From Chiloscyllium plagiosum (lineage: Eukaryota): a stretch of DNA of 64,000 bases. The notes under the pieces are model-generated. The model saw nothing but the letters and a program-made list of their open reading frames with translations. It was not told the DNA's origin and searched no databases. The DNA is taken from contig NC_057752.1 of assembly GCF_004010195.1 (NCBI RefSeq), positions 3,335,006-3,399,005 on the forward strand, read 5' to 3'. Each line of letters begins with the position of its first letter. Positions within the stretch are counted from its first letter, which is position 1. A program made the position numbers and the translations under genes. This document shows positions 1 to 64,000 of the stretch, one piece after another.

Positions 1-313
1 GGGGGAGTCCAGAACTAGAGGGCATAGGTTTAGGGTGAGAGGGGAAAGATATAAAAGGGACCTGAGGGGCAACTTTTTCACACAGAGAGTGGTGCGTGTA
101 TGGAATGAGCTGCCAGAGGAAGTGGTGGAGGCTGGTACAATTACAACATTGAAAAGGCATCTGGATGGGTTTATGAATAGGAAGGGTTTAGGGGGATAGG
201 GGCCAAGTGCTGGCAAATGGGACTAGATTAGGTTAGGTTAGGATATCTGTTTGGCATGGACGAGTTGGACCGAAGGATCTGTTTCCGTGCTGTACATCTC
301 GATGATTGTATGA
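1..313 (+). mobile_element. CR1-clade LINE (HER1-like), 3' end fragment
   Basis: Encodes the CR1 ORF2 C-terminus (ESRTRGHRFRVRGERYK..FFTQRVVRVWNELP) followed by the tail ggaccgaaggatctgtttccgtgctgtac seen in many copies in this window. Confidence 0.9.
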
Positions 314-1289
314 CGAGAGAAATGGGGGAATTTGTCTAACTAGGTTGCTGTTCCAAAGTGCTAGGACAGCCTTGTTGGGCTGAATAGTCTCCTTCAGAGC
401 TAGCTTATTCTCTGATTCTCTGAAATGCACAGAGCCAATTGAAAGGCAATCGCATCTTCAATGCTGAAAACTTAAGATGCCTTTCACATATTAAACATTT
501 TAATCCACGTCATGAATTGAAAAACGATATTACATTTAAAATTCGGCTAGTTAAGTATAACCAAGTAATGGCTGTTATTCTTCAATTATCTGAGGTCTGG
601 TGTTTAACATAACAGAGACAAATCTACATTGCCGATAAAGGGACCCTTCAGGGGAGCGATGTGCGCGGCTTAATTGCACAATTAGGAAGAAAATAAATAG
701 GCTTTTTTTAACAACGTATTAATAATTATTTTCTGAATCATGCTTTGTTTTATTTTCTCATAGCTATTAGTGATTCTGAATGGTGGTACATATCTCATTT
801 TCAGACAGAGTTTCAGGGCAGGTTGAGTTGACATAGATGAGGAATGTTGGGCTGCAGAGTTTTTGCGATGAGCGAAATGTATCTATTTTGAAGAGAAAAT
901 GGCTTGGGCGAAGATAATGTGAAGGATTGGAAGGAAACGATACCCAGGAGAGGAAAATAGAAAGAAAGGGGAATAAAGGGAATCGCTTGCCTTCAGGGAT
1001 AGGGAGATGGATACTGCAACAGAGAGATGGAGCAGCAGAGAGAACTGGAAAAAGACCAGAAGATGGGAGGGTATTGAAACAGTGAGGGGATGTGAAAGAG
1101 GGAGGTAGAGCAAAACAAAAGTTGTGTCTACATCGAGCTTTCCATTACCATGAAAATCACGGAGCGGGGGGAGGGGGGGATTCCATGGACAGGACATCTG
1201 TAGATCAGTCACCCATTCAACAGAGGCTTCCTGTCCAGCCAATCTGAAGGCTCCGCCTCGCGGCCATTTACAGTGTTTGCTGGCAGGTG

Positions 1290-1305
1290 CCTGTAGGTGG
1301 CAGTG
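1290..1305 (+). promoter_or_regulatory. CTCF-like core motif
   Basis: cctgtaggtggcagtg fits the CCWSYAGRKGGCRS core. Motif match only. Confidence 0.3.
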
Positions 1306-1494
1306 GTAGCCTTCTACTGGCAGTCCAGGGTCTTGAGGGAAAGTGGGCACAAGGAGGCATCCTGAGGGGCTCCCCACCTGGCAGAGAACTTCAAATAATT
1401 CCAGCCCTTCTGCCTTTCATTCTCCCACCCTCCCTCAGTGGGTTTCCAGCCCTGTGAGAGCTGGCCAGCAGATGCACAAGGAACAAAGGGAGGC

Positions 1495-2380
1495 CGCTCG
1501 GCCTGTTGTACCATTCTATAAGATCACGGCTGATCTGATTTTAACCTCATCTCTACATTCCTGCCTATCCCCTGATAATCTTTCATCCCCCTTGGTCATC
1601 AAGAATCTATCTCCCTCTGCCTTAAACACATTGAAAGATTCTGCATCCACTGCCTTTTGAGGAAGGGAATTCCAAAGACCAAAAGACCGTAAAACAAAGA
1701 AGCAGAAATTAGGCCACTTGGCCCATTGAGTCTGCTCTGCCATTCGATCATGGCTGGTAGGTTTTTCAACCCCATTTTCCTGCTTTTCTCCCTATAACCT
1801 TTGACCCTCTTGGCAATCAAGATCCTATCTACCTCTGTTTTAAATATACCCAATGACTGGGCCTCCACAGCCTTCTGTGGCATTGAATTCCACAGATTCC
1901 CCACTCTCTGGCTGAAGAAGTTCCTCCTTATCTCCGTTCTAAAAGATCTTCCCTTTACACTAGGGTTGTGCCCTCGGGTCCAAGTCTCTCCTGCTAACAG
2001 AAACATCTTCCCAGCATCCACTCTGTCCAGGCCGTCCAGTATTCTGTATGTTTCAATCAAATTCCCCCCTCATCCTTCTAAACACCATCAAGTATAGTCC
2101 CAGAGTCCTCAAACATTCCTCATATGTTAATTTTTTCATTCCCGGGGCCATTCTCGTGAATCTCTTCTGAACCCGCTCCAGGGCCAACACATCTTTCCCA
2201 TAATTGCTCACAGCCCTCTCAGACGCACGGCCCTCAGAGAGAAAACAAATATTTCCTAATCTCTGTCTTAAATGATGACCCCCCCTGGTTTTAGAGTGTG
2301 CCACAAGAGGAAACATCCTTTCCACATCCAGCCGGTCAGGTTCCCCCTCAAGATTTTATATGTTTCAATTAAGTCATCTC
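1495..2380 (-). mobile_element. Cluster of 2-3 nested or adjacent CR1 LINE 3' fragments (second subfamily)
   Basis: ORFs 1599-2060 (IETYRILDGLDRVD..TRGH..RRNFFSQRVGNLWNSMPQKAVEA), 1516-1743 and 2053-2325 (LERVQKRFTRM) are CR1 ORF2 C-termini. Confidence 0.88.
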
Positions 2381-2873
2381 GGATTCTTCGAAACGCCAGA
2401 GGACACGGGCGTAGCAAATGGCCCCCACGAAGTTACAGCTGATGACTGTAAGAGTTGGACTTTGGCACCCAGATTTCAGTCCAATATCGAGACACGCGGT
2501 TCAAAAACTCTCAAACGATATTCACGATTGAAGACAAAATTAAAAGAATTAAGCGACACAGGCTTGATTTTAAACAGAGGCAAGGATTGGGGTCAGGGTT
2601 GGGGGGGAAGGCCAAAGTGGACAGTGATTCCTCAACATCACCGCTGATATCATCAATATGCAACTTGGCCATTTAGAATTCGACCTCTCCTTTTTTTGGA
2701 ATCTGGTCTTCCCGATTTTAAGGAAGTTTAGGGTACAGACAGACCGGGAATCGCAACTGCCCACAAGCCCTCCTGTCTTAACCCCCAGCACCCACCCTGT
2801 TGTTACTCAAGTCTTGCTTGAGCTGGACAAATGGATCTGACAGAACAGTCCTCCTCAGCAGGAGGGTGCAGGG

Positions 2874-3185
2874 CAGGTACACAATCCTTTACCGAAATTC
2901 CAAAATCCGAAATTCTTTTCGTGGAGTGTGGAGCGTTATTCTGGCGTGCCAACAGGTGACCCAACTCCACACCCACTTGAACTATGTCACTCAGATGTGT
3001 CATGGTGGCGTGGCCCAGCACTGGCAGGCGTCAACTGAGTCTCAGCACTCGTACTATTCACACATGCGTCTGTTGTGAGGTAAGTTTTTTTTTATTTCAC
3101 TGTGAAAATGTCATTTATTCCGAAATTCAAAAAATTCCAAATTCCGAAAAACAATTGGCCCCAAGGACAAAGGATTGTGTACCTG
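2874..3185. mobile_element. Non-autonomous DNA transposon (MITE), probably Tc1-mariner/pogo-Tigger type
   Basis: Perfect 17-bp TIRs caggtacacaatccttt (2874-2890) and aaaggattgtgtacctg (3169-3185). CAG terminus, TA immediately 3' of the right end, and internal ccgaaatt repeats near both ends. Confidence 0.75.
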
Positions 3186-3534
3186 TATTGTGGAAACTAA
3201 TACCAGGGGGCAGATGGTGCACTCTCCAACAGTGGGCAAACATAATGACAGTAGCCAAAAAAAGGGCTCTCTTCCCATAACTCTCTGAGGCTAAATGGCA
3301 ATCAGGAAGGCTGCACATTAATATTCCAATAATCCTGCCTCACCTTTAAGCACATGAATCTATATTCATAACTGTTCACTGTTTACACATTCATATAATT
3401 ATAGCCATGCAAATGAGAGATGCGTCAGGAATTGCAGGAAGCCTTCAGCTTTCAATGTTAACTCACTGTCGGCTACATCCAGACAGGCAAAGCTGTATCC
3501 AGATAAAACCCAAAAGGAACTGCGGATTGCCGGA

Positions 3535-3680
3535 AATCAGAAAGGAAAACGGAAGGCGCTGGAAAAGCTCCCCAGGTCTGTGAAGAGAAATGAGAGTTAA
3601 TGTTCCGCTTCCGGGAACCCTGAACTCTACTTTCTCTTCACAGATGTTGCCAGATCTTTCCCAGCACCTTCTGCCCAGCT
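3535..3680. repeat. Degenerate palindromic Penelope-derived short repeat
   Basis: ctggaaaagctcc..aggtctg..gaagagaa paired with ttctcttcacagatgttgccagatc. Same family as 32902-33049. Confidence 0.55.
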
Positions 3681-3814
3681 TTACTTTGGAGAACCGGGCA
3701 GTGAGGTGGGCACAAACACCTCCAGCGGGCCTCCTGACTGAAAACCTCTTTTGCCAGTGACTCAAAGGCACTGTGGAGATATGGTCGGTCTCGACATTTC
3801 ATTCACCCGACTAA

Positions 3815-4490
3815 CAAAGAGACCTTGGAGTGCAGGCTCACAGTTCCTTGAAAGTAGACTCTCAGGCAAATAGAATAGTGAAGAAGGCATTTGGTATGCT
3901 TTCCTTTATTGGTCAGTGCACTGAGTATAGGAGTTGGGAGGTTGTACAGGACGTTGGTTAGGCCACTTTTGGAATACTGTGTTCAATTCTGGTCTCTCTC
4001 CTATTGGAAAGATGTTGTGAAACTTGAAAGGGTTCAGAAAAGATTTACAAGGATGTTCGAGGGTTTGAGCTATAGGGAGAGGCTGAATAGGCAGGAGGTG
4101 TTTTCCCTGGAGCGTCGGAGGCTGAGGGGGTCCTTACAGAGATTTATAAAATCATGAGGGACAAGAATAAACAAGGTCTTTTCCCCGGGGTGGGGGAGTC
4201 CAGAACTAGAGGGCATGGGTTTAGGGTGAGAGGGGAAAGATTTAAAAGAGTCCTAAGGGGTAACGTTTTCACGCAGAGGCTGGTATGTGTATGGAATGAG
4301 CTGCCAGAGGAAGTGGTGGAGGCTGGTACAATGACAACATTTAAAAGGCATCTGGATGGGTATATGGATATGAAGGCTTTAGAGGCATATGGGCCAAGAG
4401 TTGGCAAATGGGACTAGATTAGGTTGGGATATCTAGTCAGCATGGACGGGTTGGCCTTAAGGGTCTGTTTCCATGCTGTATAGCTCCATG
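3815..4490 (+). mobile_element. HER1/CR1 LINE 3' fragment
   Basis: LYRTLVRPLLEYCVQFWS..LERVQKRFTRM and TRGHGFRVRGERFK..WNELPEEVVEAGT, frameshifted, with the family tail. Confidence 0.92.
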
Positions 4491-4809
4491 TCTGCCCCAC
4501 CAGGGGAAGAGAGAGGATCTTTCCTCAGACTGGATTGCCCCTTCCTTTTGCCTCCCTCGGTGAAATCCTGCCCATTTGGAAGGGTATTGGAGAATTTGAT
4601 GTTCACTCTGGAGGCATGCTTGAAGGCGCAAAGGATATTGAGTCACCAGGATGGTGGCATATCTGAATTAATTCGGGGAATCTAGAGCTAAGGACAGACT
4701 TTCTGCAAACCCTGCCCCATCCTGCCCAAACTGTAGGCCTTGAAGTGAGCAACAATTGACCACATGGGCCTCATTTGCACTGGCACTGAAATTGAATTAG
4801 AAGCATTCA

Positions 4810-4970
4810 AATCCCTACAGTGTAGAAACAGGCCCTTCAGCCCAACAAGTCCAGACCAACCCTCTGAAGAGTAACCCACCCAGACCCATTCCCCTACCCT
4901 TTTTTTAAACCCCTGACTAATGCACCTAACCTACACATCCCTGAACATTTAGTATGGCCAATTCATCTAA
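4810..4970 (-). mobile_element. HE1-type SINE, 3' part
   Basis: aatccctacagtgtagaaacaggcccttcagcccaacaagtcc..gactaatgcacctaac, as in the full copies at 22098 and 24663. Confidence 0.85.
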
Positions 4971-5204
4971 TGAACCAGCAATGTGGTGTGCGTGACCAGT
5001 GTAACTCTCACAAGACCTTGCTCAGGAAAGAACTTTGACCTTATAGCATGAGAGGAAGGCGGCCGTCGTTGTGTCCCGTTTTCAAACCGAACGGTTAAGG
5101 CTGTCACGCGATGGCATCTGACAGCCATCGAATGAGCTGCAAGATGATACATGGCCAAGGTCAAATGGATCTTCCTGTGGGCTCAGCACATGGGAGCAAA
5201 CATG

Positions 5205-5520
5205 GCTGGCCCAGCATGTGCTGCCCATCCCTTACTGTCCTTAAACTGAGTGTATTGCTGGGGCCATTCCAGAGGGCGGGTTGAGTCAGTCAGATTGCTG
5301 TAGTCACCTGGAGGCCAGACCAGGTAAAGACGGCAGATTTCCCTTGCTGAAGGCCATTACTGAACCAGATACGGTTTCCCAACAGTGGTCACCTTCAGAC
5401 TCGTCTTCAACTCCAGACTTTTGTTGTTGATTTGAAATTTCATGTCATCGTGGGATTCAAAGCCATGAGCTCAGAGCATTTAGTCTGGGACACTGGATTA
5501 CCAATCCACTCAGATAACAT
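5205..5520 (-). mobile_element. Second, older tRNA-derived SINE family (degenerate)
   Basis: Reverse match to the copies at 52180-53465 and 63440-63725 (ggccagaccaggtaaagacggcagatttccc..ctgaaccagat..ctggattacc). Confidence 0.6.
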
Positions 5521-5599
5521 CGTCCTGTTATCGTAGAATCCCTGCAGTGTGAAAGCAGGCCATTCGGCCCATCGGGTCCACAATGACCCCTCTGAAGAG

Positions 5600-5900
5600 G
5601 AAACTGGAGCAAACAGAGTGGCCAGGAGAGAGGCTGGAGAGAAGCGAGGGCTGCTGGGAAGGGTAGGTTTTCCCAATTAAAAAAGGACTTACCTCAGGAG
5701 TTGGGCTTCCATTTTTTTTACAGAGTGGTGAGGAGAGAGGGCAGAGAGAAAAGAGGGCTGCTGGGAAGGGTAAGTGATTGTTCTTTTAAGTGGGTGAGGG
5801 GACACCATAGGGTCTCCCTCCCTCCCACCCACCCCCTCTAACCTTACGAAGAGTCTGTAAACTTGGTTAAGTTCTTCAGGTTTTCTTTCTTTCCTCCCTT
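5600..5900 (+). repeat. Possible CR1-type 5'-UTR fragment with an internal 20-bp direct repeat
   Basis: gagggctgctgggaagggta occurs at 5646-5665 and 5753-5772, followed by ggtctccctccctcccacccaccccctctaacc. The family assignment is from recollection only. Confidence 0.3.
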
Positions 5901-6794
5901 CCCTGTTTAGTCCTGTGTGGGCTTACACATTAGCTCATGGGTGGGGCTCCCGTGTACAAATATCGTCCGTGAGACACTCCCCACCACAGGCTGGGGGAGA
6001 GTGGTCCGCTCCCAGCGCTGAAACGCCAAGCGAGGCCCCAGGTGGGACAGAGGGGGAATACCCTCAAGGTCTGGCTGGGTGAGGTGAAGCAACCCCTGGG
6101 CATATCACTGGCCCAAAAGGGGGAAGGGGCATCCGGGAAAGGCGTCAAGCTCCTCGAGGCTTGTCGTTGGGAAAAAGGTGGAAGCCAGGGCGAAAGGTGT
6201 GCGTTGCCACGCCAACGGCCCACCCACCCCCTTCTCGCGACCAGCACCTGCCTCAAGTGTAACCTCATCACGGAGGAGAGAGACGTTCTGGTCTGTGAGG
6301 GACCGTCGCTGATTGGATGATAATGTGCAGTGGGGCCTACCACCACACTTCCAGAGAAAAAAAACAACTAAATCTTGGCCGTAACCTCCATCCTGTCTCA
6401 CTGCCGATGATTGATGAAGAGCCAACCAAACTCCCTTTGGTGTGAGACTCTGCTGATTTCAAGAAACGTTCCGAAAGTCTCACCGAACTTGGCTGCGATT
6501 ACATTTGCGCGACCAAACTCAACCTCGGGTCGAGCCCCGACAATATCGACTCCGACGAGAATTATTTCCTTTGCTTAATTAGCTTTTTTTTTATTATGCC
6601 TCGCTTCCCCCACAGGAACATTAAACACAAGTTACAACTCGGTGACCACTGGCTTTGCAATTTTAAAGCAAATTAAAACTGAAGGGTCTTCAGAAACAAT
6701 GGCAGCAGCGAAAACTCTGTCCAAGGGATTAAGTTGAGATGTTGAGGAGTTCAGTCAGGGTTAGCTCTTTTGGTGCTGACAGAAATGTCGAGAT

Positions 6795-6950
6795 ACAGTG
6801 GACATGTTGTTTGGCTCATAACCCAGGCCTGGACTAATGATCTCTCAGGCAGGAGTTCAAATCCCGCAACAGCCGCTGGATAATTTAGACACAATTAATA
6901 AATAAATCTGGATTTTTAAACAGCTAATCTCAGTAATGGTGACCGTCAAA
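6795..6950 (+). mobile_element. Second tRNA-derived SINE family, 5' part
   Basis: B-box-like ggagttcaaatccc followed by aataaatctgga..cagtaatggtgacc, as in the 52180 and 63440 copies. Confidence 0.55.
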
Positions 6951-6999
6951 CTCCCAGTCTGTCTTCGATATCTGTCTGCTTCAGTAATGGGAGCAAATC

Positions 7000-7395
7000 A
7001 GTTGCTCACACCGCCAGGGACCCAGGTTCAATTCCAGCCTTGGGTGACTGTGCAACTCTACGCTGACTTTCTCCCCATGTCTGGGTGGGTTTCCTCCCAC
7101 AGTCCAAAGATGTGCAGGTTAGAATGGATTGACCATGCTAAATTGTCCATAGTGTTCAGGAATGTGCAGGTTAGAGTGGATTGGCCATGCTAAATTGCCC
7201 CATAGTGCCCAGGGATGTGCAGGTTAGGGTGGATTGGCCATGCTAAATTGTCCCATAGTGTCCAGGGATGTGCAGGTTAGGTGCATTAAGTCAGGGGTAA
7301 ATATAGGGTAGGGGGCATGGGTCTGTGTGGGCTACTCTGCGGAGGGTCGGTGTGGGGCCGAAGCGCCTGTTTCCACACTGTAGAGGATTCTGTGA
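7000..7395 (+). mobile_element. HE1-type SINE with ~3 internal 52-53-bp tandem units
   Basis: B box ggttcaattcc. atgtgcaggttag..gattggccatgctaaattg repeats at about 7110, 7162, 7215 and 7268. HER1-like tail. Confidence 0.88.
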
Positions 7396-7514
7396 TACAT
7401 GTGACTCCAAACCTACAGCAAAGTGGTCCACTTCTAATCGCATTCTGAAAAAGCATAATCAATAGCCAAGAGCAGGCAATTCCAGCTGCCTTCTCAGCAC
7501 GGAAAGGAAAGGCT

Positions 7515-7820
7515 AGCATTTACATAGCGCCTTTCATGGCCCCACATTCGCAGCCAATGAGGTCCATTGGGGTGTAGTCACTGTGGTGATATAAGACACA
7601 TGGCACACAGCACGCTCCTATCAACAATGTGGTAATGAGGAAATCATCTGCTTTTCGATGCTACTTGAGGAATAGATATTGGCCCAGGCCCATGGCTTGC
7701 CTCCCTCTCACAATTGTGGGATCTCGTATGTCAAATTGGAGAGGCAGACAGGCCTCAGTTTAATAGCTCCTCCGAAAGACAGCACCTCCAGCAATGCAGC
7801 ATTCCTTCAGTACCACAACA
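7515..7820 (-). mobile_element. Ancient Deu-domain-like SINE remnant
   Basis: gcatttacatagcgcctttc..cagccaatga..gtgtagtcactg..gagaggcagacaggcctcagtttaa..tccgaaagacagcacctcc. Similar degenerate blocks occur at ~10597, ~14640, ~28885, ~42255, ~57950 and ~58580. The family name is from recollection. Confidence 0.45.
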
Positions 7821-7934
7821 GATCTGCATTTGATGGAAGGAAGCCACATGGATCCTGTTTAAACGCACATCTCCTCCTATTCCCAACGCGACCCTCACGC
7901 TATCAGAGCTCTGGAACAGGATCCATCGAGTGGT

Positions 7935-9045
7935 CACAGAGTCATGCAGCACAGAAACAGACTCTTCAGTCCAACCATCCATGCTGACCATAATACCAAA
8001 CTAAACTAGTCCCACCTTCCTGCTCCTGGCCCATGTCCCTCCAAACCCTTTCCTGTTCATGTCCTCATCCAAATGTCTTTTAAACATTGTAACTGTACCC
8101 ACATCCACCACTTAGAGTCATAGAGATGTACAGCACAGAAACAGACCCTTCGGTCCAACCCATCCATGCCGACCAGATATCCCACCCCTTAGGTCTCTTT
8201 TATATCTTTCCCCTCTCACCCTAAACCTATGCCCTCTAGTTCTGGACTCCCCCACCCCAGGGAAAAGACTTTGCCTATTTACCCTATCCATGCCCCTCAT
8301 AATTTTGTAAACCTCTATAAGGTCACCCCCCAGCCTCCTCTGAAAGTTCATTCCACACACGAACCATCCTCTGTGTAAAGAATTTGGCCCCATGTCTTTT
8401 TTAAACCTCCCTCCTCTCACCTTAAAAATGTGCCCCCCTAGTCTTTCAATCCCCTATCCTAGAGAAAAGACAGCTACCATTAACTCTATCTATACCCCTC
8501 ATGATTTTATAAACCTCTATAAGGTCACCTCTCAACCTCCTACGTTCCAGTGAAAGAAGTCCCAGCCTATCCAGCCTTTCTTTATAACTCAAACCTTCCA
8601 TACCTGGCAACCTCCTGGTAAATCTCTTCTGATCCCTCTCCAGCTTAATAATATCCTTCCTATAACAGGGTGACCATAACTGGACACAGTACCCCAGAAG
8701 AGGCCTCACCAATGTCCTGTACAACCTCAACATGACTCATCAACTCTAATACTCAAAGGTCTGAGCAATGAAGGCAAGAGTGCTAAACACTTCCTTTACC
8801 AACCTGTCTATACGTGACACAAATGTCAAAGAATTATGTACCTGCACCCCTCGGTCCCTCTGTTCTACAACACTACCCAAGGCCCTACCATCAATTGTAT
8901 AAGCCTTGCCCTTGTTTGTTGAACCAAACTGCAATACCTTGCATTTCTCCAGATTGAACTCCATCTGCAATTTCTCAGCCCATCGACCCATTTGATCAAG
9001 TTGCCTTTGTCATCTTAGAAAACGTTCAGCACTGTCTACTACACC
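7935..9045 (-). mobile_element. CR1 LINE fragment with a second HER1 fragment (about 8113-8335) nested inside
   Basis: ORFs 8746-8991 (WAEKLQMEFNLEKCKVLQFG) and 8446-8733 (LYRTLVRPLLGYCVQLWSP). A second tail, agagtcatagagatgtacagcacag, interrupts at ~8113. Confidence 0.9.
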
Positions 9046-9503
9046 ACTGTGGTTTGTTGTGGGAATTTGCAAAACGATGAAACTTCGCAAAATCTCCGAG
9101 CATCTGTGATTGGGCAGGTCGACACCATAGTGGAATCAAAACACCAGTGACTAATCACAAAAAGTGACATTACCATAAAAATCTAAACACCAGAATCTGC
9201 AAAGAGGGTTTTTTTTAAAAGCATATGTGCTGAAGTGGAAGTCAAGAAATGTGCTCTCAAATTAACGTGCATTTTGTCATTAAAAATTGCGGGACTGGTA
9301 AACACTAACCAGCAATAACCCTGTGGTGCTCTGAGCTGTGACTCCGAATAATGGGAGATCATGATGAGTAATTCAAAAGAGGCTGGAAGGCTTTTTGTAA
9401 AGCAATTTCAGACAACTGAAAAACCTAATCTGCAAAATGTCCCTTCCATGATATATTTGGTGCTTGCAATGAGACCTCCAGGTCAGGCACCTGAACACGA
9501 GGA

Positions 9504-9517
9504 GTTACCATGGCAAC
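9504..9517. promoter_or_regulatory. RFX X-box motif
   Basis: gttaccatggcaac, one base from the palindromic X-box GTTGCCATGGCAAC, in non-repetitive sequence. Confidence 0.4.
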
Positions 9518-9831
9518 AAATGCCTAAAGCCGCTGAAACATGCTTATTTTAATGAGACCAATATGAGTGGCATTCAGAGAAAACAGCCCAAGTAACCCCC
9601 TCCTACTCATTCAAGGAGGCACCATGAATATGGAAGTCTTAACGCAAGGTCTAATTAAACTGTAAACAGCTTTAGATTGAAATTAGGTCACTGTATGACC
9701 ACTGAAAGGAATCTTACATCTGGGATATCGACTGGTCACAGATGGCATCAAGTATACTGACAGACAATGCACACTCCCTCTCCTGAGACAACAGGGTGTG
9801 GACAAGATAACAACAGAGACAGAAAGATGCC

Positions 9832-10485
9832 ATGTCATAGAAAGGTATGGCACGGAAACAGACCCTTCGGCCCAACTCGTCCATGCTGGCCAGATATTCT
9901 AAATTAATCTAGTCCCATTTGCCAGCATTTAGCCCATATCCCTCAAAACCGTCACTATTCAATATACCCATCCACGTGCCTCATTCCTGATGAAGGGCTT
10001 ATGCCCGAAATGTCAACTCTCCTGTTCCTCGGATGCTGCCTGACTTGCTGTGCTTTTCCAGCAACACACTCTTCGACTCTGATAATTTTTCAATGTTGTC
10101 ATTGTATCAGACTCCACCACTTCCTCTGGCAGCTCATTCCATACACACACCACTCTCTGTGTGAAAAAGCTGCCCCTCAGGTCCCTTTTAAATCTTTCCC
10201 CTCTCACCCTAAACCTATGCCCTCCAGTTCTGGACTCCCCCCACCCCATGGAAAAGACCTTGTCTGTTTATCCTATTTATGCCCCTCATGATTTTATAAA
10301 CCTCTATAAGGTCACCCCTCAGCCTCCAACGCTCCAGGGAAAACAGCCCCAGCCTGTTCAGCCTCTCCCTATAGTTCAAACCCTCCAACCTTGGCAACAG
10401 CCTTATAAATCTTTTCTGAACCCTTTCAAGTTTCACAACATCCTTCATATAGCAGCGAGACCAGAATTGAACGCAGTATTCCGTT
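9832..10485 (-). mobile_element. HER1/CR1 LINE 3' fragment, interrupted by a Penelope-derived repeat
   Basis: ORFs 10215-10493 (EYCVQFWSRCYMKDVVKLERVQKRF) and 10013-10249. Tail at ~9835. Confidence 0.9.
9982..10083 (+). mobile_element. Short Penelope-derived repeat with a hammerhead-like core
   Basis: ctgatga-agggcttatgccc-gaaa-tgtc at 9987-10014, followed by ctcctg..ggatgctgcctgac..ttttccagc, which resembles the 3' end of the GIY-YIG element at 52380-53333. Confidence 0.75.
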
Positions 10486-10977
10486 GTAAGCAATTATGAG
10501 TTCTCCCTGAGTGATTTGTTAAAAAAAAGTAAGACAAACATCCTTCCCAACATTCTTCCTGTAGCAGGGAAACTAAAGAGGGATAAAAAGAAGGGCTTGC
10601 ATTTATATAGTGCCTTTTATGATACCAGGATGTCCCAAAACACTTCATCGCTGATGAAGTACTCTTCTGAAGTGTGGTCAGCAGCCACACTGCGAGCTCC
10701 CACGAATGTGTTAAATGACCAGATAATCTGTTTGAGTGATGCTGCCTGAGGGATAAATATCAGCCAGGACCCCAGGGCAAATTCCCTTGCTCCGAAATCA
10801 TGCCTCAGGTTCCTTCAGGCTCAGTTGAAAGACCAGCCAAAACCTGACGCATAAGCTGGCTCCTCCCAGCAGTGTGCCACCTCCCACAATCCAGAATCGA
10901 AATAAAATCAGGGAATGAAACTTTTCCAGTTGCAGAAGCAATGTGAAAACCAGTGACAACAGCATTTCGTACTGAGA

Positions 10978-11155
10978 TAGAATCCCTACAGTGTGGAATC
11001 ACCTGACCTGCACATCTCTGGACTGTGGGAGGAAACCGGAGCACCCGGAGGAAACCCACGCAGACACGGGGAGAATGTGCAAACTCCACACAGACAGTCA
11101 CCCGAGGCTGGAATCAAACCGGGGCCCCTGGCACTGTGAGGCAGCGGTGCCACCC
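10978..11155 (-). mobile_element. HE1-type SINE (internally deleted)
   Basis: cctgcacatctctggactgtgggaggaaaccggagcacccgg..ctggaatcaaacc (B box on the minus strand). Confidence 0.85.
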
Positions 11156-11164
11156 CTCAAGTTG

Positions 11165-11548
11165 TGAGGTTAGAGTCAGTTTGTATCCCAACCTTGAGTC
11201 AGACTGGTTCTATTTCCAAAGTTTAATGCATTAATGTATTGTTTGAGCTGAGATGTCACCTTTTATTTATAAAACCTTAAGTTATCTTGAGAATGTGACT
11301 CGAAAGAAGTTCTGGGATTTACATATTAATGAACTGAAACCTGCAACCCATTCTAAACGATGAAAGACTTACAGCAATCGAGGTTTGTTCAATATATCAT
11401 TTCAGTTACATGACACCATAACCTTTTGCTATAAGTTCTGTGTCTTATATTCCTGCTCCACAACCACCTGATGAAGGAGCAGTGCTCCGAAAGCTAGTGC
11501 TTCCAAATAAACCTGTTGGACTATAACCTGGTGTTGTGTGATTTTTAA
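11165..11548 (+). mobile_element. Penelope-like 3'/LTR-type repeat with a hammerhead-like core
   Basis: ctgatgaaggagcagtgctccgaaagc at 11468-11494, then aataaacctgttggactataacctggtgttgtgtgattttt. Confidence 0.65.
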
Positions 11549-12290
11549 TCTTGAAAGGAGGCAGCATGGGTCTCTTGCTGCCAGCACTTCCAAAAGATTC
11601 CACCCTGGAAGAGAAGAGGGACGCCCAGTTGGCATACCTCAAGTTAAACAAAATAAGCAGTTAACCCCCAAGAGCGGACGCCCGAGTTAAACACCGAAGA
11701 GATCCAGGCTCCTGCACCAGAAATAGCACGAGGAAAGGTTAAACCAGAGAAGGACATTGAACCAAACTGTGTGAACGGAACAGGGCGGACACGGTGAAAA
11801 TTAACCGAAGGAGGCTTTCGAACTGACCTGAGGTGGTGGTATCTCCTAGAGTCATAGAGAGTCCTAGAGCTGTACAGCACTGAAACAGACCCTACGATCC
11901 AACCCGTCCACGCCGACCAGATATCCCAACCCAATCTAGTCCCACCTGCCAGCACCCGGCCCATATCCCTCCAAACCCTTCCTATTCAAATACCCATCCA
12001 AATGCCTTTTAAATATTGCAATTGTACCAGCCTCCACCACTTCCTCTGGCAGCTCATTCCATACACGCACCACCCTCTGTGTGAAAATGTTGCTCCTTAG
12101 GTCTCTTTTAAGTCTTTCCCCTCTCACCCTAATCCTATGCCCCTCCAATTCTGGACTCCCTGACCCCAGGGAAAAGACTTTGCCTATTTACCCCATCCAC
12201 GCCCCTCATGATTTTATAAACCTCTATAAGGTCACCCCTCAGCCTCCGATGCTCCAGGGAAAACAGCCCCATCCTGTTCAGCCTCTCCCT
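11266..12290 (+). repeat. ~1.0-kb local direct duplication, copy 1
   Basis: Matches 14872-15896 at a constant offset of 3606 with about six substitutions by eye. The ORF track is duplicated at the same offset. Confidence 0.95.
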
Positions 12291-12657
12291 ATAGCTCAAA
12301 CCCTCCAACCCTGGCAACATCCTTATAAATCTTTTATGAACCCTTTCAAGTTTCACAACATCTTTCCGACAGGAAGGAGACCAGAATTGCACACAATATT
12401 CCAACAGTGGCCTAACCAATGTCCTGTACAGTTGTAACATGACCTCCCAACTCCTGTACTCAATACTCTGACCAATAAAGGAAAGCATACCAAACGCCTT
12501 CTTCACTATCCTATGTACCTGTGACTCCATTTTCAAGGAGTTATGAACCTGCACTCCAAGGTCTCTTTGTTCAGCAACACTCCCTAGGGCCTTACCATTA
12601 AGTCTATAAGTCCTGCTAAGATTTGCTTTCCCAAAATGCAGCACCTCGCATTTATCT
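11848..12657 (-). mobile_element. HER1/CR1 LINE 3' fragment
   Basis: ORF 12135-12644 (LHFGKAN..QRDLGVQVHNSLK..LYRTLVRPLLEYCVQFWSP..RRLRGDLIEVYKIMRG). Confidence 0.93.
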
Positions 12658-14871
12658 CCTGCTGTGATCTATACTTTGAACAGGCTCTTGAATAATGGGG
12701 GTTAAAAAAGAACCCTACGAAACAAGAAGACGTGGAAATGCGGGCAAAATTGGATTTTCTTCGGATGGATAATTTACTGAATGACCTTGGTGATTTTGTG
12801 ATTGTTTGATGGGCACCCCCATGACTTTTCCAAACTGAAACCGAGAGTTAGAGTTTAAGCTAAATTCCAGCACGTGCATCAAAACATATTGGACTCATAA
12901 ACTGATAATCTGTTAATGCGTTTTTACAGCTACGAATGACAGGCCAGGTTAAATAGCCGCCAATACATGGATGCCACAAAGACCAAACAGCAGGACAGAG
13001 GTTAAATGTGACAGCACTTCCATATCACACAGCAGCCAGGTTTATTGACAAAGAATCTCGCAACTACTGCAAAACAGAATATTCCCTTTTCATCACCATT
13101 TTGAACATAATTGAAGATCTTGCAATCAATGAATGCAATTTGTATAATTGGAAGTAACTATGAGCTCCTTGACTTATTGAGTAGATGGGAACAAGGTGTT
13201 CAGCTCTTCAACACTATTGAGATGTTAATAATGCAGGACACATTGCATAATGATTGCAACGTAACTGCTAAATAAAATATAACAGATCAATCGCTTGGTC
13301 CATGACAGGAATAGACGATACACCTCAGCACTTGTAATTTCTTGAGAAATGAGATCAAATCCAAAAAGGCTGGTACATAAACCTGCTCACTTACAAAAAA
13401 ATCAGCCCAAAACCCTTTGATCCAACAAACTGTCGAAACAGGAAAATATCCGACAGATGTTACCAGGCTGTTGGGTTCAGAGACTGTCATAAACCAGACT
13501 GGGGAGGCGCAAATGCTTTTTTTAATGGCAGCTAAATCCCACGAGGTGGACACAGCTTTCATCTCGTTTTATTGCTTCCAACTTGTAGCTCGCTCCAAGC
13601 TATTCTGCTCAGAATTGACCACTGCAATTTGTGCTGTCGTGTTCATATTACCAATTTCTTTCCCCCACCTTCCATCCTGGTGCCAATAATCAAGTGAGGA
13701 AGTCGGGAAGTTCTGCTGCTTGGCTTCACTTTTTCCTTTGCCACAAGATCATGAACCATTGCCTCAGCTGATGGAAACAGATTGCTTTTCATTCGAAGAA
13801 AGCCAAGATTTCTGGACCAGTACCTGTCAAATTCTCTGAGGATCTAGTGGGGACAATAGCTCTTCAATACTTACCTTGGAGGGACCATTCAGCTGGGGTA
13901 AACTTTGCATTTGACTCAAATATCAGAGAAATTTGGCACAAAAGGTCACCTCAAACAAAGCTTGGGATGTAATTTGAATCAGACACCAAACAGATACCTG
14001 TGAATAAATGTAAATTAAGTGGCGGGTCTCGGCCTCTCCTATGGGATAGGGAGGGTGCTGGTGTCAGTTCCATTTATTTTGAACAACGTTATACACTTTT
14101 TGCTGCAGGGTGTAAACTGCTCTGCTCAAACTACAATGGCTGAACCATTCAGAGCCCTGGTTAGAAAAGGGGCCATTCAGGTAACCCTGAGGGGAGAAAC
14201 TGGGTCAATCGAATGGATTTCTCCCAAGGAACAATGAGAAAACATCTTGAACAGATTGCTTGTCGACAGGGTGACCATTAATAATAAGAAATAACGCCAA
14301 AGATGTTAATTGTGCTGCATTGCTCCTGCAAAGCAGAAATGGAATTCTGGAGTTGAGATTTTTCTCACTCTCTCTCTCTCTCTCTCTCTTTCCCTCCCCA
14401 GTGACCCAGCAGCTGAATCCCTCTGGTATTAGAATGATCACTGGCAATTCTGGCCGCCACAGAATGGAGGAAGCAAAAGAGACAATCTGTTGTGATACTG
14501 CGCCGTGCACATCCTCAGGAAGTGCCTCAACGTATTGGTGGAAGCAGCACCAGGCACCCAGTGGGGAAACAGAACAGGGAGCCCCCAGAATCCGCAACGA
14601 GATCATGACCAGCTTTCAGGGACACTGGCTGGAGGGAGAAATGTGGGCCAGGACCCAACCGGAACTCCTCTTTGCTGCTTTTATACCACCACGCATGAGC
14701 AATTGACAGCCATTGGAGGTGATGAATGAGGGCCTGGGTTTAATGTCTCATTCAAAAGCCTCCACCTCCAGTAACACAGCGTGCCCCCCTCTGTGATGCA
14801 GTGAACTGCCGACATTGACTGTTCAGTTAGAGAGCCATACAGCATGGAAACAGACCCTTCGGCCCCTTTTT

Positions 14872-15896
14872 TTTATAAAACCTTAAGTTATCTTGAGAAT
14901 GTGACTCGAAAGACGTTCTGGGATTTACATATTAATGAACTGAAACCTGCAACCCATTCTAAACGATGAAAGACTTACAGCAATCGAGGTTTGTTCAATA
15001 TATCATTTCAGTTACATGACACCATAACCTTTTGCTATAAGTTCTGTGTCTTAGATTCCTGCTCTACAACCACCTGATGAAGGAGCAGTGCTCCGAAAGC
15101 TAGTGCTTCCAAATAAACCTGTTGGACTATAACCTGGTGTTGTGTGATTTTTAATCTTGAAAGGAGGCAGCATGGGTCTCTTGCTGCCAGCACTTCCAAA
15201 AGATTCCACCCTGGAAGAGAAGAGGGATGCCCAGTTGGCACACCTCAAGTTAAACAAAATAAGCAGTTAACCCCCAAGAGCGGACGCCCGAGTTAAACAC
15301 CGAAGAGATCCAGGCTCCTGCACCAGAAATAGCACGAGGAAAGGTTAAACCAGAGAAGGACATTGAACCAAACTGTGTGAACGGAACAGGGCGGACACGG
15401 TGAAAATTAACCGAAGGAGGCTTTCGAACTGACCTGAGGTGGTGGTATCTCCTAGAGTCATAGAGAGTCCTAGAGCTGTACAGCACTGAAACAGACCCTA
15501 CGATCCAACCCGTCCACGCCGACCAGATATCCCAACCCAATCTAGTCCCACCTGCCAGCACCCGGCCCATATCCCTCCAAACCCTTCCTATTCAAATACC
15601 CATCCAAATGCCTTTTAAATATTGCAATTGTACCAGCCTCCACCACTTCCTCTGGCAGCTCATTCCATACACGCACCACCCTCTGTGTGAAAATGTTGCT
15701 CCTTAGGTCTCTTTTAAGTCTTTCCCCTCTCACCCTAATCCTATGCCCCTCCAATTCTGGACTCCCTGACCCCAGGGAAAAGACTTTGCCTATTTACCCC
15801 ATCCACGCCCCTCATGATTTTATAAACCTCTATAAGGTCACCCCTCAGCCTCCGATGCTCCAGGGAAAACAGCCCCAGCCTGTTCAGCCTCTCCCT
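14872..15896 (+). repeat. ~1.0-kb local direct duplication, copy 2 (Penelope-type repeat, unique 300 bp, CR1 3' end)
   Basis: Near-identical to 11266-12290. Flanked by a CR1 tail stub (14830-14866) on the left and a diverged CR1 body (15897-15930) on the right. Confidence 0.95.
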
Positions 15897-16287
15897 GTAG
15901 CTCAGATCCTCCAACCTTGGCAACATCCTTTGACCAACCATGCACTCTGTGGGACAGCAATGTCTGCCTTAAATATCCTCAAGGACTCAGCTGGCTCAAC
16001 CCGCCCCACCCTGGGTAGAGCATTCACTACCCACCTCCCCCAACCCGAGTAAAATAATTTCTTCCCAACTCAGACACAATGGCCTTCCCGTTCTTTTTAA
16101 ACTGCGCCCCATCGTGGTTGCCCGGCCAACCCGTGAGGAGAAGGGAGCCATCTTTACCCACGTTAACCATTTCAATATTCGACATGTCACTGTGGCAAGG
16201 TCAGGTCAATAAAATGGAAATGAGCTCTGAGTAGAACACACACTTTTCCAAGATGTCTCCGGTCGATAGAGACAATAAAATGAGATT

Positions 16288-16410
16288 AGAATCTCTACAG
16301 TGTGGAAACAGGCCCTTCGGCCCAACATATCCACGGCGACGCTCCAAAGACTAACCCACTCAGACACATTCCCCAACCCTTTATTTACCCCTGACGAATA
16401 CCTAACACTA
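16288..16410 (-). mobile_element. HE1-type SINE 3' end leading into a tandem array
   Basis: aatctctacagtgtggaaacaggcccttcggcccaac..cccctgacgaatacctaac. Confidence 0.85.
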
Positions 16411-17376
16411 TGGGACAATTTCCCATGGCCAATCCCACCCTAACCTGCACATCTCTGGGACACTATGGGACAATTTCCCATGGCCAATCCCACCCTACCC
16501 TGCACATCCCTGGGCACTATGGGACAATTTCCCCATGGCCAATCCACCCTACCCTGCACATCCCTGGGCACTATGGGACAATTTCCCACGGTCAATCCAC
16601 CCTAACCTGCACATCCCTGGGCACTATGGGACAATTTCCCATGACCAATCCCACCCTAACCTGCACATCCCTGGACACTATGGGACAATTTCTCACGGTC
16701 AATCCACCCTAACCTGCTCATCCCTGGGCACTATGGGACAATTTCCCATGACCAATCCACCGTAACCTGCACATCCCTGGGCACTATGGGACAATTTCCC
16801 ATGGCCAATCCACCCTAACCTGCACATCCCTAGGCACTATGGGACAATTTCCCATGGCCAATCCACCCGAACCTGCACATCCTGGGCACTATGGGACAAT
16901 TTCCCATGGCCAATCCACCCTAATCTGCACATCCCTGGATAGTATGGGACAATTTCCCATGCCCAATCCACCCTAACCTGCACATCCCTGGACACTATGG
17001 GACAATTTCCCATGGCCAATCCCACCCTAACCTGCACATCCCTGGATAGTATTGGACAATTTCCCATGGCCAATCCACCCCAACCTGCACATCCCTGGCC
17101 ACTATGGGACAATTCCCCATGGCCAATCCACCCTAACCTGCCCATCCCTGGGCACTATGGGATAATTCCCCATGGCCAATCCACCCGAACCTGCACATCC
17201 CTGGGCACTATGGGACAATTTCCCATGGCCAATCCCACCCTAACCTGCACATCCCTGGGCACTATGGGACACTTCCCCATGGCCAATCCACCCTAACCTA
17301 CACATCCCTGGACACTATGGGACAATTTCCCACGTCCAATCCACCCGAACCTGCACATCCCTGGGCACTATGGGAC
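16406..17376. repeat. Minisatellite, ~18 copies of a 53-54-bp unit derived from the HE1 internal repeat
   Basis: Unit gcactatgggacaatttcccatggccaatccaccctaacctgcacatccctgg, head to tail with no spacers. Confidence 0.95.
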
Positions 17377-17527
17377 TCTCCGAAGCGTCCCCACCCTTTT
17401 GTTAATGTGGTGACCAGAACCGTGTGCGGTGTTCCAAATCCGGCTGTACCGATGTCATGTGCTACCGTAATATGAGCCGCCAGCTCTTGTCTGTGTGATG
17501 GATTGAGCTGCAGAGTCCACGATTCGA

Positions 17528-17610
17528 CTGGTGCTGGAAAAGCTCAGCATATCAGGCAGCATCCGAGGAGCAGGAGAATCGACGTTTCGGGCAGGAGCCC
17601 TTCATCAGGG
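17528..17610 (-). mobile_element. Short Penelope-derived repeat with an intact minimal hammerhead core
   Basis: Minus strand reads cctgatgaagggctcctgcccgaaacgtcgattctcctgctcctcggatgctgcctga. Confidence 0.78.
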
Positions 17611-18175
17611 CTGCCAGTGGTGCAGAGAGTATCCATGCCTTTTCCAGATGCAGTGGGAGCAAGTTCCCTGTCTAGTCTGGGAATTGAAACGACACGGAGT
17701 GGAGCCTATGGTGGGATTATTTCCTGGCTAAACTGAAGGTAGCGGTGGCTAGGAGATGCTGGAAGGGCAGAGTGGCCTGTTGCCTGTTTGCATGAGGCCA
17801 GTTGGCATTGCGAAGCGCGGTGCAGCTCCTGTGACGAGGCAGAGGAGAGTTTGCCTGTAATTCTCTGCCCCTTGTTCGTGACTGACTGTGTACAGACCCA
17901 GCAGATTCTACGTTCAGAGCCCAGGCAGATGTGCGACCGAGGGTGTACAAAGTGTTCGTTTCCTCCACACCGCTGGCACGCTCAGGAAATGTCCGAGCTG
18001 TTTTCCTCACCCCCCACTTAAAGCCGTTTCCACAACGAGTATATCCTGGTGTTTTGAAGGTAGATCCAGCCGCTACCCTCAGGAACACCGATGCCAAACG
18101 GGGAGGGGTGGGGGGGAGATCAAAATCACATCTCTGTTTTTACCAGAGAGTGTTGGAATCCACCACTCCCAGCAG

Positions 18176-18412
18176 GGGGTTAGGTACAGAGTAAAGCTCC
18201 CTCTACACTGTCCCCGCATCAAACACTCCAGGGACAGGGACAGCACGGGGTTAGATACAGAGTAAAGCTCCCTCTACACTGTCCCCCATCAAACACTCCC
18301 AGGACAGGGACGGTACGTGGTTAGATACAGAGTAAACCTCTCTCTACACTGCCCCCCCCATCAAACACTCCCAGGGACAGGGACAGCACGGGGTTAGATA
18401 CAGAGTAAAGCT
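18176..18412. repeat. ~71-bp tandem repeat (3+ copies) running into an assembly gap
   Basis: Unit ggggttagatacagagtaaagctccctctacactgtcccccatcaaacactcccaggacagggacagcac. Confidence 0.92.
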
Positions 18413-18921
18413 NNNNNNNNNNNNNNNNNNNNNNNNNNNNNNNNNNNNNNNNNNNNNNNNNNNNNNNNNNNNNNNNNNNNNNNNNNNNNNNNNNNNNNNN
18501 NNNNNNNNNNNNNNNNNNNNNNNNNNNNNNNNNNNNNNNNNNNNNNNNNNNNNNNNNNNNNNNNNNNNNNNNNNNNNNNNNNNNNNNNNNNNNNNNNNNN
18601 NNNNNNNNNNNNNNNNNNNNNNNNNNNNNNNNNNNNNNNNNNNNNNNNNNNNNNNNNNNNNNNNNNNNNNNNNNNNNNNNNNNNNNNNNNNNNNNNNNNN
18701 NNNNNNNNNNNNNNNNNNNNNNNNNNNNNNNNNNNNNNNNNNNNNNNNNNNNNNNNNNNNNNNNNNNNNNNNNNNNNNNNNNNNNNNNNNNNNNNNNNNN
18801 NNNNNNNNNNNNNNNNNNNNNNNNNNNNNNNNNNNNNNNNNNNNNNNNNNNNNNNNNNNNNNNNNNNNNNNNNNNNNNNNNNNNNNNNNNNNNNNNNNNN
18901 NNNNNNNNNNNNNNNNNNNNN
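18413..18921. other. Assembly gap (509 N)
   Basis: Run of N. Confidence 1.
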
Positions 18922-19514
18922 CCGACCAGATATCCCAACCCAATCTAGTCCCACCTGCCAGCACCCGGCCCATATCCCTCCAAACCCTTCCTATTCAAAT
19001 ACCCATCCAAATGCCTTTTAAATGTTGCAATTGTACCAGCCTCTACCACTTCCTCTGGCAGCTCATTCCATACATGCACCACCCTCTGTGTGAAAATGTT
19101 GCTCCTTAGGTCTCTTTTAAGTCTTTCCCCTCTCACCCCTCAGCCTCCGACGCTCCAGGGAAAACAGCCCCAGCCTGTTCAGCCTCTCCCTGTAGCTCAA
19201 ACCCTCCAACCCTGGCAACATCCTTGAAAATCTTTTATGAATCCTTTCAAGTTTCACAACATCTTTCCGACAGGAAGGAGACCAGAATTACATGCAATAT
19301 TCCAACAGTGGCCTAACCAATGTCCTGTACAGCCGCAACATGACCTCCCAACTCATGTACTCAATACTCTGACCAATAAAGGAAAGTATACCAAACGCCT
19401 TCTTCACTATCCTATCTACCTGAGACTCCACTTTCAAGGAGCTATGAACCTGCACTCCAAGGTCTCTTTGTTCAGCAACACTCCCTAGGGCCTTACCATT
19501 AAGTCTATAAGTCC
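18922..19514 (-). mobile_element. HER1/CR1 fragment closely related to 11913-12613, with an internal deletion
   Basis: Shares rare variants (ctattcaaat, gttgctcctt, tttatgaa, ccctagggcc, aagtctataag) with the 11.9-12.6-kb copy. A ~110-bp deletion joins two tcaccc motifs at ~19135. Confidence 0.9.
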
Positions 19515-20064
19515 CTAAAAATAAAAAATAAATCTTCTGGTTTATGAAATAAAAAGCCTGCTCATGACGATTCTGTCACAACATGAACTCTGTAAAAGCC
19601 AAATGGCTAGCTCGTTAAAAAGAGCAAGTTTTGTTTGAAACGTTTTGCTTGTGGTCTGCAGCACCTAATTATTTGGGTCACCTTTTGTGAGCTTGCTCAT
19701 CTCTAGCCTCCAGCGCATTTCCCCCTTCTTGCAAATCGACTGGTCTGCATATGCCTTTGGGCGTTGCTTCAGGCTCAGACAAATAGCCACTCCGTTGTTC
19801 GGTGAGATGAAGAAAGGCAGTTGAAGGCTGATACGTTGGTGTTAATACCTTCTGCCATTTCGTGGGAACTTGAAGTTTCTCCTGACTCTACATTTTACCT
19901 TGCTGTACAGCTGGAGCGAGGGAGTCAGTTCCAGGTCTCCTCTGTCACGAACCGCTGAGAGCATTATAAAAGAATTCAACTTTGAATTTGCCTCCCTCAC
20001 CATCTCAATCAGATCAGTCTCACGTCTGGGCCGATAGGTTATGGGTTCACACTTTACTCCAGGG

Positions 20065-20680
20065 ACATAAAGTAGAGTCACCGGTAGACAGGATAGTGAA
20101 GAAGGCGTTTGGTATGCTTTCCTTTATTGGTCAGAGTATTGAGTACAGGAGTTGGGAGGTCATGTTGCAGCTGTACAGGACATTGGTGAGGCCCCTTTTG
20201 GAATATTGTGTGCAATTCTGGTCTCCTTCCTATCGGAAGGATGTTGTGAAAGAGTTTAGAAAAGATTTACAAGGATGTTGCCAGGGTTGGAGGGTTTGAG
20301 CTATAGGGAGAGGCTGGATAGGCTGGGGCTGTTTTCCCTGGAGCGTTGGAGGCTAAGGGGTGAACTTACAGAGATTTATAAAATCATGAGAGGCATGGAT
20401 AGGGTAAATAGACAAAGTCTTTTCCCTGGGGTCGGGGAGTCCAGAACTAGAGGGCATAGGTTTAGGTTGAGAGGGGAAAGATATAAAAGAGACCTAAGGG
20501 GCAACATTTTCACACAGAGGGTGGTGCGTGTATGGAATGAGCTGCCAGAGGAAATGGTGGAGGTTGGTACAATTACAACATTTAAAAGGCATCTGGATGG
20601 GTATATGAATAGGAAGGGTTTGGAGGGATATGGGCCGGGTGCTGGCAGGTGGGACTAGATTGGGTTGGGATATCTGGTCT
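20065..20680 (+). mobile_element. HER1/CR1 LINE 3' fragment
   Basis: ORFs 19982-20299 and 20275-20658 encode the CR1 ORF2 C-terminus. Confidence 0.93.
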
Positions 20681-20696
20681 GGTTAAGGATAACAGT

Positions 20697-20980
20697 GGTA
20701 CTGTGGCTTAGTGGTTAGCACTGCTGCCTCACTGCACCAGAGACCTGGGTTTGATTCCAGCCTCGGGTGACTGTCTGTGTGGAGTTTGTACATTCTCCCC
20801 ATGTCTGCGTGGGTTTCCTCTCCCAGTCCAAAGACATGCAGGCCAGGTGAATTGGCTATGCTAAATTGTCCATGGTGTTAGGTGCGTTAATCTTAGAGAA
20901 ATGGGTCTGGGTGGGTTACTCTTTGGAGGGTCGGTGGGGGCCGAAGGGCCTGTTTCCACACTGTCGGGGAATGTAATCTG
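20697..20980 (+). mobile_element. HE1-type SINE
   Basis: A box gtggcttagtgg, B box ggtttgattcc, HE1 body and tail. Confidence 0.9.
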
Positions 20981-21687
20981 AGTGCACCAGATCACCACCG
21001 ACTTTTGATTTTCAATCTTTCCATCATGCTATCACAGAGTTACCAATAGATTGCTCCTCACTATTTACTTCTGAATTACTGACAGCATTGCATCCTCCAG
21101 TGAAGGACCTGAAATCTCAAGGATGACAAATTAACAAGAGTGCAAGTTAACAGTGTGACCAGCAACTGTTTTCCACTGACTCATCCGACGGTGGTCTCGA
21201 TTCCTGGCCAGCTAACTTTACCAATGAGCTCCCATGTCAAACGCTGCATACTAATAGGATGCAGAATCATGTAGCACAGTGGAGGCAATGTGTTTGTGCC
21301 AACACTCTGAAAAAGTTATCTAATTTGTTCTCCCCTCCTCTTTCCCTGGAGACCTGTAATTTATTTCCTTTGCAAATAATCCCATTGAAAGTTACCATCG
21401 AATCTGCCTTCCTTTCAGGCAGCTCAATGCCAGATAACAACACAGAGTGAGCAAAAAGCAAGTCCTCCTCTGCCCCGCTGCCAGGTTTGTGTATTCGTTG
21501 ACTCTGCTGGAGACTAATCCTCCTGCCAACTGAAACAGTTTCTCCCAAGCAGCCCCTGCGTGATGACGAACCCTTGGGTGAAATCTCCCCCCCCCCCCCC
21601 CGCTGTTCTCAGCTTCAGGGAGAACATTCTTCGCTTCTGCCATCTCTTCCCCCCTCCACAGCACTGAAACCCTGGGACGCAAGAGTG

Positions 21688-21840
21688 GCTTGGAGAAACT
21701 CGGCAGGTCTGGCAGCATCCGTGGAGAGAGAGAAAAAAACCTCTTCGGAAGGTCGACGGAGGGTCGCTGTGCTCTCTCTCTCCACGGCTGTTGCCAGACC
21801 TGCTGAGTTTCTCCAGCCACTCTCTGTGCCTGTTTCAGAT
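21688..21840. repeat. Palindromic Penelope-derived short repeat
   Basis: tggagaaactcggcaggtctggcagcatccgtggagagagag paired with ctctctctccacggctgttgccagacctgctgagtttctcca. Confidence 0.75.
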
Positions 21841-22097
21841 TTCTTCCTTTTATCCTGGCAATTCTCTATCCCCTTTCCGTCGATGTGACCTCCTTTCAGT
21901 GTACTCTCCGGAATTATACACTATTACTCAAACTAAGATCACACTTTGCTCCTAATTTAATTTTAAAGAGGATTAAAATTATTTTAGCTTTGATATTTTA
22001 AAAAATAAGTTTTTGAATTTGTGTGCATAGCATTGGAGCTAAAGCTATATTAGTTCCCGGAAACCCACCGATACAGAAGTTAGCCCCTAATCTATTG

Positions 22098-22400
22098 ATT
22101 AGATTCCCTACAGTATGGAAACAGGCCCTTCGGCCCAACAAGTCTACACCAACCCTCCGAAGAGCAACCCACCCAGACCCATTCCCCTACATTTTACCCC
22201 TGACTAATGCACCTAACACTACGGGCAATTTAACATGGCTAATTCACCTAACCTGCACATCTTTGGACCATGGGAGGAAACCCATGCAGACACGGGGAGA
22301 ATATGCAAACTCCACACAGACAGTCGCCCAAGGCTGGAATTGAACCTGGGTCCCTGGCGCTGTGAGGCAGCAGTGCTAACCACTGAGCCACCGTGCCACC
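22098..22400 (-). mobile_element. HE1-type SINE, full length
   Basis: Minus strand reads ggtggcacggtggctcagtggttagcactgctgcctcacagcgccagggacccaggttcaattcc (A and B boxes) through to the HER1-like tail. Confidence 0.93.
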
Positions 22401-22836
22401 CTCATTGCTCTACCCTGCTCCTGAGCTGAACACCAGTACTCAGATGATGTATCACGTGGCATCTTTGAAGCTCTATGAAAGACTGTCTCCTCCAAAAACG
22501 GAATAAGAAGTGTTTCAGACATAAAAATGTTTGCTCCTTATTGCCTCTTAAGTATTGCTTGATTGGCCTCTTGCTGTGTCGAGATGCTTCACTGCAATAT
22601 TGTAAGGAAAACCCACTGTTAGTTTGAGCTGCTTTATATCACATAATCTTTCATATTAAATACAAAAATGAATAGCGTGGGAATTCCTGCAACCATCAGT
22701 GTTAGATCCCAATGAAATAAAGGTAATGTTGCCACAATCCCACTCTTCTCATCTGAGAGACTGGTGGTAGTTTAATCACAGGCGAGAGTTTGAGAAGGAG
22801 AGTTCTTTGTGGACTCATCAGCTTTGTACTCAACTG

Positions 22837-23873
22837 AAGATTCCTCTCCCACTCACTTTAGTGAAATAAGGAAAATCGAACCCTGCTTTCGGCACTGGGA
22901 CATCGAATGGAATCTATTCCGGAGCTCCCACACCTTTACCCTCTATAATCTTGAGCTCGTCCAAACCTCTGCTGTTTATTTGTTAGCACACAGCAAGTCC
23001 TGCACCCCCGTCACTGCTGTGCCCACTCATGAATGCAGAGGCTGGTAAAGGACGTTTCAGTACTTTCGCCTTATTGGCGCTGGGAAATGATGTAAACCAG
23101 CCATCCAGCCAACTGAGCTTTTTATATCCAAAATGAGAGGGAGTCAACTCGAGTATCGACCATCCCAGAGGGGGATCATGATGCAGTGGGAATGTGGTTG
23201 GACTAGTTATCCACACTCCAGGTTAATGCTCAAGGGCTCGTGGTAATCCACTGATTTGATTAGATTCAACCAGTCCACACCGACCCTCCGAAGAGTAACC
23301 CACCCAGACCCATTTCCCCTCTGACTAATGCACCTTACACTATGCATGCAATTTAGCACGGCCAATCCACCCTAACCTGCACATCGTTGGACTGTGGGAG
23401 GAAACCGGAGCACCCGGAGGAAGCCCACGCAGACAACATGCAAACGCCACACAGACAGTCACCCGAGGCTGGAATTGAACCTGGGACCCCGGTGCTGTGA
23501 GGAAGCCATGCTAACCACTGTGCCACCGTGCTGACACTCTCTCACTCTTCGCACATTTCAAGGATGTAAGCTTTTGGTTAGTCCCTGGAAAAAAAAAATC
23601 ACTTCAATTGTCAGCAAAAGCAAAATGTGCTGCCAGTAAGGCTGAAGTACTGAAACGTCCTTTACCAGCCTCTGCATTCATGAGTGGGCACAGCAGTGAC
23701 GGGGGTGCAGGACTTGCTGTGTGCTAACAAATAAACAGCAGAGGTTTGGACGAGCTCAAGATTATAGAGGGTAAAGGTGTGGGAGCTCCGGAATAGATTC
23801 CATTCGATGTCCCAGTGCCAAAAGCAGGGTTCGATTTTCCTTATTTCACTAAAGTGAGTGGGAGAGGAATCTT
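22837..23873. repeat. Long inverted repeat: 229-bp arms (22837-23065 and 23645-23873) with a 579-bp spacer
   Basis: The arms are exact reverse complements except at one position (22890/23820). Weaker similarity extends ~15 bp beyond both ends. Confidence 0.97.
23262..23532 (-). mobile_element. HE1-type SINE in the inverted-repeat spacer
   Basis: cacaccgaccctccgaagagtaaccc..ggaattgaacc..ctaaccactgtgccaccgtgc. Confidence 0.9.
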
Positions 23874-24539
23874 AGGTTGCGTACAAAGCAGGAACGTTTC
23901 CACATTTCTCTGATGAAGAGTTCAACAGAAGAGCAAACAGTGCGCTCCCACAACGTAGCTGAGGAAATGACCTCGGTCTGATTCACTCCCAGAATTCCAC
24001 GTGCCTGACCATTTCCAAATGCTCAGAAGACCCAAAGCATCGCCCAGTGTTCAGTTCCTTCTTCAACCCACTGTTGACCACCCACTGTTTCGAAGCCTTC
24101 ACCACAAAGCCAAGACAGCTCAAGGAAATATTTTCAAATGTAATGCAGATAAATGGCAATAATCCCTTCCTAAATTTATATCCTAAACAAAAAAGGTTTA
24201 TTAATAACGTGAATTTATCTGCATTGATGGCCATGCTGAAGCCCAGTCAGATTAATCTATGAAATACTGTCGCTGCTTCAAAACTCAGCTAATAAATCTT
24301 CCGCTATGATTCTGGCATGCTGAGCGTGTTGTGAACAGAGCACTAAAGCGAGATGGGACATTCTGGAGAGAGATGAAGCCACAAACAGCCTTCAGATATA
24401 AAATATCAGCTGCCCCCAAACGCCTGACAATATATTGACAATTAAGCGCTTATCACCGGTTACTTCTCTAAGAAGTGCCAAAGACAGGGAGAGTTACTGT
24501 GTGACCAAAACTGGCTTGCTTGGTCTCTCAAAAGGCACA

Positions 24540-25535
24540 CTATGCTCATAGTTCCTTGAAAGTGGAGTGGCAGGTAGACAGGTGTTTGGCACACTTGCCT
24601 TTATCAGTCAGTGCATTCAGTATCGGAGCTGGGAGGTCATGTTGCGGCTGTACAGAACATTAGGTAGCACGGTGGCTCAGTGGTTAACACTGCTGCCTCC
24701 CAGCACCAGGGACCCGGGTTCGATTCCAGCCTCAAGTGACTGTCTGTGTGGAGTTTGCACATTCTCCCAGTGTGTGGGTTTCCTCCGGGTGCTCCGGTTT
24801 CCTCCCATAATCCGAAGATGTGCAGGTCAGGTGAATTGGCCATGCTAAATTGCCCGTAGTGCCAGGTGCATTAGTCAGAGGGAGATGGGTCTGGGTGGGT
24901 TACTCTTCGGAGGGTCGGTGTGGACTGGTTGGGTCAAAGGGCCTGTTTCCATACTGTAAGGAATCTAATCTAATTAGTTAGGCCACTTTTGGTATAGTGC
25001 ATGCAGTTCTGGTCTCCCTGCTACAGGAAAGATGTTGTGAAACTTGAAAGGGTTCAGAGAAAATTCACAAGGATGTTGCCAGGGTTGGAGGGTTTGATCT
25101 ATAGGGAGAGGCTGAATAAGCTGGGACTGTTTTCCCTGGAGTGTCGGAGGCTGAGGGGTGATCTTATAGAGGTTTACAAAATTATGAGGGGCAGGGATAC
25201 GGTAAATAGAAAAGTCTTTTCCCCAGAGTAGGGGGGTCCAGAACTAGAGGGCGTAGGTTTAGGGTGAGGGAGGGAAGATTTAAAAGGGACCTAAGGGGCA
25301 ACTTTTTCATGCAGAGGATGGTGTGTGTATGGAATGAGCTGCCAGGGAAAGTGGTGGAGGCTGGTAAAATTACAGCATTTAAGAGGCTTCTGGATGGGTA
25401 TATGAATAGGAAGGGTTTAGAGGAATATGGGCCAAATGCTGGCAAATGGGACTAGATTAGGTTAGGGTATTTAGTCAGCATGGACAAGTTGGACCGAAGG
25501 GTCTTTTTCTGTGCTGTACATCTCTATGACTCTGT
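24540..25535 (+). mobile_element. HER1/CR1 LINE 3' fragment interrupted by a SINE
   Basis: SWEVMLRLYRTL before 24663, then ORFs 25001-25231 and 25264-25455. Confidence 0.92.
24663..24973 (+). mobile_element. HE1-type SINE, full length, nested in a CR1
   Basis: ggtggctcagtgg A box, ggttcgattcc B box, tail aatctaatctaa. A short attag duplication flanks it. Confidence 0.93.
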
Positions 25536-25889
25536 CTAAGGGATCAGACAGGGATAAGAGTTAAGTTTGAACAAGATTTCTCAAGGTGCACAGAAAACTG
25601 GGTGAAAGTTACAGAGTAAAGGTTGGAGGTAGGGTGGGGAAGATGAAATAACATCTCAAAAATCATTCAAAGACAACAGTTGATGAAGTGAAGCTTTGCT
25701 CAAGCACATAGTGAGAACGAAAGGAAACCGGACACCTGGGTGAATGGGATCGTTGCAGGTTTGGAGATGGAGGAAGGCTCAGTTCATATATTGCCACCAA
25801 AACACTGAGGAACATGAGGAGGCCATTCAGCCCCTCAAGCCTGTTCCACCCTTCAATAAGTGGGAGGTCATGAGGTAGTGGTATCATCA

Positions 25890-26425
25890 CTGGGAAAAGA
25901 CTTTGGCTATTCACCCTATCCATGCCCCTCATGATTCTATAAGCCCCTGTAAGGTCACCCCTCAGCCTCCGATGCTCCAGGGAAAAAACACACCCTTTAG
26001 TTCCAACCCTTCAACCCTGGCAACATCCTTGTAAATCTTTTCTGAACCCTTTCAACTTTCCGATAGGAAGACGACCAGAATTGCACACGATATTCCAATG
26101 TCCTGTACAACCACAACATGACCTCCCAACTCCTGTACTCAATGCACTGACCAATAAAGGCAAGGGTACCAAACACCTTCTTCACTACCCTGTCTATTTG
26201 ATGCTCCGTTTTCAAGGAGCTATGAACCTGCACTGTCTTTGTTCAGCAACACTCCCCAGGACCTTAAGTGTATAAGTCCTGCCCTGATTTGCCTTTCCAA
26301 AATGCAGCACCTCATATTTATCTAAATTGAATTCCATCTGCCACTCCTCAGCCCATTGGCCCATCTGGTCAAGATCCCGTTGTAATCTGAGGTAACCTTC
26401 TTCGCTGTCCACCACACCTTTAATA
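25890..26425 (-). mobile_element. HER1/CR1 LINE internal fragment
   Basis: VDSEEGYLRLQRDLDQMGQWAEEWQMEFNLDK..VLHFGKANQGRTY (ORF 26212-26526) and ORF 25997-26233. Confidence 0.92.
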
Positions 26426-27421
26426 GTGCTGTCACCTACACATGGGACAGCGTATTCACAGACCTGCAGGAAGAAAGAGCTTCCATTTCCAGAGCACCTT
26501 CCATGATCTCCCTGAGCAATGGCCACCCTTGGTGGCTCTCCAGGTGAAATGAATCAAAAGCCGAGTGATTGAGGAGGTTTGCTCTGGCTGCCATCTTGAT
26601 GTATTATTCTGTTGATGATGTGGACTCGCAACGGTTATGGTATTCCCCCGCCCCCCCCCCCCCAGTGGAAAAACAAAATAAACCTTGAGGTAAATGTCAC
26701 GACAATACATTTACTTAATGAATGTTGTTATGCATGTAGTCAGACTGTAACAGGTATGAATCATTCAGTGGAGTCATTTGTAACAATAATTATTAAAAAA
26801 GCAGCTGTATTTTATGGAAATTCAGCATTGGACGTTCATAAATTGTTAAACACGATTACAGCAGGCTATGGGTAGCAATATATCTGAATCAGTGGCTTTG
26901 GCATTTATTTTAATTACTACAGGAATTTCTATCCATCAGGTTGAAGCTAAAGGCATAATTCTAACCTCTCTCATTGCAAAAGAAGCTCAAATGATATTGA
27001 AGTGCAAGGACTCAACCACGTGTGAAGTAGAAAATGGACTGAGATGATTCAGTGCATGAGCATGAGTGCAGAGCATGAAGCATATTGAATATTGCAACTC
27101 GGCTCAAAGCAAAATGACACATTGAACATGAAACAGTGTGGAGTTTCATTAAACCCTGCAGATCCTCCTGTTCAGATCAAACAGCTACCAAGTGCTGGGG
27201 TTGACTGGTACAGGCTCAGGTTGTGACAAGGATTTGAGTGGACGTGACACCGCACAGTCGAAGCAATTTGATTGCAATTTTCAAGACTTTGAGGAACAGG
27301 CAGCAAGAAACTGTTTCCACTAATTGTGGAGGCTTGGACTGGGTGTGTAGCCGAAACATTAGTGCCAACCTTGTGGGTGTGAAATTAAGAAACATTGTTT
27401 GCACAAAGGAGGTGTAGAGAT

Positions 27422-27816
27422 TGTAACGAGGTCAGTCAGGTGGCCCTCATATAATCTGAGTTCCCTGGTTGGGGCTGTTAATCTGGTCCAATCAGGGAGC
27501 CCTGGCTGACAGACAGAAACAGGAGGGTATAATCCCTGCCCTCCCCTTCACTGTGTGATCACACAGCACTGCCCTTTGATGTGAAGGGCACTGTTTGTCA
27601 CTGGCCACGCGGGTGTTTCCTTTCTCCCTGGTGGTGGGAATTGAATAAAGATTTGTACACCTTGTGTCTTTCAGTGTCTTACACCTGTAAACACACAACA
27701 TGGGTACAGGGGGAGGGGGGGGGGGTAAAAACAAAGCAAAAAAACAGGAGAGTCTGAGGTTCCATTCACTCTGAAAGCTGCCTCTGAGGGAGCTTGATCA
27801 GTGTCTAGGACTCTCC
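27422..27816 (+). mobile_element. Solo-LTR-like repeat (tgtaac start) split by a Tx1-like insertion
   Basis: 27422-27528 matches 58790-58888 (ttccctg..ctggtccaatcagggagccc..gctgacaga.agaaacaggagggt). 27754-27816 matches the 3' half at 59813 onward. Confidence 0.7.
27529..27741 (+). mobile_element. Tx1-like (L1-clade) 3'-UTR, 5'-truncated and A-tailed
   Basis: Homologous to 59180-59375 (cccttcactg..gatcacacagcactgccctttgatgtgaagggca..gaataaagat). Flanked by aaacaggagggt (27517-27528) and aaacaggagagt (27742-27753). Confidence 0.82.
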
Positions 27817-27894
27817 TTTTTTAAATTAATTAATTAATAAAAAGAAACAGGAGGGTGAGAGGCTCTGTTCACTGACAGCTGGCTCTGAGGGAGC

Positions 27895-28320
27895 CCCTTA
27901 TCCAAAGACTGTGACCTCTCATCCTCGAATGCCCCCCAAGAGGCAGCATCCACTCCATGTCTATTTTATCCACACCTTTTATCATCTTGAATACCTCAAT
28001 CTGATCTCCCCTCATTCTTCTAAATTCCAGAGACGACAGGCCTAAACTGTCCAATCTCTCTTCATACAAAACCCCTCATTCTCTGGGATCAATCTCATGA
28101 GCCTCCTCAGAACTGCCTCCAATGCCCCTATATCTTTCCTCATATAAAGTGACCAAAACCGTGCAACATACTCCAGATGTGGTCTCACCAATGCCTTGTA
28201 TAGTCACAATACCTCCTTACCATTATATTCTACTCCTTTAGCTATAAAAGCCAACATTCCATTCACTTTCTTTATTATCTGCTGTACCTGCATGCTAGTT
28301 TTCTGTGACTCATGAACATG
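27895..28320 (-). mobile_element. CR1 LINE fragment (older subfamily)
   Basis: ORF 27869-28069 YEERLDSLGLSSLEFRRMRGDQIEVFKMIKG..RMRGHSLWIRG. Confidence 0.88.
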
Positions 28321-29087
28321 TTATAACGCAGGAAACATGGTGGCTCATTAGCACAAAGTAAACTTCCACAAATGTCTGTTTGATCAGATAACGTAGTATG
28401 TAGCAACCTTTGTTTTAACTATCACCTTACGAACTGACACTCTCAATCAACCGGCAAGAAGTATATGTACCTCAAATATTATGAGGGTTCCTGTATTGTT
28501 CTGTCCAATTATTCCAGTTTTCATCTATTTACCTCAAATTTGTTGTTCAATCGAATGGCTGCATGAAATATCAACAGTTGATTCAGTTTCTCCTCCAATA
28601 CCTCGATGTAGTCAGTTGAGGGTGTGAGTGAGAAGGCTCTCTCCCAGTAAGTTTGATTTAAGGCAATGTTGCATTATTACTTAAGTGATTTATGCTGTAA
28701 ATAAAGAATACCTGTAATGTGTTTACCTTCTGAATTATATTTCTCTTACTTAGTGTGTGTTTTTACATTGATTAGGTGGACCTCTCGATTATCCGGAATA
28801 TTTGATTAACCAGCTCACTTTGGGTCCCATAGGTTAATCAAAGGTTTACTGAGGGGTACATTTTAACAGAGATAAACCGTCTTTCGAATAGTGCCTTAGG
28901 GTCTTTCATTTCCATCTCAGCTGATAGGCAGGGTCTCGGTTTAACTTTTCATCGGAGACACGGCACCTCTTTCAACACTTCTTCAAATGCGTTTGAAAGA
29001 TCGCTCCTTCAACGGGGAGATTTTTCTTTGTAAGTGCTGAAGCCGTGGAGCAGAACTTGAATGTCAAACCGTGCTGTCAGTCATTGG

Positions 29088-29232
29088 GGAGCAGGTGACT
29101 CGACGTTTCGGGCAATAGCCCTTCATTCCTGATTCTCCTGCTCCTCGGATGCTGCCTGACCTGCTGTGCGTTTCCAGCACCACTCTAATGTAGACTCTGA
29201 TCTCCAGCATCTGCAGTCCCCACTTTTGCCTA
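29088..29232. mobile_element. Short Penelope-derived repeat with an inverted partial 5' piece
   Basis: ggagcagg..cgacgtttcgggcaatagcccttcat (minus-strand hammerhead core) fused to attctcctgctcctcggatgctgcctgacc..ccagcatctgcagtcc (plus strand). Confidence 0.75.
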
Positions 29233-30549
29233 GTGGGGAGTAGGTACCAACTGAGCTTGGGTGGACAGTGCCCACAATTGGGTAAGCTTCTGTGGATCTC
29301 TACTCTCGAGCAGAGTCCACGGGGTGGGAGGAAGGGACAGCAAGGTGTAAAAAGACAGCACGTTTCCAACTCAAAAGTAGGAGTTTGAAAGCGGCTGCTT
29401 TTCCACCGCAGTTACTGTCTCCTAAACGTTTCTCACTGTTGGCACCGAAGGTGGCTCATCTGTTCCCATCTCGTCAGACAAATCAGTCTGACAGCAGCAG
29501 AGCTGCAACTCGAAGCTACTGCACTGCTGAGTTGAAGCGAAGGAAGGCACTATCGTTATCATGGGAGAGCGAGGGATTTACATCAGCATCAAATGTAACA
29601 AATTCAATGTGCACATCCAGCGTTAAGATAGCTGCGAGCTCCTGTCACCCATTAGCAACCATTGATGCAGATAGATCGGCTGATGGGACACGTTTGATGT
29701 TTTGACTTGCTGTGCATTGATAAGGATTTCTAATTACCTGAGATGCAAGCTATCAGTACAGGAGTACGACACATTGCACTGTCCCCATACCAAAGCACAA
29801 ATTAAAATCTTCAAAGGTTCACACTCTCTCCTGCTTGGAAAACACATAACCAGGCCTGAGACAAAACTGTCATAGTGGTCTGGATATGAAACGCATTGCA
29901 GTGAAGGTTTTAGATTCTTTCCAATATATTCTGAGGGTGTGTGCCTAACTGGTGAAGCTGGTATTGTGTGGCCATTACTTGTCACCCTCAACGCAACCGA
30001 GTGACCACTTCAGAGTGGAAGCCCAGACCGGGTAAGAACAGAGAGCTACTGCCACAAAAGGACTGCAGCAAATTATTTGCACTATTGAAACCAATTCAAC
30101 AGTCCGTGGGACACTGTCCCTGACAAGAAACTGTGCTCATCTAAATTCGCAACCTGCCATCATTTGCTCTCTGCATTAATATCCTGAGGATGGTTAGCTT
30201 AATAGTTCAACCGCTCAACTACTCTCCCCAGAGAACAATGTCACTGAGTCACCACACCTATCTGGGAATGTGGCCGCACAGCAAGATCCCAAAAACAGCA
30301 ACATTACATTGACCCGGTCGTCAGGTAAAACGATGCCCAGTTAAGAAGTAAACATTTTCAAGATTGCTGGGGCAGGGGAGCTGGGAGTGGAATCTGCCTT
30401 CAGGTAACATCATGGGGTCCTTTCTGACAGGGTCGATTTCAATTTCACTTCGAATATTCAGTTCTGTCCTTTCAGAAGGATGTCAAGGTCCCTGATTTTC
30501 CTGAATGAAGGAATTTAAGCTTCGATGGGAGGAACTGGAAATGTGCTCC

Positions 30550-30845
30550 CTGGAGTCAAAGCTGATTGAGAGGAGTGTTGATAGCAGTGTATAAGATTAC
30601 AACAGGCTTAGACAGGGTAGATGAAGACACAGAGGGGTATGGAATGAGCTGCCAGAGGAAGTGGTGGAGGCTGGTACAATTGCAACATTTAAGAGGCATT
30701 TGGATGGGTATATGAATAGGAAGGGTTTGGAGGGGTATGGGCCGGGTGCTGTCAGGTGGGACAAGATTGGGTTGGGATATCTGGTCGGCATGGACGGGTT
30801 GGACTGAAGGGTCTGTTTCCATGCTGTATATCTCCATGACTCTAT
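30550..30845 (+). mobile_element. CR1/HER1 3' fragment(s)
   Basis: tggaatgagctgccagaggaagtggtggaggctgg through to the family tail. Confidence 0.88.
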
Positions 30846-32339
30846 TAGCTGATGGAACAACAGCAATGGGGGAACCACATCTTTAGGGTGTTATGAAAGA
30901 GGTTAATTGTGAGGAAGGACCTCACAAATAGTCATGACCTCTATCTCAGTGCCTGCAAGGGAGGTGGAATGGGAGGCAGGGAATAATTTCAAGAGGAAAC
31001 TGGTGCTGGAGGTAACTAAACTCACCACGTCGAATGACTCCTTTCCCACTCCTGCCCCACTATTGGCCACTCTTATGAATACCGACCTCCAGCCAGCTCG
31101 CAGTCACTACCTATCGAAATGGAATTGAGATTGGCCAACTCACTTCACAGTCAGCAGAGGAGCCACTGAGCTGTGTGAGATGGGAGAGTGGTGTGAGAGA
31201 TGAAAAAGCAAAGTGCGAGGCCAATAGCACCACTCGGTAACATCACGTACTGTGGTAAACAGAATCTTCCTCGTCATCTGCAAATCCATAAATTCTCCCA
31301 AATAAAGAAAGAGCTGTTAAACTTCATTCCACTCAGTGTGACCTCAGCTATGTCAACAATGACCATGCATAATTGCTGCTCAATTCATTGAAAATTCATT
31401 CAACTTATTAAATAATGATAACAATAAGTAAAAATGCTTAAGGTTAACTGCTCGCACTTTCAGACTTGACAGGATGATGGATGAGACTCAAGGGCTTTAT
31501 AGAGACGATACCTCATCTCATTATACCCTGGAGTTTGTTAAAATCCCGCCACATGACTCAATTCATCAGTCTCGACTTGACCTTGTTCATTTGCAACTGT
31601 ATCCTTCTAGATGCTTCCTGTCAAGACCAGAGAATCAGAAGCCTTATCAAATTGATCTCACTTTTTTTTAAATATCCACGAAATACTGGCAGCAGGGCTA
31701 CTACTGATGGAGAGAAATCTGCTTGTTATTTAATTGAAATGCTAAGGTTGTTGACACTTCTGTGCTGACATCTCATCAAAAATAAACCTCCCTGTCACTT
31801 GCAACCACTCACTAAGAGACGCGCAGGCCCATTCAAGCTTGAACCACTATTCTTAATGCATGCGGACACAGACCTAACTTCTGTTCAATAGCACTCACTT
31901 GACGCCTGGAATTTCTTGATTTAAACGTTAAGACATAAATGCCAAAGACGCAGAAAACAATGACCTCTTGGTATCAGGCTGCATTAGATGTGAACTCGGG
32001 TCAGAGGTGAAAGGGCGAGCCTGTTTGTTGGAATGTGTTTCTGGGAATCGCCTTCCAATATTCTGTCTTTAAATCTTCATGTGACCTGAAGCCAGGTGGA
32101 GCAGCAGATGCCCCCCAGTGCAATTGCCAACGCTGCAGTCTGACAGAGGAACCTTTGCACCGGGGAGTGGCAGACAATGATCATTGTGTAAAAGAAAATG
32201 GAGTGGGGGGTGAGGATTGAGTGTGAACTGATGGATCGTGGAGGGAGAAGGAAGACTGACGTTAAACAGCAATTCAGATGGGACAGCCACTCCCATGGAG
32301 TCAATGCCAATGGTGAACAGGTAGAGCCTGATGCCAGTA

Positions 32340-32650
32340 GGGTGGCACGGTGGCACAGTGGTTAGCACTGTTACCTCAGAGCGCCAGGGACCTGGGTTCA
32401 ATTCCAGCCTTGGGCGACTGTCTGTGTGGGGTTTGCATGTTCTCCCCGTGTCTGTGTGGGTTTGCTCCAGTTTCCTCCCACAGTTCAAAGATGTGCAGGT
32501 TAGGGTGGATTGGCTGTGCTAAATTGCCCAAAGTGTCCATGTTAAATGGATTGGCCGTGGTAGGTATAGGGATGGGGTGGGATGCTCTTCAGAGGGTCGG
32601 CATGGACTCAATGGGCTGAATGGCCTGCTTCCGCACTGTAGGCGTTCTAA
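32340..32650 (+). mobile_element. HE1-type SINE
   Basis: ggtggcacagtgg A box, ggttcaattcc B box, body and tail. Confidence 0.9.
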
Positions 32651-32901
32651 AATGGAAAGTAAATTCTCCATGCTTGTAGACATCATCTTCATGCCTTAGC
32701 ATGGCTGTCTGAAGGCAGAGCAGGAAGGGGTGACCATGGGACAGGAACGTGCTTCTGATCTTCCTTATTATGATCAGTAGAGAGACAAATAATCTTTCAA
32801 AAGATATTAAAATTCTCAGTGGCCATCAGGAAAGATCTAAGATGACTGAATTTCAGGTCTTAAGACCCCCCCTACTCTAACAAACAAACATTGGCTTCAC
32901 G

Positions 32902-33049
32902 CAGAAATGGCTGGAAAAACTCAGCAGGTCTGGCAGCACCTGTGGAGAGAAATCAGAGCTAACCCTTAAGGTCACTTGAGCCGAATCGTTCAGTCTGATT
33001 TCTCTCCACAGATGCTGCCAGACCTGCTGAGCTTTTCCAGCCATTTCTG
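32902..33049. repeat. Palindromic Penelope-derived repeat: 56-bp arms and a 36-nt loop
   Basis: 32902-32957 and 32994-33049 are reverse complements with two mismatches. Confidence 0.85.
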
Positions 33050-33402
33050 TTTTCATTTGTGATTTTCAGCAGTTCTTTCAGTTTTTATTGTCTTAACACC
33101 ATTCGGTAGACAACTGATAACTCGAAACTACAGAAAACAAATCCGACATTTAACAACAAAGTCCCTCTTCACTGTTATACCTTACTCTCTCCCTTAAATG
33201 GACACTGGTTGTCCAGAAAGCAGCCTGAAGTTGTTCCCAGTTTACAGACTGTTTCCTGTTCAAGCTGGCAAACTTTCTTCTTGACGCGGGAGGGCTACTT
33301 TGAAGATTCCATCAGTCCGAAATGAGCCCAAGCTCACCAAATCCGAATGTACGGTCCCACCTGCGTTCTGTGTGGCCAATAATACAGGTACGAACTGAAA
33401 AT

Positions 33403-33475
33403 GTGTTGCTGGAAAAGCGCAGCAGGTCATCCAAGGAGCAGGAGAATCGACCTTTCGGGCATGAGCCCTTCTTCC
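33403..33475 (-). mobile_element. Short Penelope-derived repeat
   Basis: gtgttgctggaaaagcgcagcaggtc..ggagcaggagaatcgacctttcgggcatgagcccttc. Confidence 0.7.
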
Positions 33476-33494
33476 ACTTTCTCCCAACAATACA

Positions 33495-34625
33495 GGTAGA
33501 CAGGCAGGAGGCTGGAAGAACACAGCAAGCCAGGCAGCATCAGGAGGTGGAGAAGACAACATTTCGGGTGTCAGCCTTCTTCAGGAGTGGGCCTGAGGGT
33601 GAGGGGAGCTGCAGATAAAGAGGGGGCTGTGGAGGAGGGTTTGGGTGGACTGAGGAACAGAGTGGTGAGGTCAGGATAGGTGAAGACAGGTAGAGGGTAT
33701 GCCCTGATTGGTCAATGGGAGGAATGAGTCCGGTTGGTAGCTGGAAGGAAGGGTCGGTCAGAGGACTGGAAGGGAGGGGGAGGGGCTGGGAACGGAGTCA
33801 GGGGGATGGGGAGGGAGGTTATTTGAAATTGAGGAACTCAATGTTGAGTCCTCCAGGCTGTAGGCTGCCCAGGCGGAAGATGAGGTGTTGTTCCTCCAAT
33901 TTGTGGTTTGGTTTGTTGTGGCAATGGAGGAGGCCAAGGATGGTCATGTCCGAAAGGGAGTGGGGAGGAGAATTAAAATGGGTGGTGACTGGAAGGTCCG
34001 GTCGGCCCCTGTGGGCCTGGTTTAGATGCTCAGTGAACCGTTCCCTAAGTTTACGTTTGGTCTCCCCGATGTGGTCTTCTCTACATTGGGGAGCACCTGA
34101 TGCAGTAAACTAGGTTGGAAGAGAGGCAGGTGAACCTCTGTGTCACCTGCAAGGACTGTTTGGGGCCCGTATGGAGTTGAGGGGGGTGGTGTACCAGCAG
34201 GTTTTGCATTGTTTCCGGTTGCAGGAAAGGTACCAAAGGGTTTGGGGGGTGTTGGTGTGGAGAGTGGCGCAAACCAAGGATTGTCTAAGGGAACGATCCT
34301 TGCAGAAGGCAGATGGGGGTGAGGAGGGGAAAATATTCTTGGTGGTGGGGTCTAGTTGGAGTTGGTGGAAGTGTTCAGGGATGATGCGTTGGATGCGGAG
34401 ACTGGTGGGGTTGTAGGTGAGGACAAGGGGACTCTGTCTTTATTGCATTTAAAGTGGAATAACAGAGGGCTGTCTGGATGACAGAGGGAGGAAAAGTGTG
34501 TTGTTTGAAATAGGTGGACATCTGGGATGCTTGGGAGTGGAATGTCTCCTCGTCCGAGCAGAAACGGCGGAGGCGGAAGAATTGGGAGAACGGGATGGTG
34601 TTCTTGCAGGATGTTGGGTGGGAAG
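33495..34625 (-). mobile_element. Penelope-like element, decayed RT C-terminus, GIY-YIG endonuclease and 3' repeat
   Basis: SHPTSCKNTIPFSQFFRLRRFCSDEETF (RT thumb region), then QRFTCLSSNLVYCIRC..IGETKRKLRERFTEH (GIY-YIG). Frameshifted. Confidence 0.9.
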
Positions 34626-35271
34626 CAGTTTTTTTCTCTCTAACTAAGCAACGGAGATAAGTTGCCTCTGCTCTCACTCTGTCTCTCCCAGATTACTGCT
34701 GACTGACATGTCTGTGTGGCTCAGAGATGTCTTAAGAAAACACCCTGATACGGCAATGACATGTGATGGACTTTTCCCCTCTTACAGCCCATCTTCACGG
34801 CAACATGCATCACATGGCCTTATATATCCAGGTGGAATGCTAACTTGCTACCCTCAGAGCTAAACGGCCTTGGAATTAAATAGACACTTTAATGGATAAC
34901 CGCTCACAAATCCCAATATTCCGAACACTCTCCGAGGACTTGGGGATTAAGGGTCTGAACCCTGTCAACACAGCTGCCTTGGTCATCATTTACCAGCGTG
35001 AATAGCTCTCACTTTCTTCCAACCAGGGACCTGCTCTCATCTTTAACAATCAGGCTTGTAGTCATGCAGAATTCCAAATAAGCTACCACAACCCCTTCCA
35101 TTCCTCCACACCATCCCACTGGGACATTCGCAAAACATAACGACCTTGGAAACTTGATATTCACAACGCCTGGGTGTGAGGTAACGTGAGCCAGGCGTTC
35201 TGGCAGAATGGGCCACTGCCTTGCTTCTGGATTGAATCCCACTGCAACACTTAATGGCTGAGGATGGTGAG

Positions 35272-36035
35272 GGAATTGAATTAAATTTATTGTCACGTGT
35301 ACCGAGACACAGTGAAAAGCTTTTTCTTGCGAGCAATACAGGCAGGTCACAGAGTTAAGTAGAATAGATAAGTAAATAATAGGTAAACAGCGGCAAAAAC
35401 AAAACACAGGTACAGGTGAACGTTAAGAGTTTGTGAGTCCATTCAGTATTCTAACAACAGTAGGGTAGAAACTGTTTCGAAACCGGCTGGTGCGTGTGTT
35501 CAGGCTTCTGTACCTTCTCCCCGATGGTAGAGGTTGTAGAAAAACATTGCCAGGGTGGGATGGATCTTTAAGAATGCTGGCGGCCTTTCCTTGACAGCGG
35601 GCCTGGTAGATGGATTCTATAGATGGGAGATTGGCCTTTGTGATTGTCTGGGCCGAGTTCACCACTCTCTGTAACCGTCTCTGATCTTGAATGGTACAGT
35701 TGCCATACCAGGTAGTGATACATCCAGACAGAATGCTCTCGATGGCACACCTATAAAAGTTGGCAAGGGTATTCGCCGTCATGCCAAATTTCCTCAGCTG
35801 CCTGAGGAAGAAGAGACGTTGTTGGGCCTTTGTAACCAGTGCGCCCCCATGAAGTGTCCAAGAAAGCTTGTTGTGGATGACCCACTCCCAGGAGCTTGAC
35901 ACTCCCCACTGGTTCCACTCTGTGCTGTTAATGTGTGGGGGGGAAGGGGGGGCATGAGTAACATCCTGCCGAAAGTCAATAATGAGTTCCTTGGTTTTGC
36001 CGGCATTGAGAGCTGGGTTGTTCTCAGTGCACCAT
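35272..36035 (-). mobile_element. Rex1/Babar-type LINE 3' fragment
   Basis: ORF 35423-36055: WCTENN..KTKELIIDFR..KAQQRLFFLRQLRKFG..FYRCAIESILSGCITTWYGN..DPSHPG..LPSGRRYRS..RFRNSFYP. Short-repeat tail at ~35275. Confidence 0.88.
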
Positions 36036-36684
36036 TTTAGCCCTCTGACATACATCTCAGCAGGCAGTGAGAGTGGGAGAGATTCCTGCTCAGCTGTGTG
36101 ACAGATGGCCTATGAATTGGAGCCCCTAGCATCACCGGCGCGTGCCTCCAGGCTGCACGAGGCGCAGGTTAGAATGTCGATTACCGGGGTGACTGAGATC
36201 TCTTCGGTGCTGGTGGGGATCCGTTGGCTGAATGACTGGCACAATTCAGTTTCAGGTTGCTTGCCTTTTCCCCATTCCGGTCTGGGGCAGGATTCGGTTT
36301 TTTTCCCCCTTGCCCTGACGCGATGCTGGAGGTCAGACCTGCGACCTGGGGGTGGAACGCGCGGAGGGGAGGTCAGCCAAGGACGGCCGTGAATTTTCGA
36401 CTGAATTTAAAAGCTGGCGGAAAAGGTGGCTGCACGCCATCGAAGGGACGGGAACCTCCCTCCACAAGCTTCCATTAACGGCAAGTGATTACCCAACTTC
36501 GAAAATGTAACAGAGGAAAGTTCGCTCCAAGGTAATGGGCCAAGTGTTAAAAACGGGATTGGTATAGTTAGGGGCTTGCAGACTTGATGGGCCAAAGGGC
36601 TTTCTTCTCTGCTGTAGACCTCTACGATTCTAGTGACCAACTTGGGAGCAGATCCCTGTGACAGCAAAGCCAGACAGATGGAGA

Positions 36685-37252
36685 AAGTTGGGAGGTCATG
36701 TTGCGGCTGTACAGGATATTAGTGAGGCTACGTTTGGAATACGGCGTGCAATTCTGGTCTCCTTCCTATCGGAAGGATGTTGTGAAACTTTGAAGGGCTC
36801 AGAAAAGACGGATGTTGCCAGGGTTGGAGGGTTTGAGCTGGGGCTGTTTTCTCTGGAGCGTCGGAGGCTGAGGGGTGACCTTATCGTGGTTTATAAAATT
36901 ATGAGGGGCATGGATAGGGTAAATAGGCAAGGGCTTTTCCCTGGGGTGGGGGAGTCCAGAACTAGAGGGCTGAGGTTTAGGGTGAGCAGGGAAAAATTTA
37001 AAAGAGACCGAAGGGGCAACTTTTTTCACACAGAGGGTAGTACGTGTATGGAATGAGCTGCCAGAGGAAGTGGTGGAGGCTGGTACAATTGCAACATTTA
37101 AGAGGCATTTGGATGGGTATATGAATGGGAAGGGTTTGGAGGGGCATGAGCCGGGTGCTGGCAGGTGGGACTTGATTGGGTTGGGATATCTGGTCGGCAT
37201 GGATCAGTTGGACCGAAGGGTCTGTTTCCGTGCAGCACATCTCTATGACTCC
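36685..37252 (+). mobile_element. HER1/CR1 LINE 3' fragment
   Basis: LGLFSLERRRLRGDLIVVYKIMRGMDRVNRQGLFP and the family tail. Confidence 0.92.
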
Positions 37253-37470
37253 AATAAGCCTCAGATATCACGGGTGATAGGATTGCCTTGGTGACAAGAA
37301 CACTGGATTCTCGAAGCAAGGCGGACAACCCATTCAAAGCGTGGCAGTCAAGGGAAACTTTGGACTGTTCGCCTCTTCATGCAGACAGGAAGTCATGGTT
37401 ACAGGGTATCATGGGATTTGTCAAGGGTTAGCCAAGTCCCAGTGTGTGCAAGATGACTCCGAAACCACGG

Positions 37471-37813
37471 GGCTGGCAGGGAAACGGGAAGAAGGCAGTT
37501 GGGAGCTGACAGGGAAACAGGAAGAGGCCGGTTGGGAGCTGGCAGAGAATCAGGAAGAGGCCGGTTGGGAGTTGGCAGGGAAATGGAAAGAATCCGGTTG
37601 GGAGCTGGCAGGGAAACAGGAAGAGGGCAGTTGGGAGCTGGCAGGGAAACAGGAAGAGGGCAGTTGGGAGCTGGCAGGGAAACAGGAAGAGGGCAGTTGG
37701 GAGCTGGCAGGGAAACAGGAAGAAGCCAGTTGGGAGCTGGCAGGGAAACAGGAAGAGGGCAGTTGGGAGCTGGCAGGGAAACAGGAAGAGGGCAGTTGGA
37801 AGCTGGCAGGGAC
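37471..37813. repeat. 33-bp minisatellite, ~10 copies
   Basis: Unit gggagctggcagggaaacaggaagagggcagtt. Confidence 0.95.
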
Positions 37814-38939
37814 AGGGAGGCAAGATACTAAAGAGTAAAGGAGACTCGCAGAGGTATTCAAATTGTTTTCTTTAAAAAAAAGGTTGGCTTCACGCCATTG
37901 GATAGATTACTGGCAGGGTTAACGTTATCTCTAGCAGCAAAAGCCCCTTCACCCATTGTAGGGGAAATCAAGTGAAATATCCCACTGCAATATCAACTAG
38001 TTATGTCTGGCAAAGGTAATAAGGGAGAAGTATATAACGATGGGCTGTAACGGTAACATGTTAAAATCAAGCTGCCATCCTGGGAGGTTGGAGACTGGTT
38101 GAAATGGCGCTTGGCCTACAACTGGTCTATTGTCAATATGCGCCTTTTAAATTGTTGCCTCTAATCCAAGACACCCACGCAATGAAGTGAGTCATACAAC
38201 AGATTTGTACTGATGAATTGGGCATTGTTTAAGTATTCAGCTACACCGTTAAATGATATGTCATAGCGTGGTGGCAAATGTGTCAGAAGAAAACAAGTCG
38301 TATAATGAAGTGGTCCAATATCCAACTGTGTGAATGAACAGAAGGACTCTGGTTTAATTCATTCGTCTGCTACCCGCTTCAGTACTTTCTCCAACTGTGG
38401 CTTCACCTTCCCCGTTCTGTGCTCTGAACGTTTTCCTGCCTTGTCATTAATCGTGACATCGCAGCTGTGTTCTTTGTACACAACGTTTACAATTTGGCCC
38501 ACCCGCAAATAATATTTCACAGGAACCCAGGAGCAATTTCCCAGCCTGCCACCGGCAGAGGAATTCTCAAAATTCCGTCTCGACTGTGTCGCGCAAATGC
38601 ATAATCACGGCGATCATTAACGCAAGCAGGAGTTATTCGAAATAACGTGCTGTCAGTACACCGCTGAATACAGAACACCAACTCGCATTCGTCCACGCTC
38701 ATTATTTTAGCAGAGTCGCCGCAGAAGGGGAGAATTCCTCTCTCGGTTATTTATCACAATCTTACAAAGCACATGCGTTCATGATAATCAAGTGTCAACA
38801 AATGCGCAGAGATGAAATCTTCGCGACAGGATTGAAATTGTGCAGAGTAACGCTGACAACAAACAGTAAGCCGTACCAAGAGTTCCTCCTGCCTGCTTTC
38901 GGAAAGCTGTTAACCTGTTTAAATGAGGCTATGTTTAAA

Positions 38940-39005
38940 CCAAGGTAGACAGGTTGGAGGAACACAGCAAACCAGGCAGCATCAGGAGGCACAGAAGTCA
39001 ACGCT
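38940..39005 (-). mobile_element. Penelope-like 3' repeat running into a gap
   Basis: gtagacagg..ggaacacagcaaaccaggcagcatcaggagg matches 33495-33550. Confidence 0.7.
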
Positions 39006-39505
39006 NNNNNNNNNNNNNNNNNNNNNNNNNNNNNNNNNNNNNNNNNNNNNNNNNNNNNNNNNNNNNNNNNNNNNNNNNNNNNNNNNNNNNNNNNNNNNNN
39101 NNNNNNNNNNNNNNNNNNNNNNNNNNNNNNNNNNNNNNNNNNNNNNNNNNNNNNNNNNNNNNNNNNNNNNNNNNNNNNNNNNNNNNNNNNNNNNNNNNNN
39201 NNNNNNNNNNNNNNNNNNNNNNNNNNNNNNNNNNNNNNNNNNNNNNNNNNNNNNNNNNNNNNNNNNNNNNNNNNNNNNNNNNNNNNNNNNNNNNNNNNNN
39301 NNNNNNNNNNNNNNNNNNNNNNNNNNNNNNNNNNNNNNNNNNNNNNNNNNNNNNNNNNNNNNNNNNNNNNNNNNNNNNNNNNNNNNNNNNNNNNNNNNNN
39401 NNNNNNNNNNNNNNNNNNNNNNNNNNNNNNNNNNNNNNNNNNNNNNNNNNNNNNNNNNNNNNNNNNNNNNNNNNNNNNNNNNNNNNNNNNNNNNNNNNNN
39501 NNNNN
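39006..39505. other. Assembly gap (500 N)
   Basis: Run of N. Confidence 1.
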
Positions 39506-39799
39506 TGAATTCACAGTTGCACGGTAAGTGGACATATTGAGAGACTAAAGTTTGCACGCAGAGTATTCATCTCACAAAAATAAATGAAGGCCGACTCCAG
39601 AATACACCAATGGACCCTATTTCAGCAGCTGCTCTAGCACAGCGAAGCAGAGAGTGAAAATGGATTTGTAATCAATATCTGGAAGACTTGTGGAAGTTTG
39701 TCTCTTTCCCCGTGCCTTCGAACTGCTTGATGACAAAACTATGTGGGGAAGAGACCATTTACAGAGAATTCGGAATTGTCAATTTTGCATGACTGATGT

Positions 39800-40388
39800 A
39801 TGTTGAGGTTGTACAGGATGTTGGTGAGGCCTTTCCTGGAATATTGTGTCCAGTTCTGGTCGCCCTGTTATAGGAAGGATATTATTAATCTGGAGAGGGT
39901 TCAGAAGAGATTTACCAGGATGTTGCCGGGTATGGAAGGTTTGAGTTATAAAGAAAGGCTGGACAGGCGGGGACGTTTTTCACTGGAGCACCGGACATTG
40001 AGGGGTGACCTTATAGAGGTCTATAAAATCACGAGGAGATTAGATAAGGTGAATGGCAGGTGTCTTTTCCCTAGGGTGAGGATGTCAAGACTGAGTTGGG
40101 GGTAGGCATAGTTTTAAGGGGAGAGAAGAAGGATTTTAAAAAGACATGAGGGGTAATTTTTATTTTACACAGAGAGCATTTCCTGTGTGGAATGAACTTG
40201 CTGAGGAAGTGGTGGATGTGGGTACAGTTACAATGTTTAAAAGACATTTGGATAAGGACATGAACAGGAAAGGGTTTGGAGGGACATGGGCCTGGAGCAG
40301 GCAGGTGGGACTAGGTTAGTTTGGGGATTATGGTCAGCACGGACTGGATGGACCGAAGGGTCTGCTTCCATGCTTTATGTCTCTATGG
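39800..40388 (+). mobile_element. CR1 LINE 3' fragment
   Basis: ORF 39800-40105 MLRLYRMLVRPFLEYCVQFWSPCYRKDII..LERVQKRFTRMLPG. Confidence 0.92.
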
Positions 40389-41375
40389 AAACAAGCCAAC
40401 ACCTAAACAGCCATAGATCATCAGGTTCCACTCTCACAATTCAAGAACTTAAAGAACTTCAAACCGCATGTGTTTTTATATTTCAGTTTGTACCACACAT
40501 CCTTCACCCTTTTCTGTTTAAACCTATTGGGCGTTCATTCGATGTCACATTTTTAACATTTTTTTCAGGGCAGTTAGGGGTAAACTTGCTCTTTCAGTCA
40601 CTCAAAAAACCTTGGTAATCGGTTTCCTATTTTCCAGTCGAATATATGTTTTACCTGAAGTGACAGTTCAAATCAAATCAAAGTGATAATTTAATTAAAA
40701 GCAGTGTGCTTAAAAAGAGATAAAAATATTCATGACTGACCAAGAAGGCATTAATAAGAGGGGAGCTGATTTCCCCCTCCCCCCTCAGCTGGTATTACAG
40801 TAATTAAAAAGGGGAAAAGCTGTAGGCAAGAGATGAGAAGCTAGATTCGTTGGGTATCTCAAACTCTGGTACATAAATCTCCTTCTGACTGTAAGAATTC
40901 GATGAAATGAGAAATTCATCTTGTTTTGCCTCACAGTAATTGCAAAACATCAAAACAATTAAGCAATAATCCGCTCCCTGTGCAGTGGAACTGTAAGGGA
41001 ATTTCACTCGCACACTGCCTATCCAATCCGTGTACTCTTGACGGGTTGCGATGATTATTTTAATTTCTCCAAATCCTGGAAGTATTGGCCTGGGGGCAGA
41101 TCGCAACCAACAGCACATCAAACCTTGTAACCCACGCTCCGTTTTTACCATTGTGGAGGTGAGTCAGGAGATTTCCGAGGATGACAATTACTCGGTTAAG
41201 CGATGGAGTCATTGAGTGGTGCAATTGATCAATAAACTTTCAATTGCTGTACCTGCATCGTTAGAAACTCCAACGATTCCTTTGAATTTGGTGTTCATCA
41301 ACACTTCCATTATATCAGGGAGTTGGCTCACCAATAGAATGTGAGAAATAAAAGCCACATGCACACCAATTTGGT

Positions 41376-41875
41376 TTTGAATTATTCTTGTCACATGTAC
41401 CGAGATACAGTGAAAAGTATTGTTTTGTGTGCTGACCATACAAATCATACCTTACATAAGTATATAAGGGCAACAGAACAGAAAACAGATATAGCTTCAC
41501 TGCTACATGGAAGATACAGAGGAAGACCAACTCTAATATATGAGAGGTCTGTTTGTAAGTCTGGTAACTGCGGGGAAGAAGCTGATCTTGAATCTGTTGG
41601 TACGTGTTTTCAAACTTTTGTATCTTCCACCCGAGGTAAGAGGTTGGAAGAGATTGTAACCGGGGTGGGAGGGGTCTTTGATGATGTTGCTGCCTTCCCG
41701 AGGCAGTGGGAAGTGTAGATGGAGCCAATGGATGGAAGGTTGGTTTGGGTGATGGACTGGGCTGTGTTCACAACTCCCTGTAGTTTGTTACAGTCCTGGG
41801 CAGAGCAGTTGCTGTACCAAGCCGTGATCCATCTGGATAGAATGCTTTCTGTGGTACATCTGTAAAAGTTGGTAC
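41376..41875 (-). mobile_element. Rex1/Babar-type LINE 3' fragment
   Basis: ORF 41610-41888 NFYRCTTESILSRWITAWYSNCSAQD..LQGVVNTAQSIT. The 3'-UTR resembles 35272-35420. Confidence 0.85.
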
Positions 41876-42422
41876 TGAACAAAAACATGGATCATTTGGT
41901 CCATTTGTTACAGGCAATATGGGGCCTGAGCAGCAACAGGGGTGAGATACAGAGTAAATGTGTAACATGGACGTGTCATCTCAATCCACTCTGAGCTGCT
42001 GCTCACGACAAAGGTTGTTTCAGGGATAAAAAAAACCCACCTTGATCTAATTCTTGATGAACAAGGTATAATGTATTGCCTGTCAGCAACTGGTTAAGGA
42101 TACCTTAATATGATCTCCATTGTTACCGAGATTTCTGGTCTGGTTCATTACACTGGGAGATACACTATGACTCAGCGGGCAGTGCCCTTGCCTCAGAATA
42201 AACAGGTTGTGCTGTCACGCACCAGCGACTCAATGATAACACCTTGGCTGACAATACTGTGGGATTGCTGCCCTGTTAAAGACGCAATCTTTCAGATGCC
42301 ATGGTGAATAGGAGCCCCTGCTGCCTTCTCACGTCACTCCAAAAGGTCACAAGACCCTGAACTGGAAGAGTGCAGGGGAGTTCGCCTCAGTGTCCTTCCA
42401 ATATTTATCCTGCAGTCAACAT

Positions 42423-42729
42423 GGGGGCGGCACGGTGGCTCAGTGGTTAGCACTGCTGCCTCACGGGACCGGGTCCGATTCCAGCCTCGGGTGACTATCT
42501 GTGTGGAGTTTGCATGTTCTCCACCGCGTCTGCATGGGTTTCCTCTGGCTGCTCCTTCCACCCAAAGATGGGCGGATTGGCTGTGCTAAATTGCCCACTG
42601 TGTCCAAGGATATGCAAGCTAGGTGGGTTAGCCTTTGTAAACGCTGGGTTACGGGGTAAGGGGGTGGGATGCTCTTTGGAAGAGTTGGTGTAAGGTCAAA
42701 TGGTGTGCTCCCACACTGTCGGGATTCTA
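42423..42729 (+). mobile_element. HE1-type SINE nested in an older Deu-like SINE remnant (about 42255-42840)
   Basis: ggcggcacggtggctcagtggttagcactgctgcctcac. The flanks rejoin as aatatttatcc..caacat / gattatctgg. Confidence 0.85.
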
Positions 42730-43497
42730 AAATGAGATTATCTGGTTGACAGCATATTGCTGTTGCTATGCATAAACTGACTGCTACGTTGCCTACATTA
42801 CTGTGGCACTGGGAGGTATGGAGACCGTGAAAGATTTTATGGGAACACAGATCTTCATTATTTTCCTCTGTCCCCTCGTGGAGTGGTGAACTGGAGACAA
42901 TGTCCTCTGCAGGTTTACACTTACTTGAAATGGACTCCTTGTTCACTTCTCAGATCTTTCTCACCACCAAAGAGCAAGCACTCGCCTCCCATCACATGGG
43001 GACTGTGTCGGGCCTCAGAGGTCAAAGATCACTGTGCTATTTATATCATTTTCTTGACGACTGAGTTTCATAACCGCGAAAACCCTACGATACGAAGATT
43101 TCATGTTGAAATATTGACTCAAATGTGTGGAAAAAAATCTCACATCTGGTTGCCGTGGATATGTCAAGTGTGCTGAGCTGCTACACAGCAGAAGTACTTG
43201 ATCTTTGACATGATTGTATTGATTTTAAGGATTTCTGCCAATGCCTAAATTTATGGGTCTTTGCCGGCAGCTTTCTTTCTTTCTTTCAGGTGGTGCCCAA
43301 GGAAACTCAAATGGATGAGATAATTCCTGTGCCAAGCACCTTCTCTCAGATGGTTTTTCAGCTCCTAAATGCGTGGACTCAGGGCAAGTTTGGCCCTCAC
43401 AGGCACTTGCCGCCCTCTGACACCTCTCCCAAATGGGCACTGACCATGTGCCAGTGTGTTGAAGGTACCTAATATATTATTTGTGTTATTACAATGG

Positions 43498-43683
43498 AGA
43501 GGCCACTCGTGGAGTACTGCGTACGGTTCTGGTCGCCCTGTGACTAAATTGGAAAGGATGCAGAAAAGATTTACCCCGGTTGTTACCAGGACGAGAGGGT
43601 TGGAGCTACAGGGAGAGGCTGGGGCTGTTTTCCCTGGAGCGTCGGAGGCTGAGGGGTGACCTTATAGAGGTTTATAAAATCAT
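43498..43683 (+). mobile_element. CR1 internal fragment
   Basis: aggccactcgtggagtactgcgtacggttctggtcgccctg..ggctgaggggtgaccttatagaggtttataaaatcat. Confidence 0.85.
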
Positions 43684-44934
43684 AATTTTCATGATGACTT
43701 CAGAATCTCATTGACCAGCAACTGCCTCATGTCCTTGCGTTTGCATCGCAGTGAAGTCTTTCATTTGGACATAAATTCCAATCCTCTCTCAAGATGGTGC
43801 ACATTTCTGACGTGGGCTCCGAACTATGCGAGGAAAAGACTCCAGAAAGTTCAGCGGTTCTCACATCGACCTCCAGCGCGAGGACTCTTGAGTTTGGTTA
43901 TTCTGTTGAATGCTCACGCAGTGAACACAATTCCTTTCGCTTAATCACAACGTGACTGATGTGACACAGATTATAAAGCAAACTCCTGTGACAGAATTTG
44001 TTACCATGATGCTTTGAGCTGATGTTATCTCCTTCAGGGTTAACATACCAGAAAGACAATAAATTATGCTCATAGCTTCTGCACAGTAAACAGAATCAAT
44101 ACCTGACGATTATTGATTCGCAATACTGCGAACCATTCAATCAACTGTAGCTTTTGCTTCATGCTGACAGGAATGGGACTCTGGGGTATCGTTCTGTCCC
44201 AAGACTGCCAGCAACAGCACTAAATGAGATGCCAACTCCTTGAAAGAGATAGAACGGCGAGATGGAATCTTGAGGAAAGTCAGAGGCCGTTTACACCAGA
44301 GAAGTTTGACAAGCTGTGTCGTGCGCTCCTCGCTGAGGGAAACCAGTCCTGAAAAGGGATGATTTTCTTGAAAGAGCCCAAGTATAGCTCACTGTACGCA
44401 CAGTTATGTCCATCATCTCATTCATGTGTATCTTAATAAACTAAATGCATCCAAATAGTTGGATGGGTCTAAGCTTTTGTGGCCCACTGTTTCCATAGAA
44501 ACCATACACACCAATGGCCATTGATGGAACAAAAAGGATTGGGGCCTTATTAACAGCTCTGCCAAAGCATGATAATTGCTTGGGATAATTAACATAATAG
44601 ATCACTGTGTTTCATTACGATTATTCACATATTCTGCTTAATTGTTATACTTAATTGCAATTTGAATGGGCTGCTGGGGTTGGCTCATTCCAACTGGTGC
44701 TGGAATACGCACTGACAGACAGACTAAAGCTCAGGGCTAACACTCCGAAGTTTGAATGGGGAATATCTTGTACAGTGCGCTGAGGGAATGGAAACTGCGC
44801 TCTGGTGTTGCATGCACCAGAGAAGGTCGACATGAAAAGTATGTTGTAAATAGAACCTGCAATTCTAAGTGTGGTGAGACACCTCATGTGGTGCAGGGAA
44901 AGAAATTTGCGCATTATATAATGTCAAATCTGAC

Positions 44935-45574
44935 TGTTAAGTATTGCTGTGGCTTTAAGAGGTTATTTTGTCCTTTTGTTTTAAAGAGAGGTTTTAAGAC
45001 AGAGGCGCCGAGCTGACTAGTTGGAAAGCCAGTAAACAGCTTGTGAGGCCTTGGTGTTTTTATAAAAAGTTGGAACAATAGAAGCAGCTTGGCTGGGCGT
45101 AGCCAGCTGTCACAGGCCAGGATTTCTAGATTTTGTTTTGGTTTTAAGCAATTGCTGTCAGAGTTGCAGTAGGGTAGAGGCTGCCAGAACTTTGAAGAAA
45201 TATAAGGTATCTTTTCCCTCTCAGTTACAGCTGCAGTTTCTCTCTGTTGCCTGGTTACCTGGGAGACAAATCTATTTTCCTGAATTTTCCTTTTTGCCAA
45301 GGGGTGTGTTTATGGGATGTTACTATACTGGAACAGTTAATTAGCAATAGTTACTGTATCTATTATTCAGTTAAGTTTTCCAATCGAGTTAAGCTATTCC
45401 AAGTTCCTCTTTCTTTTGTTTGTATTTTAATTATAACGTTTAAATAAATTATGTTTTGTTTAATGTCGAGCAGTTTGACCAAACAAATTGCATCTGGACC
45501 ACAGCACCTTAAAATAAGAAAAAGTGGCGGTTTATGCTAAAATATTTTCAGTGGGTCTGGACTGGTCCATTACA
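44935..45574 (+). mobile_element. Solo-LTR-like element
   Basis: TG..CA ends (tgtta..ttaca), internal tataaaa and aataaa, no ORF. No clear TSD seen. Confidence 0.45.
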
Positions 45575-45613
45575 AATGTAAATACACTAATTTTATAAAT
45601 AAAATTGAAAATA

Positions 45614-46230
45614 TGTAACATTAGGCTGAAAACTAGATACCACAGTTATTTTGACCACCATTTGAATTTAACCAATCAGTTTAAATTATGCCCCAGGATA
45701 CTAAAACCCAATCGAATTTGAATTTTACTGTTTTGACAACTTTGAGCCATTGAAACGATCCGATGCTTGGGGTATAAAGTAGCTGGCATTTTGAGAGTTA
45801 GCCAGTGAGAGAGTGAACGGGCATCGAGAGAGATTGCCATCCAAAACACTCTCTATCAAAGGTATCGTTTATCTTTGCAGCGAAAGACCAAAGACAACCA
45901 GGGAGATCTATAGCCAAAGGAAGACAGATGCCGACGATGACAGCCGTGGTCTAGTTTTGAAAATTAAGTGACGTAATTCTAATAGGGACTTTTGTTGGAT
46001 CAGTATACTATTATAGAGTGAGGGGTAGATAACAGACCTTTAAGAGAAAGGAGGTTTCAAGGTGTGAATAGTTGTTATTCAATGTTCACTTTTAGAGTAA
46101 AAGAATAAAATTGACATTTTTCTTTGAACAGTAGAATTTGAGGAGTTCTCTGTCACTGATATTTTAACAGATTACGAGATGAGGTGAGCTTTTCTGGGTG
46201 CTTTGTTTAATTAGCAGCAAGGTCCACTGC
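45614..46230 (+). mobile_element. Second solo-LTR-like element
   Basis: Starts tgtaaca, then ccaat boxes, ggtataaa (~45772) and aataaa (~46104) in LTR order. The 3' end is unclear next to the CR1. Confidence 0.4.
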
Positions 46231-46244
46231 TGAATCAAAGAACC

Positions 46245-46915
46245 TGACAGCACAGGAACAGGCCCTTCGGCCCTCCAAGTCTGCACCAATCCAGATCCTC
46301 TATCTAAACCTGTCACCTATTTTCTAAGGGCCTGTATCCCTCTGCTCCCTGCCCATTCATGTATCTGTCCAGATACATTTTTAATGATGCTATCATTCCC
46401 GCCCCTACCACCTCCGCAGGTACCCACTACCCTCTGCGTAAAGAACTTTCCACACATACCTCCCTAAACGTTTCCCCTGTCACCTTGAACTCATGACCCC
46501 TAGTAACTGAATCCCCCACTCTGGGAAAAAGCTTCTTGCTATCCACCCGGTCTCTACCTTTCATGATTTTGAAGGCCTCAATCAGGTCCCCCCTCAACCT
46601 CCGTCTTTCTAATGAAAATAATCCGAATCTACTCAACCTCTCCTTATAGCTAGTGCCCTCCATACCAGGCAACATCCTGGTGAACCTCCTCTGCACCCTC
46701 TCCAAAGCCTCCACATCCTTTTGGTAATGTGGCGACCAGAACTGTATGCAGTATTCCAAATGTGGCCGAACCAAAGTCTTATACAACTGTAACATGACCT
46801 GCCAACTCTTGTACTCAATACACCGTCCGATGAAGGAAATCATGCTGTATGACCATTCTATCGACCTGCATTGCACAATGGACCTGTACACCTAGATCTC
46901 TCTGTACATCAATTT
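46245..46915 (-). mobile_element. CR1 LINE 3' fragment (third subfamily)
   Basis: ORF 46427-46891 LYKTLVRPHLEYCIQFWSPHYQKDVEALERVQRRFTRMLPG. Confidence 0.92.
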
Positions 46916-47113
46916 TCCTATAAGTTATGTTGTGACAGTTATAGCATTTCCGTCAACTGCCCATACAGACTTCCTCCACAACGTGACAACCTTCTCCTCA
47001 CAACTTGCTTACCCTTTGGTTATTGAGGTCCATGCAATGCATCAAGGAAACAACTTGAAGCTGCCTACCCTCCTGTAATGCTCTGACCACTGCGTGTGTA
47101 AACCTGCACACGG

Positions 47114-47316
47114 CAAGACGAGAATAAGATTACCCAAGCTTGAGGTCCTAATTAGGCGCGTGGATATTAATCACACGGAAGTTTTTTTTTGGAAAAAGAT
47201 GTTTGAAATCGCAACAAGACGAGAATAAGATTACCCAAGCTTGAGGTACTAATTAGGCGCGTGGATATTAATCACACGGAAGTTTTTTTTTTGGAAAAAG
47301 ATGTTTGAAATCGCAA
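47114..47316. repeat. Tandem duplication of ~101 bp
   Basis: 47114-47214 and 47215-47316 differ by one substitution (gtcc/gtac) and one T in a poly-T run. Confidence 0.95.
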
Positions 47317-47999
47317 CTTGCCCCCACGACAATAGAGGAGCAGAGTGTAGCCTGTGAAATAACTCCCATTTACAAACAGAATAATTGCTGGGTTAACACT
47401 CAATTCTGTACAAATACACGATCGTGGGCAAGTGGGCACCTTCTGCGCCATTTTGCCTCTACCTTTCAGACTGCACAACCTGCTGCTGTCAGGAATCCCA
47501 CCCACTGTTCTCTCCATCTCCAAAATCCCAAAGGAGTCAACCGTTTCTACTGCAGAGACCACCTGCTCCAGCATTTAGTTTCACTCGGGATGCATCTTAT
47601 TCCGAACTAAATATCTCATGACAGCAGCTCTTCATAAAAAGACTTGAGGTGAACTGCTTTATCTGGGGAGTTTACCTGTGAGAATATATGCTGTTCAGAT
47701 GGAGTGCAGTGAGCGATGGTCGAGTTGACCCCAGTGCTCAACTTCAAAGGCAACACATACCCTAGAGGTTGGGGCCAGTGGGAGACGACCAGAAGCTAGG
47801 GATTGCTCGGATACATGAAGCTAGAGTTCTTAGTCTTGAGGAAGTGACAGGAATTAAGGGTGGTGTTTAAAATTCAGAGAGAGGTTTTTAAACAATAGTG
47901 ATAAAAGAACCAGTGGTTTCCAGTAGCAGGCGGATCACCACAGGACACATGGTTAAGGCGACTGGTAAAAGTGAGATGACAAAGCAAAAGAACAAAGAG

Positions 48000-48580
48000 C
48001 AATCCAGCCCAGGGACAGGCCCTTCGGCCCTCCAAGCCTGCACTGACACATTTTGCCCTTCCATACTAAAACTGTCTTCACTTACAGGATCCGTATCCCT
48101 CTGCTCCCTTCCTATTCATGTATTCATTCGGGCGAATGCTGCTATTGTGTCTGCTTCTACCCCCTCCTCTGGCAGCGCGTTCCAGGCACACACCACCCTT
48201 TGTGTGAAAAACCTGTCTCGCACATCTCTTTTAAACTCCCCCCCACCCGCACCTTGAACCTGTGTCCCCTAGTAATGGACCTCTCCACCCTGGGGACAAA
48301 GCCTCATACTTCCCACTCTATCCACACCTTTCACAATCTTATAAACTTCTATCAGGTCGCCCCTCAACCTCCTGCGTTTCAGTGAAAACAAACCCAGTCT
48401 ATTCAACCTTTCTTCATCGTTAAAATCCCCCCCATACCAGGCAACATCCTGGTAAACCTTTTCTGTCCCCTCTCCCAAAGCCTCCACATCCTCCTGGTAG
48501 TGTGGTGACCAGAACTGTACACGATATTCCAAGTATGGCCTGACTAAAGTTCTATAAAGCTGCAGCATAATTTGTCCATC
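48000..48580 (-). mobile_element. CR1 LINE 3' fragment
   Basis: LYRTLVRPYLEYRVQFWSPHYQEDVEAL..RRRLRGDLIEVYKIVKG in ORF 48269-48739. Confidence 0.9.
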
Positions 48581-48774
48581 CTTATGCAAACTGCTTCTTC
48601 CACTGAAGGTAGAAGAATCAAAAACAGTAATTGGAGGCGAAGCTTGAAAAACAGAGTTTCCACACGCGTGTTTTATTTTTAAAGCAAGTTTGAGAAAGCT
48701 AATTTTGAAAGGAGGGACAGATTTCAACACATGCAACATGTCTTAATGATGACCGCCCTGACCTTAACAACCTA

Positions 48775-50200
48775 GGAAGTGCTTCGAGAGGCTGACCATG
48801 GCCCACATCAACTCCAGTCTCCCAGCCTGCCTCGATCCTCAACAATTTGCACACTACCTTCGAGGTCCACAGTGGATGCCATGTCCCTCGCCCTGCACCC
48901 ATCCCTGGTCGGTGTGGACAACAAGGCCACCTACATTAGACTTCTGCTCATCGACTCCAGCGCTGCCTTTAGCACCATGATGCCCTCCAGACTGATCTCG
49001 AAACCCCGTGACCTCGGTCTCAGCTCCACCCTCTTTAACTGGATCTTCAGCTTCCTGATGCACAGACTGTAATCAGTGACAATAACACCTCCTCCACAAT
49101 GACCCTGAACAATGGAGCTCCCTCCCCACCCACCAAAGGATGCGTTCTCAGCTCCCTACTGCACTCCCTGTACACCCGCAGCATTGTCACCAACTTCCAA
49201 CCAAACACCACCTACAAGTTTGTTGTTGATAGGTTGGATATCTAACAATGATGAGTCAGAATACAGGAAGGAGATAGAACTGGTTATTGACTTCAGGAGG
49301 AGAAGTCACCCCCATCTACATCAATGGAGTGGAGGTTGACAGCGTCAAGTTTCTAGAAGTGACGATAACCGACAACCTGTCCTGGACTTCCCATGTAGAT
49401 GCGACGGTCAGGAAGGTACAACAATGCTTCTTCTTCCTCAGGCGGCATGTCCATATGGACCCTCGCCATCCTTTACAGGTGCACTATAGAGAGCATGCTA
49501 TCTGGGTGTATAATAGTCTGGTACAGCAACTGCTCTGCCAATGACTGTAAGAAATGACAGAACATTGTGTGCACAGCCTAGACCATCACAGAAGGCAACG
49601 TTTCGTCCAAGGACTCCATTTACACTTCTCATTGCTATGGAAAGGCTGCCAAAATCATCAACAACCCCAGTAATGTTCCCCCAGAACCTCTTCCATCAGG
49701 CAGAAGATACAGAAGCTTGAACACATGCACCAGCAGGTTCAGGAACTACTACGTCTGTGCCATTATTAGACTGATGAATGGACTCTCTAACTTCAAATAA
49801 TGTTGATCTTGCTTCATGCACCTCCTGTGCAATGTGAGAGTGGTGGGCCTGTGGAATTCATTGCCACGGAGCGCAGTGGAGGCCGGGACGTTAAATGTCT
49901 TCAAGGCAGAGATTGATAAATTCTTAATCTCGCAAGGAATTAAGGGCTACGAGGAGAGTGTGGGTAAGTGGCGTTGAAATGCCCATCAGCCATGATTAAA
50001 TGGCAAAGTGGACTCGATGGGCCGAATGGCCTTTCCTCCGCTCCTATTTCTTATGGTCTTATGGTAACCTCGTGTGCCTCACTCCGTCTAAGCACCCAAT
50101 GATCTGTATGTCCTTGCTTGCCATGATCTGTCTGTACTGCTCACAAAACAAAGCTTTTCACTGCACTTAGGTACACGTGACTCCAATGAATCAAATCAAC
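48775..50200 (+). mobile_element. Rex1/Babar-type LINE, decayed RT region to 3' end
   Basis: LPACLDPQQFA; DNKATYIRLLLIDSSAAFSTM..LFNWIFSFL; SVKFLEVTITDNLSWTSHVDATVRKVQQCFFFLRR. Tail aatcaaatcaa at ~50189. Confidence 0.87.
49833..50064 (+). mobile_element. CR1 3' fragment nested in the Rex1 3'-UTR
   Basis: gagagtggtgggcctgtggaattcattgccac..ttcaaggcagagattgataaattc..tcttatggtcttatgg tail. Confidence 0.85.
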
Positions 50201-50784
50201 TCAAAGAATTAGGAGGCAGCTTTTGATCTGAAACATCGCTTGCTGACCAAATACTGCAGCCTTACTATTTATAAAAACAGTCAGCGCCGGATAAAATTCC
50301 AGCTTTGAGCAGAAAAAGTTGAAAAAAAATACAACTTTTAAAATGATTAAACTACCCCTCGACAGTGCACACGTTTTCCTCCCCCTTTGGTGTGACGTTT
50401 TTGCTGTGAAAAATTTATGAAGTTTTCTCAAGTTCCAATTCACGCACGCTTTCAGATCCTTTTAAATGAACTGCTTGACATTGTTTCCAATTTTTTTGTC
50501 ATGATTTACAAGGTTCTTGTACACCATTTTAAACCTCGGGGGACATTGGCTGCTCAAATCAAAGTAAGAAAATGGGCTACTTTTCACTTCACAAGGAAGA
50601 AATGAAGATATCATTTCAGTGCGTCTGAAGAACTGATCCATAATGTAACTAAAATGTTAGAAATCCATCGTCAGACATTGAACAGGCAATCCTTTTCCTG
50701 CCGAAGGATTTTTGAATGCAATTCAATGAAGTCACAGCTCAACTGAGTCAACTTTAAATATTCACCAGAAACAAAGGGGAAGAA

Positions 50785-51255
50785 AGAGTCATAGAGCTGT
50801 CCAGCACAGAAACAGACCCTTCAGTCCAACTCGTCCATGCTGACCAGATTTCCTCAATTAATCTAGTCCCATTTGCCAGCACTTGGCCCGTATCCCTCTA
50901 AACCCTTCCTATTCATATACCCATCCAGGTGCCTTTTAAATGTTGTCATTGTACCAGCCTCCACCACTTCCTGTGGCAGTTCGTTCCATACCCGCACCAC
51001 CTTCTGTGTGAAAAAGTTGCCCCTTAGGTCCCTTTTATATCTTTCCCCGCTCACCCTAAACCTATGCCCTCTCGTTCTGGACTCCCCGATCCCAGGGTAA
51101 AGACTTTGTCTATTTATCCTATCCATGCCCCTCATGATTTTATAAACCTCTATAAGGTCACCCCTCAGCCTCCGACGCTCCAGGGGAAACAGCCCCAGCC
51201 TGTTCAGACTCTCCCTGTAGCTCAAATCCTCCAACCCTGGCAACATCCTTGTAAA
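50785..51255 (-). mobile_element. HER1/CR1 LINE 3' fragment
   Basis: ORF 50863-51246 is an uninterrupted CR1 ORF2 C-terminus. Confidence 0.93.
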
Positions 51256-51618
51256 TTGTCTGTGTCTCTGTCATCTTCACAACATGATGACTAATAACAT
51301 GCGCATTATCATATTGGTGTGAGATACCTTAATATCACTCCTTTGGAACTGGGTTCATCGCTTTGCTAATGTGTTCATGGAGGAAAGGGAGTCCCTGCGA
51401 CTACCAGAGATCAGAGGGTAGGTCCACGGTCTTGAAAATTTAGGGCAAGATTAAGAAGCACGGACGTTAGAGGAGATCAAATGGAAATAATCAAAAGGGC
51501 GCTGAAAGGGTAACCAATATTATTTCCAATTACTTCCATGAATTGCCAACAAACCAAACTGCATTCACACAGCACCATCGTCACATCCTCAGGAGATGCG
51601 CTAAACAATGAAGTACGT

Positions 51619-51752
51619 GGAGAAAGTGAGGACTGCAGATGCTGGAGATCAGAGTCAAGCTTAGAGTGGTGCTGGAAAAACACAGCCAGTCGGGCAGCAT
51701 CCGAAGGACAGGAAATTCGACGTTTCAGGCAAAAGCCCTTCATCAAGGATGA
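51619..51752 (-). mobile_element. Short Penelope-derived repeat with a hammerhead-like core
   Basis: Minus strand reads ttgatgaagggcttttgcctgaaacgtcgaatttcctg..ctccagcatctgcagtcctcactttctcc. Confidence 0.75.
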
Positions 51753-52179
51753 AGCATGTGGTTTCATTGATAACCGGACAAACCAAATTCGACAAACATG
51801 AACAAAAGCATTGCCCAGCAATTTGGTGGCGTTGGTTGGAATACAGGGCAGGGTGGCCAAATGGCCTCCTCTGCTCTTCTTCGAATAATGCTGAGAGCTT
51901 TCTGTCCGTCTGATGGGCTTTTGGTTTATAAATCTCATCCAGTTGTGTGCCCACACGTCAAGGTCCGCACAGAACCAGAGGTCATGCCTTTGGGTAATAT
52001 CCCCAGTATCCAGTCAAGGAAGATGAGAAAAGTGAGGATAGATGCAAGAGATGGGGAGAGAAGCCTTGCTGGGAGATGCTCTCAATGGGATCAGAAACCT
52101 GAGAGTGGAAGCAAGTAAAGCTAGTTGTACTGAGCTGGACAATGGAGTAGTCACAGGGCCTGGGTCAAGGAGAGGCGAT

Positions 52180-53465
52180 GGTCTAGCGGCATTATCAACG
52201 GCCTATTAATCCAAAGACCCAGGTAGTGTTCTGGGGACCTGTGCTCGAATCCAACCACAGCAGACTTTCAGTTCAATAAAAATCTGGAATTACGAGTCTA
52301 ATGATGACCATAAATCATTGGTGGAAAAACCCATCTGGGTCACTAATGCCCTTCAGGGAAGGAAACTGCCATCCTTACCCCACCAAGAACATCTTCCCCT
52401 CCCCATCCCTCTCTGCTTTCCACAAGGACTGTTCCCTCCGACAGTCCTTGGTTTACACCACCAAACCTCCAGGTACCTTCCCCTCAACCGGAAACAATGC
52501 AAAACCTGCTGGTACACCACCCCCCTCAACTCCATACGGGCCCCAAACAGTCCTTGCAGGTGAGACAGAGGTTCACCTGCCTCTCTTCCAACCTAGTTTA
52601 CTGCATCAGGTGCTCCCCAATGTAGAGAAGACCACATCGGGGAGACCAAACGTAAACTTAGGGAACGGTTCACTGAGCATCTAAACCAGGCCCACAGGGG
52701 CCGACCGGACCTTCCAGTCACCACCCATTTTAATTCTCCTCCCCACTCCCTTTCCGACATGACCATCCTTGGCCTCCTCCATTGCCACAACAAACCAAAC
52801 CACAAATTGGAGGAACAACACCTCATCTTCCGCCTGGGCAGCCTACAGCCTGGAGGACTCAACATTGAGTTCCTCAATTTCAAATAACCTCCCTCCCCAT
52901 CCCCCGACTCCGTTCCCAGCTCCTCCCCCTCCGTTCTACTCCTCCCTGCCACAAACCAGACTCATTCCTCCCATTGATCAACCAGGTCGTACCCTCTAAC
53001 TGTCTTCACCTATCCCCACTTCACCACCCTGCCCCCGCCACCCCCTTTATCTGCAGCTGCCCCTACACCCACCCTGAGTCCTGAAAAAGGGTTACACCTG
53101 AAACGTCAACTTCTCTACCTGCTGATGAGGGGCTTTTGCCTGAAACATCGACTCTCCTGCTCCTCGGATGCTGCCTGACCTACTGCGCTTTTCCAGTACC
53201 ACACTCTCGCCTCTAATTCCAGCATTTGTGGTCCTCACTTTCGCCTACCTCCTGATGTTGCCTGGCTTGCTGTGTTCTTCCACCCTCCTGCCTGTCTACT
53301 TTGGTTCCAGCATCTGCAGTTTCTTTGCCTCTAATCCTTACCTGGTCTGACCGACATGTGACTTCAGACCCACAGCAATGTGGTAGATTCTTAACTGCCC
53401 TCTGGGCAATTAGGAATGGGTAATAAACGCTGGCCTAGCCAATGACACCCTCATCCCATCAATGA
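52180..53465 (+). mobile_element. Second tRNA-derived SINE family, split by a Penelope insertion
   Basis: The 5' half ends ggaaactgccatccttacc (52379) and the 3' half resumes atccttacctggtctg (53334). Matches the uninterrupted copy at 63440-63725. Confidence 0.75.
52380..53333 (+). mobile_element. Penelope-like element (GIY-YIG region and 3' repeat) with a 9-bp TSD and a nested short repeat at about 53122-53248
   Basis: QRFTCLSSNLVYCIRC..GETKRKLRERFTEHL..EEQHLIFRLGSLQPGGLN. atccttacc is duplicated at 52371-52379 and 53334-53342. Confidence 0.9.
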
Positions 53466-53949
53466 ATTTTTTAAAAATTCAAATCCTGAAAAGGGGTTCA
53501 AGAGGAGAAAGAGAGATACTGAGAACGTCATTCATTATTTTGCTTCGAGCTGTAGCATGGTGGGAAACCTGACTGGGAAAAAGCTGAGCAAGGAGACAGG
53601 CGACAACTTAGGCCAAGGGCTTTGGACTTGAAATGGAGATTTGAGCTTTGAGGTCATTGGCAAGCTTAGAGGGGGTCAGATTCAACTTTTTCAGAGGGGC
53701 GTTTTTGAGAGAGCGAGACTGACCTGGCGATGGAGGTTAAATGGTGAGCAGGGTGGCAGGAATGAGGTGCAGACAGCAGGAATTCACGGGCAGGATGGGC
53801 TCAGATTATGGGGAGGCGGGAGAAACATTGGAGTCCAACTGGATGAAGGGCCCAAATGGTGCAAGATTTGAGGAGCGCTTGTGGTGAAACGGATCGAGTT
53901 CTTGCCTCTGAGTCAGGAGCTGCCTGTTCAAGGCCTCAGCTTTCTTCAC

Positions 53950-54270
53950 AGAATCATCGAATCCCTACAGTGTGGAAACAGGCCCTTCAGCCCAACAAGT
54001 CCACACCGACCCTCCGAAGAGTATCCCACCCAGATCCATTCCCCTACCCTATTACTCTACACTTTACCCCTGACTAATGCACCTAACCTACACATCCCTG
54101 GACACTATGGGACAATTTAGCATGGCCAATCAACCCTAACCTGCACATCTTTGGACTGTGGGAGGAAACTGGAGCAAACCCACACAGACACGGGGAGAAC
54201 GTGCAAACTCCACACAGACAGTTGCCCGAGGCTGGGATCGAACCCGGGTCCCCGGCGTTGTGAGGCACTG
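53950..54270 (-). mobile_element. HE1-type SINE
   Basis: aatccctacagtgtggaaacaggccc..gggatcgaacc (B box on the minus strand). Confidence 0.9.
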
Positions 54271-54374
54271 AGCAGATGGATCCAGAAGGAAGTGGCGTTG
54301 GAAAGGTGTGAGGGGGATGTGAGAGGTGAAGGATTGAAAACACTGGACAGAGATTGCCCTGTCAATGATCAAGA

Positions 54375-55260
54375 TCATGGGAGCAATGGGAGAAACAGAC
54401 CCTTTGGTCCAACCAGTCCATAATCCCAAACTAACCTAGTCCCACCTGCCTGCTCCCGGCCCATATCCCTCCAAACCTTTCCTCTTCATGTCCTTATCCA
54501 AATATCTTTTAAACATTATAACTGTACCCACATCCACCACTTCCTCAGGAAGTTCATTCCGCATGCGAATCCCCCTCTGTGTAAAATCATTTGTCCCTCA
54601 TGTCTTTTTTAAAATCTCTCTCCTCTCACCTTAACAATGTGTCCCCTAGTCTTGAAATCCCCAATCATAGAGAAAAGACAGCTACCATGAACCCTATCTA
54701 TACCCCTCATGATTTTATAAACCTCTATAAGGTCGTCCCTCAACCTCCTAGCTCCAGTGAAAGAAAGTCCCAGACTCCTACAATCCAAAGATGTGTAGGT
54801 CAGGTGAATTAGCTGTGCTAAATTGCCCATAGTGTTAGGTGCATTAGTCAGGGGTAAATATAGGGTAGGGGCCTGGGTGGGTTACTCTTCGGAGGGTCGG
54901 TATGGACTTGTTGGGCTGAAGGGCCTGTTTCCATACTGTAGGGAATCTGTCTAATCTATCTATCCAGTCTTTCTTTATAACTCAAACCTTCCAGACCCGT
55001 CAACATCCTGGTAAAACTCTTCTGAACCCTCTCCAGCTGAATAATATCCTTTCTATAAGGAAGGTCGATTGGAGGGTCAGTGTGGACTTATTGGGACAAA
55101 GGGCCTGTTTCCACACTGTAGGGATTCGATGATTCTATAACAGGGCGACCAGAACTGCACACAGTATTCCAGAAGAGGCCTCACCAATGTCCTGTACAAC
55201 CTCAACATGGCGTCCCAATTCAAAGCAGAGAAAGGAAGGCAAGCGTGCCAAACGTCTTTT
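54375..55260 (-). mobile_element. CR1 LINE fragment with two nested plus-strand HE1 3' pieces (about 54775-54958 and 55062-55138)
   Basis: RRLRDDLIEVYKIMRGIDRV..KTRGH. SINE tails gggcctgtttccatactgtagggaatc and gggcctgtttccacactgtagggattc interrupt it. Confidence 0.88.
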
Positions 55261-56084
55261 TAACTGAGGCAGACAATTTGGTTTCTACAGCAGGAAACGT
55301 GAGGCGAAAGCATTCCGAGTGACGCTCTTGTTCGAATGCTGAACAGGTTAGCCTGGAAACCTTTTCTACAGTGAGCTAACCCGAGGTGACAAAATGAACA
55401 AGGGCTTGGAATATGAATGCATTAAGCACAGTATGATCCCACTCAAATTCGCTGTTTCACAGGTGAGCCTCCATAAGACAAAAATATATCTTGACAAGGT
55501 ACAAACATGAAGAAGAGATAATGAGAGTTCACAAGCGTGCTAAAGTGAGAGAACCAGCAGTCCCTCCAATTACATTAATGACTTGTATTTTGAAATATTT
55601 ATGACTCCTGCGTTAACACTGCAATTGAGTGCTAAGTAATCAGGTTCAGGGCAAGATCGCTTTGAACTTTCACATTCAAGCTTCAGTATTTGAGGATAAT
55701 TATTTCACGAGACCACTTACTGTTAAGAGCCTTAGCTCTCGGAATTAAATAGCATTTGTATAACCTTAAAATTGCAAGTTACCTTTGGAAATATTCAAGG
55801 CGAGACTAAAAAAAAAAGGGAACATTCATTGAATAGTTTATATTCCGGCTCAAACCTCATTATATTTGCTTCACGATGGAAGTGCTGGATTGTGGCAGAG
55901 AGCTTTTGTGGGTACCAAATATATTTCTAAAATATATCGCAGGGCGCGGACATTTTATTTGTGGACAAGAATTCCTTCCTCTGGTCACAATGCTTGGGCA
56001 TGATTTTGCATCAACTTTTACCACAATTAGTTGGTAAGTCAATGGCTCCCTTTCCCTTTTGTTACAATGTGAAGATGCCGGTTT

Positions 56085-56372
56085 TGGACTGGGGCGGACA
56101 AAGTCAGGAGTCACACGACACCAGGTTGTAGCTCTGACGAAGGAGCAGCGCTTCGAGAGCCTGCGATTTCAAATAAGCCAGTTGGACTCGAGCCTGGTGT
56201 CGTGTGACTTCTGGGCGAAGGTGAGGCCTGCAGATTCTGGAGATCAGAGTTGAGATTAGAGTGATGCTGGAAAAGCACAGCAGGTCAGGCAGCATCTGAG
56301 GAGCAGGAAAATTGACATTTCGGGCCCGTAACATTGATTTTCCTGCTCCTCGTCATGTGACTTCTGACCTTG
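56085..56372. mobile_element. Two nested Penelope-derived short repeats
   Basis: ctgacgaaggagcagcgcttcgagagc core at ~56133. The second repeat (56214-56351) is flanked by gtcgtgtgacttctg (56199-56213) and gtcatgtgacttctg (56352-56366). Confidence 0.7.
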
Positions 56373-56398
56373 CCTCTTTTGTTACGTCAACAGTCACA

Positions 56399-56434
56399 CT
56401 GTAGTTGCGGACTTTGGCCACTGGATGTCACCAT
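56399..56434 (+). promoter_or_regulatory. CTCF-like site with an upstream module
   Basis: ctgtagt, then 9 nt, then tggccactggatgtcaccat. Fits the TGGCCACYAGRKGGCACTRT core at 17 of 20 positions, with a CTGCAGT-like upstream module. Confidence 0.4.
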
Positions 56435-57429
56435 AGAGTGAGTGTCTAAAACCTCTCCCCGAAATCCACGTTAAAATAAACACATATTCAACAACTCACT
56501 ATGGGCAACCAAAAAACCTGCGAATGCTGTAAATCAGAAACAGAAACAGAAATCCCTGGAAAAGCTCAGCAGGTCTGGTGGAGAGAGATCAGAGTTAACG
56601 TTTCGGATCTGGTGACAATTCCTCAAAGCACCATGGGAAATGCGTTACTTGGAGGATTTGGGAAAAACCAAATTGAGCTGGGAATTTCTATTTGTTGGCA
56701 CAAGCAGAGCAGGAGGGTCCTTGTGGTGGGGCGATAGAGTCCCTACCTTTAAGACAAAAGGTCTGTGTTCAAGTCCCACCTGCTCCAGACATAGCTCACC
56801 TGAACAGGTCAGTCAGAAGACAACGACAATTGGAGCCCATAATTTTGTTGGACATAATTCAGAAGCGTTTGCGAAAACCTGAGAAAAATAATTATCCAGC
56901 AATCTTTAGTCAGCCATGCAATGTTTATGTGCCTGATGCAGTGTAAAAGCTCAATTATGGTGAGCTTGGAACAAATATATAAACCGATCAGTCCCACTGA
57001 TGTGTCACATCAGTTCAAAGAAATTACAGTGATATGACCAAGTAGTGGATCGATGGCAACAAAAACAAAACTGTTGCTAACCGGAACAACGCCATGATTC
57101 CCGCTGCAGCAAAGCACTGACACCTAAATCATTTGTCAACGTCCACATTTCAAGTCTTTCAACGATGAATTTCAAAACAACGACTTGACAATTACAAAAC
57201 TATCGGCCCGGGGTGGAAAATGCTACAGATAACATCTATTTATTGATGATTTGTGTCCGCTGTCAGTTTTGGCTGACTGCGTAGTCCTCGCGTCTCGGAC
57301 TAATAAGCTTGTGGAGCTTAACTCTCACTCTTGTGCAAGAGCCTGGCTGGCACTCTGGTGTGGCCAAGAGGATAGGCTGCACTGGTGGAGACTTTGGATG
57401 AGGCATTACACCAAGCAAGAGGCCATATC

Positions 57430-57855
57430 GTAGAATGGCAAGAGGCTATTCAGCCCATCGGGTCCACGCTGGCCCTCCAAACAGCATCCCAACAGACCCA
57501 CACCGTCCCTGTAATCCTGCATTGCCCATGGCTAATCCACCGAGCCTGCACCGCCCTGTAATCCTGCATTGCCCATGGCTAATCCACCGAGCCTGCACCT
57601 CCCTGTAATCCTGCATTGCCCATGGCTAATCCACCGAGCCTACACCTCCCTGTAATCCTGCATTGCCCATGGCTAATCCATTGAGCCTGCACATCCCTGG
57701 ACACAATAGGCAATTTAGCATGGCCAATCGACCCTGACCTGCACACCTTTGGACTGTGGGAGGAAACCTACACAGATGTGGGGAGAACATGTGAACTTCA
57801 CACAGACAGTCACCCAAGACTGGAATCGAACCCAGGTCCCTGGCACCGTGAGGCA
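57430..57855 (-). mobile_element. HE1-type SINE with four 47-bp internal tandem units
   Basis: ccctgtaatcctgcattgcccatggctaatcca at 57507, 57554, 57601 and 57648. B box ggaatcgaacc. Confidence 0.9.
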
Positions 57856-58888
57856 TGCCACAGTTAAAGCTTGGATGCCATTTTATTGAAGAGGGGCAGT
57901 GACATCTTCGCACAGTCGTGGTTAACTTCAATCCTGAATGAACATCACTCCAGCAGGCTCTCTGCTCATGGTAACATTGCTATTTGTTGCAATGAAAGGT
58001 AACATGACAACCAGTAGCGACACCTCAAAAATACTCCATTGGCTGTAAAATGCTTTAAGACTTCAGGAGGTTGTGAAAGACAGTACAAAGATGCAAGAAT
58101 TTGTTTTGTTTTAATTTGCAACACTGTAGAGAGGGACTGAAATCCCAGCTCTCCCTATCAAACAAACATCAAACCTTAATCCTTTCAGATAAAATGGAAC
58201 AATGATAAACCATGCTCATTACTTTGTACTTATCTATCTAAAATAGACTGCGGTTAGTGACCAAGTTCTTGGCAATATATGAAAATGTACTGGATAAGCA
58301 TAAGTGCTTGCATCTGTTTAAAAAAGGCTTTGTGACTTTGTCATGAGTACAGTCAAACCTGCATTGTCCTTGTGATGATAAGCTTTGCAGTACTTAATTC
58401 TCCCAGGCCATCCACATAACCACACAACAGACTACAATTATAACTTTGTAGTTTGAGATGCTAAAAGCCAATTGTCACAGCTGTAATCATGGCAAATGTT
58501 ACTGTTTTTCAGGTAACGCTGGTTCACAATGTTTTGTTTTGCTTCCCCCCCCAGAACGGTTTCGAAAAAAAAAGCAAGACTTGCATTATATACCTCGTTC
58601 TTCAACCACCAGATGTCTCAACACACTTTATGGTGTGCACAGCAGACTCCCACAAACAGCGATGCAATCGCGACCAATAAATTTGTTTCGGTGATGGTAA
58701 TTAAGCCATTCCGGCCAAATGTCCTCCTTCAGCGCTGCAAATTCCATTTTATGTTTGATGAAGTTTTCCCTCATTGCATATCCGGTGATTGTAACAAGGT
58801 GGGCCTTGTAGAAGATGGGTTCCCTGATTGGCGGCTGTTCACCTGGTCCAATCAGGGAGCCCCAGCTGACAGATAGAAACAGGAGGGT

Positions 58889-59375
58889 CTCCTGATCTTC
58901 GGGCACCCGGTACGGAGGAAGGAGGGCAGGTCTGAAGATCTCCTCGTGGGTCTGCTCCTGGGCCTGGCCAAGCTGGCCATCAACAGGTCCAGGCAGCGGG
59001 CCGTGGAGGGGGTCGTTAGGGCCGACTGCCTGCCCCTCTTCCGCGGTTACGTTAGAGCCCGGGTGTCCTTGGAGAAGGAGCACGCGGCGTCGACCAACAC
59101 CCTGGAGTTGTTCAGGGAGAGGTAGGCCCCCCAGGGAGTGGAGTGCATTATTTCCCCCTCCAACTCTATTTTGATTTAGTCCCCACCCACCCCTTCACTG
59201 TTTTGATCACACAGCACTGCCCTTTGATGTGAAGGGCAGTGCTTGTCACTGGCCACCTGGGTGTTTTTCCAATCTTCCTGGTGGTGGAAATTGAATAAAG
59301 ATTCGTGCACCTTGTGTCTCTCACTGTGTCTCACACCTGCACACACAGACCATGGGTGCTGGGGAAAAAAAAAAT
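58889..59375 (+). mobile_element. Tx1-like (L1-clade) non-LTR retrotransposon, 5'-truncated: ORF2 C-terminus, 3'-UTR and poly(A)
   Basis: Reads LLIFGHPVRRKEGRSEDLLVGLLLGLAKLAINRSRQRAVEGVVRADCLPLFRGYVRARVSLEKEHAASTNTLELFRER*APQGVECIISPSNSILI* (58889-59179). The LLLGLAKLAI..R..R..E pattern is typical of Tx1 ORF2 ends. Flanked by aaacaggag at 58877 and 59376. Confidence 0.82.
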
Positions 59376-59423
59376 AAACAGGAGCATCTGGCCATAAAAA
59401 AAAAGTAAAACCTGGAGAGCGCT

Positions 59424-59673
59424 GCAGGGAGTGGAGTGCATTATTTCTCCCTCCAATTCTATTTTGATTTAGTCCCTACCCTCCCCTTCACTGTTTTGAT
59501 CACATAGCACTGCCCTTTGATGTGAAGGGCAGTGTTGTCACTGGCCACCCGGGTGTTTTCCTATCTTCCTGGTGGTGGAAACTGAATAAAGATTCGTGCA
59601 CTTTGTGTCTTTCACTGTGTCTCACACCTGCACACACACACCATGGGTGCTGGGAAAAAAAAAGGAAAAAAAA
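59424..59673 (+). mobile_element. Second, more truncated Tx1-like copy in tandem
   Basis: Repeats 59132-59375 (cagggagtggagtgcattattt..catgggtgctggg plus poly-A) with independent substitutions. Confidence 0.85.
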
Positions 59674-60089
59674 ACTGGAAATTTTGGAGGGAGTCGTTAG
59701 GGCCGACTGCCTGCCCCTCTTCCGCGAAGAAAAAAAAAGAGAAAAAAAAAGAAACAGGAGGGTAAAATGAAAAGACTGTCAGAGGTTCTGTTTAAAAAAA
59801 AAACAGGAGGGTCAGAGGTTCTGCTCACTCTGAGGGAGCTGGCTCTGAGGGAGCTGGATCAGTATCAAGGAGGTGTAAATAAAGTGGGACTTGGTGATGG
59901 GATACCAACCCATGGGGAGTTATTTCAGGGAGAGCTTTTGGTTTTGAGTCTGATCAGCTAAGTATTTGATTTTAAATGTATAGCGCTTTAAATCTTCATT
60001 TGTTAATTTCTATTTGTACATAAATCTATAATAGCCTAAGGTGAGCATCATGTTTATACAAAGATCTGTCTCTTGAGAAAAAAATATAT

Positions 60090-60211
60090 AAACAGGAGGG
60101 TCAGAGGTTCTGTTGCTGGCACTGAGGGAACTGGATTAGAGTCAAGGACTTTCTATGTGTAGATAACGGGGGACTTGGTGACAGGACATCAGCCTCTGTG
60201 GAGTTATTTCA
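60090..60211 (+). mobile_element. 3' half of the same solo-LTR-like repeat
   Basis: aaacaggagggtcagaggttctg..ggacttggtgac..ggagttatttca, preceded by an A-rich tail. Confidence 0.7.
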
Positions 60212-60769
60212 GTATATTTTCAGTGTTATTGTGTTTGTTGCTGCTCACATTGGATAGCTGGAGTAATTTTGACCCATACATACACACACACACCCATACA
60301 CACACTTACAGTGTAAAAGCAGGAGATGCCCTGCCCAATATGCAAGACACCTCAAAGTCAAAATGACCCCTGAGGGTATTAACTGCCTTTGGAATACAAA
60401 CTCCAGGGAACTGAAAGGTTACAGCACCATAGCTCCTATTGGCTCAGTGACTTGGTTTGAAATGAATTCAATCTTCATTCAGCTAATTGAGTCCTTTTCA
60501 TGCTATTAATTTGACACATCAAATGATTTGGTTTAGGTTACTGTCCAAAGTTAATCTGCCATTACTTGAGTGCATAAATAATAATGGAGTTCAAATTAAA
60601 ATGTATTACTTTGATTTAAATTTTTATCATGTTTCAAGGCAGAATTGTAATGCAAGAGAAATTGGACGTTTAAGTTCTTCTACAAATGGGAGTCAGGAAT
60701 TAATATTTAAATAACAGCATTGATGGTTTGGCCGGATTATTGGAACATCTTTTGCAATCCAATCAGACA

Positions 60770-61110
60770 TGGGTATCACCAACAATGCCAACAGTTTTTG
60801 CCCATCCCTATGAGCCCTCGAATTGGGTGGCTTACGAGGGCAATTTCAGAGCTGGGCAGGTTAAGGGTCAACCACATAGCTGTGGGTCTGGAGTCACGTG
60901 TAGACCAGACTGGCGAGGATGGCAGATTCTCTTCCTTCAATATGGCACTGGTGAACCAGGCGGGTTTTTGCAATGCAGAGTTGCCATTCAATTGAACTGT
61001 GTTCAATTTTCTTCATCAAATTTGAATTTCACCACCTGCAAAGGTGGGACTTATACCCATGTGCCCACAACATGGGTCTGAACAAGTCTTATCCAGTGAC
61101 ATTACCACAG
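60770..61110 (-). mobile_element. Second tRNA-derived SINE family (degenerate)
   Basis: tttgcccatccc..gggtcaaccacatagctgtgggtctggagtcacgtgtagaccagac..ggatggcagatt..gtgaaccag..ccagtgacattaccac. Confidence 0.7.
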
Positions 61111-61619
61111 TCTCCAACTTCAGGGCTCTACGAATATACTTGGATTCCTCGATTTCCATAGAGACATTCCACTTGTGTTGCAACAGAATAAACATCACAC
61201 TATGCTCATTAACTGCTTGAGATGTGTGAAATGGACATTATTACACTTTCTGTCCTTTCTGTCAAAACTCCAGCAGTTAATCAAATATCCACTCTCCAGG
61301 GTACACAGTTGGGGACCATTTTCGTGATTCGAGTCTATGCCAAATGAATAACTCGAGGAAATCCTTTCTTTGCATTTCTTGTTAAAATTCTTGGTGGTGC
61401 GAACAAACAAAAAAGACACCCAAGCCACGTGAGGAGATAAGAGAACAGGAGATCTAAGGCCTGGTGAAAGAGGTAGGCATTAAAGAGTGCCTTCGAGGAT
61501 TGGAGAGAGTGAGAGAGATGCAGAGGTTTCGGGAGGTAACTGAAGCCTCAGCCACCAACAGCTATTGTGAAGGGATTTAAATCAGGATGCATAAGAGACC
61601 AGAATTAGAGGAACACAAC

Positions 61620-62125
61620 GATAGGAGCAAAATTAGGCCATTCAGCCCATCGGGTCTGCTCCACCATTCGATCATGGCTGATACGCTTCTCAAACCCAAT
61701 CCCCTGCCTTCTCGCCATAACCCTCGATCCCGGTACCAATCAAGAACCTATCTCACTCTGTCTTAAAGGCCCCAATAGCTTGGCCTCCACAGCCCTCTGT
61801 CACACCGAGTTCCACAGATTCCCCTCGGACTGAAGAAATCCCTCCTCATCTCATTTCTGAAGGGTCGTCCCTTCACTCTGAGGTTGTGCCCTTGGGTCCT
61901 AGTCTCTCCCACCAATGGAAACATCGTCTCCACGTCCACTCTATCCAAGCCTCTCAGGATTTCAATCTGATTCCCCCGCTCATCCGACTCAACACTACAG
62001 GCCCGATGTTCTGAACCGCTCCTCATGACAAGCCCTTCATCCCTGGATCATTCTTGTGAAACACCTCTGGACCCCCTCCAATGCTAGCACATCCTTCCTT
62101 ACACATACAGCCCAAAACTGCCTGA
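61620..62125 (-). mobile_element. CR1 LINE 3' fragment (second subfamily)
   Basis: ORF 61763-62026 ILRGLDRVDVETMFPLVGETRTQGHNLRVKGRPFRNEMRRDFFS. Confidence 0.88.
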
Positions 62126-62204
62126 TCCCATGTCTTAAAAATACAAACTCAACCCCCTCTGCCCTTGCATAACCGGCCCAATTCTCCATTCTCCTTTTCA
62201 TTGA

Positions 62205-63135
62205 GTGTCACAGAGTCATACAGCAGGGAAACAGACCCTTCGGCCCAACCAGTCCATAATCCCAAACTAACCTAGTCCCACCTGCCTGCTCCTGGCCCAC
62301 ATCCCTCCAAACCTCTCCTCTTCATGCCCTTATCCAAATGTCTTTTAAATGTTGTAACTGTCCCCATATCCACCACTTCCTCAGGATGTTCATACCACAA
62401 ACGAACCACTCTCTATGTAAAAAAATTTGCCTCTTATGTCTTTTTTAAATCTCTCTTTTCTCACCTTAAAAATGTGCCCCCTTGTCCTGAAATCCCCCAT
62501 CCGAGGGAAAAGAAGTCTACCATTACCTCTATCTATACCCCTCATGATTTTATAAACCTCTATAAGGTCACCTCTCAACATCCTATGCTCCAGTGAAAGA
62601 AGTCCCAGCCTATCCAGCCTCTCTTTATAACTCAAACCTTCCAGACCCAGCAACATCCTGGTAAATCTCTTCTGAACCCTCTCCAGCTGAATAATATCCT
62701 TCCTGTAACTGGGTGACCAGAACTGGACACAGTATTCCAGAAGAGGCCTCACCAATGTCCTGTACAACCTCAACATGACTCATCAACTCCTGTACTCAAA
62801 GGGCTGAGCAATGAAGGCAGGCGTGCCAAATGCCTTCAACAACCCTGTCTATGTGTGACGCAAACGTCAAAGAATTATGTACCTGCACCCCAAGGTCCCT
62901 CTGTTCTTCAACACTACCCAAGGCCCAACCATTAATTGTATAAGCTCTGCCCTTGATATTGTCCCAAACTACAATACCTTACATTTCTCCAGATTGAATT
63001 CCATCTGCCATTTTTCAGGCCATTGACCCATTTGATCAAGATCCCTTTGTAATCTTAGAAAACCTTCTGCACTGCCAATTGTGCCACCAATTTTGATATC
63101 ATCTGCAAACTTACTAACCACGCCTTCTATATTCT
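62205..63135 (-). mobile_element. CR1 LINE 3' fragment
   Basis: ORF 62390-62776. Same subfamily as 7935-9045 and 54375-55260. Confidence 0.92.
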
Positions 63136-63439
63136 ACATCGAGGCAACATGAATGAGGGGTACAGCAGCAGAGGAGCTAAGACTGGGGTGAAATCAGTCA
63201 AAGGCGCAATTAGTGATTGCACATCTGGGAGGTCAGAGGTCCACCTTGTGTGTAAATGCAGCATCAAGACTGCAAACAGTCTGGTCTAATCCTCTGGCAG
63301 GAAGAGGAATGGAGTTAGTAACTAGGGAATGGGCCCATTGACAATGGCACTGGGTCCAATGATATGACTACTGGGCACAGTCAGAGTAAATAGCATAGAT
63401 TCTCTTGAAGGGACAAGGATGTGCGGGAAGGCAATAGCC

Positions 63440-63725
63440 CGGTGGCATTATCGCTGGACTGTTAATCCAGATAATCTTCCGGGTTCGAATCCTGCGGTGG
63501 CAGATGGTTGAGCTTGAATTCCATATGTTAAGAAAAAATTTGGACTTAAGAGTCTAATGGTGAGCCACAAATCTATTGTCGGGGGGAAAAAAACCCACCT
63601 GGTTCAGTCAGGCCCTTTCGGGAAGGAAACTGCCATCCTGGTCTGGCCTACATGTGACTACAGACCCACAGCAATGTGGGGGTGGGCCTAGCCAGCGGCA
63701 TCCCCCATCCTGTGAATGAATAAAA
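63440..63725 (+). mobile_element. Second tRNA-derived SINE family
   Basis: ggtggcattatcgctggactgttaatccag..gggttcgaatcc (B box)..ggaaggaaactgccatcc..cagacccacagcaatgtgg..gaataaaa. Confidence 0.75.
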
Positions 63726-64000
63726 ACAAATGATACAGTGAGAGGAACCAGGCCCAAGTGGGGTTTCGTCTGGAGTCTCACCACTCTCACAGACCAGTTG
63801 CAGGGTCTGTCTCCGTACTGTAAGTGCAACGTTATTCTGGTTTTGCTCAGTTGACACCAAACCCCATTCCACTGACATCCTTAAAGCCACAGACAGAGAG
63901 ACATCAGTCCAAGCTGGTGTTTGAATCCTGAATGAGGGGGAGTTCTGCAAAGCCAGTCTGGGGCTGGCTAGATCAGAGCGGCCAGACCACAGCACTGCAG

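Follow-up and report, generated by a model that had tools for sequence, protein, structure and literature searches.

Preferential insertion of a Tx1 retrotransposon family at the promoter region of a Gypsy-type LTR in the shark Chiloscyllium plagiosum

The window, the 64-kb stretch of Chiloscyllium plagiosum DNA that was analysed here, holds two copies of an LTR-like repeat in which Tx1-like sequence starts at the same base, which raises the question of whether this retrotransposon family targets the promoter region of LTRs and how insertions accumulate at such a site. The site motif AAACAGGAGGGT was found at 58877-58888 and 27517-27528, with CCAAT boxes at 58848 and 27488, as a preliminary description of the window had it. 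With at most one mismatch, the motif has 7 matches in the 64-kb window compared to 0.47 expected, and two clusters hold all 7. At the main locus, the C-terminus of ORF2 begins right after the site, at 58889, and matches amino acids 1205-1291 of Xenopus TX1 ORF2 at 44%; the second locus contains the same family at the same base and on the same strand with another 5′ start (27530 aligns to 59177). Elsewhere in the window, tandem arrays of 53-bp units (16422-17465) and of 33-bp units (37403-37864) were seen, and the 53-bp unit matches a dispersed repeat in another part of the window.

The features of both loci are listed in Table 1. The main locus had been described as a single 5′-truncated insert; this anatomy was a misreading, and the locus is a stack, in which 58889-60101 consists of at least five pieces with A-tracts and four further site copies (59376, a non-local variant, 59752, 59801 and 60090) between them. 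Unit A has a premature stop at 59123-59125 ahead of the family stop at 59177-59179, and units A and B are both without the terminal tail of ~45 nt that most family members carry. The occurrence of AAACAGGAG at 59376 had been taken for the duplication of the local site, which it probably is not, because the copy at 59376 reads ATAAACAGGAGCAT while the sequence at the local site is AGAAACAGGAGGGT, which returns at 59750-59763, and because the cassette that contains it recurs at three other loci. An LTR end at 59927 was rejected, since the 3′ half and flank found there are copied from a distant LTR and the 5-bp flanks fit an end at 60211 (GCATA/GTATA, compared to GGGAG after 59927). As the LTR's own 3′ half is located at 60102-60211, the supposed other host copy at ~60085 is part of the main LTR itself.

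Table 1. Features of the two filled LTRs in the window.
Feature	Position	Strand	Remark
Host LTR, whole	58781-60211	+	Interrupted by the stack at 58889-60101
Left 5-bp target duplication of host LTR (GCATA)	58776-58780	+	4/5 match to 60212-60216; 1/5 to bases after 59927
Host LTR 5′ part, U3-like, Gypsy-type	58781-58888	+	CCAAT at 58848; TATA position 58874-58879 (TAGAAA here)
Upstream copy of Tx1 target site (AGAAACAGGAGGGT)	58875-58888	+	Motif search
Tx1 unit A: ORF2 C-terminus, 3′-UTR, A-run	58889-59374	+	~45-nt terminal tail absent
Short cassette: non-local site variant, ~12 nt of Tx1 ORF2, A-tract	59375-59404	+	Common to three other loci
Tx1 unit B, 3′ end, 94% to unit A, non-local junction	59410-59675	+	
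Tx1 unit C, 42-nt ORF2 piece and A-tract	59685-59749	+	
Two site copies, the first local, with a short LTR-like piece and its A-tract between them	59750-59812	+	
Captured 3′ half of another LTR with its genomic flank	59813-60076	+	Best source: solo LTR, L075, other contig
A-tract and most downstream site copy, TATAAA intact at 60087-60092	60077-60101	+	
Own 3′ half of host LTR	60102-60211	+	Sequence match and 5-bp flanks
Right 5-bp target duplication of host LTR (GTATA)	60212-60216	+	4/5 match to left copy
Second filled host LTR	27413-27894	+	Site motif and sequence matches
Second LTR, 5′ part	27413-27528	+	
Tx1 3′ end in second LTR	27529-27741	+	
LTR piece with non-local site variant, second LTR	27742-27817	+	
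Local site copy, second LTR	27843-27856	+	
Truncated 3′ half, second LTR	27857-27894	+	

Protein comparison bore out the proposal that the element is Tx1-like. A longer family copy, L064, matches Xenopus TX1 ORF2, the closest named protein, at 56% over 215 aa (243 bits), while the match to human L1 ORF2 was far lower (73 bits, in a separate search in which program and database differ from those of the TX1 comparison). In a tree of 27 rows and 215 aa, with 26 rows hand-picked among the 120 matches listed and no L1 outgroup, the element pairs with a stingray protein (99/94) within a clade that also contains TX1L and sturgeon and turtle proteins (100/99); one alligator protein, not assigned to a family, falls outside the TX1L clade. 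Judged by its sequence, the element belongs to the Xenopus TX1L lineage of the Tx1 clade. It has the architecture of a Tx1 element, with a zinc-knuckle ORF1 and an ORF2 carrying an APE endonuclease, a reverse transcriptase and a C-terminal zinc finger, and 5′ truncation, a poly-A tail and a target-site duplication are all present. The zinc knuckle of the upstream frame (zf-CCHC, E 1e-4) is above the Pfam cut-off, and the RVT_1 and zf-RVT matches are below theirs. A Pfam search with the 78-aa piece of the window gave no match, nor did an exact look-up of the L061 protein. By tblastn, L064 covers amino acids 1-653, 722-1031 and 1079-1291 of TX1 ORF2; it is near full-length Tx1 material, rearranged by an internal inversion and a deletion in a manner that resembles twin priming, and no 5′ end of a full-length copy was recovered. 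An exact 27-mer from the 3′ tail of the family occurs 2,589 times in the 3.56-Gb assembly. The predicted fold of the L037 tail (z = -2.6) pairs differently from a hairpin seen by eye and supports no structural claim.

The host repeat proved to be an LTR, as had been suggested. Host copies are ~230 bp long with TG...CA ends, and in L098 two of them lie ~4.9 kb apart with RVT_1, RT_RNaseH_2 and Integrase_H2C2 between them in Gypsy order, while in L047 an integrase core (rve, E 1e-9) is found upstream of a polypurine tract and an LTR. In addition to these direct LTRs and the polypurine tract, a PBS-like start and a duplication of 4-6 bp were found. Among 29 copies, 10 of them without scorable flanks, the 5-bp flanks matched at 4 or more of 5 positions in 7 of the 19 scorable copies, compared to a mean of 1.0 and a maximum of 6 after shuffling. 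No env-like Pfam match was found in L098, which says little in a decayed copy. By these sequence features the host is the LTR of a Gypsy-type retrotransposon. In empty host copies, TATAAA begins 15 nt upstream of the junction position, and +13 to +19 read TCACTCT. By consensus we take TCACTCT to be initiator-like, with TATA at -29 to the initiator, which puts the insertion downstream of TATA and upstream of the probable start site. In one locus (L056), the junction is at +14, at the initiator-like motif, and not at +1. In L003, L010, L015, L016, L025 and L068, the usual position is occupied in a second LTR variant, which differs from the first downstream of TATA.

A search with the 3′-UTR gave 41 matches at 39 loci (40 of 770 candidates were scored), 8 of which have unreadable 5′ junctions owing to gaps or to stacks beyond view. 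The LTR 5′ half directly precedes Tx1 in 20 of the 31 readable junctions, and 11 lie elsewhere. In a position-ordered sample, which comprises the first 40 tail clusters along contig C1 except L098 and was sorted partly by eye, 7 ends lie in the LTR, 15 lie elsewhere and 18 of 40 are unresolved. Since the two samples differ, the true LTR share lies at roughly one fifth to two thirds. Kojima's threshold for a target preference is that a single sequence type accounts for more than 20% of flanks; 20 of 31 and 7 of the 22 resolved ends exceed it, and the strict lower bound of 7/40 (18%) lies just below it. By rough arithmetic, the chance rate is near 0.0003 even with 100,000 LTR copies. Target-site duplications were found in 28 of 31 loci and measure 14-21 nt in 27 of them, allowing for junction slop, with one 9-nt call that is likely spurious; duplications of this length occur at 20 of 20 LTR sites and 7 of 11 other sites. 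A TATAAA-like hexamer is present 10-18 nt upstream at 17 of 20 LTR sites and 4 of 11 others, compared to 5% of random flank. We are thus highly confident that the Tx1 family targets the LTR promoter region, where it inserts in sense, between TATA and the initiator-like motif, with a preference that is strong and not exclusive. Of the earlier claim of sequence specificity, the preference for the LTR site stands; strictness does not, because 15 of the 22 resolved ends in the C1 sample are elsewhere, and "preferential" is the better word. Three outcomes had been named that would speak against targeting, and none clearly applies: the ORF groups with Tx1 and 5′ junctions differ between filled LTRs, while unrelated flanks, at 15 of 22, come close.

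These insertions are independent, as had been proposed. Many different 5′ starts occur among loci, and in L098 the 5′ LTR is filled while the 3′ LTR of the same element is empty. Among 29 host copies, 7 contain Tx1 (all 7 in sense), 1 contains a captured LTR piece and 21 are empty. Fill rates and specificity are based on small samples and exact-pattern counts: among the 38 exact sites on C1, 16 were classed as having an LTR continuation from the pattern alone, without fetching; 22 fetched C1 sites include at least 13 empty ones, 5 with Tx1 and 4 with other inserts; and the site pattern occurs 1,098 times genome-wide, 484 times continuing as in an empty copy. Two public runs yielded DNA contigs in which 58870-58888 is joined to differing Tx1 points in at least 8 joints (15 of 588 joints listed). 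A single ancestral insertion that was amplified along with the LTR would account for the shared site only, and it is refuted by the varied 5′ starts and the LTR pair of L098, and opposed by the number of empty copies (21 of 29 in one set and at least 13 of the 22 fetched on C1); we give it practically no chance. Other sequences were also seen at this LTR site. A GC-rich insert of unassigned type is present in L083, L092, L050 (~1755-1800, element strand) and at the end of L072; those of L092 and L072 match at 85% over 52 nt and may represent a non-autonomous partner or another Tx1 region. In L093 and L096, the site is followed by sequence like neither Tx1 nor the LTR 3′ half, possibly other captured RNAs. 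In L043, a repeat at 1590-1920, which we take to be SINE-like, lies in opposite orientation inside the site duplication, ahead of the Tx1 stack.

The preference might instead be for open promoter chromatin or for TATA-like AT-rich DNA in general, in which case the LTR would merely be an abundant TATA promoter without extended recognition. The non-LTR sites agree with this, as they have equal duplication lengths and a TATA-like hexamer in the same place in 4 of 11, and so do the second LTR variant, which is hit despite its other downstream sequence, and the tolerance of filled sites for motif changes. However, sites with a mutated TATA (TAGAAA) appear to be reused, as do site copies that lie behind A-tracts and far from the CCAAT box, and one register and strand are fixed across loci. 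On balance, we regard a general TATA or chromatin target as unlikely, though it deserves to be taken seriously.

How the stacks grow can be read from their units. An identical 5′ start was found in 54 of 116 unit pairs from one locus compared to 132 of 5,137 pairs from different loci; in 22 of the 27 loci with several units, the stack has a single shared 5′ start. Within a stack, 3′ ends and A-tracts vary from unit to unit, and between the units lies the site variant particular to that locus. Locus-private variants, each confined to a single locus, recur in neighbouring units with the same start in 28 of 44 cases within 100 nt of the start and in 1 of 31 beyond. In a relaxed check that allowed at most one other locus, sharing was 51/80 near versus 1/10 far in the ORF part and 1/4 near versus 0/34 far in the UTR. 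Variants near the start are mostly ORF and those far from it mostly UTR, which is a confounder; one locus, L015, gives 24 of 25 shared, and per locus the sign test gives 8:1 with 2 ties (p = 0.04). These checks weaken the polar-sharing result without removing it. In 20 of 27 stacks the last unit is more diverged than those upstream of it; this gradient is biased, because best BLAST hits were sampled, and units A and B of the window show the opposite. Since sharing is found mainly in the vicinity of the shared 5′ start, we consider that stacks probably grow by homology-guided re-insertion rather than by duplication. Tandem duplication at the DNA level, or unequal exchange between site duplications after one insertion, would also yield shared 5′ starts within loci, and it fits pairs that are 97-99% identical with most variants in common (L015, L074 and L026) and a nearly exact local duplication of ~150 nt in L098. 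It is nevertheless very unlikely as the general route, in that 3′ ends and A-tracts differ between units, private variants beyond 100 nt are shared in only 1 of 31 cases, and non-local site variants and distant flanks are found inside stacks. The L098 duplication covers the LTR 3′ half and 14 nt of primer-binding region (250-400 versus 1265-1400) and is joined by A-run microhomology to a bare Tx1 tail. A candidate cause for the short pieces of 10-35 nt, AATAAA at the A-tract/site junction, was not supported (12/46 versus 8/36 segments, p = 0.8).

New units could also derive from a transcript that the LTR of the locus itself drives and that is reverse-transcribed back into the same place. The site is ~14 nt upstream of the initiator-like motif, so that a filled LTR could transcribe its insert in sense, and in one single-cell poly-A RNA sample family-level reads are mostly of sense polarity (for example, 425 versus 4 at 59332-59392). 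These reads are poly-A-primed and can come from intronic A-tracts, and only 30 of 2,128 are at least 99% identical. In this one sample, no pile-up of read starts was found, and reads also lie upstream of TATA. A local transcript would moreover be expected to pass on private variants along the whole unit, which was not seen, and we hold this origin to be highly improbable. Plain duplication and a local transcript would both give flat sharing, whereas a chimera with a local 5′ part and a foreign 3′ part would follow from the pairing of cDNA with resident DNA, that is, from homology-guided re-insertion. That the Tx1 element borrows the LTR promoter is conceivable, and we are inclined to doubt it.

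The stacks also contain pieces of other LTRs. For 59928-60075, the flank in the captured half of the main locus, the best match (83%; the next is 73%) immediately follows a solo LTR on contig C10. Aligned to C10, the captured half and its flank match over 267 nt at 80%; the alignment is continuous across the LTR end and stops where the A-tract of the window begins; a 7-nt deletion is common to the captured half and the C10 LTR and is absent from 60102-60211. The first ~11 nt after the site match the local LTR and not the C10 source. The C10 flank is a low-copy repeat with 10 other matches, and the source is only 80% identical. Another capture, in L051, matches an LTR and its flank on C20 at 88% over 142 nt, and one in L045 matches an LTR and flank on C11 at 85% over 169 nt, with the remainder matching C6; the C11 match may itself be a capture. 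Captured LTR halves were thus traced to other contigs in 3 of 3 tested cases. Their A-tails and site duplications suggest an RNA origin, and the captured pieces would derive from RNA copies of distant LTRs. As the cassette at 59375-59404 is found at three other loci with differing neighbours, pieces also travel between stacks, which may occur by 3′ transduction or template jumps.

The explanation that we favour for all of these observations, and hold to be likely, combines TATA-preferring target-primed reverse transcription, site renewal, homology-guided chimeras and the capture of LTR transcripts. The TX1L-lineage element would insert by target-primed reverse transcription, with an endonuclease that would prefer TATA-like sequence and for which the TATA box of a Gypsy-type LTR family would be the best and most abundant site. 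The target duplication restores the site, so that new hits follow and the stack grows, and the repeat hits seem to fall mostly next to the TATA box. Where a new cDNA is homologous to the DNA just downstream of the nick, be it an earlier Tx1 unit or the LTR 3′ half, it would pair there; the resulting unit would start at the same 5′ point and be a chimera of up to ~100 nt of resident DNA with the rest from a foreign RNA. The same machinery would capture polyadenylated transcripts that read from other LTR copies into their flanks.

A Tx1 preference for LTR elements is a habit already known in crocodilians and is not new: Tx1-8_Crp and Tx1-4_AMi likewise prefer specific LTR retrotransposons (Kojima 2015, PMC4494074). 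The passages on these two families in that paper give no position within the LTR element, no link to TATA and no stacks, and place them in the Keno/Tx1-Mar group, which by that description sets them apart from the shark family with its TX1L affinity. Xenopus laevis TX1L in Tx1D also has a sequence-preferring APE endonuclease aimed at a transposon; as far as these sources describe it (PMC4494074, PMC1950540), its target is a DNA transposon and is called stringent, whereas the shark family hits an LTR promoter and has at least a third of its loci elsewhere. In Drosophila R1 arrays, new insertions enter the duplication 5′ of the resident copy, the cDNA of R1 and R2 anneals to the target to give precise 5′ junctions, and array-rich species have frequent off-target R1 insertions (Stage and Eickbush 2009, PMC2718515). 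The shark stacks, with the cDNA pairing proposed for them, are comparable in all three respects, and their chimera step would extend the R1/R2 mode of cDNA-target annealing and insertion into the 5′ duplication. One difference is that R1 and R2 target 28S rDNA; another is that the RNA itself carries the 6-27 nt of target sequence that anneal, and no resident truncated copy takes part. The relevant parts of PMC2718515 mention no chimeric units with a common start for R1/R2. Tx1-Mar mobilises SINEU, for which transcription from the flanking target has been proposed and which gains 5′ additions by template jumps (PMC4494074); the shark Tx1 machinery would likewise bring other RNAs in trans to its target, but SINEU as presented there is a defined SINE family, whereas the shark passengers consist of the 3′ halves of LTRs, with genomic flanks, and of short pieces of stacks. 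The parts of PMC1950540 and PMC3747384 that bear on Tx1 added nothing on a Tx1-LTR pairing. In the literature outside Repbase, Dfam and most subscription journals, no description of this family, of a shark Tx1-LTR pairing, of Tx1 targeting of TATA or of same-start chimeric stacks was found. Features that stand apart from the known habit are the insertion between TATA and start, a specificity that is loose, 5′ junctions fixed per locus, and LTR captures whose sources can be traced, and the mode of stack growth looks less familiar than the targeting.

We tentatively propose that the LTR core promoter could serve as a landing pad that renews itself. The 5′ junctions of later insertions would be set by the first one, through pairing of cDNA with resident DNA over up to ~100 nt; the stack would preserve in order the germline RNAs that arrived there (Tx1 copies, read-through transcripts of LTRs, and cassettes passed between stacks), and source Tx1 copies may use the promoter they target. 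The captured LTR halves with their traceable flanks suggest germline transcription of these LTRs. The joining of the 5′ end of non-LTR retrotransposons is still poorly resolved, and thousands of natural stacks with private variants and a fixed start would read out the reach of cDNA-target pairing genome-wide. An endonuclease of the TX1L lineage that is aimed at a TATA box would represent a shift of target, which is of interest for programmable retro-insertion.
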